Part shown: positions 1-4,710 of the stretch, piece by piece | Position numbering within the stretch: position 1 is the first letter of the stretch | Layout of the letters: every line of letters begins with the position of its first letter | IMG/VR virus record: IMGVR_UViG_2917393062_000001 | Location: 1-4,710 of that record | DNA length: 4,710 nucleotides | Direction: 5' to 3' (one strand) | Origin: a virus | Taxonomy: Duplodnaviria; Heunggongvirae; Uroviricota; Caudoviricetes | Program-made: the position numbers and the translations under genes | The notes under the pieces: model-generated | Seen by the model: the letters and a program-made list of their open reading frames with translations, nothing else | Told to the model about the DNA's origin: nothing | The model's database searches: none

Positions 1-69
1 TATCTCGTGATCTCTTGAATCTCTGCTGGCGATAGCGTTAATTCGTACATGTGGTCACGTGCCTTACAG

Positions 70-108
70 CATGACCGCCGTCAATATAATCCGGAGATGG
101 CGGTCATG
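70..108. repeat. Hairpin-forming inverted repeat (catgaccgcc 70-79 / ggcggtcatg 99-108, 19-nt loop) overlapping the stop codon of the exonuclease gene
   Basis: 10-bp perfect arms; the distal arm contains the TGA stop (104-106). No U-tract follows on the minus strand, so it is not a canonical terminator. Confidence 0.6.
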
Positions 109-2590
109 GTTGAACATTAAAATCAGCCTGATTTGGGATCAGTTTTTGCCAGATTGCTGAAACTTGTTTTGCCTGGTGGCGTGCATCATCGAGTGCATTG
201 TGAGGTACACCTTCGAATGGAATAGCCGTCCTGACATCGAAGTCCAGGGCTTTTCCCAGCTCAACGATTGTGCGCACATCGCGATCGTTGTAGTAACGCC
301 ACGGGCAGGGGATCCCCTGCCGTTCATATGAACGGCGTAAAATCACATTGTCGAAGTTGGCTCCATTTCCCCAGATTTGGACAAAACTTTCGCCGGAGTT
401 TTCGTTGATAAATTCCCGTAATTGCAGTAGAGCGTCATCTAACGGGATTTCATCGGTAAAAATGGCAGATTGCGCTTCGCGTGATTGCTTCGCCCACCAC
501 TTTATTGCTTTCCGGTCGATGATTCCGCCAGATGTTTCCAGATCGATAGCTTTGCTGAACTCCGGTCCCATCTCTCCGGTTTCGGGATCAAAAAATTTAC
601 CGCCAATAGAGTTGATTGGCGCATCAGGATTTGTTCCCATCGTTTCAAGGTCGACCGACAGGTGACTCCATACTCTGCTGGTGGATGTGGTTTTATGATG
701 ACCGTTCACCTTAACTAAGGGATCTGTCGCCACGCCAGTTTCACTACCGCTGGAGTGGTGATGATCACCGACAGCATTCTCCTTGTGAGGATGTTCAGCA
801 CCTTCCATTTCTTCAGGATTATTTTCCTGAGCTTCAACCTGATTTTCTCCATTGAATGTTTTCTGATATGTCGCGTCGCCCATCACCGCGCCACAGTCAG
901 GGCTGTTGCCGCCGCCGGTCTGATCGCAGGCGGTGCAGATCTTTTCCGGTTCCTGTTGCGCTACTGGTTCAGGTTGTTTCGTTTCTGGCTCGTTTTGTTG
1001 CGTATTTGGGCTGTTTTGTTCCGCTTTCTGGTCGTTCTGTTCCGTTTCTTGCTGGTTCTGGTTCACAGAATCGCGGGTCTGGATCCCCTTAACCCATTTC
1101 GGATCATTCGGGTCGCTAATCCCTGCAACAAATTCACCACGTGATGCAGCGAGCAACTGATTGGCGTCAGGCTGGCTGATATTGGCTGCCTGCATAATTT
1201 TGTTTACTTCGTCAGCGGTAACTTTTACCGGCTCTGGTTGTGCGGTCGTGTCAGATGCACCAGTATTTTGTTGTGAACCTGAGTATGTGCCGTTTTTGCG
1301 GGCAAAATATTCTTCTTTCGTGATTTCAGTAGCCCCCGCAGCCAGCGCCCTGTCCAGGCCAGAAAGTTTGTTTGCGCGACCGTATTTTTCGCCATCCTTA
1401 TCGGTGAAGAGGAAATAGAACGGCCCCTCACGCTCTACAGATGGTTCGACTTCCACTTTGCATTCGGTTTTTTCGTTGTCCGGAATTGCCGTTTCCACTG
1501 CATCAGCTTCTGGTACTGGCGACGGGAGAGTATTAGTTGTGCTCTGATTTGTTCCTTCATCTTCAAATACGCCCTTTGTAGTCAGGTATTCAGTAATGTA
1601 TTTGCTCAGCGCCACGGGATCCTTGTGAATGTCGATCGGACGTTCACGAACAAGACCAAAAATCGTCTGACGAGTGTAGCGAATGGCATCAGGCTGTTTG
1701 CGCATTGATGCGGAGATGCGCTTCCAGTCTTCGCGATCTTTGGCGATAACTTCATTTTTTGCCCAGCGGTGGATGTTGCCGTCAATGTTTCCGGCATCCA
1801 CGTCTCCAGGCCAGAGAGCGTAGGCCAGTTCGTCGTCCAGCGTTTTCCATGTCTGCTTGTATTCGCGACGAATGGTAGCAGTGACAGGGGGGATTTTTCC
1901 CGCCGGGTTTTCAGTGTGCTGTCGGTTGACTTTGGCGCGGGCAAGATCAACAACAGAAGTATATGCACCACCTTCTTTGCGCTCCTTTTCCAGGCGTTTT
2001 TTACGGTCGAGAAAATATGCCTGAACGTCGGGCCATTTGGCGGTTGGTTTTAAATCACGTCTGGCATCGTTGATGTATTCAATCTGACGTTCCGGATACA
2101 TGGCGTTAATTTCTTTAGTCCGGATAATTGCCTCTGCGAGGTGTCCGTCAAAGGTCATCATGTCGTCATCGCCAAGAAGCCCGCTTGCGTTGATGACCAT
2201 ATCCACGGTGACGTTTTCATGTGCGCCAAACTTAACGAGAACAGCGGCCTGTTTGTCGTCGGATAACTGATCAAAGTTAACAATTTCTGTATTCGGCTCT
2301 GGTTCGACCGGGACAAAGGAAGACGATCCCTCATCCCAGCGGTTTTCCTGCATATATTCGGTATCCCAGGAATCAATGGCAGGGCGGGGCATGCCAGGTT
2401 TATCCTCACAGACAAGAAATTTATAAGCGCAGTCCTGAGCTGCCGGATATTGCTCCAGGAATTGCCATGCAAATTTTGCACGGGCGCGGCGCTCGTCGCC
2501 GGCTTCAATGGCAGTGGCTACAGCAACTGCACCTTCTTCCTTTATTGCCTGTTCGTCCGGAATGGCGGCGCAAATAAAGACTTTACTCAT
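104..2590 (-). CDS. Large prophage exonuclease (828 aa), RecE-related mosaic: uncharacterised N-terminal region, Q/N/E/P-rich linker with a Cys cluster, C-terminal DnaQ-like (DEDDh) 3'-5' exonuclease domain
   Basis: Uninterrupted 2487-nt ORF. ATG at 2590-2588 is preceded by GAGG 10 nt upstream (minus strand ...aatGAGGttaaaacaaaATG). C-terminal motifs read directly from the translation: Exo I VDLET (D647/E649, nt 644-652) followed by INSIGG; Exo II GNGANFD (D747, nt 350-352); Exo III HNALDDA (H797/D802, nt 185-202). The central segment (LLAASRGEFVAGISDPNDPKWVKGIQTRDSVNQ...CTACDQTGGGNSPDCGAVMGDATYQ...) closely resembles, from memory, the linker of Rac RecE (exonuclease VIII). Internal ORFs on either strand look like low-complexity junk. 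Confidence 0.85.
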   Translation of the reverse strand: MSKVFICAAIPDEQAIKEEGAVAVATAIEAGDERRARAKFAWQFLEQYPAAQDCAYKFLVCEDKPGMPRPAIDSWDTEYMQENRWDEGSSSFVPVEPEPNTEIVNFDQLSDDKQAAVLVKFGAHENVTVDMVINASGLLGDDDMMTFDGHLAEAIIRTKEINAMYPERQIEYINDARRDLKPTAKWPDVQAYFLDRKKRLEKERKEGGAYTSVVDLARAKVNRQHTENPAGKIPPVTATIRREYKQTWKTLDDELAYALWPGDVDAGNIDGNIHRWAKNEVIAKDREDWKRISASMRKQPDAIRYTRQTIFGLVRERPIDIHKDPVALSKYITEYLTTKGVFEDEGTNQSTTNTLPSPVPEADAVETAIPDNEKTECKVEVEPSVEREGPFYFLFTDKDGEKYGRANKLSGLDRALAAGATEITKEEYFARKNGTYSGSQQNTGASDTTAQPEPVKVTADEVNKIMQAANISQPDANQLLAASRGEFVAGISDPNDPKWVKGIQTRDSVNQNQQETEQNDQKAEQNSPNTQQNEPETKQPEPVAQQEPEKICTACDQTGGGNSPDCGAVMGDATYQKTFNGENQVEAQENNPEEMEGAEHPHKENAVGDHHHSSGSETGVATDPLVKVNGHHKTTSTSRVWSHLSVDLETMGTNPDAPINSIGGKFFDPETGEMGPEFSKAIDLETSGGIIDRKAIKWWAKQSREAQSAIFTDEIPLDDALLQLREFINENSGESFVQIWGNGANFDNVILRRSYERQGIPCPWRYYNDRDVRTIVELGKALDFDVRTAIPFEGVPHNALDDARHQAKQVSAIWQKLIPNQADFNVQP

Positions 2591-2683
2591 TTTGTTTTAA
2601 CCTCATTACAGATTTAAGGGTGAACAAATCCCTGCCATTGCTGGCATATAAAAATGAAACCGGATATTTATTACGGTGCTGGT

Positions 2684-2875
2684 TTAAAGCCCTGCCGGGA
2701 CTTCGTTATTATCCATGCGAATAACTTTATCAACCGGATAACAGTTGCCGGGAATTTTCTGTTCCGCTGCGGCAGCCATGCACTCTTTCATTGAACCATA
2801 TATACCCGTAACCACATCAACCGGTTCGCCCGTATTAAGAAAAACGGTCAGAGTGAGAGCAATAGCAGTATTCAT
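2684..2875 (-). CDS. Small hypothetical protein (63 aa) with a hydrophobic, signal-peptide-like N-terminus (MNTAIALTLTVFLNTG...) and two Cys
   Basis: ORF in the same frame as track ORF 2684..2929, but I prefer the internal ATG at 2875-2873 because it has AGGA 8 nt upstream and overlaps the upstream stop as ATGA (translational coupling). The longer 81-aa version has no comparable ribosome-binding site. Confidence 0.5.
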   Translation of the reverse strand: MNTAIALTLTVFLNTGEPVDVVTGIYGSMKECMAAAAEQKIPGNCYPVDKVIRMDNNEVPAGL

Positions 2876-3060
2876 TGCCAGTATCCTTTTTGCATCAGGC
2901 GTGAACGGGCCAGCATTGAAGCAATGCATACCTTATTTAATAAATTCGGTTCGCGCTTTATCTGGTTAATGGCATCTTCAATAAACTGTTTTTTGCCAGT
3001 AATAACGCCAATTTCAAAACGAGTTTCAGGCGTAGTGGAATTGAGTAATAACGTTTCCAT
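2872..3060 (-). CDS. Small hypothetical prophage early protein (62 aa)
   Basis: ORF with ATG at 3060-3058 preceded by GAGGA (plus-strand tcctc 3068-3072) 7 nt upstream. Stop TGA overlaps the next ATG (ATGA at 2875-2872). Same orientation as and immediately upstream of the exonuclease gene, as for the small kil/racC-class genes of Rac-like prophages. No family recognised. Confidence 0.5.
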   Translation of the reverse strand: METLLLNSTTPETRFEIGVITGKKQFIEDAINQIKREPNLLNKVCIASMLARSRLMQKGYWQ

Positions 3061-3077
3061 TATCGCGTCCTCAGGAA

Positions 3078-3222
3078 TGAATTTTGTGATGCGGTGCCTG
3101 GTGCCTCCAGGTGACGTTAACCAGTTAACAATTAACGCCGGATGTATAAGGAGTTTCGTTACGCCAGTAAAAGGTCACTTTACTGTTTTAACTGAGCCGC
3201 ATTCACCGCATCACAAAATTCA
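3078..3222. repeat. Perfect 19-bp inverted repeat, arms tgaattttgtgatgcggtg (3078-3096) and caccgcatcacaaaattca (3204-3222), separated by 107 bp
   Basis: Exact reverse complements, checked base by base. The proximal arm ends 18 nt upstream of the ATG of the 62-aa gene (3060). Confidence 0.8.
3116..3136. repeat. Cluster of three TTAAC motifs (two full GTTAAC palindromes at 3116-3121 and 3125-3130, plus ATTAAC at 3131-3136)
   Basis: acgTTAACcagTTAACaaTTAACgcc read directly; lies inside the spacer of the 19-bp inverted repeat. Confidence 0.6.
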
Positions 3223-3223
3223 C

Positions 3224-3269
3224 TTTAAAAAGGGCGGGTATCACAGGGAAAACAAAACGGATACCCGCC
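3224..3269 (-). terminator. Terminator-like hairpin in the leader of the leftward small-gene/exonuclease operon: 10-bp GC-rich stem (ggcgggtatc 3233-3242 / gatacccgcc 3260-3269), 17-nt loop, then TTTTT on the minus strand
   Basis: Perfect 10-bp inverted repeat. On the minus strand the stem is followed by cTTTTTaaag (plus aaaaa 3227-3231). The orientation is such that it would stop or attenuate leftward transcription entering the operon. Confidence 0.4.
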
Positions 3270-3422
3270 AAAAGGTAATCAACATGGGTTGTTGTAGCTG
3301 ATTGCCACAACCGGAAGCGCACGGACTAAGATGCCGGCGGCACGCAACAGAGGGAGAAGTGACTTCGCCGTGCGCTTTCGTGTTGTGTGCCTGCTTTTAA
3401 CCACGTCAGGCGAGGTGGTTCC

Positions 3423-3462
3423 TGTTATTCCCCAACAACAAGAAATTTGTATAATCCGGATA
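3423..3462 (+). promoter_or_regulatory. Candidate sigma70 promoter for the plus-strand zinc-ribbon gene: perfect -10 TATAAT at 3450-3455 with TG immediately upstream; weak -35 (TTATTC/TGTTAT around 3423-3430)
   Basis: TATAAT read directly at 3450-3455 (tttgTATAATccgg), 35-60 nt upstream of the candidate start codons. The -35 is poor, so activity may depend on the adjacent TG or on a factor binding the flanking direct repeats. Confidence 0.4.
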
Positions 3463-3478
3463 TCCCCAACAACGAGAA
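3429..3478 (+). repeat. 16-bp direct repeat tccccaacaac(a/g)agaa at 3429-3444 and 3463-3478 (15/16 identical, 34-bp period) flanking the TATAAT -10 element
   Basis: Read directly; the two copies bracket the -10 hexamer at 3450-3455. Confidence 0.7.
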
Positions 3479-3513
3479 GAGTATGTAACGTGATAGTTGA
3501 GTTCTCAGCAGCA

Positions 3514-3945
3514 ATGTCGGCAATCAAAGAAACTGCGGTAATGGCAAAGGGTATTCTGAATGCCAAAAATCAAACTGAGATAAATTCCGCTGTCAGCGAT
3601 ATGCTTTCAAAACTTACGTCTGTTCAGTTTGAATGCGTATCGCTCATTGAGATGGTGCGCTCTTATCAGGAAGAAGCCGCATCTCTCAAAGCAAAAATTG
3701 CAGAGATAGAAGACTTTCAGCAACAGGCGGAAGGTTACAAACTTAACAAGCTTGATTCTGGAACTCTTGTGTATTCCAAGAAGCAATTTATAGGCGATAC
3801 TGAGATAACAGTGCATCTTTGCCCACAATGTTTTGGAAAAAAGGTAATATCTGTACTGCAACCAATGGAAATAATGCGCCTTGATGCTCATTTTCGTACT
3901 TTTTGCCCCGCTTGCAATAATAAGTTCTGGATGAACTCAAGATAA
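3514..3945 (+). CDS. Coiled-coil / zinc-ribbon protein (143 aa from ATG 3514; 151 aa if in-frame GTG 3490 is used); candidate accessory (exclusion/defence or regulatory) moron
   Basis: Only convincing plus-strand ORF. Translation is protein-like, whereas the antisense ORFs (3279..3566, 3607..3891) are W/Y/F/C-rich junk. The N-terminal ~75 aa are heptad-like and charged (SLIEMVRSYQEEAASLKAKIAEIEDFQQQAEGYKL). The C-terminus carries HLCPQC...(25 aa)...FCPACNN, i.e. CxxC-x25-CxxC. GC is about 40% by hand count of a 60-nt sample, versus about 53% in a sample of the exonuclease gene. A perfect TATAAT lies at 3450-3455. Start codon uncertain: no strong SD before ATG 3514 or ATG 3541; GTG 3490 has a weak GAGAAGAG 8 nt upstream. 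The 204-aa track ORF from 3331 runs through the promoter and repeats and is rejected. Confidence 0.65.
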   Translation: MSAIKETAVMAKGILNAKNQTEINSAVSDMLSKLTSVQFECVSLIEMVRSYQEEAASLKAKIAEIEDFQQQAEGYKLNKLDSGTLVYSKKQFIGDTEITVHLCPQCFGKKVISVLQPMEIMRLDAHFRTFCPACNNKFWMNSR

Positions 3946-3990
3946 TTAACCGCTTAATAAGTTGGGACTATCCAGATTTTTAAAGAACAT

Positions 3991-4014
3991 GCCGGATGCT
4001 TATCCGTGTCCGGC
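3991..4014 (-). terminator. GC-rich hairpin (gccgga-N12-tccggc) between the convergent 40-aa gene and the zinc-ribbon gene; possible terminator for leftward transcription; REP-like motifs
   Basis: Stem gccgga (3991-3996) / tccggc (4009-4014) with a 12-nt loop. On the minus strand it is followed by aTGTTCTTTaaaaa (moderately U-rich); on the plus strand no T-run follows. Contains GCCGGATGC and TTATCCG, which echo the E. coli REP consensus, but it is shorter than a canonical REP. Confidence 0.3.
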
Positions 4015-4063
4015 GCCCGCACTTCATCTGTGGAGAAGTGCTTGAGCTCATTGGTCAGTAGTT

Positions 4064-4186
4064 TTAATCACTCGCGAAACTGGAAAGCGCCTGTTTAAAC
4101 TCACTGAAGCTGAGAGCTTCTTCGCCTTCGGCAAGGCCTTCGAAGTATTCTTCGTAAGCCTTTTCCATGATTGCGTCGAAATCCAT
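4064..4186 (-). CDS. Tiny acidic hypothetical protein (40 aa: MDFDAIMEKAYEEYFEGLAEGEEALSFSEFKQALSSFASD); alternative in-frame starts GTG 4195 or ATG 4228
   Basis: Hand translation of the minus strand (not in the supplied track, too short). ATG at 4186-4184 has AGGTGA 5 nt upstream and lies 1 nt after the stop of the 51-aa gene (TGAtATG). Followed by a GC hairpin at 3991-4014. Position and size match the second tiny gene downstream of the repressor in Rac/Qin-type prophages (ydaG/ydfB class), but the sequence itself is not recognised. Confidence 0.4.
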   Translation of the reverse strand: MDFDAIMEKAYEEYFEGLAEGEEALSFSEFKQALSSFASD

Positions 4187-4187
4187 A

Positions 4188-4343
4188 TCACTCACCTGAG
4201 TTTCTTTCCAGCCAGCGACGGGCACCATTTTCGGTTTTAAACGTTTTGCTTTTGGTATACGTCATCGCGGTGAACGTACCGTCCTGGTTAGGAAACACGC
4301 CGTATGCCAGAGATTCGTTGTTGCCAAGATCGATAGTATCCAT
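4188..4343 (-). CDS. Tiny prophage immunity-region protein, 51 aa (MDTIDLGNNESLAYGVFPNQDGTFTAMTYTKSKTFKTENGARRWLERNSGE), YdfA/YdaF-like
   Basis: Same frame as track ORF 4188..4436, but the start is placed at ATG 4343-4341, which has GAGG 6 nt upstream (aaatGAGGtcaacATG). The track's ATG at 4436 lies inside the predicted promoter spacer. Size (51 aa) and position directly downstream of a DicA-like repressor match the ydfA (Qin) / ydaF (Rac) class as I remember it; not verified by search. Confidence 0.55.
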   Translation of the reverse strand: MDTIDLGNNESLAYGVFPNQDGTFTAMTYTKSKTFKTENGARRWLERNSGE

Positions 4344-4420
4344 GTTGACCTCATTTCCCCTTAACGCCAGGGTGGCGGAACTGTTTGCTGAGAACACCGT
4401 GCGGTGTCTTGATGGAAGAT

Positions 4421-4449
4421 AATTTAGTTTTCTCATGGTAATAGGTCAA
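4421..4449 (-). promoter_or_regulatory. Candidate sigma70 promoter for the 51-aa/40-aa gene pair: -35 TTGACC (plus ggtcaa 4444-4449), 17-nt spacer, -10 TAAATT (plus aattta 4421-4426)
   Basis: Read on the minus strand: cacTTGACCtattaccatgagaaaacTAAATTatc. The -35 matches consensus 5/6 and the -10 4/6 with ideal spacing. The predicted start is about 70 nt upstream of ATG 4343. Confidence 0.4.
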
Positions 4450-4469
4450 GTGTTTTTGATGAGAAAACT
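4426..4469. promoter_or_regulatory. Perfect 11-bp inverted repeat (agttttctcat at 4426-4436, atgagaaaact at 4459-4469; 22-bp spacer) bracketing the -35 element; candidate repressor operator
   Basis: Arms are exact reverse complements and sit on either side of, and partly within, the predicted promoter immediately downstream of the DicA-like repressor gene. Confidence 0.45.
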
Positions 4470-4477
4470 CAATGTTT

Positions 4478-4516
4478 AATGCAAAACAAAGCCAATACAT
4501 TGAAATGTAAGGCTTT
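4478..4516 (-). terminator. Candidate intrinsic terminator after the DicA-like gene: composite hairpin (aaagcc/ggcttt outer stem, tacatt/aatgta inner stem) followed on the minus strand by GTTTTG
   Basis: Plus 4488-4516 is aaagcc-aa-tacatt-ga-aatgta-a-ggcttt. On the minus strand the hairpin is followed by ggcTTTGTTTTGc (U-rich), about 20 nt after the repressor stop codon. AT-rich stem, so strength is uncertain. Confidence 0.35.
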
Positions 4517-4536
4517 AAAATTTGTGAAGGAGTGGG

Positions 4537-4710
4537 TTATTGATGTTTGTTACGTTTGCGAGCTTCTAGTAGCTCGGTAAATAGGCGATTAAAATTCTCA
4601 ACACGGGCACGGAGTTCGCTGATTTGTGCTTGCTGCTCTGATTTTGGAAGTGCGCGATACAATCGCAACATCTCCAACTCATCTTCCGATAAGTCTAAGG
4701 AGCTGTTGAG
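4537..4710 (-). CDS. dicA: DicA-like prophage repressor, C-terminal 57 codons (gene starts beyond the right edge of the window)
   Basis: Minus-strand translation runs open from the window edge to TAA at 4539-4537: LNSSLDLSEDELEMLRLYRALPKSEQQAQISELRARVENFNRLFTELLEARKRNKHQ. This matches, from memory, the C-terminal dimerisation tail of E. coli DicA (..LSPKELELLELFNALPESEQDTQLAEMRARVKNFNKLFEELLKARQR..). The gene is missed by the ORF track because it is partial. Confidence 0.65.
   Translation of the reverse strand, partial: LNSSLDLSEDELEMLRLYRALPKSEQQAQISELRARVENFNRLFTELLEARKRNKHQ

Follow-up and report, generated by a model that had tools for sequence, protein, structure and literature searches.

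What does a prophage gene do that is built in part like recE but ends in a DnaQ-like exonuclease? The question is raised by the leftward gene of the window (the whole stretch of DNA analyzed here, which is one entire 4710-bp contig).

104..2590, minus strand: fusion gene of a YdfE scaffold and a DEDDh exonuclease, an intact ORF of 828 aa with its stop codon at 104-106
2601..2604, minus strand: GAGG Shine-Dalgarno 11 nt 5′ of the ATG, from the upstream sequence

The ORF starts with ATG, and its product is covered end to end by phrog_2082 ('exonuclease'; residues 1-824, 823 profile positions) and is identical to an NCBI entry named 'exonuclease' from Escherichia sp. E4930. Precomputed Pfam annotation of this exact protein places PF27430 (YdfE_N), PF27432 (YdfE_C) and PF16473, in that order, on one polypeptide. 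Such an architecture was known before: it is annotated by Pfam, PHROGs and NCBI in thousands of E. coli prophages, the window protein is another member of a common and already annotated fusion family (82-92% identical to E. coli members), and two 2025 papers touch on the architecture. An earlier note, made from the letters of the window, had proposed a RecE-like exonuclease with a 3′-5′ catalytic module and had held that an already well-characterized family would tell against this proposal. The family did prove to be common and annotated, but no functional study or biochemistry of the fused protein was found in the literature on YdfE, phage Rv2179c and RecE with DnaQ-like domains. The names given to family members are inconsistent ('exodeoxyribonuclease VIII', 'exoribonuclease', 'exonuclease', '3′-5′ exoribonuclease domain-containing protein'), and the first of these misleads on the polarity and the partner of the DEDDh-headed proteins.

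The catalytic part of the protein lies at its C-terminus.

149..664, minus strand: DEDDh (DnaQ-like) exonuclease domain of the Rv2179c/DexA family, aa 643-814 (PF16473)
644..652, minus strand: Exo I motif, D647-L-E649 (sequence and alignment to T4 DexA)
350..352, minus strand: Exo II aspartate, D747 (sequence and alignment to T4 DexA)
185..202, minus strand: Exo III motif, H797-x4-D802, the 'h' subtype (sequence and alignment to T4 DexA)

The C-terminal ∼190 aa, in which three DnaQ-like motifs had been noticed, matched PF16473 (Rv2179c-like 3′-5′ exoribonuclease domain) over aa 643-814 with 210.7 bits against a gathering threshold of 27 bits (E 1.7e-62; profile positions 2-177 of 177), and all five catalytic residues stand at the positions that the earlier note had named. 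D647, E649, D747, H797 and D802 pair with catalytic D7, E9, D119, H186 and D191 of T4 DexA, and among 120 close relatives each is retained in 118-120. The head thus holds every catalytic residue of a two-metal DnaQ-like site, and it is under purifying selection (dN/dS 0.15). The only solved structure matched by sequence was 8kel/8ken, with 227 aa the length of T4 DexA, and the sole other match in a profile search of PDB sequences with the head domain was a DnaQ. The PD-(D/E)XK domain PF12684/DUF3799, which spans aa ∼606-866 of RecE, had no match in the window protein in Pfam, whereas K-12 RecE, used as a positive control, returned it at aa 615-850; where the window protein carries its DEDDh head, canonical RecE has a PD-(D/E)XK nuclease. 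Because of its fold and family membership, the head is predicted to act 3′-5′, a polarity opposite to that of RecE.

The remainder of the protein, the scaffold, is related to RecE over part of its length.

1811..2590, minus strand: YdfE_N module, aa 1-260, with a small alpha/beta domain (aa ∼3-100) and a helical domain (aa ∼105-206)
713..1753, minus strand: middle region in common with RecE ('YdfE_C'), aa 280-626 (BLASTP, NCBIfam, AF2 secondary structure and pLDDT)
893..937, minus strand: zinc-knuckle-like motif C552-x2-C555 ... S563-x2-C566, aa 552-566 (comparison with RecE and a sister protein)

The description as RecE-like holds for the middle region, where BLASTP aligned aa 280-626 with residues 294-591 of K-12 RecE at 38% identity (E 9e-59) and ended at RecE residue 591. 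Similarity is densest in aa 476-626 (61% over 157 aligned columns, versus 16-23% before), and the NCBIfam RecE equivalog NF007259 reached 266 bits against a cut-off of 1269, matching only at model positions 270-602. The description fails for the N-terminus, which is YdfE_N and not Exonuc_VIII; PF06630 (N-terminal Exonuc_VIII) had no match in the window protein in Pfam at E <= 0.1, whereas the K-12 RecE control gave this domain at aa 2-178 (E 6e-98). Nor are the N-terminal ∼450 aa unrecognized, as had been thought, since precomputed Pfam assigns them to PF27430 and PF27432, an assignment supported here by the 69% identity of aa 1-257 to the product of the K-12 Qin ydfE pseudogene. The AF2 model lays out the middle region as a helical part (∼245-345), a disordered stretch (346-385) and a small beta-hairpin/helix element (388-435), followed by an acidic/Q-rich linker. 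The CxxC...CxxC motif is complete in RecE and in the E. coli sister protein, and a Cys is found at position 563 in 117 of 120 relatives; in the window copy this third Cys is Ser (C563S). To our knowledge, the N-terminal ∼600 residues of RecE have been without an assigned function since the protein was first described. The RecE N-terminal region is not needed for nuclease activity, but it boosts linear-linear recombination (PMC11611040).

Scaffold and head meet at a sharply defined point in the alignments.

713..775, minus strand: head-exchange junction, aa ∼606-626, at which the sister with the PD-(D/E)XK head ceases to be homologous

An E. coli sister protein (P0340; 1051 aa, YdfE_N + YdfE_C + PF12684) is 80% identical to the window protein through aa 626 and then continues as a PD-(D/E)XK domain with no identity beyond. 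Because of this pair, sequence comparison identifies the alternation of DEDDh and PD-(D/E)XK as a true module swap on one scaffold, as the earlier note had supposed, and places the exchange point in the linker at aa ∼606-626. At the DNA level, homology to the sister (L173) stops at window nt ∼772. With RecE_N + DEDDh, YdfE_N-like + PD-(D/E)XK and canonical RecE also seen, the window protein represents the fourth combination of N-terminus and head. A third head occurs on the YdfE scaffold in Enterobacter, Pantoea and Klebsiella, in proteins listed by NCBI as 'exodeoxyribonuclease VIII'. This head has a motif, KKSLTDAIKKALSLLGF, that is reminiscent of the Rad52/Sak signature, a resemblance on which we base no assignment: Pfam and a profile search of PDB sequences gave no match, and an hhalign comparison with RecT was negative.

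The surroundings of the gene are those of an early-left operon.

2684-2875, minus strand: ydfD-like DUF1482 gene (Pfam E 5.8e-19), upstream in the same leftward operon
2872-3060, minus strand: dicB (Pfam DicB E 1e-28), upstream in the same leftward operon
1..50, minus strand: first 16 codons of a DUF4224 excisionase-like gene, MYELTLSPAEIQEITR by translation, directly downstream of the exonuclease gene and exiting the contig

Upstream lie dicA-like, ydfA, dicB and ydfD genes, so that this is a Qin/DicB-type operon and the recE position of a Rac-type prophage, to which the gene had been assigned, does not apply. Between 2590 and 4536, all ORFs of the minus strand are of 95 aa or less. A search of the window with Rfam gave no match, and the expected dicF sRNA is mostly deleted. 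A promoter/terminator scan returned 4 promoter-like sites versus 6.0 in shuffles and no convincing private promoter for the exonuclease gene, and it therefore says nothing firm about expression in lysogens. On the other side, the xis-like ORF begins 53 nt past the exonuclease stop codon, and 15 of its 16 visible residues are identical to those of a DUF4224 protein encoded just before the integrase gene of E. coli SA31-1. A RecT-type annealase, for which the earlier note had recommended a look just downstream, is absent from this interval, and tblastn gave no match to RecT, Bet, Exo or Gam anywhere in the window.

The same pattern extends across 163 prophage loci (164 were fetched, one of which had neither head). 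RecT, Bet, Exo or Gam was detected by tblastn in 0 of the 123 DEDDh-headed loci, an absence that refers to these tblastn panels, whose annealase probes were two RecT types and lambda Bet and could miss a very divergent annealase; a Pfam census of the neighboring ORFs covered the best 25 of 81 families. The first gene downstream was xis or int in the 85 of 123 DEDDh-headed loci matched by the probes, typically 60-360 nt past the stop codon. In contrast, RecT was present in all PD-(D/E)XK-headed loci whose sequence continued downstream: among those with RecE_N, 33 of the K-12 type and 3 of the L173 type, and in addition L170. One scaffold, or a related one, is thus found with a 5′-3′ or a predicted 3′-5′ nuclease, and the presence of RecT tracks the head strictly. 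These data support a swap of the nuclease head by which the annealase partner is lost, and the co-variation of RecT and head on a common scaffold indicates that the scaffold functions whatever the resection polarity and whether or not an annealase is present. Natural head-swap pairs, with scaffolds 80% identical, are available for experiments. Because 3′ tails would be destroyed rather than created and no annealase is encoded, the protein is probably not part of a two-component exonuclease/annealase (SynExo) recombinase such as RecET or lambda Red, in which the exonuclease has an adjacent cognate annealase.

We considered the possibility that the protein is still a recombination exonuclease whose partner, an annealase or a recombinase, is supplied by another prophage or by the host (RecA/RecFOR); it might, for instance, clear 3′ flaps after annealing. 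Its scaffold and operon slot are those of RecE, and complementation in trans between prophages is conceivable because the window has several matches in many E. coli genomes (median 2, maximum 9). RecE of Salmonella Gifsy-1 is said to work with RecT of Gifsy-2. However, no annealase is found in any DEDDh-headed locus of the survey, nor in two complete viable phage genomes that carry the gene, and the partner-specific RecT contact of RecE reportedly sits in the nuclease domain that is missing here. We regard this explanation as quite improbable.

The gene could also be a decaying remnant without function in a cryptic prophage; the K-12 homologue ydfE is a pseudogene cut by IS2, the zinc-knuckle motif of the window copy carries C563S, and the rest of the prophage lies outside a 4.7-kb contig. 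However, the 828-aa frame is intact with all catalytic residues present, dN/dS is 0.25 for the whole gene (versus 63 distinct orthologues) and 0.08-0.30 in every folded segment, and full-length orthologues are present in viable phages. A functionless remnant was already disfavored, and we consider it very improbable.

We favor, as a probable though by no means secure explanation, that this lambdoid prophage of the Qin/DicB type encodes an enzyme of DNA ends with a modular build, in which a RecE-related scaffold of ∼626 aa carries a C-terminal 3′-5′ head of the DexA/Rv2179c type, and that this enzyme is not a SynExo exonuclease. By family, the head would take nucleotides off free 3′-OH ends, most probably of DNA, as DexA does. 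Because the AF2 model of the scaffold gave no informative structural match, it is by analogy with RecE that we suggest that the scaffold may direct the head to DNA ends. The likeliest job would be to trim or blunt 3′-tailed ends, or to degrade linear DNA, upon induction, when the leftward early operon would be expressed. The loss in the window copy of one of the four linker zinc-knuckle cysteines counts against this explanation.

The substrate could instead be RNA. PF16473 takes its name from an exoribonuclease, NCBI calls relatives '3′-5′ exoribonuclease', and there are many RNases among DEDDh enzymes; an enzyme like Rv2179c might trim or degrade host or phage RNAs (small RNAs, mRNA 3′ ends) during induction. 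However, the nearest characterized phage relative in the same family, DexA, is a DNA exonuclease, the second PDB match to the domain profile is a DnaQ, the scaffold is otherwise coupled to a DNA recombination nuclease and RecT, and the genomic position is typical of DNA-transaction genes. M. tuberculosis Rv2179c, the name-giver of the family and a stand-alone bacterial exoribonuclease according to the family description, was not matched directly by sequence in our PDB searches. An exoribonuclease therefore seems improbable to us, if somewhat less so than a recombination exonuclease acting in trans.

A more serious alternative, although still an unlikely one, is that the protein is an anti-phage defense or superinfection-exclusion nuclease of the HREX kind, which would degrade the 5hmC DNA of incoming T-even phages and spare host DNA. 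DicB, encoded in the same operon, is said to exclude some phages when expressed. The DexA homologue EcD, a stand-alone E. coli protein, does not act on dsDNA without modification but digests the DNA of T4 and, expressed from a plasmid, protects cells from this phage, and DexA homologues are reported to be most abundant in Escherichia (Kang et al. 2025, PMC12153337). The aromatic Y767 of the window head also pairs with DexA W152. However, the HREX criterion is loss of DexA D90, a tetramer-forming residue, together with retention of equivalents of W152 and D169, which recognize 5hmC; D90 is kept as D719 in the window head, and D169 pairs with D785 when the two proteins are aligned alone but not in the multiple alignment, the mapping of all these residues being unreliable at 24-30% identity. 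EcD is short, stand-alone and begins with MIDTET (supplement primers), and neither it nor any protein with this start is among the 389 relatives retrieved; its cloning-primer sequence had no exact match in viral or genome contigs, for which synthesis of the EcD gene with different codons may be the reason. PADLOC gave no match for the exonuclease, and the gene, at the distal end of a repressor-controlled leftward operon and with no convincing promoter of its own, is probably silent in the lysogen. A defense role also leaves unexplained the 626-aa RecE-type scaffold and its alternation with the RecE nuclease and RecT. If the protein were HREX-like, it would constitute a widespread prophage-borne defense against phages with modified DNA.

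A feature of the DNA itself may bear on what a trimming enzyme of DNA ends, the function that we favor, could contribute to the phage.

677..684, plus strand: Chi octamer GCTGGTGG, on the non-coding strand at codons 636-638, just 5′ of the DEDDh domain

This is the only Chi in the window. Its offset is shared by 122 of the 123 loci with a DEDDh head versus 0 of 39 PD-(D/E)XK-headed loci, and it lies within an invariant 15-nt island flanked by variable sequence. Two viable phages that carry the gene and have no Rec module, mEp460_ev081 and HannyBb, contain 7+2 and 5+2 Chi sites, respectively, versus about 0.9+0.5 expected. About a fifth of lambdoid phages are without a Rec module and appear to depend on RecBCD and Chi, and the two phages fit this described class of Chi-rich, RecBCD-aided lambdoid phages (Zheng et al. 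2025, PMC12315714). Phages of this type lack a Rec module and are rich in Chi, and we propose, as a conjecture, that end-blunting by the exonuclease would let host RecBCD use phage DNA ends and so feed RecBCD-Chi recombination. Very common and with a conserved Chi where its domains join, the exonuclease is an evident candidate for an accessory of RecBCD-reliant lambdoid phages. Against such a role, 3′-5′ exonucleases usually depress recombination, according to a passage of Zheng et al. citing Lovett 2011 (PMC12315714).

These observations can be joined in a broader, and to our minds improbable, reading. The RecE/YdfE scaffold would be a general DNA-end platform with swappable heads: a 5′-3′ head with RecT, a 3′-5′ DexA-like head with a built-in, conserved Chi, and the third head with a Gp157-like partner. 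[quoted passage not shown] If true, the phage would supply an accessory to the RecBCD pathway of its host, for which no precedent has been described, and this would provide the first functional handle on the enigmatic N-terminal 600 residues of RecE. Natural head-swap pairs, with scaffolds 80% identical, are available for experiments.

Compared with known systems, the window protein resembles RecE (exonuclease VIII, from the Rac prophage of E. coli K-12) in plan: both exceed 800 aa, have their genes at the end of a lambdoid early-left operon that is nearest to int, and carry a C-terminal nuclease head behind a homologous middle region that includes the CxxC...CxxC linker. Unlike RecE, it has YdfE_N for PF06630 and DEDDh for PD-(D/E)XK (PF12684), and no recT follows the gene. 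P0340 is 80% identical over aa 1-626, and both operons have a dicA-like repressor, DUF1391, DicB and DUF1482 upstream (dicA/ydfA/dicB/ydfD in the sister), but the sister is PD-(D/E)XK from aa ∼620 and is followed by recT, lar, DUF1187 and xis (Exc)/int, whereas the window gene is DEDDh-headed and is followed directly by xis. Stand-alone Rv2179c-like exonucleases of Salmonella phage 118970_sal3 and E. coli phage vB_EcoM-720R4 are ∼53% identical to the window head and, like the window gene, are encoded last in the early-left operon just before xis/int, the position adjoining int at which Zheng et al. 2025 (PMC12315714) place sporadic DnaQ-type nuclease genes; unlike the window protein, they comprise ∼190 aa and have no scaffold. 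T4 DexA (exonuclease A; PDB 8KEL/8KEN) and its E. coli homologue EcD, the only relatives to have been characterized, act 3′-5′ on DNA (PMC12153337). DexA, a 3′-5′ DNA exonuclease by annotation and in the same report, belongs to PF16473 and aligns residue for residue with the window head at DxE, D and Hx4D, but it is a stand-alone protein of 227 aa from a virulent phage, 24-30% identical and with extra loops, whereas the window head belongs to a temperate phage and sits on a scaffold of 626 aa.

The open reading frame at 104-2590 (minus strand) is intact, has a GAGG ribosome-binding site, and encodes an 828-aa product (the window protein) that by sequence belongs to the DEDDh Rv2179c/DexA family. 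Residues 643-814 match the full profile of PF16473, the Rv2179c-like 3′-5′ exoribonuclease domain (Pfam, E 1.7e-62), so the C-terminus is assigned to a nuclease family rather than to a non-nuclease fold. An earlier note on this DNA had proposed a DEDDh exonuclease domain here and named its catalytic residues, all of which were found where it placed them; they also align with those of T4 DexA, likewise a PF16473 member, in both pairwise and eight-sequence alignments. DexA (8kel/8ken) was the sole solved structure reached by sequence search, and a profile search of PDB sequences added one DnaQ entry. DexA forms dimers or tetramers, and RecE tetramers. The five catalytic residues are retained in 118-120 of 120 close relatives, and the dN/dS of the domain is 0.15 when compared with 63 distinct orthologues.

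The window is the complete 4710-bp contig PDHZ01000044.1 (assembly GCA_004745115.1) from Escherichia sp. E4930. Its DNA is ∼86% identical to that of Qin/DicB-type lambdoid prophages of E. coli, in the stretch of their early-left operon nearest int, and 4798 of 5426 complete E. coli genomes match some part of it. The prophage is Qin-like, and not of the Rac type as previously suggested. Its features, in minus-strand reading order, are:

4537-4710, minus strand: last 57 codons of a DicA-like HTH repressor gene, open at the contig end, which cuts it
After the repressor: ydfA (DUF1391) and a ydfC-like small gene
3238-4077: replaced segment of lower GC, carrying a plus-strand ORF
3415-3945, plus strand: that ORF, 176 aa, phrog_1244 (unknown function)
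Before the 828-aa ORF: dicB and a ydfD-like DUF1482 gene
104-2590, minus strand: the 828-aa exonuclease ORF
Beginning 53 nt past the exonuclease stop, minus strand: first 16 codons of a DUF4224 excisionase-like gene

The exonuclease gene closes the leftward operon, which the repressor controls. A check for an annealase gene just downstream of it, as the earlier note had advised, found none; the excisionase-like gene follows instead, and 15 of its 16 residues are identical to the protein preceding the integrase in E. coli SA31-1. Minus-strand ORFs of the window that lie between exonuclease and repressor are all 95 aa or shorter. Similarity to the Qin prophage stops at nt 3237; of the dicF sRNA gene only the final 6 nt or so remain, and Rfam found no DicF in the window. 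The 176-aa ORF gave weak SLATT_5-like and RTasSLATT matches only (E 0.002-0.005). The regulatory region and the remainder of the prophage lie outside the window, as the contig stops inside the repressor gene.

Judged by alignment, the resemblance of the window protein to RecE is real but partial; the description "RecE-like" holds for the middle of the protein but not for its N-terminus or head (the C-terminal nuclease domain). Residues 280-626 align with residues 294-591 of K-12 RecE (BLASTP, E 9e-59), with 61% identity in residues 476-626 and 16-23% before; of the NCBIfam RecE model, positions 270-602 alone are matched, scoring 266 bits where the cut-off is 1269 bits. K-12 RecE combines an N-terminal PF06630 with a PD-(D/E)XK domain, PF12684, at residues 615-850, whereas a Pfam scan found neither in the window protein. 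None of three defining RecE features that were checked was found, and we ruled out the assignment of the window protein as RecE itself. The N-terminus, which had been regarded as unrecognised, falls in named families: precomputed Pfam calls place PF27430 (YdfE_N) and PF27432 (YdfE_C) on the protein, and residues 1-257 are 69% identical to the product of the K-12 Qin ydfE pseudogene, defining a YdfE-type N-terminus. That the window gene is a dead remnant is scarcely credible. It encodes a complete DEDDh site that is under selection, on a scaffold (the ∼626 aa before the head) that elsewhere bears the RecE nuclease. An AlphaFold2 model of residues 1-445 (54 sequences, down to 29% identity; mean pLDDT 77) predicts the following:

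∼3-100: small alpha/beta domain
∼105-206: helical domain
209-238: disordered stretch
∼245-345: second helical domain
346-385: disordered acidic linker
388-435: small beta-hairpin/helix domain

Residues 440-642, next to the DEDDh head, are acidic and Q/N-rich and share a CxxC...CxxC knuckle with RecE. The third cysteine, present in 117 of 120 close relatives and in K-12 RecE, is serine in the window protein (C563S, codon at 902-904; motif at 893-937, minus strand), giving CxxC...SxxC with one putative zinc ligand lost.

A search of 1.8 billion representatives yielded 10,724 relatives, in which Pfam scans of the long proteins and a second profile search identified these combinations:

Combinations of N-terminus and head.
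RecE-type N-terminus (PF06630) with PD-(D/E)XK head: canonical RecE
RecE-type N-terminus with DEDDh head: P0124, P0126, P0135, P0139
YdfE-type N-terminus with DEDDh head: window protein
YdfE-type N-terminus with PD-(D/E)XK head (PF12684): P0141; E. coli P0339-P0343, P0354
YdfE-type N-terminus with a third head, without Pfam assignment: P0271-P0338 (Enterobacter, Pantoea, Klebsiella, Citrobacter)

The window architecture, as predicted from these domains, is one of several ways in which N-termini and heads are combined. It is also common and already annotated, the core fact being visible in public annotation (phrog_2082; YdfE_N, YdfE_C and Rv2179c-like domains; E. coli members numbering in the thousands, 82-92% identical). 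Nevertheless, we found no functional study of a fused YdfE/RecE-scaffold DEDDh protein in the literature. The E. coli sister protein P0340 (1051 aa) is 80% identical to the window protein over residues 1-626 and unrelated beyond, and DNA homology between the two loci stops at window nt ∼772 (∼codon 606). Upstream, the P0340 locus has the same genes as the window (dicA-like, DUF1391, DicB and DUF1482), whereas its nuclease gene is followed by RecT, Lar, DUF1187, Exc and Int. This comparison implies that a cassette of PD-(D/E)XK domain, recT and small genes has been exchanged with the DEDDh domain, and the alignments place the joint in the linker just ahead of either nuclease domain.

The presence of an annealase follows head type without exception. 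We typed N-termini, heads and neighbours by tblastn in 164 prophage loci (IMG/VR, three queries), leaving out one with a Gp157-like gene in place of either nuclease head (L172). Among the remaining 163, 123 are DEDDh-headed (80 with YdfE-type and 43 with RecE-type N-termini), and tblastn found no RecT of either type and no lambda Bet, Exo or Gam in any of them. RecE-type N-termini with PD-(D/E)XK heads account for 37 loci: 33 have a K-12-type recT overlapping the stop codon, three have another RecT (L173-type), and in one the contig ends 2 nt past the gene. The three loci that join a YdfE-type N-terminus to a PD-(D/E)XK head carry RecT in two cases (L170 and L171, the latter missed by the tblastn head probe and placed by its full-length P0141 match and its RecT), and the third (L169) ends 2 nt past the gene. 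For 85 of the 123 DEDDh-headed loci, those in which the xis and int probes matched, the first downstream gene is xis or int, typically 60-360 nt past the stop; in most of the others, <1.5 kb of DNA follows the gene. Among the Pfam families of these loci (78 representatives of all ORFs of at least 140 aa), the top 25 of 81 include integrases, HTH regulators and transposases and no annealase family. The fused gene also lies directly ahead of xis/int in two complete viable phages, mEp460_ev081 and HannyBb, where the annealase/Gam panel gave no match save one marginal 37-residue Gam-like match. Although the scaffold elsewhere occurs together with RecT, there is only a slim chance that the enzyme is a recombination nuclease relying on an annealase supplied in trans; neither whole genome contains a recognisable annealase or Exo.

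The sole Chi octamer in the window, GCTGGTGG (677-684, plus strand; codons 636-638), sits at the scaffold/head junction, ahead of the DEDDh domain by five to seven codons. Of the 123 DEDDh-headed loci (L009-L168), which include both scaffold types, 122 have the octamer at this same offset and the remaining one has a single mismatch; none of 39 PD-(D/E)XK-headed loci has it within 300 nt of where the domain begins. In 58 distinct 128-nt segments, chosen for containing the octamer, a 15-nt island (CACATCCACCAGCAG, coding strand) shows essentially no variation, even at four third-codon positions in a row, and flanking positions differ in up to 40-60% of distinct sequences. These results suggest that the octamer moves together with the DEDDh cassette and is preserved at the DNA level; that it promoted head exchange is speculation. 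Top/bottom-strand Chi counts are 7/2 in mEp460_ev081 and 5/2 in HannyBb (∼0.9/0.5 expected from base composition), and several sites cluster at ∼35-37 kb in both phages.

The earlier observation is confirmed and its interpretation partly supported, with polarity and role predicted only. Using the two-metal mechanism common to its superfamily, the DEDDh head would hydrolyse from 3′-OH ends, thereby removing rather than making 3′ tails, and so could not feed an annealase. Its substrate is most likely DNA, because the nearest characterised relatives and the scaffold partners are DNA enzymes; despite the family name, an exoribonuclease seems improbable. After induction, the enzyme could blunt or degrade linear DNA ends, and blunting may make ends accessible to host RecBCD in these Rec-module-free, Chi-rich phages. 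We are fairly confident of the biochemical core and lean towards the package as a whole, and hold the RecBCD-feeding role far more tentatively. Both the head swap, with the annealase pattern that accompanies it, and the Chi at the junction are clear-cut and open to experiment. They are relevant to the still unexplained N-terminus of RecE and to recombination in Rec-less lambdoid phages.

In enterobacterial lambdoid phages, 22% lack a Rec module; these are mostly Chi-rich, and the one tested, LLS, grows better with RecBCD (Zheng, Casjens, Davidson, Amundsen, Smith, Genome Res 2025, PMC12315714). The same authors did not count sporadic DnaQ-type nuclease genes by int as Rec-module genes, and described 'RecE-2' proteins without a nuclease domain. 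The study that solved the T4 DexA structure also showed that EcD, a stand-alone E. coli homologue, cuts DNA modified with 5hmC, leaves unmodified DNA uncut and defends cells against T4, which its authors call 'HREX' (Kang et al., NAR 2025, PMC12153337). A comparable defence function for the window protein is unlikely, and we favour the end-processing role. Stand-alone ∼190-aa Rv2179c-like homologues, 53% identical to the window head, occupy the int-proximal slot of the DnaQ-type genes: they are the last early-left gene before int (L007:4998-5567 and L008:5037-5609) in two phages, 118970_sal3 from Salmonella and vB_EcoM-720R4 from E. coli, of the YfdP/YfdQ type. This suggests that the fused head was captured from, or was the source of, a free-standing int-proximal gene.

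Follow-up and report, generated by a model that had tools for sequence, protein, structure and literature searches.

The locus considered here raises a simple question: do two small overlapping genes lying immediately upstream of a phage-type exonuclease gene encode new host-directed proteins, or do they belong to families that are already understood? The window, that is, the whole stretch of DNA analysed, is the entire contig PDHZ01000044.1 (4710 bp, assembly GCA_004745115.1) from Escherichia sp. E4930. A preliminary description had placed two ORFs of 62 and 63 amino acids at 2684–3060 and had taken them for unrecognised genes forming a possibly toxic, host-directed pair. The coordinates proved to be exact, and both genes lie on the minus strand, which had been left unstated.

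Profile searches with both peptides, which had been proposed as a check, left neither of them unrecognised. The first gene extends over 2872–3060 on the minus strand (ATG start at 3060, TGA stop at 2874..2872). Its 62-residue product, METLLLNSTTPETRFEIGVITGKKQFIEDAINQIKREPNLLNKVCIASMLARSRLMQKGYWQ, matched the Pfam family DicB (PF05358) over residues 1–62 of 62 with an E-value of 1e-28 and 99.2 bits (cutoff 27), and also the NCBIfam model NF049927, ‘cell division inhibition protein DicB’, over 1–62 of 62 with 125.7 bits for a curated cutoff of 100. Judged by these profiles, ORF1 is a DicB family member. The second gene (2684–2875, minus strand, ATG at 2875..2873) codes for the 63-residue product MNTAIALTLTVFLNTGEPVDVVTGIYGSMKECMAAAAEQKIPGNCYPVDKVIRMDNNEVPAGL. 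This peptide matched PF07358 (DUF1482, for which YebW is a paralogue family name) with an E-value of 2.8e-19 and 69.2 bits (cutoff 25), residues 6–61 aligning with positions 3–57 of the 57-position profile, and it matched the PHROGs family phrog_1092 at 1.2e-35 over residues 1–63 of 63. On the strength of these matches, ORF2 is a member of the YdfD/DUF1482 family. When hmmscan was run with 24,736 Pfam-A models, no other family was found for ORF1 or ORF2 at E≤1. Membership in Kil, KilR or RacC was rejected, as Pfam at this threshold gave DicB alone for ORF1 and DUF1482 alone for ORF2; the resemblance to those proteins is functional and positional.

Window DicB aligns without gaps over all 62 residues with DicB (b1575) of the K-12 Qin (Kim) cryptic prophage, to which it is 60% identical. 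Its identity is 76–89% with several E. coli proteins and 98% with one from E. marmotae, all of which bear the name DicB. It thus falls in a distinct allele group (METLLLNSTTPETRF...), common to E. marmotae and some E. coli and unlike K-12 DicB. The K-12 and window genes have in common the length of their product, the Shine-Dalgarno sequence, the leader and the position, and their proteins share the motifs M-x-T-L-L, F15-E-I-G-V, E28-D-A-I-N and L40-L-N-K-x-C-I-x-S-M-L-A-R. They differ at position 2 (E2 in the window, K2 in K-12), in the segment 20–25 and at the C-terminus, and window DicB contains one Cys whereas K-12 DicB contains three. Studies of K-12 DicB have shown that it causes filamentation and that its N-terminus is essential: toxicity is lost with L5A, a substitution at position 2 is tolerated and the last 8 amino acids are dispensable (PMC4967827). 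L4 and L5 of this essential N-terminus are kept in the window protein (M-E-T-L-L-L versus M-K-T-L-L-P in K-12).

Window YdfD is likewise collinear with its K-12 counterpart (b1576), with 67% identity and no gap over all 63 residues. Both proteins have a hydrophobic N-terminus, G16-E-P-V-D, C32, C45, the core Q39-K-I-P-G-N-C-Y-P-V-D-K-V-I and a P-A-G-L C-terminus; region 21–27 differs. K-12 YdfD is named ‘lysis protein’ in RefSeq, and the exact window sequence is recorded there as ‘DUF1482 family protein [Escherichia sp. E4930]’. Many E. coli copies of YdfD are 67 amino acids long, with a 4-residue C-terminal extension. Sequence searches of the PDB with both proteins returned no solved relative of DicB or YdfD.

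The translational signals were as the preliminary description had read them. The two genes overlap by ATGA at 2875..2872, so that the ydfD start overlaps the dicB stop, and the junction ggatactggcaATGAatact gives ...G Y W Q * when read in the dicB frame and M N T when read in that of ydfD. Each gene has its own Shine-Dalgarno sequence on the minus strand: GAGGA at 3068..3072, read from the sequence 7 nt before the dicB ATG and identical in K-12, and AAGGA at 2884..2888, inside the 3′ end of dicB and 8 nt before the ydfD ATG, where K-12 has AAAAGGA. The exact 43-nt junction pattern had 0 matches in a genome contig collection. The ORF listing gave ORF2 as 81 amino acids from an in-frame ATG at 2929, upstream of the 63-residue start. 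We rejected this longer form: the added codons fall within dicB, read in a different frame, and K-12 has the same open extension, while the 63-residue start has the Shine-Dalgarno sequence and an M1–N2 kept in 98% of the family. The 63-residue start is moreover the one annotated and tested in K-12.

In order to place the pair in its context, we compared the order of minus-strand features in the window with that of K-12 Qin, where dicA is followed by ydfA, ydfB, ydfC, dicF, dicB, ydfD and the pseudogene ydfE. The window reads, in the same direction, dicA 3′ end, promoter-like site, ydfA, ydfB-like gene, DicF-position element, leader, dicB, ydfD, hairpin and exonuclease. Of the dicA-type repressor gene, which is cut by the contig end, the window contains the 3′ end (4537..4710, minus strand); this part matches positions 91–135 of the 135-position NCBIfam profile PRK09706 (‘transcriptional repressor DicA’) with an E-value of 1.2e-20. 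In the dicA–ydfA interval, a promoter-like site at 4421..4449 (TTGACC, 17-nt spacer, TAAATT; a consensus match only) occupies the position of dicBp in K-12, between dicA and ydfA (PMC10448788). The first gene of the operon, a ydfA-like DUF1391 gene at 4188..4343 (PF07151, 1.3e-27; 51-aa call), and a called ydfB-like gene of 54 aa at 4064..4228 (phrog_2061, 1.7e-31) lie at the positions of K-12 ydfA and ydfB, respectively. Among the gene calls of the window operon, ydfC is absent. A called plus-strand ORF of 176 aa (3415..3945) occupies its position; it belongs to phrog_1244, of unknown function, and shows a weak, sub-threshold similarity to SLATT_5 and a C-terminal CxxC...CxxC. DicB is thus found in a dicA-controlled operon location, though one without ydfC and a canonical DicF.

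Downstream of the pair, as had been noted, lies the exonuclease gene (104..2590, minus strand), which is separated from ydfD by a 93-nt spacer. It codes for an intact YdfE-type protein of 828 aa with a C-terminal DEDD 3′–5′ exonuclease domain (PF16473, Rv2179c-like, 1.7e-62); phrog_2082, ‘exonuclease’, matched over the full length, and YdfE_N and YdfE_C Pfam matches were obtained on the called gene. At the equivalent K-12 position, ydfE is a pseudogene. The spacer contains a terminator-like hairpin with a T-rich tail (2633..2646, minus strand) whose sequence is kept in K-12. The K-12 operon is repressed by DicA and yields a 1,608-nt ydfABC-dicFB-ydfD transcript, with no longer species detected (PMC10448788); the hairpin at 2646..2633 would match the 3′ end of such a transcript. 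Altogether, the prophage is of the Qin/dicBF-like type and not of the Rac type. The comparison with the kil/racC genes of Rac-type prophages made in the preliminary description therefore holds for position and functional class, but not for the type of prophage, and no Kil-type Pfam match accompanies it.

The arrangement is conserved elsewhere, as the preliminary description had suggested examining. In K-12, dicB (1649609-1649797) and ydfD (1649794-1649985) show the same 4-nt overlap as in the window, and phage Tritos and E. coli FDAARGOS_1077 both have the exonuclease, ydfD, dicB arrangement with this overlap. Family membership, gene order and overlap, together with the conservation and purifying selection presented below, were observed for the window pair itself. 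The profile E-values, the dN/dS ratios and the number of E. coli genomes matched place both ORFs well beyond what chance would produce.

Together, these results lead us to assign a probability of about 0.9 to the reading that the two ORFs are dicB and ydfD and that they are the final protein genes in the dicBF-type early-left operon of a Qin-like lambdoid prophage of Escherichia sp. E4930. The molecular activities of the two window proteins are proposed by homology, on the basis of published work with the K-12 orthologues. K-12 DicB binds MinC and the complex is brought to the septum by ZipA, where MinC depolymerises the Z ring, leading to filamentation; K-12 DicB also bars lambda DNA entry via ManYZ in a MinC-dependent manner (PMC6832061). 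Expression of YdfD results in rapid lysis of E. coli (PMC8835842, relaying Masuda et al. 2016), and this lysis is blocked by co-expression of DicB or SulA (PMC8835842), indicating that cells must be dividing for it to occur. YdfD is reported to bind IspG, with lysis rescued by ispG overexpression or by supply of the IspG product; this mechanism comes from a single study without enzyme kinetics (PMC8835842).

By analogy, the window operon would be read from a DicA-repressed promoter upstream of ydfA. Window DicB would bind MinC and carry it to the Z ring via ZipA, the FtsZ ring would be dismantled and the host cell would filament; the same protein may also stop phage DNA entry via ManYZ. Window YdfD, with its hydrophobic N-terminus and an acidic C-terminal domain containing two Cys, is predicted to lyse dividing cells rapidly, possibly by binding IspG and causing starvation for isoprenoid (undecaprenyl) precursors, as reported for K-12. 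The ATGA overlap suggests that translation of ydfD may be coupled to that of dicB. Since YdfD lysis requires division and is offset by DicB, such coupling would tie the lysis protein to its brake, and YdfD would be made only alongside DicB. The presence of a Shine-Dalgarno sequence proper to ydfD weighs against such coupling. A toxin-antitoxin pair was rejected, as DicB offsets YdfD indirectly by halting division, as SulA does, and is not a cognate antitoxin. Other observations also weigh against the dicB–ydfD reading as a whole: identity with the K-12 proteins that were tested is no more than 60% for DicB and 67% for YdfD, DicB is unlike K-12 in region 20–25 and at the C-terminus, and the signal-peptide-like N-terminus and Cys pair of YdfD are not accounted for by the IspG mechanism. 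The proposal of a toxic pair directed at the host was thus correct as far as homology predicts, DicB being expected to cause filamentation and YdfD lysis, but the pair had already been described: dicB–ydfD is a known, textbook module of Qin-like prophages, present here in a divergent allelic form.

How widely the module is kept bears on what it may be selected for. We surveyed 5426 complete E. coli genomes with a 731-bp region around dicB-ydfD. Matches were found in 4653 of them (about 86%). In 3685 of the 5426, a single place spans 80% or more of the region; the number of places per genome has a median of 2 and reaches 9. Among the matches listed, every one was annotated ‘DUF1482 family protein | dicB’. 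Most E. coli genomes retain the operon, often more than once, and K-12 DicB confers MinC-dependent protection against lambda via ManYZ (PMC6832061). Both facts are consistent with this dicB allele being selected mainly for superinfection exclusion, that is, interference with ManYZ-dependent phage DNA entry, rather than for takeover of division in lytic growth. On the other side, that phenotype depends on induction of the operon, and PADLOC contained no defence-system model for DicB, YdfD or the exonuclease. We regard this role as possible, with the odds against it; it is compatible with the dicB–ydfD reading.

Two RNA elements lie upstream of dicB. An element with a strong hairpin and T-run at about 3227..3276 (minus strand) aligns with K-12 dicF, from which it differs by a 9-nt deletion and a different loop; its hairpin has a predicted energy of -18 kcal/mol (z = -5.0). 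The Rfam DicF model (RF00039, gathering score 48 bits) matched nothing in the window at a threshold as loose as E≤1, while the positive controls K-12 and Tritos scored 76.7 and 72.5 bits; FDAARGOS_1077, which carries the same variant, was below the gathering score. In a rough calculation of duplex formation with the ftsZ ribosome-binding site, K-12 DicF reached -38.5 and the variant -24.6, a poorer value than that of shuffled sequences. Judged from the alignment, this element is positionally homologous to dicF but divergent. Between it and dicB lies a structured leader (dicF–dicB spacer, 3076..3225, minus strand) with a closing stem of about 22 bp ending just upstream of the dicB Shine-Dalgarno sequence. 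This 150-nt leader has a minimum free energy of -59.3 kcal/mol (z = -7.5), is highly conserved with K-12, Tritos and FDAARGOS_1077, and gives a weak, sub-threshold match to Rfam STnc100 (27.9 bits for a gathering score of 47). An RNase III substrate has been described for dicBF mRNA (PMC5069750), and the leader probably corresponds to it.

Two departures from the published K-12 picture were considered, and we hold it unlikely that either applies. One is that YdfD-family proteins are inserted in the membrane or exported, that their Cys pair matters at the envelope and that the IspG model is incomplete. The other is that, in this allele group, DicF has been replaced by another terminator-embedded sRNA that no longer targets ftsZ; division would in that case be inhibited by DicB alone, and the RNA regulon of the operon would not be the same. 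Both leave the identity of the two genes unchanged.

The first of these departures touches on the N-terminus of YdfD, where the preliminary description had correctly recognised a hydrophobic start and two Cys. The window protein has an uncharged hydrophobic stretch at residues 3–13 (AIALTLTVFL), with a maximum Kyte-Doolittle value of 2.22 over 11 residues; this segment is less hydrophobic than in K-12 YdfD (3.17). The protein contains exactly two Cys, C32 and C45, which are present in 100% and 99%, respectively, of 121 family sequences, and A36, P42, P47, V48, K50 and I52 are also invariant. The description of the start as signal-peptide-like stands as a sequence feature; IspG, the published YdfD target, is cytoplasmic. 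YdfD could nevertheless act at the envelope and not on IspG, with an N-terminal anchor or cleavable signal and a periplasmic disulfide formed by the Cys pair. The first 13 residues are indeed uncharged and hydrophobic and are followed by (N/V)-(T/S)-G and E-P, resembling a -3/-1 cleavage motif. Moreover, Cys mutants still bind IspG (PMC8835842) despite the conservation of both residues in the family, and the IspG evidence does not include an enzyme assay. However, a positively charged n-region is lacking, the hydrophobic run spans no more than about 11 residues, and rescue by ispG overexpression or by the IspG product points to IspG. Both YdfD termini are required for lysis activity in K-12, and both N2 and L63 are present in the window protein; the C-terminal domain by itself keeps some killing activity (PMC8835842), which argues against an envelope site. 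An AlphaFold2 model built from a 34-sequence alignment was of low confidence (pLDDT 63, pTM 0.27) and too poor to judge the proximity of the two Cys. Altogether, an action of YdfD at the envelope appears rather improbable.

It could also be argued that dicB–ydfD has lost its function and is decaying within a cryptic prophage. The K-12 locus belongs to the defective Qin prophage, with a pseudogene, ydfE, downstream, and the E4930 contig, at 4.7 kb, covers too little of the prophage to tell an intact from a cryptic one. In the window, however, neither ORF is truncated and each keeps its start, Shine-Dalgarno sequence and stop, and the downstream exonuclease gene is intact. The dN/dS ratios relative to K-12, 0.48 for dicB and 0.25 for ydfD, are below 1 and indicate purifying selection. 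The pair also occurs in phage genome records: 42 phage records match the window, including the phage genomes Tritos, which annotates dicB and ydfD by name, mEp460_ev081 and HannyBb, showing that the module is carried by phages as well as by cryptic prophages. Decay of the pair is therefore very unlikely. The coding DNA of dicB and ydfD is 75% identical to K-12, and the flanking leader and the ydfD–exonuclease spacer appear, on visual inspection of the alignment, to reach or exceed about 90% identity; of the 20 nt preceding the dicB ATG, 18 match K-12. Diverged coding sequence between conserved flanks forms a mosaic of the kind that exchange of lambdoid modules typically leaves.

Finally, the original proposal of a novel, unrecognised pair of host-takeover effectors can be dismissed. 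In its favour are the shortness of the genes, the label ‘unknown function’ given to both families in PHROGs and the RefSeq name of ORF2, which is just ‘DUF1482 family protein’. Against it, both products are full-length members of curated families (PF05358 and NF049927; PF07358) with characterised K-12 orthologues and K-12 synteny, RefSeq annotates the pair, and the region recurs as dicB with a DUF1482 gene in the genome survey.

Comparison with other phage proteins places dicB and ydfD among functional analogues. Lambda Kil and Rac KilR are, like DicB, small proteins encoded in the early-left region of lambdoid prophages near recombination and exonuclease genes. They block Z-ring assembly and cause filamentation, lambda Kil needing ZipA (PMC3961180). 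The analogy is functional: DicB acts via MinC whereas Kil acts directly on FtsZ/ZipA, and the proteins have no sequence relationship, the Pfam scan at E≤1 giving DicB alone. YdfD resembles phiX174 E, Qbeta A2 and LysM, which are small lysis proteins that block the supply of cell-wall precursors and do not degrade the wall, and it shares an N-terminal hydrophobic segment with phiX174 E (PMC8835842). It differs from the single-gene lysis proteins, whose targets are MraY, MurA and MurJ, in its reported target, IspG of the MEP pathway, and in having its gene beside that of a division inhibitor, among the early genes of a tailed-phage prophage and not in the phage's lysis cassette. The divergent allele group, 60–67% identical to K-12, could provide a set of natural variants for mapping the DicB–MinC and YdfD–target interfaces.

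These results also correct the annotation of both genes. The RefSeq ‘DUF1482 family protein’ encoded by ORF2 has a characterised lysis protein as its K-12 orthologue. As for dicB, the exact 62-residue sequence had no record in the protein look-up, the gene call of the contig being a 91-residue version. This 91-aa call begins in the leader, at a place where no ATG, GTG or TTG exists, and several database DicB entries of 90–100 aa likewise translate the structured leader. The call and these entries have over-extended starts, and the analysis thereby flags many DicB entries of 90–100 aa in the databases as extending into the leader.

The coding DNA of dicB and ydfD (2684..3060, minus strand), which encode a cell-division inhibition protein of 62 aa and a DUF1482 lysis protein of 63 aa, was compared with the Qin prophage locus of E. 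coli K-12 and found to be only 75% identical. In contrast, the spacer between ydfD and the exonuclease gene (2591..2683) and the dicB leader appear about 90% identical to K-12 or better, as judged by eye in the alignment; identity was counted solely for the 20 nt preceding the dicB ATG (3061..3080, minus strand), where 18 of 20 positions match. Such a divergent module flanked by conserved junctions is typical of lambdoid mosaicism.

The dicB leader is strongly conserved with respect to K-12, phage Tritos and another E. coli. It is predicted to adopt a large fold (3076..3225, minus strand; -59.3 kcal/mol, z = -7.5), whose closing stem of about 22 bp ends about 4 nt ahead of the dicB Shine-Dalgarno sequence. 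The Rfam model STnc100 matched within the leader at a sub-threshold score (27.9 bits, gathering 47). The RNase III processing reported for the dicBF mRNA probably takes place at this structure. Many database entries annotated DicB (P0121-P0124 and P0131-P0133) are 90-100 aa long, with a start set within the structured leader, and the DicB gene call on this same contig is 91 aa, while K-12 DicB has 62 aa. On the minus strand, the interval from the upstream stop (3177..3175) to the ATG at 3060 contains no ATG, GTG or TTG. The 90-100-aa annotations look like over-extensions; the stretch concerned is 3061..3147 (minus strand).

The position of the sRNA gene dicF is occupied by a divergent element (3227..3276, minus strand) consisting of a hairpin and a T-run, GGCGGGUAUC...GAUACCCGCC CUUUUU. 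The hairpin has a predicted stability of -18 kcal/mol (z = -5.0); in the element, 9 nt of K-12 DicF are deleted and the loop differs. While the Rfam DicF model scored 76.7 bits on K-12 and 72.5 bits on phage Tritos, it gave no match to the window element at E<=1; the same variant at the dicF position of E. coli FDAARGOS_1077 was likewise not recognised by this model. A crude duplex prediction suggests that the window element pairs with the ftsZ ribosome-binding site less strongly than K-12 DicF does.

Downstream of ydfD, between this gene and the exonuclease gene, lies a conserved hairpin (2633..2646, minus strand) that resembles a terminator and has a T-rich tail. In K-12, a 1,608-nt ydfABC-dicFB-ydfD transcript has been reported and longer species were absent (PMC10448788); the hairpin is consistent with both observations. 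The exonuclease gene (104..2590, minus strand) encodes an intact YdfE-type protein of 828 aa with a C-terminal Rv2179c-like DEDD 3'-5' exonuclease domain, whereas its K-12 counterpart, the pseudogene ydfE, has been disrupted by IS2. Assignment of this protein as a RecE (exonuclease VIII) equivalog was rejected (266 bits with NCBIfam PRK09709, whose cutoff is 1269).

The window is the complete 4710-bp contig PDHZ01000044.1 (GCA_004745115.1, Escherichia sp. E4930), and its best E. coli matches reach only about 86-88% identity across most of its length. At the K-12 ydfC position, it carries on the plus strand an ORF of 176-204 aa (3415..3945, the longer form starting from 3331). The ORF matches phrog_1244 (1.7e-47), a family of unknown function, and is only weakly similar, below threshold, to two SLATT models, SLATT_5 (E 0.0026) and a DRT-associated one from PADLOC (E 0.0065). 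Its product has a CxxC...CxxC motif at the C-terminus. This ORF may be a moron or a defence-type insert.

Follow-up and report, generated by a model that had tools for sequence, protein, structure and literature searches.

A long RNA helix in front of a prophage dicB homologue encloses a divergent STnc100-like domain and is probably an RNase III processing stem

A long-range RNA helix in the dicB leader

The window analyzed here, a stretch of 4,710 nt from a virus of the Caudoviricetes (IMG/VR record IMGVR_UViG_2917393062_000001, positions 1 to 4,710), contains a perfect inverted repeat in front of a homologue of dicB, a gene for an inhibitor of cell division. According to our analysis, the arms of this repeat pair in RNA, on the leftward (minus-strand) transcript, and not in DNA. 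The resulting helix, P1, closes a multi-hairpin domain of about 150 nt that lies between a terminator at the position of the small RNA DicF and the Shine-Dalgarno sequence of dicB, and the enclosed domain is a divergent relative of STnc100. We posit that the repeat is probably an RNase III processing stem homologous to the dicF-dicB site of Escherichia coli K-12, and that the window copy would, by homology with that site, be cut by RNase III.

The repeat search of the window placed the two arms of 19 nt each at 3078-3096 and 3204-3222, 100% complementary and with a spacer of 107 nt, which confirms the coordinates of a preliminary description of this DNA exactly. We shuffled the window 100 times with its dinucleotides preserved; the longest perfect inverted repeat of a shuffle then measured 10-15 nt at any distance (mode 11) and 8-15 nt when the arms were no more than 300 nt apart. 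Since its 19 nt exceed the shuffle maximum of 15 nt, the repeat is real and not due to chance, as had been claimed.

On the minus strand the pairing grows by G3223.U3077 and A3224-U3076 to an uninterrupted helix of 21 bp, made up of 20 Watson-Crick pairs and one G.U pair. Its 5' strand in RNA sense is AGUGAAUUUUGUGAUGCGGUG (3204-3224, with the perfect arm at 3204-3222) and its 3' strand is CACCGCAUCACAAAAUUCAUU (3076-3096, with the perfect arm at 3078-3096). Minus-strand RNA from 3078 to 3222 folds at -57 kcal/mol (z = -7.2), with the arms as closing helix and three hairpins within, and P1 is found in the MFE as well as the centroid structures, also when flanks are added. In RNA sense the 3' arm ends at 3078, 17 nt ahead of the A of the ATG at 3060; the distance of 18 nt between stem and start codon given previously was right to within one base.

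Operon context

The minus strand of the window carries an early-left operon of a Rac/Qin-like lambdoid prophage, and the best E. coli matches to the region are only about 85-88% identical. We found no promoter belonging to the repeat element itself, which is expected because the element lies inside a long transcript. The preliminary description, which had found no convincing sigma70 promoter for the leftward operon in this region, holds in this respect for the element, and is to be supplemented by a promoter-like site (4421-4449, minus strand; TTGACC, 17 nt, TAAATT) about 1.2 kb upstream of the repeat. This site is overlapped by an arm of another inverted repeat, of 15 nt (4422-4436 / 4459-4473), and the stretch 4421-4473 is probably the early-left promoter together with its operator.

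The promoter-like site is followed by a DUF1391 gene (4188-4436, minus strand). Further downstream, 4 nt upstream of P1, lies an intrinsic terminator (3227-3269, minus strand) consisting of a GC-rich hairpin at 3232-3269 and a U-run at 3227-3231, which sits at the position of the DicF/KilS small RNAs. Behind P1 follow the Shine-Dalgarno sequence GAGGA (3068-3072) and the ATG (3058-3060) of the DicB homologue, together spanning 3058-3072 on the minus strand. The DicB homologue has 62 aa and an intact frame (2872-3060, minus strand; Pfam PF05358, 99 bits). Next on the same strand are a DUF1482 gene and a gene for an 828-aa protein with a C-terminal 3'-5' exonuclease domain.

The small-RNA position itself (3227-3300, minus strand) has a DicF/KilS-like terminator and no match to the Rfam DicF model, and its 5' part (CCAUGUUGAUUACC) is common to loci L214 and L204. 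The segment 3227-3300 may encode a DicF-position small RNA with a different seed. Upstream of it lies a 13-nt inverted repeat (3312-3324 / 3368-3380) with 92% complementarity, whose sequence CCGUGCGCUUCCGGUUGUGGCAA is also present in Qin of K-12. The region of Rac that corresponds to it contains a delta-rnc RNA-seq site (1418510), 8 nt ahead of the 5' end of KilS, and the repeat may be the second RNase III site of the operon. Still further upstream, the conserved 25-nt motif CCACCUCGCCUGACGUGGUUAAAAG occurs at 3394-3418 on the minus strand and is followed by CAGGC. The complementarities CCAC/GUGG and GCCUG/CAGGC are interleaved here, and the motif could form an H-type pseudoknot together with CAGGC. 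The same motif is present upstream of STnc100-like copies in 51 of 245 loci. An ORF of 151 aa (3490-3945, plus strand) runs against the leftward transcript, in the place where Rac has sieB. Its match to SLATT_5 is weak and sub-threshold (E = 0.0018), its C-terminal part has two CxxC pairs, and it could serve in exclusion or defence.

Conservation of the helix among relatives

Relatives of the element were gathered by pattern scans of one genome per species and of viral contigs, and 27 distinct copies from Escherichia, Citrobacter, Lelliottia, Scandinavium, Buttiauxella and others were aligned (alignment A1). Over the 21 pairs of P1 in these 27 copies, 98.4% of cells are standard pairs, and 10 of the 21 pairs display compensatory changes with both sides altered. 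None of 500 shuffles reached the observed pairing and covariation values. When the 3' partner was slid by 1-3 columns as a control, 35-45% of cells were paired. The same helix was predicted independently by RNAalifold. Because G.U accounts for 42 cells of P1 and A.C for 5, pairing has been maintained on the RNA of dicB sense rather than on the complementary strand. The covariation of the arms, which had been proposed as a check, and the strand-specific G.U pairs thus bear out the suggestion of a long-range stem in the leftward leader.

The same alignment bears on the reading that the repeat is an element at the DNA level, be it operator half-sites of a looping regulator, a cruciform, the terminal repeats of a small transposon (MITE) or the boundaries of a promoter segment that inverts. 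The repeat is indeed perfect as DNA and flanks a discrete segment of 107 bp, and in some phages BLAST matches start and stop near the arms. However, the arm sequences differ between genera with their complementarity kept, G.U pairs are tolerated that would be A.C mismatches in DNA, and stand-alone members of the family have arms of only 6-9 bp. Neither a recombinase nor a repressor gene adjoins the element in the window. We consider a DNA-level element extremely unlikely.

The individual candidates of this kind were rejected as follows. Paired operators for a looping regulator, one of the suggestions of the preliminary description, fail in view of the ten compensatory pairs and the 42 G.U against 5 A.C cells. 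The suggested cruciform falls for the same change of arms under preserved complementarity and the same tolerance of G.U, and the inner part of P1 is the closing helix of an RNA family described by a covariance model. A spacer of 107 bp moreover strongly disfavours cruciform extrusion. As to a transposon (MITE), the flanks (...caggaa/TGAATT and AATTCA/cttt) are without target-site duplication, and no empty site was found. For an invertible switch, a search anchored on the downstream start codon gave 76 copies in forward and 0 in inverted orientation.

The second dicB of locus L133 (about 5800-5860) is the only one we found without the element, and its junction with the coding sequence upstream falls within the 3' arm (AAAATTCATTG), which suggests a role of the conserved arms as joints for mosaic recombination between prophages.

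The length of P1 is linked to its surroundings. The helix is long (17-22 bp) in 46 distinct copies of the subfamily to which the window copy belongs, and 41 of these 46 lie directly behind a terminator of the DicF/KilS type, as opposed to none of the 13 copies with a short P1. Downstream of the long-helix copies, a short gene (e.g., for DicB or KilR) starts within 17-60 nt. In the canonical STnc100 copies that we recovered, the uninterrupted closing helix comprises 5-12 bp, mostly 6-9 (median 7), which is about what would be left of a long P1 after a cut by RNase III. The restriction of long helices to positions behind small-RNA terminators supports our hypothesis of a processing stem. Matches to the element are present in 4,642 of 5,426 complete E. 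coli genomes.

A divergent relative of STnc100 within the helix

An Rfam scan of the window returned one match, STnc100 (RF02076), at 3083-3220 on the minus strand (E = 0.003), with a score of 27.9 bits that lies below the curated gathering score of 47 bits. For DicF, C4 and isrK no match was obtained in the window at E up to 1. The outer helix of the STnc100 covariance model coincides with the inner part of the repeat. Intact relatives of the window copy score 28-42 bits, with the nearest one at 42, and canonical copies 50-90 bits. STnc100, an RNA associated with prophages, is expressed in EHEC, and PasD has been related to it in a 2026 preprint (10.64898/2026.05.13.724894).

Like these prophage-borne structured small RNAs of Enterobacterales, the window element is located in a prophage, has GGUGAAU on its 5' side, pairs GGUG with CACC in the closing helix and carries the 3' motif UCACCNGGAGGCACCNGGCACC with a 5-bp hairpin. 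This motif (3093-3114, minus strand) runs on into the closing helix, and its 3' end overlaps the inner bases of the 3' arm. The conserved 3' stretch UCACCUGGAGGCACCAGG (3097-3112, minus strand), seen in the Rfam alignment, holds the hairpin P5 (3097-3111) and leads directly into the 3' strand of P1. Motif and P5 together are the signature of STnc100, and a U-A pair within them is swapped to G-C in 6 of the 27 sequences. A 20-nt motif, CACCNGGAGGCACCNGGCAC, finds more than 100 loci in Enterobacterales, most of which, among those tested, are bona fide STnc100 with 50-90 bits.

Following the RNA from its 5' side, P1 is succeeded by an AAU linker and the remnant of hairpin P2, GCGGCUCAG (3192-3203, minus strand; from alignment A1). 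The next hairpin, P3 (GUUAAAACAGUAAAGUGACCUUUUACUGGCGUAAC, 3158-3192, minus strand), is present in the MFE and centroid structures and varies in length and sequence among relatives. Hairpin P4 (GGCGUUAAUUGUUAACUGGUUAACGUC, 3113-3139, minus strand) is seen in the fold and by covariation: 94% of the cells in its 8 aligned pairs are paired, and 5 of the pairs have changed on both sides. It contains the TTAAC cluster that had been noticed between the arms, which is therefore real and part of a hairpin. The conserved core may bear some likeness to the 3' domain of 16S rRNA or to a tRNA acceptor/T-arm minihelix (a 7-bp P1 stacked on a 5-bp P5).

The window copy forms a divergent subfamily with the copies of K-12 Qin, K-12 Rac and the phages P7 and D6. 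The P2 stem of this subfamily is of the type UGCG/CGCG, whereas canonical STnc100 has CCCC/GGGG; the loop motif CUNAGCG is retained. In 58 distinct copies of the subfamily we found neither a promoter of their own at the start of P1 nor a terminator within 90 nt. By comparison, among 83 canonical STnc100 copies, 9 have a sigma-70 promoter that places the transcript start at the first base of the helix and 20 have a terminator within the same distance. Lacking both signals, the subfamily copies are embedded in longer transcripts, and the window element is not a stand-alone small-RNA gene. It further differs from STnc100 in the length of P1 (21 bp versus 6-9 bp), in its location within an mRNA leader, in its half-deleted P2 of the UGCG/CGCG type and in its sub-threshold score.

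Partial loss of the core in the window copy

The window copy lacks 14 nt that read CGCACGCGGAACAG in its relatives, where they are flanked by two CAG repeats, and the junction is at 3191-3194 on the minus strand. Through this deletion P2 has lost its 3' strand, and the closing helix of P3 its 5' strand. GGUGAAU and the 5' half of P2 are kept, and the 3' half, which would complete P2 with its CUNAGCG loop, is gone. The segment is retained in all 58 other distinct subfamily copies, so that the deletion is unique among 59. In a pattern search, the junction was absent from IMG/VR, the JGI metagenomes and the 5,426 E. coli genomes, and an exact look-up of the window DicB protein for closer relatives found nothing. 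The enclosed domain may be defective in the window copy, with P1 intact.

One could go further and regard the window element as a functionless relic, with a core broken by the deletion and perfect arms that persist because the deletion is recent. The loss of both strands named above, its uniqueness among 59 copies and its absence from three large collections favour such a view, as does the Rfam score of 27.9 bits compared with 42 for the nearest intact relative. The loss of part of the conserved core is likewise a point against a working processing stem, since the window copy may be a decaying relic. On the other hand, P1, P4, P5, the terminator, the Shine-Dalgarno sequence and the dicB frame are all preserved. 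The notion of a relic is also compatible with cleavage, because a duplex of such length should be cut by RNase III whatever its interior, and only the function of the domain is in dispute. We rate it as decidedly improbable.

Reported RNase III processing of the homologous site in E. coli K-12

The genome of MG1655 has this element between dicF (1649382-1649434) and dicB (1649609), and also between kilS and kilR. The dicF-dicB region of Qin runs from the terminator through 4 nt, the 5' arm, the folded domain, the 3' arm and 17 nt to the dicB ATG, and the window shows the homologous succession of small-RNA terminator, arm, core, arm and dicB start. The Qin arms are nearly identical to those of the window (UGAAUUUUGUGAUG[U/C]GGUG), except that two of their pairs are G.U, which in the window are C-G and G-C. 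Other differences are the upstream small RNA of the window without a match to the DicF model, the 14-nt deletion in its core and its Rac-like gene order, with the DUF1391 gene and the opposite-strand ORF at the sieB position. The kilS-kilR region of Rac shares the KilS terminator, the same 5' arm, an STnc100-like core, a 3' arm and the start of a gene for an FtsZ inhibitor. It differs in a bulged A and a U.G pair in the 3' arm and in having kilR instead of dicB downstream. KilS itself (L124 711-766, MG1655 Rac) scores 39 bits against the DicF covariance model, for which the threshold is 48, and from its sequence looks like a diverged DicF relative at the same operon position.

As related by later papers that cite the original work, the full-length dicBF mRNA is cut by RNase III, which gives DicF an alternative 3' end and a length of 72 nt, compared with 53 nt for the terminated form (Faubladier, Cam and Bouche 1990, as cited in PMC5069750, PMC9438474 and PMC2777011, two of which give the 72 nt). 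The third of these papers names the intergenic region of dicF and dicB among the substrates of RNase III. When 19 nt are added to the 53-nt DicF, position 1649453 is reached. This corresponds to L125 654, the tenth base of the 19-nt 5' arm (UGAAUUUUGU^GAUGUGGUG), which in K-12 Qin spans L125 645-663. The exact 3' end of the 53-nt DicF is uncertain by a few bases, and with five U residues included the end still comes to lie inside the arm. By this count, the reported 72-nt end would fall in the K-12 arm that is homologous to the arm of the window.

Two properties of the helix fit the enzyme. A duplex suited to RNase III comprises about 22 bp, or some two helical turns (PMC6212723), a size that the 21-bp P1 has. 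In vivo, the enzyme prefers at least one G-C pair between its two cuts (PMC6212723); the two pairs between the cuts that we infer for the 2-nt stagger are G-C and U-A, which, checked by eye, agrees with this preference. A delta-rnc RNA-seq table lists position 1649470 with 26 reads versus 0 in the wild type, 17 nt beyond the inferred cut. This signal is weak, with 26 reads in a long and noisy list, but consistent with a cut in the arm. The only delta-rnc site listed for the Rac region, 1418510, was discarded as support, as it maps 8 nt upstream of the KilS 5' end, outside of the element and not in the helix. A study of the dicBF operon from 2023, however, describes RNase III only as generating the 5' end of a 190-nt DicF precursor, upstream of dicF, which speaks against a processing stem between dicF and dicB. 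The dicBF operon appears to have two RNase III sites.

For the window, we propose that most leftward transcripts would stop at the terminator at 3227-3269 and that those reading through would fold the 21-bp P1, a perfect duplex of about two helical turns and of the size that RNase III measures. The enzyme would then cut both strands of P1 near the middle, the 5' strand between 3213 and 3212, as predicted by homology with K-12, and the 3' strand between 3086 and 3085, as predicted by the rule that RNase III leaves 3' overhangs of 2 nt. The upstream small RNA would thereby receive an alternative, trimmed 3' end. The folded domain would be detached with about 9 bp of P1 left, approximately the helix length of canonical STnc100, and the dicB mRNA would start with a 5'-monophosphate leader of about 25 nt. 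Such a cut may also have consequences for the synthesis of DicB. The non-standard control mechanism envisaged in the preliminary description would thus most likely be ordinary RNase III processing, of the kind that the citing papers report for the homologous dicBF site of K-12. Similar duplexes of about two turns around a structured RNA are known from the stalks of rRNA operons and from the metY-nusA-infB leader (Regnier and Grunberg-Manago 1989, as cited in PMC2777011), where, according to the citing paper, cleavage frees a stable RNA and provides the downstream message with a new 5' end. The analogy is one of mechanism, and there is no sequence relationship to the window.

P1 might alternatively serve in this phage as a structural clamp only and not as a nuclease site. 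It would then force the leader domain to fold separately both from the terminator tail, which is rich in U, and from the purine-rich ribosome-binding site; a leader so compact would resist Rho and RNase E, and a helix located 6 nt from the Shine-Dalgarno sequence would set the translation of dicB. P1 is very stable and ends just ahead of the Shine-Dalgarno sequence, the terminator tail pairs weakly with GAGG in the MFE folds, and the embedded copies of the subfamily never come with a promoter or terminator of their own, all of which would suit a clamp. So would the G.U-rich extension of P1 by 7-9 bp that covers UUGAGGA in K-12-type copies, but the centroid structure lacks this extension, and in the window copy it is weak. 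A clamp also leaves unexplained why a helix of about 21 bp is found only behind small-RNA terminators, and it ignores the reported RNase III-dependent DicF of 72 nt. We regard a purely structural role as unlikely and retain the processing stem as our preferred interpretation.

Significance and wider occurrence

Our analysis accounts for a conspicuous repeat by a conserved helix in RNA, probably a processing stem, and removes the suggestion of an unusual element of control at the DNA level. An RNase III site at dicF-dicB of K-12 has been known since 1990, as far as the papers citing that work relate it, and in this respect the element is real but largely ordinary. A modest new link is that the spacer from the division-inhibiting small RNAs DicF/KilS to their partner toxin genes dicB/kilR structurally belongs to the STnc100/PasD group of prophage RNAs.

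If RNase III does excise the domain, operons of the dicBF type would yield three products per transcript, and RNAs of the STnc100 type would gain a defined route of biogenesis. We tentatively extend this to the idea, which we hold to be possible though rather doubtful, that the spacers of dicF-dicB and kilS-kilR are more than leaders and encode a third product. RNase III would free from them an STnc100-like RNA, some 125-140 nt long, whose closing helix of about 9 bp would equal that of the stand-alone members of the family. Stand-alone STnc100 members would in that case be made otherwise, either with their own promoter and terminator or beside tRNA genes. Thousands of E. coli prophages would then supply, along with a small RNA and a protein that both inhibit division, a structured RNA that is conserved, and the product from the window would be defective owing to the deletion in its core.

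Members of the family were also observed next to tRNA genes. The P1-like phages P7 (L002 2501-2561) and D6 (L003 2501-2623) have a short-helix copy just upstream of tciA/terB, within the ban operon. These copies are downstream of tRNA genes, which the D6 record annotates on the strand opposite to that given by Rfam. The loci L077 (110-1688), L053 (894-2010), L099 (3717-5512) and L113 (4776-5127) have canonical STnc100 copies arranged in tandem and also alternating with tRNA genes. Only 5-7 nt separate the closing helix, at its 3' end, from the 5' end of a tRNA in L099 and L113, and because of this proximity tRNA processing would also release these copies.

Follow-up and report, generated by a model that had tools for sequence, protein, structure and literature searches.

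A terminator-like hairpin, probably the Rho-independent terminator of a diverged DicF-position small RNA, in the early-left operon of a Qin-like prophage

The closest described counterpart of the locus analysed here is the dicBF operon (ydfABC-dicF-dicB-ydfD) of the prophage Qin in Escherichia coli K-12, which contains the small RNA DicF (Rfam RF00039). The 3' end of the 53-nt DicF of K-12 results from Rho-independent termination at the dicF terminator, and RNA that reads through this terminator is cut by RNase III 19 nt further on, so generating a 72-nt form (PMC9438474; PMC5069750). Processing of the dicBp transcript involves RNase III and RNase E, with RNase III generating the 5' end of a 190-nt DicF precursor, and a full-length ydfABC-dicFB-ydfDE RNA was not detected (10.1101/2023.04.14.536235). 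The DicA-repressed dicBp was the sole promoter found and no internal promoter was seen, so that the genes past the terminator rely on transcripts that start upstream, at a repressor-controlled promoter, and read through (10.1101/2023.04.14.536235).

A comparable arrangement has been described for SroC in gltIJKL, where early Rho-independent termination in a polycistronic unit and 5' trimming yield an Hfq-type small RNA, while read-through supplies the distal genes (PMC9438474). Unlike SroC, the cassette described here is prophage-borne and mosaic, with predicted RNase III stems on both sides. A third comparison, which rests on established lambda knowledge, is with the terminators tL1, tL2 and tL3 of phage lambda and their N/nutL system: there, as at our locus, an intrinsic terminator lies in a repressor-controlled leftward early operon before recombination, exonuclease and host-killing genes, and the downstream genes require read-through.

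The window, by which we mean the whole analysed stretch of 4,710 nt (IMG/VR record IMGVR_UViG_2917393062_000001), carries an early-left operon of the Qin dicBF type, from a Qin-like lambdoid prophage. Its order (dicA-like repressor, dicBp-like promoter, ydfA, ydfB, hairpin, dicB, ydfD, exonuclease, the relevant genes all being on the minus strand) agrees with that of the K-12 cryptic prophage Qin and of the complete phages Tritos and mEp460. The promoter and genes, in the direction of transcription, are:

4537-4710, minus strand: 3' end of a dicA-like (CI/C2-type) repressor gene, truncated by the window edge and recognised from its translation
4421-4449, minus strand: sigma-70 promoter-like site TTGACC-17-TAAATT, found by a scan and by alignment with the K-12 dicA-ydfA spacer
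4188-4343, minus strand: ydfA, the first gene of the operon (Pfam DUF1391)
4064-4192, minus strand: ydfB-like small gene (phrog_2061)
2872-3060, minus strand: dicB, a cell-division inhibitor of 62 aa and the first gene past the hairpin (Pfam DicB PF05358, E = 1e-28, full length)
2684-2875, minus strand: ydfD-like gene (Pfam DUF1482), with a 4-nt overlap with the dicB stop codon
104-2590, minus strand: phage exonuclease of 828 aa, with a C-terminal Rv2179c-like 3'-5' exonuclease domain (PF16473, E = 1.7e-62) and assigned to phrog_2082 (exonuclease)

The product encoded at 4537-4710 is one that we take to resemble the C-terminus of K-12 DicA, and related loci have an HTH repressor at the position matching this gene. 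The 828-aa exonuclease is the counterpart of ydfE/exoO in Qin-type prophages. Relative to K-12 Qin, the window is missing ydfC, contains an inserted plus-strand (antisense) gene and has lost about 130 nt of the DicF precursor. The original prediction, made from the sequence of the window, had placed the hairpin inside an early-left operon ahead of small genes and an exonuclease; the Pfam matches of dicB, the ydfD-like gene and the exonuclease, all behind the hairpin, bear this out, and the "small genes" turn out to be the division inhibitor dicB and ydfD.

The promoter-like site is the positional homolog of K-12 dicBp (TTGACC...TAATCT), and the leader from it to the ydfA start codon is nearly identical. 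It adjoins the dicA-like gene, about 1.15 kb upstream of the hairpin, and is likely, as judged from these sequence relations, to be the source of the transcripts that reach the hairpin. A promoter scan of the window found no promoter-like site between the hairpin and the dicB, ydfD and exonuclease genes, which agrees with the predicted lack of a proximal promoter. Expression of the exonuclease module had further been predicted to need read-through from a distant promoter; the dependence on read-through agrees with K-12, but the promoter need not be sought beyond the window, as the dicBp homolog (4449-4421) lies inside it.

The hairpin and the sequences directly adjoining it are:

3270-3294, minus strand: presumed 5' body of the small RNA, here called module S3, in which a 5-bp mini-hairpin CAACA/UGUUG (3294-3280) precedes a single-stranded, U-rich linker AUUACCUUUU
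3233-3269, minus strand: terminator hairpin with stem GGCGGGUAUC/GAUACCCGCC, a perfect 10 bp, and a loop of 17 nt, or of 12 nt should two further pairs form
3227-3232, minus strand: spacer C (3232) and U5 tract (3231-3227), predicted as termination site and as 3' end of the small RNA

An inverted-repeat search returned the arms 3233-3242 (GGCGGGTATC) and 3260-3269 (GATACCCGCC), which are 10 nt long, 100% complementary and spaced by 17 nt; G-C pairs make up seven of the ten. Past the stem, the minus strand continues with the C, the five U and then AAAGUG, so that the RNA of 3227-3269 and its continuation read GGCGGGUAUC-CGUUUUGUUUUCCCUGU-GAUACCCGCC-C-UUUUU-AAAGUG. On the plus strand the same stem runs into AAAAGG, and only leftward transcripts should therefore be terminable by the hairpin. 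Both the predicted GC-rich 10-bp stem with five U on the minus strand and its predicted orientation, as a stop for leftward transcripts, were thus correct. An intrinsic terminator consists of a GC-rich stem of 5-14 bp, a loop that is mostly 3-8 nt long and, within about 2 nt of the stem, a run of no fewer than 4-5 U. Stem and U tract of the hairpin fit this definition, and its loop, even at 12 nt, exceeds the usual range, as does that of DicF; a loop of 17 nt is long for an efficient intrinsic terminator, so that the termination efficiency is not predictable from the sequence.

Folding of the 66-nt minus-strand RNA gave -18.0 kcal/mol, compared with -8.4 +/- 2.2 kcal/mol in shuffled sequences (z = -4.3), and none of 200 shuffles was as stable. 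The isolated hairpin (-17.2 kcal/mol) is predicted to be somewhat more stable than that of K-12 DicF (-15.1 kcal/mol), and it is kept in folds of 174 nt and 285 nt of context, where the minimum free energy structure and the centroid coincide. We also counted a terminator motif, for which we required 10 or more perfectly paired bp, a loop of 3-20 nt and T5 within 2 nt. It occurs once in the window, at the hairpin, and was seen in only 2 of 2000 dinucleotide-preserving shuffles of the window. A generic terminator scan reported 10 sites in the window against 5.4 +/- 2.4 expected, and at the hairpin it returned only a 5-bp sub-hairpin, because the loops that it allows (3-8 nt) stop short of the actual one; it is uninformative for this site. 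Support for the hairpin comes from the folding statistics, our own motif count and the comparative data, not from the generic scan.

In a three-way alignment of the window, K-12 and phage Tritos, the hairpin falls on dicF of E. coli K-12, in its 3' half, and in Tritos a DicF is annotated at the matching place. The window hairpin and K-12 dicF have GGCGG-UAUC-GUUUU and CCGCC-C-UUUUU in common, that is, the GGCGG/CCGCC clamp, the first part of the 5' arm and loop (UAUC.GUUUU) and an identical tail; all three sequences are near-identical over the stretch between the U tract and the start codon of dicB. The hairpin lies on the coding strand of an operon of the dicBF type, with small genes of the ydfA/B/C group on one side and dicB on the other, and both sequence and predicted structure have the GC-rich hairpin and U run expected at a DicF 3' end. 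The likeness to the K-12 operon extends to the slot, the downstream flank, the RNase III-type stem, the layout of 5' mini-hairpin, U-rich linker and terminator, the dicBp-type promoter and the DicA-type repressor. By sequence and position, then, the hairpin of the window and that of the DicF terminator are positional homologs; we refer to the type found in the window as T4.

Two further predicted structures frame this region:

3312-3380, minus strand: upstream hairpin with arms 3312-3324/3368-3380 and base GCGCACGG/CCGUGCGC, homologous to a hairpin in K-12
3078-3222, minus strand: long-range stem adjoining the terminator on its 3' side, formed by a perfect inverted repeat of 19 bp (3078-3096/3204-3222), with smaller hairpins inside

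Both are homologous to K-12 and correspond to the RNase III substrates expected on either side of a DicF. The long-range stem is the homolog of the K-12 dicF-dicB spacer, with near identity to K-12 and Tritos, and a 285-nt fold of the structured spacer closed by the 19-bp repeat has z = -5.9. The RNase III cut that yields the 72-nt form in K-12 falls within the 5' arm of a stem of this type. The K-12 counterpart of the upstream hairpin ends near position 1946-1947 of L143, which is where an RNA of 190 nt would begin if its 3' end is that of DicF, and from these lengths we infer that the RNase III cleavage for the 190-nt precursor takes place at this hairpin. In the window the upstream hairpin is only about 45 nt from the terminator, and the corresponding precursor would therefore measure about 95 nt. 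By eye, no clear RNase E consensus was seen for the small RNA. Just past the hairpin, the structured spacer (3083-3220) matches the core of another Rfam model, positions 21-154 of 206 of STnc100 (RF02076), a small RNA associated with prophages in Salmonella and E. coli; this match has 27.9 bits, below the gathering score of 47, and the terminator hairpin is outside it.

We favour a reading, with a probability of about 0.72, in which the hairpin serves a DicF-position small RNA as its Rho-independent terminator, within a dicBF-type early-left operon, and acts as a leaky stop signal. Transcripts would start at the DicA-repressed dicBp-like promoter (4421-4449) and run leftward through ydfA and ydfB and then antisense through the inserted plus-strand gene. 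A fraction of them would terminate at the hairpin and U5 tract (3227-3269, with ends at 3227-3231), and nucleolytic trimming, with RNase III acting at the upstream hairpin (3312-3380) and, closer to the terminator, probably RNase E, would leave a small RNA of about 55-95 nt; its 3' hairpin, U tail and U-rich linker are predicted to form a typical Hfq-binding module. Polymerases that read through would transcribe dicB, ydfD and the exonuclease gene, and the read-through RNA would be cut in the 19-bp stem past the terminator. The hairpin would then have two jobs, as the 3' end of a small RNA and as a limit on the toxic division inhibitor and the genes behind it. This scheme combines the predicted structure of the window with its statistical and comparative support, its gene context and its homology to K-12 dicF in position and flanks; termination at the dicF terminator, processing through RNase III as well as RNase E, and the single DicA-repressed promoter are supplied by the literature on K-12. 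By analogy, the window copy would terminate, be processed and bind Hfq as K-12 DicF does.

The small RNA so predicted is itself not a canonical DicF. The Rfam DicF model scored 76.7 bits on K-12 and 61.1 bits on locus L005, and gave no match on the window at its gathering score (48 bits), nor at E <= 10 on positions 3060-3500 (441 nt), where the weakest match listed had 12.4 bits. On the minus strand, no Rfam family covers the hairpin, either in the whole window or in 3060-3500, and the variant is without coverage in Rfam 15; a plus-strand match to RF_site3 (14.5 bits, E = 6.5) and one to ZFAT-AS1_1 were dismissed as noise. Loop and 3' arm differ from K-12 DicF, whose stem is interrupted where that of the window is a perfect 10 bp. 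The loop of DicF, AGUUUUACUCCG, is complementary to the ribosome-binding region of ftsZ, CGGAGAGAAACU. When short-window duplex energies against this region were compared, the window loop reached -15.5 kcal/mol, a value equalled by 13% of shuffles and not significant, compared with -18.8 kcal/mol and 2% for DicF. Duplexes of the whole small RNAs with 140 nt of ftsZ (RNAduplex) were discarded, as they are dominated by giant interior loops. At the 5' side, module S3 stands in place of the canonical DicF seed UUUCUGGUGACGUUU; the single-stranded seed UUUCUGGUGACG, which DicF uses for xylR and pykA (PMC5069750), is absent from the window, where CCAUGUUGAUUACCUUUU is found instead. As far as sequence and pairing energies tell, the element lacks both known DicF seeds, and since its 5' seed and loop differ from those of DicF, its targets are probably at least partly different.

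The class of element is nonetheless a known one, an internal terminator forming the DicF 3' end in a dicBF operon, of which the window sequence is a diverged variant. A full-text literature search for the hairpin and seed sequences found no paper containing them. Sequences resembling dicF were reportedly described from other bacteria by Faubladier and Bouche (1994), whose paper may already include variants of this sort. The Pas small RNAs of EPEC were considered as a possible identity and rejected, as they occupy other prophage positions (Q/LpxR, esterase-holin, structural genes).

A divergence of this kind could also mean decay: the hairpin may be a degenerate dicF remnant that still acts as an insulator or leaky terminator and holds down dicB (or kilR) and the exonuclease in lysogens, while a functional regulatory RNA is no longer made. 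The failure of the Rfam model, the loss of the canonical seed and of about 130 nt of the K-12 precursor, and the lack of significant ftsZ pairing all fit such a remnant. To see what occupies the dicF slot elsewhere, IMG/VR and one genome per species were scanned for the conserved downstream flank, which yielded 143 loci with sufficient sequence upstream. As bulges shift the register between hairpin types, column-wise covariation on MAFFT alignments was dropped and each sequence was folded individually instead. A GC-clamped hairpin with a U run was found at exactly the hairpin position in 142 of the 143 loci, the lone exception being a spurious match in an unrelated metagenome-assembled genome. 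Despite this constancy of place, the survey loci contain 31 distinct hairpin sequences, and the inner stems vary yet stay self-complementary (GUAUC/GAUAC, CAUCAG/CUGAUG, AUAUCGGU/GCUGAUGU). We regard this as strong evidence, at the level of sequence, that a terminator-shaped hairpin is selected at the dicF slot.

These data effectively refute the view that the hairpin is a functionless chance inverted repeat, which we now consider extremely improbable. It could appeal to the generic scan, in which terminator-like sites were not enriched over expectation; against it stand the rarity of the motif in shuffled windows, the z-score of the fold and, above all, the recurrence, in so many distinct sequences, of a hairpin with a U run at one and the same nucleotide position.

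The hairpins fall into at least six types, T1 to T6. T1 is canonical DicF and has a variant, T1', with the double change GGUGG/CCACC for GGCGG/CCGCC; T4 is the type of the window. Among the loci tested, only the two with canonical-type hairpins (T1/T1') were detected by the Rfam DicF model. Hairpin types combine mosaically with no fewer than four 5' modules; S3 is found next to T4 in some loci and next to T3 in others. Module S3 was also found in loci L003, L062, L084, L106, L112 and L113, with variants in E. coli genomes. Loop length varies among T4 copies, for which reason the loop may not be a seed. As far as folded sequences can tell, the survey shows that the dicF slot holds a family of related yet distinct RNAs.

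The 70-nt S3-type region is itself widespread. It matches 205 of 5426 complete E. coli genomes (about 4%) at 79-100% identity, some copies having T3 rather than T4, and it also matches one deposited phage genome; the identical 70 nt are located between ydfC and kilR in a Rac-like prophage of E. coli strain STEC308, at 2210130-2210199 of NZ_CP091020.1. Most of the matches inspected among the 205 genomes have no annotated feature beneath them, and none is annotated as an RNA gene. In strain Ecol_545, the locus has a canonical DicF, which is likewise without an ncRNA annotation.

For the idea of a degenerate remnant, the survey cuts both ways. A division inhibitor is encoded within 700 nt downstream in 122 of the 134 loci where this could be evaluated (DicB in 90, KilR in 32), which fits such a remnant, and the variable loop length is also compatible with decay. 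On the other hand, S3 is kept almost unchanged with T4 and T3, in Qin-like as well as Rac-like prophages, and the 70-nt region matches the 205 genomes at 79-100% identity. Linker, hairpin and U tail are intact, and a bare insulator needs no upstream sequence. We consider loss of the regulatory RNA unlikely for these reasons. Within the reading that we prefer, of a terminator that forms the end of a DicF-position small RNA, the hairpin might more specifically be the 3' module of a seed-swapped DicF sibling, the slot upstream of dicB or kilR being a recombining cassette of the hairpin types and 5' modules described above, and the S3/T4 RNA having targets other than, or besides, ftsZ. This extension is tentative, and we would put it at slightly below even odds.

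The original prediction had taken the hairpin to imply control by N- or Q-type antitermination, as in lambdoid early-left operons. The hairpin would then be a terminator of the lambda tL type that a phage N- or Q-like (or put-RNA-like) function overrides for expression of the exonuclease. Its orientation and position fit. In the complete phage mEp460 the homologous DicF terminator precedes exo, xis and int alike, which means that substantial read-through is required in the lytic state; the failure to detect a full-length operon RNA in K-12 would fit a strong block in the absence of phage functions. However, a search for an N-like antiterminator and nut-like sites was negative. No N-like gene is present between promoter and hairpin in the window, K-12, Tritos or mEp460, and no N-like Pfam match was obtained among the first genes of the operon, for YdfC or for the 121-aa ORF of mEp460, a weak test that an unrecognised factor could escape. 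Matches to a boxA-like YGCTCTTTA (at most 1 mismatch) are at chance level (2 against 2.0 expected), again a weak test, since nut sites diverge. The put RNA of HK022 is a strongly structured RNA of two stem-loops just past the early promoter, whereas the promoter-proximal leader of the window is without excess structure (86 nt, 4340-4425; -18.0 kcal/mol compared with -18.1 kcal/mol in shuffles, z = 0.03). The literature on the K-12 operon, too, speaks of termination and RNase processing only, and no antiterminator is known for that operon. The locus thus differs from lambda tL in that no N gene, nutL-like boxA or other antiterminator was found in the window and that its terminator would double as the 3' end of a small RNA. 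What stands of the prediction is a terminator in an early operon whose distal genes need read-through; an N/Q-type system is not needed to explain the anatomy of the operon, and we judge it very unlikely here.

The terminator of a DicF-position small RNA, which we continue to favour, makes the hairpin an instance of the known dicBF design, in which a terminator produces a regulatory RNA and throttles toxic genes, and not the sign of a hidden antitermination circuit. The DicF slot is far more diverse than annotation suggests, and annotation based on the Rfam DicF model, as well as small-RNA interactome studies relying on it, would miss the S3/T4 variant. If the S3/T4 RNA is expressed, the prophages that carry it would reprogram their host via different mRNA targets; and if the slot is indeed a recombining cassette, prophages would deliver small RNAs with different host targets from a single processing scaffold.

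The DicF slot, directly 5′ of TTTTTAAAGTGAATTTTGTGATG, is mosaic among the related loci compared (L003–L142, from IMG/VR and GTDB genomes), such that at least six types of terminator hairpin and at least four 5′ modules are found there in many combinations. Within this set, hairpins of type T2 mostly precede kilR, and those of type T1, the canonical DicF, mostly precede dicB. Among the loci tested, only T1 and its variant T1′ were found by the Rfam DicF model at its gathering score.

At 3296–3312 the window lacks about 130 nt of precursor relative to K-12 DicF (compared with 1950–2070 in the K-12 locus L143 and 6940–6990 in L144), namely the stretch that in K-12 separates the upstream RNase III hairpin from the small RNA. 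The precursor predicted for the window would be about 95 nt long, as against 190 nt. E. coli strain STEC308 has the ~130-nt stretch, upstream of the same small-RNA variant as in the window.

The structured spacer between dicF and dicB (3083–3220, minus strand), which in the window is closed by a 19-bp stem, matches the core of the Rfam family STnc100 with 27.9 bits (E = 0.0003 on 441 nt), below the gathering score of 47. This match suggests that STnc100 may not be a small RNA in its own right but a relative of this spacer and RNase III substrate.

Two further features lie within the leftward operon:

3490–3945 (PGAP-equivalent start 3541), plus strand, antisense ORF of 134–151 aa inside the leftward operon

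3991–4014, second hairpin (GCCGGA-12 nt-TCCGGC) in the gap that separates the ydfB stop from the antisense ORF's end

The antisense ORF takes the place that ydfC has in K-12, and in strain Ecol_545 it occurs together with both ydfC and a canonical DicF. An extended −10-like motif, TGTATAAT, is located about 35–40 nt upstream of it (near 3449–3457), and the encoded protein has two CxxC pairs close to its C-terminus (CPQC...CPAC). It matches phrog_1244 (E = 7e-48), a family of unknown function; all matches of SLATT type are below threshold (18 bits for Pfam SLATT_5, 15 bits for PADLOC RTasSLATT). The ORF appears to be a moron, perhaps one with a role in exclusion or defence, and its placement is analogous to that of sieB in phage lambda. 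The second hairpin has a weak U-rich tail, AUGUUCUUUAAAAAU, after it on the minus strand and no U run on the plus strand. Its role could be weak termination of the leftward transcript or, alternatively, 3′ stabilisation of the plus-strand ORF.

PP818812.1 ("Actinobacillus phage vB_Apl-pPE4", 47.5 kb), deposited as a phage of Actinobacillus pleuropneumoniae, has a Rac-like early region of E. coli type, with DicA, Kil, RecE and RecT. It also carries the 70-nt region that holds the window's small-RNA variant, at 98.6% identity. The host given for it looks doubtful, and the phage could be a prophage induced in E. coli. Three GTDB metagenome-bin contigs (L136, L139 and L140), from bins labelled Veillonella parvula, Candidatus Nanosynbacter and Collinsella, also have an exact match to the downstream anchor of the E. 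coli dicF locus. L136, the one examined individually, has a DicF-type hairpin; these are probably mis-binned Escherichia prophage contigs.

Further Rfam small RNAs, namely RalA (the antitoxin of RalR) and a pair of isrK and C4 antisense RNA, are found near the same early region in related prophages (L004, 11213–11391; L144, 12529–12707; L005; L091). The early-left regions of these prophage loci are rich in regulatory RNAs.

Follow-up and report, generated by a model that had tools for sequence, protein, structure and literature searches.

What is encoded by the one gene that runs rightward in an otherwise leftward prophage early operon? The question is raised by the window analysed here, a stretch of 4,710 nucleotides (positions 1 to 4,710 of the Caudoviricetes virus record IMGVR_UViG_2917393062_000001). 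Family assignment identified the leftward genes listed below; the entry for the rightward gene is based on its open reading frame, the alignment of homologues and a match to phrog_1244 (E 6.7e-48).

104-2590, minus strand: exonuclease, Rv2179c-type
2684-2875, minus strand: DUF1482 protein
2872-3060, minus strand: DicB
3490-3945, plus strand: Rip1-family gene, the subject of this analysis
4064-4228, minus strand: YdfB-like protein
4188-4436, minus strand: YdfA/DUF1391 protein

As the first-pass annotation of this DNA had noted, the gene at 3490-3945 alone runs rightward, and all other window genes that could be assigned to a family lie on the minus strand. The backbone was found to be a dicB/Qin-type early operon with an Rv2179c-type exonuclease, which replaces the Rac/RecE label originally given to it; DicF was not found in the window by Rfam. 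The AT-richness that had been ascribed to the gene holds relative to the exonuclease (40.4% versus 49.9% GC), but composition fails to single it out because dicB (39.2%) and the region 4437-4710 (40.1%) are equally AT-rich.

The reading frame ending at the stop at 3945 begins with GTG at 3490 and specifies 151 amino acids. This GTG is the conserved start, at which homologues open with M-I-A/V-E, and PGAP also calls the 151-aa form. The 143-aa form starting from ATG 3514, as initially annotated, is rejected on these grounds; its ATG has no purine-rich Shine-Dalgarno (SD)-like stretch upstream. The gene is under purifying selection, with a dN/dS of ~0.27. At least 80% of window positions 3300-4060 is present in 59 of 5,426 complete E. 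coli genomes (~1%), and close relatives of the allele are spread across Enterobacteriaceae. The K-12 Qin prophage has no gene at all in the corresponding slot, mEp460 carries a different cargo there, and in PSJ-22 the rip1-like gene is disrupted, so the gene is dispensable. In the Mu-like Pseudomonas phages D3112 (orf25), DMS3 and JBD30, homologues sit elsewhere in the genome, at ~13 kb.

An AF2 model of the protein (pLDDT 90) contains two helices, residues 2-23 and 28-80, followed by a beta domain that carries the two CxxC knuckles. This bears out the helical N-terminus and C-terminal two-CxxC domain that had been read from the sequence, with the correction that the spacing is CxxC-x24-CxxC rather than CxxC-x25-CxxC. 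The four cysteines of the predicted zinc ribbon in the C-terminal beta domain, C111, C114, C139 and C142, are together with M1 the sole invariant columns among 30 diverse relatives including Rip1. No transmembrane segment was detected in the protein, whose highest 19-residue Kyte-Doolittle mean is 1.14, and no match to the SieB family PF14163 was obtained at E values up to 1, in line with the earlier statement that the product has no membrane segments and is not SieB-like.

The protein is a divergent member of the Rip1 family by sequence, fold and PHROG. Profile searching, Foldseek and structure prediction, the checks proposed in the first-pass annotation, converged on a full-length match to Rip1 of phage HK446 (PDB 9oox). 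A profile built from 58 homologues matched chain 9oox_L at E 9.4e-18 (query 5-152, target 15-160) with both CxxC knuckles aligned, and Foldseek aligned the model to 9oox_M over 123 columns (E 2.8e-7, TM 0.65/0.75, rmsd 3.3 A). Nothing but 9oox_L and 9oox_M scored under E 0.1 in the Foldseek search of the PDB, the runner-up lying at E 0.11. Direct comparison with HK446 Rip1 gave an hhalign probability of 98.5% and a BLASTP E value of 2e-10 at 23% identity; it is because of this low pairwise identity that we call the protein divergent. The window protein, Rip1 and HkaP of phage HK620 all fall into phrog_1244 (E 1e-48 to 1e-53), and the superfamily comprises 2543 representatives. The view that the architecture could not be assigned to any characterised family is thus superseded. 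PADLOC, Pfam and NCBIfam scans of the protein returned nothing above curated cut-offs and no defence-family match. Matches of its helical part to SLATT_5/RTasSLATT models (Pfam 17.7 bits, cut-off 29.5; NCBIfam 18.4, cut-off 60; PADLOC E 0.003) were dismissed as coiled-coil noise, since the scores are well below threshold and transmembrane helices are absent.

PDB entry 9oox, released 2026-02-04, is a complex of the T6 small terminase with 12 chains of the HK446 phage protein 'ring interacting pore 1 (Rip1)'. Rip1 is reported in a preprint to sense the small-terminase ring of an invading phage, and its assembly on the terminase ring and its anti-phage activity are the subject of a conference report; our account of Rip1 function is drawn from the PDB title, the conference summary and a single sentence of the preprint. 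Rip1 and the window protein are of similar length (164 and 151 aa) and share membership of phrog_1244, a K/x-S-I-L-Q motif and the same order of elements, namely an N-terminal small-residue helix, a long helix and a two-CxxC beta domain. Relative to the window protein, Rip1 is extended by 10 residues at the N-terminus, and its first helix is Gly-rich and more hydrophobic. The rip1 gene of HK446 occupies the same opposite-strand early-left position behind the same sas-like cassette, although the HK446 backbone is of the N/cIII/kil type whereas that of the window prophage is of the dicB/ydfA type. HkaP of HK620, also found in HK629 and HK630, shares the family, the slot and the upstream cassette at ~28-30% identity to the window protein. 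The GenBank record of HK620 hkaP reads 'putative superinfection exclusion protein', an annotation that appears to be positional. Among other defences, TerI, Avs1-3 and Upx are likewise described in the preprint as triggered by a packaging protein. Avs1-3 and Upx differ in being large multidomain proteins that sense the large terminase, and they have no sequence or fold relation to the window protein. The earlier proposal of an exclusion or defence factor was therefore right in kind, as the closest characterised relative is reported to be anti-phage, but the factor is not undescribed.

Given the position shared with rip1 and hkaP, we compared the surroundings of the gene across lambdoid phages. 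The elements to which the comparison refers are as follows.

3386-3496, minus strand: putative sas-like antisense RNA region, aligned with P22 sas, its ends placed by reference to P22 sas
3394-3419, no strand assigned: invariant core CTTTTAACCACRTCAGGCNNGGTGGT, on the minus strand the 3' domain of sas; marker of the slot
3430-3444, plus strand: direct repeat 1 (CCCCAACAACAAGAA), on the minus strand the loop and 5' arm of the sas-like hairpin
3450-3455, plus strand: perfect -10 hexamer TATAAT with a weak -35, equivalent to the sieB promoter position
3464-3478, plus strand: direct repeat 2 (CCCCAACAACGAGAA), in the predicted 5' UTR, overlapping the SD-like stretch
3474-3481, plus strand: purine-rich SD-like stretch GAGAAGAG, 8 nt before the GTG, overlapping direct repeat 2
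3991-4014 and 4019-4041, no strand assigned: two hairpins past the stop, from folding; in KFu019 and E21845 this region is found together with the rip1-like block

The 26-nt core at 3394-3419, which contains the interleaved inverted repeats GCCTG/CAGGC and AACCAC/GTGGTT, is invariant in 8 loci with different cargo. It occurs without mismatch in at least 120 IMG/VR contigs and also lies upstream of lambda sieB. The genes that follow it are unrelated to one another and encode SieB, Rip1-like proteins, small zinc ribbons of the ECs_2282 type and membrane proteins. Lambda sieB, HK620 hkaP and HK446 rip1 all have the position and orientation of the window gene, which confirms the lambdoid exclusion slot recognised in the first-pass annotation; the comparison of related prophages suggested there showed the cassette retained, the cargo differing and, in K-12 Qin, the slot empty. 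In lambda and P22 this opposite-strand slot, again preceded by the conserved element and repeat cassette, is occupied by SieB, an unrelated ~190-aa membrane protein; SieB cargo in this cassette matches PF14163 at 2.4e-22, whereas the window protein has neither this domain nor a transmembrane segment. SieB is described in PMC12197685 and PMC13397905 as an exclusion function expressed in the lysogen, which in P22 is under the control of the sas antisense RNA.

The P22 sas RNA was reported by Ranade and Poteete in 1993, as cited in these two papers, and the P22 sas sequence used for our alignment was taken from PMC13397905. The minus strand at 3386-3496 is complementary to the start codon, SD stretch, -10 hexamer and repeats of the plus-strand gene, and contains an 11-bp hairpin (3419-3444) and the conserved 3' element (3388-3419). 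The P22 sas 3' element, ACCACC..GCCTGAYGTGGTTAAAAG(A)CAGGC, is identical in the window minus strand. Both sequences have a GGGG-loop hairpin at the same place, and each is complementary to the SD and start region of the gene it faces. They differ in that the window region faces a Rip1-like gene rather than sieB and has no evident Esc-like internal start, and in their hairpin arms and repeats, CCCCAACAAC versus CCCCTACAG. This conserved sas-like region had gone unmentioned in the first-pass annotation.

The predicted free energy of the 3419-3444 hairpin is -9.2 kcal/mol on the minus strand and -0.5 on the plus strand, because C.A mismatches on the plus strand become G.U pairs on the minus strand. 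A role as a plus-strand leader or SD-sequestering hairpin was rejected, since this asymmetry favours the minus strand; in the short cassettes the conserved element may nonetheless act on the plus strand. When variants were folded individually, they formed hairpins of 8-11 bp with differing arm sequences; of 63 unique variants, 46 were more stable as the minus strand and 15 as the plus strand. RNAalifold detected compensatory changes on both sides at 3 pairs of the consensus hairpin, and the 3' element, being invariant, is uninformative on structure. Folding of the whole antisense region gave no excess stability over shuffled sequences (z 0.48), so that support is confined to the local hairpin. 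In 14 cargo genes, the 5' part of the coding sequence showed no conserved site for a dedicated antisense promoter, and the putative RNA is accordingly assumed to arise by read-through from the early-left operon. No convincing Esc-like internal start with an SD was found, and no Esc-like product can be proposed because the in-frame ATG at 3514 lacks an SD.

On the sense strand, the gene's own TATAAT promoter, as first annotated, is a perfect hexamer but was not called by a consensus promoter scan, which missed the site because its -35 is weak. Comparative support comes from 22 diverged cassettes, P22 and HK620 included, in which a -10-like hexamer (TATAAT, TAAAAT, TAAACT, TAATAT or TATATT) aligns with this site. 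In each of these cassettes the two direct repeats match at 8-12 of 13 positions (at least 10 in 21 of the 22) with a spacing fixed at 33-35 nt, and 10 distinct repeat sequences occur among them. Downstream, two hairpins exist where one had been annotated, but neither precedes a plus-strand T-run, and one looks more like a minus-strand terminator, with a terminator-like call on that strand at 4006-3993; the reading of the hairpin as a terminator of the gene was not supported. The hairpins at 3991-4041 may possibly act as a weak or bidirectional terminator or a processing site, and their assignment to the gene is uncertain.

Variation among alleles was unevenly distributed along the protein. Helix 2-23 (pLDDT 72-80) is amphipathic and moderately hydrophobic, with the Kyte-Doolittle maximum given above, and it is the best-conserved segment of the subfamily (majority fraction 0.82), with a pattern common to Rip1. 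The matching N-terminal part of Rip1 is apparently unmodelled in 9oox, in which 124-126 of 164 residues are built. The modest hydrophobicity of the helix and this gap in the structure make pore formation by the window allele a tentative proposal. Column entropy is 0.5-1.2 bits in the helices, the beta region and the two knuckles, 2.7 bits between the knuckles (residues 126-138) and 2.2 bits in the C-terminal tail (residues 143-151). Compared with the E21845 allele, dS is 1.65 over codons 1-80 and 0.15 over codons 81-151. Judged from these sequence comparisons, alleles have swapped N- and C-terminal halves with one another and the family is modular; the hypervariable inter-knuckle stretch and the exchange of halves suggest that the C-terminal half may set target specificity.

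Taken together, these observations make it probable, in our assessment, that the gene is a divergent Rip1-family single-protein anti-phage defence of the prophage, which would act as a ring-templated abortive-infection pore and be subject to sas-like silencing. By analogy with HK446 Rip1, the lysogen would make the protein from the gene's own promoter, and the protein would be harmless until an infecting phage produced a ring-shaped packaging protein, most likely the small terminase. About a dozen copies would then dock on the ring through their C-terminal beta/zinc-ribbon domains, and the N-terminal amphipathic helices would gather into a membrane pore, killing or arresting the cell before progeny are made. 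Following the P22 sas/sieB precedent, early transcription running leftward, whether its source is the induced prophage itself or a related superinfecting phage, would yield the sas-like antisense RNA, which would cover the SD and start codon of the rip1-like gene and block its translation, thereby sparing the phage's lytic cycle from its own defence. The trigger of the window allele could differ from that of Rip1, because the protein is only 23% identical to the sole characterised member.

The same low identity is an argument for a wider departure from Rip1, in which the protein would keep the family fold but have another trigger or output, sensing a different phage ring or oligomer such as the portal or another assembly intermediate, or blocking packaging by sequestering terminase. 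The specificity of the family clearly drifts, as seen from the hypervariable inter-knuckle region and tail and the exchanged C-terminal halves, and the N-terminal helix is amphipathic rather than hydrophobic. However, that helix is the most conserved part of the protein and follows the Rip1 pattern, which argues for a common effector role, and the depositors of 9oox chose the name 'pore'; we regard this reading as unlikely. Much less credible is a regulatory zinc-ribbon protein that binds nucleic acid or RNA polymerase and tunes prophage or host expression without serving in defence. ECs_2282-type small zinc ribbons do fill the same slot in other phages, and weak matches were obtained to zinc-ribbon and DnaJ-CXXCXGXG-type models and to CdsZ, a 'zinc ribbon domain regulatory protein' (E 0.62), but all of these matches lie far under curated cut-offs, the only match to full-length sequence and fold is Rip1, and the other named occupant of the slot, SieB, is an exclusion protein.

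We attach equally little weight to a role in the phage's own life cycle, such as modulation of its own terminase or a holin-like timing of lysis, with exclusion as a by-product. The binding of the prototype Rip1 to a small-terminase ring and the different genomic place of the Pseudomonas homologues would fit such a role. The absence or replacement of the gene in the close relatives K-12 Qin and mEp460 and its disruption in PSJ-22 speak against it, as does its transcription against the lytic early operon and opposite a putative antisense RNA whose P22 counterpart switches the slot gene off during lytic growth.

Beyond the probable defence role of this gene, the cassette raises the tentative possibility, which we would not put at even odds, that the sas antisense RNA is a portable self-immunity switch for any cargo and not one dedicated to sieB. 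The module would consist of the 3' element, the GGGG-loop hairpin and, over the SD of the cargo, a copy of the hairpin arm that co-evolves with it. In the early-left operons of lambdoid phages this module would lie ahead of a dozen or more unrelated genes on the opposite strand, its carriers including both the Rip1 prototype and the divergent Rip1-like gene of this N-less dicB-type prophage. The resemblance of the direct repeats would then reflect a need for repeat 1, in the sas hairpin, to base-pair with repeat 2 in the mRNA leader.

For a protein still listed as 'hypothetical' in RefSeq, the Rip1 family provides a function-level lead, and the exchange of halves between alleles offers a possible route for mapping and re-targeting specificity. 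The Rip1 family, prototype included, is tied to the sas/sieB antisense switch described in 1993, which hints at how such a lethal protein could be held back while the prophage itself goes through lytic growth. Most of the other cargo genes in the slot marked by the 26-nt core are uncharacterised; if the switch is indeed portable, these genes would form a ready catalogue of new abortive-infection genes.

The window comes from a lambdoid, dicB/Qin-type prophage, of which it is the early-left region, and contains the following genes.

104-2590, minus strand: exonuclease of 828 aa with a C-terminal Rv2179c-like 3'-5' exoribonuclease fold
2684-2875, minus strand: DUF1482/YdfD-like gene
2872-3060, minus strand: dicB
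3490-3945, plus strand: flagged rip1-like gene
4064-4228, minus strand: YdfB-like gene
4188-4436, minus strand: YdfA/DUF1391 gene
minus strand: tail only of the repressor-side gene

The first-pass annotation described one opposite-strand gene among leftward genes; this ORF and its orientation were recovered, and no other plus-strand gene was supported. The YdfA-like ORF shares 41 nt (4188-4228) with the YdfB-like ORF. The gene ydfC, present in K-12 Qin, is missing from the window (4043-4230); in E. coli E21845 it separates the rip1-like gene from ydfB, and in KFu019 it adjoins the rip1-like gene. The exonuclease is not RecE-like. Its sole Pfam domain is the Rv2179c-like exoribonuclease at residues 643-814 (E 1.7e-62), and no Pfam family matched the preceding N-terminal 640 residues, among which is a Q/E/N/P-rich stretch. 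Canonical DicF (RF00039, 76.7 bits) is carried by K-12, KFu019 and mEp460, and an Rfam scan of the window up to E 1 gave no DicF match. The DicF position upstream of dicB (3229-3295, minus strand) holds a divergent RNA; alignment is limited to the flanks and the terminator tail (GCCGCCCUUUUU-like, here GGCGGGUAUC...GAUACCCGCCCUUUUU), and the RNA is perhaps a version of DicF whose seed differs. A structured element located between this position and dicB (3083-3220, minus strand) is similar to Rfam STnc100 at 27.9 bits (E 0.003), below the gathering score of 47, and a long-range inverted repeat, AATTTTGTGATGCGGTG / CACCGCATCACAAAATT, closes it.

The flagged gene was originally read as 143 aa, with a 151-aa GTG form as the alternative. 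The shorter form was not upheld: in 74 homologues from Escherichia, Citrobacter, Enterobacter, Klebsiella, Kluyvera, Lelliottia, Edwardsiella, Izhakiella and Salmonella, an M-I-A/V-E N-terminus aligns precisely to GTG 3490, giving 151 aa, and the purine-rich GAGAAGAG lies 8 nt 5' of this GTG, a signal that ATG 3514 lacks. In related complete E. coli genomes the product is listed as a 151-aa 'hypothetical protein', e.g. WP_001546009.1 of strain KFu019. The TATAAT hexamer is present at 3450-3455, and transmembrane segments are absent from the product, both as first proposed. Other features stood in part. The gene is AT-rich (40.4% GC versus 49.9% in the exonuclease), but dicB is equally so (39.2%); hairpins occur at its right boundary, but lack a following T-run on the plus strand; and the two CxxC knuckles of the zinc ribbon are spaced by x24, not x25. 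Its dN/dS against two other alleles is ~0.27. A weak terminator-like hairpin lies within the gene, ~100 nt from its start (3587-3599, minus strand), at the same relative position as the annotated tL1 inside hkaP of phage HK620.

In curated libraries the window protein matched phrog_1244 only (function unknown there, E 1.9e-46), with no match above threshold in PADLOC, Pfam or NCBIfam. A profile of 58 homologues retrieved one entry among PDB sequences, 9oox (E 9.4e-18), over its entire length and with both CxxC knuckles aligned; this is the 12-chain 'ring interacting pore 1 (Rip1)'. Structure prediction and Foldseek, proposed earlier as a check, gave the same answer. The AlphaFold2 model from this alignment (pLDDT 90) comprises helices 2-23 and 28-80 followed by a beta domain, and its only PDB matches were 9oox_L and 9oox_M (E ~3e-7, TM 0.65/0.75; next match E 0.11), titled 'Escherichia phage HK446 Rip1 in complex with the Enterobacteria phage T6 small terminase'. 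The window protein is 23% identical to HK446 gp37 (BLASTP E 2e-10; hhalign probability 98.5%), and phrog_1244 is common to Rip1, HK620 HkaP and the window protein (E 1e-48 to 1e-53). The architecture first called unassignable belongs to a family that is by now described, and the window protein is a divergent new member of it. In an exhaustive profile search, 2543 cluster representatives scored E 1e-3 or better, of which the best 150 were mostly 140-180 aa, and tblastn added members in Pseudomonas Mu-like phages, e.g. D3112 orf25, DMS3 and JBD30. Across 30 diverse relatives only M1 and the four Cys are invariant, with near-invariance at Y83, G91, Y95 and the final two residues, L-Q, of an 'S-I-L-Q' motif.

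Rip1 has been reported in a preprint to sense the small terminase subunit (10.64898/2026.04.30.721860), and the 9oox title and molecule name call it a 'pore' complexed with the T6 small terminase; together with a conference summary, these form a thin but consistent basis for its function. From homology at 23% identity, we infer that the Rip1 mechanism would carry over to the window protein. The best-supported reading is the one first suggested, on sound reasoning: a lone gene at the sieB slot that serves exclusion or defence.

Compared with the E21845 allele (5103-5558 of that locus), divergence is high across codons 1-80 (dN 0.37, dS 1.65), and codons 81-151 are near-identical (dN 0.012, dS 0.15). 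The homologue P0005 joins an N-terminal half like that of the window protein to a different C-terminal half, and the 80- and 71-codon halves combine otherwise in other genomes. By these comparisons the flagged gene is a recombinant mosaic. Conservation within the subfamily is highest in the first helix; helices, beta region and knuckles vary by 0.5-1.2 bits, the C-terminal tail (143-151) by 2.2 bits and the hypervariable inter-knuckle residues 126-138 by 2.7 bits, a pattern compatible with an effector end that is conserved and a sensor end that varies.

Between N and cIII/kil, HK446 carries rip1 in the opposite orientation; HK620 hkaP (a 'putative superinfection exclusion protein' in its GenBank record) is similarly placed, and in lambda an opposite-strand sieB separates N from ral. 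K-12 Qin runs ydfA-ydfB-ydfC-dicF-dicB without an opposite-strand gene. Related E. coli prophages have the following in this slot.

KFu019: same allele as the window
E21845 and P15-25: allele with 74% protein identity to the window protein
PSJ-22: third allele, disrupted and unannotated
mEp460: unrelated small genes

Conserved flanks with varying cargo had been predicted, and this is what the same, diverged, disrupted or unrelated slot genes show; of the 5426 complete E. coli genomes, just 59 contain at least 80% of 3300-4060, whereas 2040 match portions. The PSJ-22 allele, of the P0082 homologue type (4896-5460 of that locus), sits behind the same cassette with just a 107-aa ORF open, no N-terminus and nothing annotated in RefSeq; it is probably a decayed copy.

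By BLAST, ~75 nt directly upstream of the flagged gene recur in HK446 and HK620, despite protein identities of only 23-28%. In mEp460 and KFu019 this stretch also precedes plus-strand genes that are unrelated. The invariant core, CTTTTAACCACRTCAGGCNNGGTGGT (3394-3419), adjoins a hairpin whose arm sequences differ among cassettes while pairing is kept; RNAalifold found both-side changes at three pairs. Of 63 unique hairpin variants, 46 fold better as the minus strand and 15 as the plus strand (window, -9.2 versus -0.5 kcal/mol), since plus-strand C.A mismatches become minus-strand G.U pairs. The P22 sas RNA, as given in a small-RNA survey of P22, contains precisely this hairpin and core, ...UCUCGCUGUAGGGGUACACGAGAACCACCGAGCCUGACGUGGUUAAAAGACAGGCAC... 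(PMC13397905), and its alignment with the minus strand of 3386-3496 is full-length. sas is described as an antisense RNA governing sieB translation in P22 (Ranade and Poteete 1993, via PMC12197685). By this alignment, the cassettes preceding the flagged gene and the HK446 Rip1 prototype are sas homologues. No dedicated antisense promoter was found, so early-left read-through is assumed as the RNA source. Within the invariant 3' element (3388-3419), the inverted repeats GCCTG...CAGGC and AACCAC...GTGGTT interleave in a pseudoknot-like layout; every stem position is invariant in the collected sequences, giving no covariation either way.

Two direct repeats flank the -10 hexamer.

3430-3444: repeat 1
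3464-3478: repeat 2

Their spacing is fixed at 33-35 nt, and the copies are alike within one cassette, with ten versions among 22 cassettes. The repeats could alternatively be a protein operator pair. Under the antisense reading, which we prefer, repeat 1 would encode the sas hairpin arm and loop and repeat 2 would be the target over the SD, and hence both would have to co-evolve.

The core precedes lambda sieB and occurs in at least 120 IMG/VR contigs. The first ORFs that follow the core in these contigs clustered into the following cargo.

Rip1-like: 23
SieB (PF14163, E 2.4e-22): 23
ECs_2282-type zinc ribbon, 68 aa: 10
106-aa membrane protein: 7
148-aa protein with predicted hydrophobic segments: 6
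many further small families: various counts

Other uncharacterised cargo behind the cassette includes proteins of 66, 71, 93, 97 and 167 aa. Judged from sequence, the sas antisense module is common to many unrelated cargo genes of the sieB slot, which goes beyond the first-pass annotation and is the more unusual observation; the uncharacterised families behind sas-type cassettes are candidate exclusion genes.

Follow-up and report, generated by a model that had tools for sequence, protein, structure and literature searches.

The closest described counterpart of the locus analysed here is the sieB region of phage P22, in which the start site of sieB was reportedly mapped by Ranade and Poteete in 1993; the same work is said to have found that a -10 mutation abolished the P22 sieB promoter, that the lambda sieB promoter could be recognised by homology, and that a P22 mutant without the ability to switch kills itself. 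No mapped sieB transcription start was found in the literature that we searched. Translation of sieB is switched by sas, an antisense RNA that is required for the SieB/Esc system (PMC12197685, PMC7067206). In P22, sas is a minus-strand RNA of 127 nt as determined by RNA-seq (PMC13397905, Table 2), and a leftward antisense RNA of ~105–127 nt that switches the translation of a rightward gene has been shown for P22 only (PMC13397905, PMC12197685, PMC7067206). A second relevant system is Rip1, a pore-forming abortive-infection protein that is activated by small-terminase or portal rings (Patel et al. 2026, as summarised in PMC13434031). According to PMC13434031, Rip1 touches the ring of the phage small terminase with its C-terminal half, with no DNA-binding role described there, and both activation by small terminase or portal and pore formation are known for the Pseudomonas and HK446 proteins only.

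The window, that is, the whole 4,710-nt stretch of DNA that was analysed, represents the early-left region of an E. coli lambdoid prophage of the Qin/DicB type (Table 1). Its genes are arranged in the order ydfA/ydfB (minus), moron (plus), slot sRNA and dicB (minus), the moron being the sole plus-strand gene, and the cassette site is located in the early-left operon between ydfB and the DicF-slot sRNA. This is a rightward accessory gene lying antisense within a leftward early operon near the immunity region, and the same layout was found in 20 related loci as well as in lambda, P22, HK620 and Rac. The promoter-like site 5' of the ydfA-like gene is, judged by its sequence, likely the homologue of the pL/dicB-operon promoter. 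Because two terminator-like hairpins, one after ydfB and one inside the moron, are encoded on the minus strand ahead of the cassette, leftward transcription may stop before reaching it unless antiterminated; no N-like gene was visible in the window. The relative position of the hairpin inside the moron matches that of the annotated tL1 inside HK620 hkaP.

Table 1. Positions of genes, repeats, candidate promoter elements and predicted RNA structures in the window.
Feature	Position	Strand	Basis or remark
Exonuclease VIII-like gene	104–2590	minus	
DUF1482/ydfD gene		minus	
dicB	2872–3060	minus	
Predicted sas-like antisense RNA, ~123 nt	3372–3494	minus	Ends from colinearity with P22A-sas only
Stem GCCTG/CAGGC	3389–3393 with 3407–3411	minus	97% paired in sample
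Stem ACCAC/GTGGT	3400–3404 with 3415–3419	minus	97% paired in sample
Hairpin H3', 5'-UUCUUGUUGUU GGGG AAUAACAGGAA-3', 11 bp including two G.U	3419–3444	minus	Folding and covariation
Repeat copy 1 (box 1), TCCCCAACAACAAGAA	3429–3444	plus	Repeat and pattern search
TATAAT, probable -10 of PsieB-type rightward promoter	3450–3455	plus	Homology with P22 PsieB
Repeat copy 2 (box 2), TCCCCAACAACGAGAA	3463–3478	plus	Repeat and pattern search
Moron CDS, 151 aa, GTG start, Rip1-family by homology, phrog_1244	3490–3945	plus	
Terminator-like hairpin, ~100 nt inside moron	3587–3599	minus	
Terminator-like hairpin after ydfB	3993–4006	minus	Part of larger hairpin 3991–4014
ydfB-like gene		minus	
DUF1391/ydfA gene		minus	
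Sigma-70 promoter-like site TTGACC-17-TAAATT, 5' of ydfA-like gene	4421–4449	minus	Consensus match only

Several further features of the neighbourhood were observed. Phage Tritos is without the moron; where the window has the cassette and gene, it carries a 27-bp segment, located between the DicF region and ydfC. The ydfC gene is missing from the window (3945–4064, compared with the related loci L001 and L002), and L001 has both the moron and ydfC. In the minus-strand slot at 3222–3310, the window has an sRNA-like sequence distinct from both DicF, which fills this slot in Qin-type phages, and KilS, the annotated sRNA found there in K-12 Rac. This third sequence has 5' hairpins, a terminator (GGCGGGUAUC...GAUACCCGCC plus a U5 tract) and a fold z-score of -3.9; it had no Rfam DicF match, its 3' terminator and downstream flank are conserved, and its 5' 'seed' part has been replaced. 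In Rfam, the dicB 5' leader (3083–3220, minus strand) matched STnc100 weakly, at 27.9 bits and E = 0.003, which is short of the gathering score; this leader sequence also precedes kilR in Rac. The STnc100 match was the only Rfam match in the window, and cmscan returned no curated family at 3372–3494 with E ≤ 1. The sas-like element and the slot sRNA are separated by a region with a 13-nt inverted repeat (3312–3324 and 3368–3380), the arms of which are 92% complementary with 43 nt between them; the repeat was also found in Tritos and L001, and may be an RNase III-type processing hairpin of the leftward transcript. Inside the exonuclease gene, a 21-bp tandem repeat (974–1057; four copies, 74% matches) encodes a low-complexity Q/N/E-rich linker.

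The two near-identical 16-bp copies reported in the initial annotation are real: they agree at 15 of 16 positions, start 34 bp apart, and flank a perfect TATAAT, which was confirmed and is the most likely -10 for the promoter of the plus-strand gene. There were no further copies in the window at ≤3 mismatches, and the repeat grows by ~9 nt upstream with one 1-nt indel (TCCTGTTATT-CCCC... at 3420–3444 and TCCGGATAT-CCCC... at 3455–3478). When dinucleotide-preserving shuffling was applied to the whole window, only 2 of 300 shuffled sequences gave a comparable repeat (any 16-mer direct repeat with ≤1 mismatch and a spacing of 16–60 bp), so a chance origin is unlikely, and the matter is settled by the recurrence of the two-box arrangement, spaced by 33–36 bp, in 49 distinct related elements. 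A consensus scan reported no full sigma-70 promoter at the repeats because of the poor -35 (TTCCCC/ATTCCC); copy 1 overlaps this weak -35 region (TTCCCC). The -10 place is occupied by GATAAA in lambda and P22 and by GATAAT, GTTAAT/TAATCT or GATACG in other homologues, and TATAAT itself is not conserved, most relatives having GTTAAT/TAATCT. Copy 2 lies directly 5' of a purine-rich SD-like sequence (GAGAAGAG) followed by the GTG start, the position of which is fixed by the conserved N-terminus of the homologues (MI.E..AAM), and copy 2 is predicted to be the extreme 5' leader of the moron mRNA, with a start at ~3460–3462. Readings of the block with sigma-54, sigma-28 or sigma-E did not fit by eye, and a candidate leader peptide (a TTG...TAA mini-ORF at 3447–3488) was not conserved in homologues.

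On sequence grounds, the block that contains these repeats (3372–3494) is a member of the sieB promoter/sas antisense-RNA family, here attached to a Rip1-type gene. The block is colinear with the sequence upstream of sieB in lambda, P22 and K-12 Rac and upstream of hkaP in HK620, and blastn matched it to P22 (82.3% over 61 nt, E = 4e-6), to lambda (80.6%, E = 5e-5) and, in all, to 146 phage records that included lambda, P22, HK620 and HK629. The P22A-sas sequence (PMC13397905) is the exact antisense of the P22 block; it begins at the sieB start codon, continues across the two boxes and then the hairpin, and stops 17 nt beyond the last stem. The minus strand of the window from 3494 to 3372 is colinear with P22A-sas over the start codon, both boxes, the hairpin and both stems. 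The P22 genome used for this comparison was AB426868; the coordinates of NC_002371.2 disagree with the sas table. As in the described family, two boxes within the 33–36 bp spacing flank the -10 and are preceded by a hairpin and two interleaved stems. The controlled gene differs, being sieB with an internal esc start in the described family and a Rip1 homologue here; thus, the SieB/Esc logic is not simply transferable.

The cassette is widespread. It was found by blastn in 3042 of 5426 complete E. coli genomes, in 1375 of them over ≥80% of the block length, and an nhmmer profile of the block identified more than 50 further loci, many with unrelated ORFs at an almost constant distance. Matches from an initial, loose pattern scan (CCCCAACA..CCCCAACA) were filtered with nhmmer, and regex extraction after a second, box-independent scan yielded 96 distinct elements. 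Downstream of the cassette there were at least 28 unrelated protein families, which indicates that the controlled gene is not a defining part of it. Homologues of the moron protein itself were 46–75% identical, and at 13 loci of other genera the protein was 46–56% identical and the ~105 bp 5' of the start codon were nearly unchanged.

The constraint on copy 1 was found on the RNA of the strand opposite to the moron. The complement of copy 1 on the minus-strand RNA forms the 5' arm and the GGGG loop of hairpin H3', and the free energy of this segment in the window was -10.6 kcal/mol on the minus strand vs -1.4 kcal/mol on the plus strand; of 97 elements, 77 had the more stable hairpin on the minus strand. 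When 23 long forms (two-unit elements, described below) were aligned in register, 85% of hairpin cells were paired on the minus strand vs 72% on the plus strand, G.U pairs numbered 47 vs 14, and compensatory changes occurred at 7 of the 11 pairs. The minus-strand stability, G.U pairs and compensatory changes together indicate that copy 1 is under RNA-structure selection opposite to the moron strand. Copy 2 formed no comparable hairpin in the window, and the whole 136-nt minus-strand segment folded no better than its shuffles (z = -0.1).

The two interleaved stems (3389–3419) were 97% paired across 50 sequences and showed compensatory changes at 4 pairs, in a sample that is biased by the search pattern and in which covariation is thin; compensated stems include GCCCGG/CCGGGC in Rac and GCCTT/AAGGC with CCGC/GCGG at one further locus. 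Read on the minus strand, their loops are 2–3 nt (L1), 0–2 nt and 7 nt, A-rich (L3), which points to a canonical H-type pseudoknot geometry, whereas reading them on the plus strand leaves only 2 nt for the third loop. We propose that these stems form the structured 3' part of the antisense RNA. With RNAalifold, only 3 pairs were recovered from the plus-strand alignment because the stems interleave. Seven viral contigs carry the pseudoknot-like module (GCCTGCTTTTAACCAC.TCAGGCGCGGTGG) alone with different sequences after it, and at one such locus a consensus TTGACA follows; this suggests that the module is separable or marks a boundary of recombination.

Other structured elements were considered and rejected. 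A plus-strand structured leader or riboswitch is unlikely, as there is no conserved promoter 5' of the block, the third pseudoknot loop would be 2 nt long and the hairpin would contain C.A mismatches. A type III toxin-antitoxin system with a ToxI-like repeat RNA was dismissed because there are two partial units only and no ~36-nt repeat array, and because the downstream genes are mutually unrelated and none is ToxN-like; PADLOC gave only a weak SLATT-type match. An integron attC-like site was dropped, there being no core-site match, and an AgvB-like anti-GcvB sRNA was set aside because AgvB sits at the PR' moron site and not at the cassette site.

Comparison of the extracted elements revealed two forms of the cassette. 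About half of the 96 elements are short, with the stems, one hairpin unit, the SD and a start codon 33–41 nt after GGTGG; in these, TAT.CT after GGTGG completes an extended -10 (TGgTAT.CT), and TTcACC lies 16 bp 5' of it. In long forms there are two units, boxes 33–36 bp apart and a start codon 66–75 nt after GGTGG, so that the two forms differ by ~34 bp, and three downstream protein families occur with both. Unit 2 of the long form (TAATCTGG-ATAT-CCCC...) resembles the short-form unit (TATGCTGG-TAGTT-CTCAC...), and the TA of the -10 is gone from unit 1, which indicates that the repeat is a ~34-bp tandem duplication of a [-10 + leader] unit. Five box types were found among the long forms, each in both copies: CCCCAACAAC (present twice in the window), CCCCTACAG (lambda, P22, HK620 and Rac), TTCCACAGTCAA, CCCCCACAA and CCCCAATGCAA. 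Boxes were identical at 13.1 of 16 positions within an element vs 9.0 of 16 between elements. At one locus otherwise near the window (L145), AACAAC is changed to AATGCAA in both boxes and the opposite hairpin arm compensates; the sequences around box 2 have wholly diverged in lambda, P22, HK620 and Rac, and the 9–10 nt box itself still equals box 1. The joint change of the boxes and the divergence of the flanks argue for a shared constraint on both boxes. We guess that a match to the 5' leader of the mRNA is also required of the copy-1 hairpin in the antisense RNA; the co-variation could also come from repeated independent duplications.

Two features of the repeats had led the initial annotation to propose that a dimeric or tandem-binding regulator clamps the promoter, namely near-identical sites on either side of the -10 and their distance of 34 bp from each other; across the family this distance is fixed at 33–36 bp. 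In addition, the boxes co-vary within loci, as would operator pairs sharing one protein, and the poor -35 would fit an activator-dependent promoter. A regulator of this kind (the zinc-ribbon product, a DicA/CI-like repressor or a host factor) is nevertheless the least probable of the explanations weighed here, and we regard it as very unlikely. The same CCCCAACAAC boxes precede unrelated proteins and occur in prophages whose CI-like repressors are mutually unrelated, which excludes both the gene's own product and the immunity repressor as the cognate factor, and no regulator encoded in the element was found to co-vary with the box sequence. A single host factor is opposed by the difference in box types among phages of the same host (CCCCTACAG in lambda, CCCCAACAAC in the window, TTCCACAGTCAA in others). 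Moreover, the arms of the copy-1 hairpin compensate, with G.U pairs on the minus strand only, as expected from a constraint on RNA and not on a DNA site, and a Rip1 homologue, a protein described as a binder of the terminase ring, is an implausible DNA binder. Together with the homology to sas, the copy-1 RNA hairpin favours antisense-RNA control. The earlier expectation that the plus-strand gene is conditionally expressed very probably holds, and it is its attribution to a repressor or autoregulatory protein that was not supported.

It is also conceivable, and to us more credible than a clamp while still unlikely, that the repeats are a relic of duplication without a joint function, in which copy 2 is constrained as leader and antisense target and copy 1 separately as a hairpin arm, their identity being due to recent or repeated independent duplications or to gene conversion. 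The existence of one-unit and two-unit forms that differ by exactly one unit would be explained in this way, as would the three protein families with both forms and the resemblance of some one-unit boxes to two-unit types (TCCCTACAAC and CCCCACAGC at two short-form loci). Against a relic speak the copy-2 flanks of lambda, P22, HK620 and Rac, which have diverged completely around an unchanged box, the joint change in both boxes and the hairpin arm of L145, and the 33–36 bp spacing in all box types. A further reading, which we consider improbable, takes box 2 as a translational enhancer and/or a target of Hfq/GcvB-type sRNAs, with box 1 as a passenger: box 2, with its ACA/CAA motifs, directly precedes the SD in every long form, C/A-rich sequences of the CACAACA type are GcvB R1 targets, optimal translation needs ACA motifs, and Hfq binds ARN repeats near SDs (PMC4104026). 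The box types CCCCTACAG and TTCCACAGTCAA are poorer GcvB matches, however, and the conservation and co-variation of box 1 would be left unexplained. Such a role of box 2 is compatible with control by an antisense RNA and does not exclude it.

By sequence and fold similarity to the solved structure, the product of the moron is a homologue of Rip1. A profile of the moron family matched PDB 9oox, 'ring interacting pore 1', with an hmmsearch E of 2.2e-17, and the single sequence did so with a phmmer E of 3.3e-7. The AF2 model (pLDDT 88.3), which has long N-terminal helices and a C-terminal Cys4 zinc-ribbon beta domain, gave a Foldseek match to 9oox_M with probability 1.0 and TM scores of 0.63/0.73; 9oox is HK446 Rip1 bound to the T6 small terminase. 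HK620 hkaP, which lies behind a lambda-type cassette in the sieB slot and is annotated as a 'putative superinfection exclusion protein', is also a Rip1 homologue (29.9% identity).

We therefore favour, with a probability of about 0.6, a bidirectional cassette of the sieB type, in which the moron would be ON in the lysogen and would be shut OFF by an antisense RNA during leftward early transcription. The plus strand would carry a promoter with a weak -35 and a strong -10, the TATAAT standing at the proposed -10 place of P22 and lambda PsieB; the mRNA would start just 5' of copy 2 and have a short C/A-rich leader ahead of the SD-like sequence and the GTG. On the minus strand, the cassette would be part of the leftward early (pL/dicB-operon) transcript and would give rise to a counterpart of P22 sas. 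The 5' part of this RNA would pair with the start codon, SD and copy 2 of the moron, its middle would be the stable hairpin built from copy 1, and its 3' end would probably be defined and protected by the interleaved stems of pseudoknot geometry. The two repeats would have arisen when the ~34-bp [-10 + leader] unit was duplicated in tandem in a one-unit ancestor, after which the hairpin was retained in the upstream unit, whose -10 was lost, and promoter and leader were retained in the downstream unit. In the lysogen, the leftward promoter would be repressed and the moron would be expressed from its own promoter; once the prophage is induced or a related phage infects the cell, transcription from the left would run antisense through gene and cassette, and the sas-like RNA would pair with leader and start codon so that new synthesis of the suicide protein stops. 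Such a shut-off would spare the phage from its own suicide gene (self-immunity). The transcription start in the window prophage, and the production and action of its antisense RNA, are inferred from P22.

A wider reading is possible and is put forward tentatively, namely that the cassette is a portable bidirectional riboregulatory module that acts as a general self-immunity switch, on in the lysogen and off in the lytic cycle, with the boxes kept identical by selection, since the copy-1 hairpin of the antisense RNA would have to recognise the copy-2 leader of the mRNA. Such a module would combine a promoter and leader on one strand with a hairpin-plus-pseudoknot antisense RNA on the other, recombination would have placed it before dozens of unrelated accessory and defence genes across Enterobacteriaceae, and box recognition would be a specificity code that diversifies between phages. 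The sieB promoter/sas family is already known from P22; how widely the cassette occurs, its existence in one-unit and two-unit forms and the box co-variation were not found described in the literature reached and are the modestly novel part. If the favoured reading is right, it would explain how a prophage can carry a Rip1-type suicide gene triggered by phage morphogenesis proteins without killing itself on induction, and would widen the 1993 observation on P22 sas/sieB to a cassette that over half of the complete E. coli genomes contain and that precedes at least 28 gene families. In that case, a sequence model (pseudoknot, hairpin, box or boxes, SD) would be a cheap marker for accessory and defence genes expressed by lysogens in lambdoid prophages, and the unannotated antisense RNA would merit entry in RNA family libraries. 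In the narrower sense, a testable RNA model takes the place of a speculative protein-operator model.

In promoters clamped by direct-repeat-binding proteins, such as lambda CII at TTGC-N6-TTGC, direct repeats likewise overlap elements of a weak -35 promoter; CII-type repeats straddle the -35, whereas the repeats in the window, spaced by 34 bp, span -35 to +15. Unlike at CII-type promoters, no cognate protein co-varies with the boxes, and copy 1 is constrained by RNA pairing on the other strand. The moron product and HK446 Rip1 share ~21–22% identity over the Foldseek structural alignment, and its function is presumed from homology; Pseudomonas Rip1 is encoded between the terminase genes, whereas the homologue in the window occupies the sieB slot behind a sas-type cassette.

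The likeness to P22 PsieB/sas is close. Both have a rightward accessory gene in the same slot, antisense in the leftward early operon by the immunity region, both have the order of pseudoknot-like stems, hairpin, box 1, -10, box 2, SD and start, and in both the boxes are 34 bp apart. They differ in box sequence (CCCCAACAAC in the window vs CCCCTACAG in P22), in the -10 (perfect TATAAT vs GATAAA) and in the controlled gene (a Rip1 homologue vs SieB); no internal Esc-like second start of the P22 type is evident in the window gene, and the antisense RNA of the window prophage is predicted from homology to P22. The architecture is identical upstream of lambda sieB, where GCCTGTCTTTTAACCACATCAGGCTCGGTGG is followed by two CCCCTACAG boxes 34 bp apart, and the region upstream of sieB in K-12 Rac has the compensated GCCCGG/CCGGGC stems and boxes CCCCTACAG/CCCTTACAG 35 bp apart; relative to both, the window has another box type and another downstream gene.

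Among classical antisense systems, CopA/CopT, RNAI/RNAII and hok/sok likewise place a structured antisense RNA over the translation initiation region of the target. The antisense scaffold of the window ends in pseudoknot-like stems and not in a terminator as in these systems, and, unlike classical antisense RNAs with their own promoter, it would seem to be cut from a long operon transcript, as is reportedly the case in P22 and as suggested by a consensus scan of 3000–4100 that found no minus-strand promoter-like site. In common with CopA/CopT, RNAI/RNAII and hok/sok, variable loop or box sequences are set in a conserved scaffold, as would be expected of specificity determinants.
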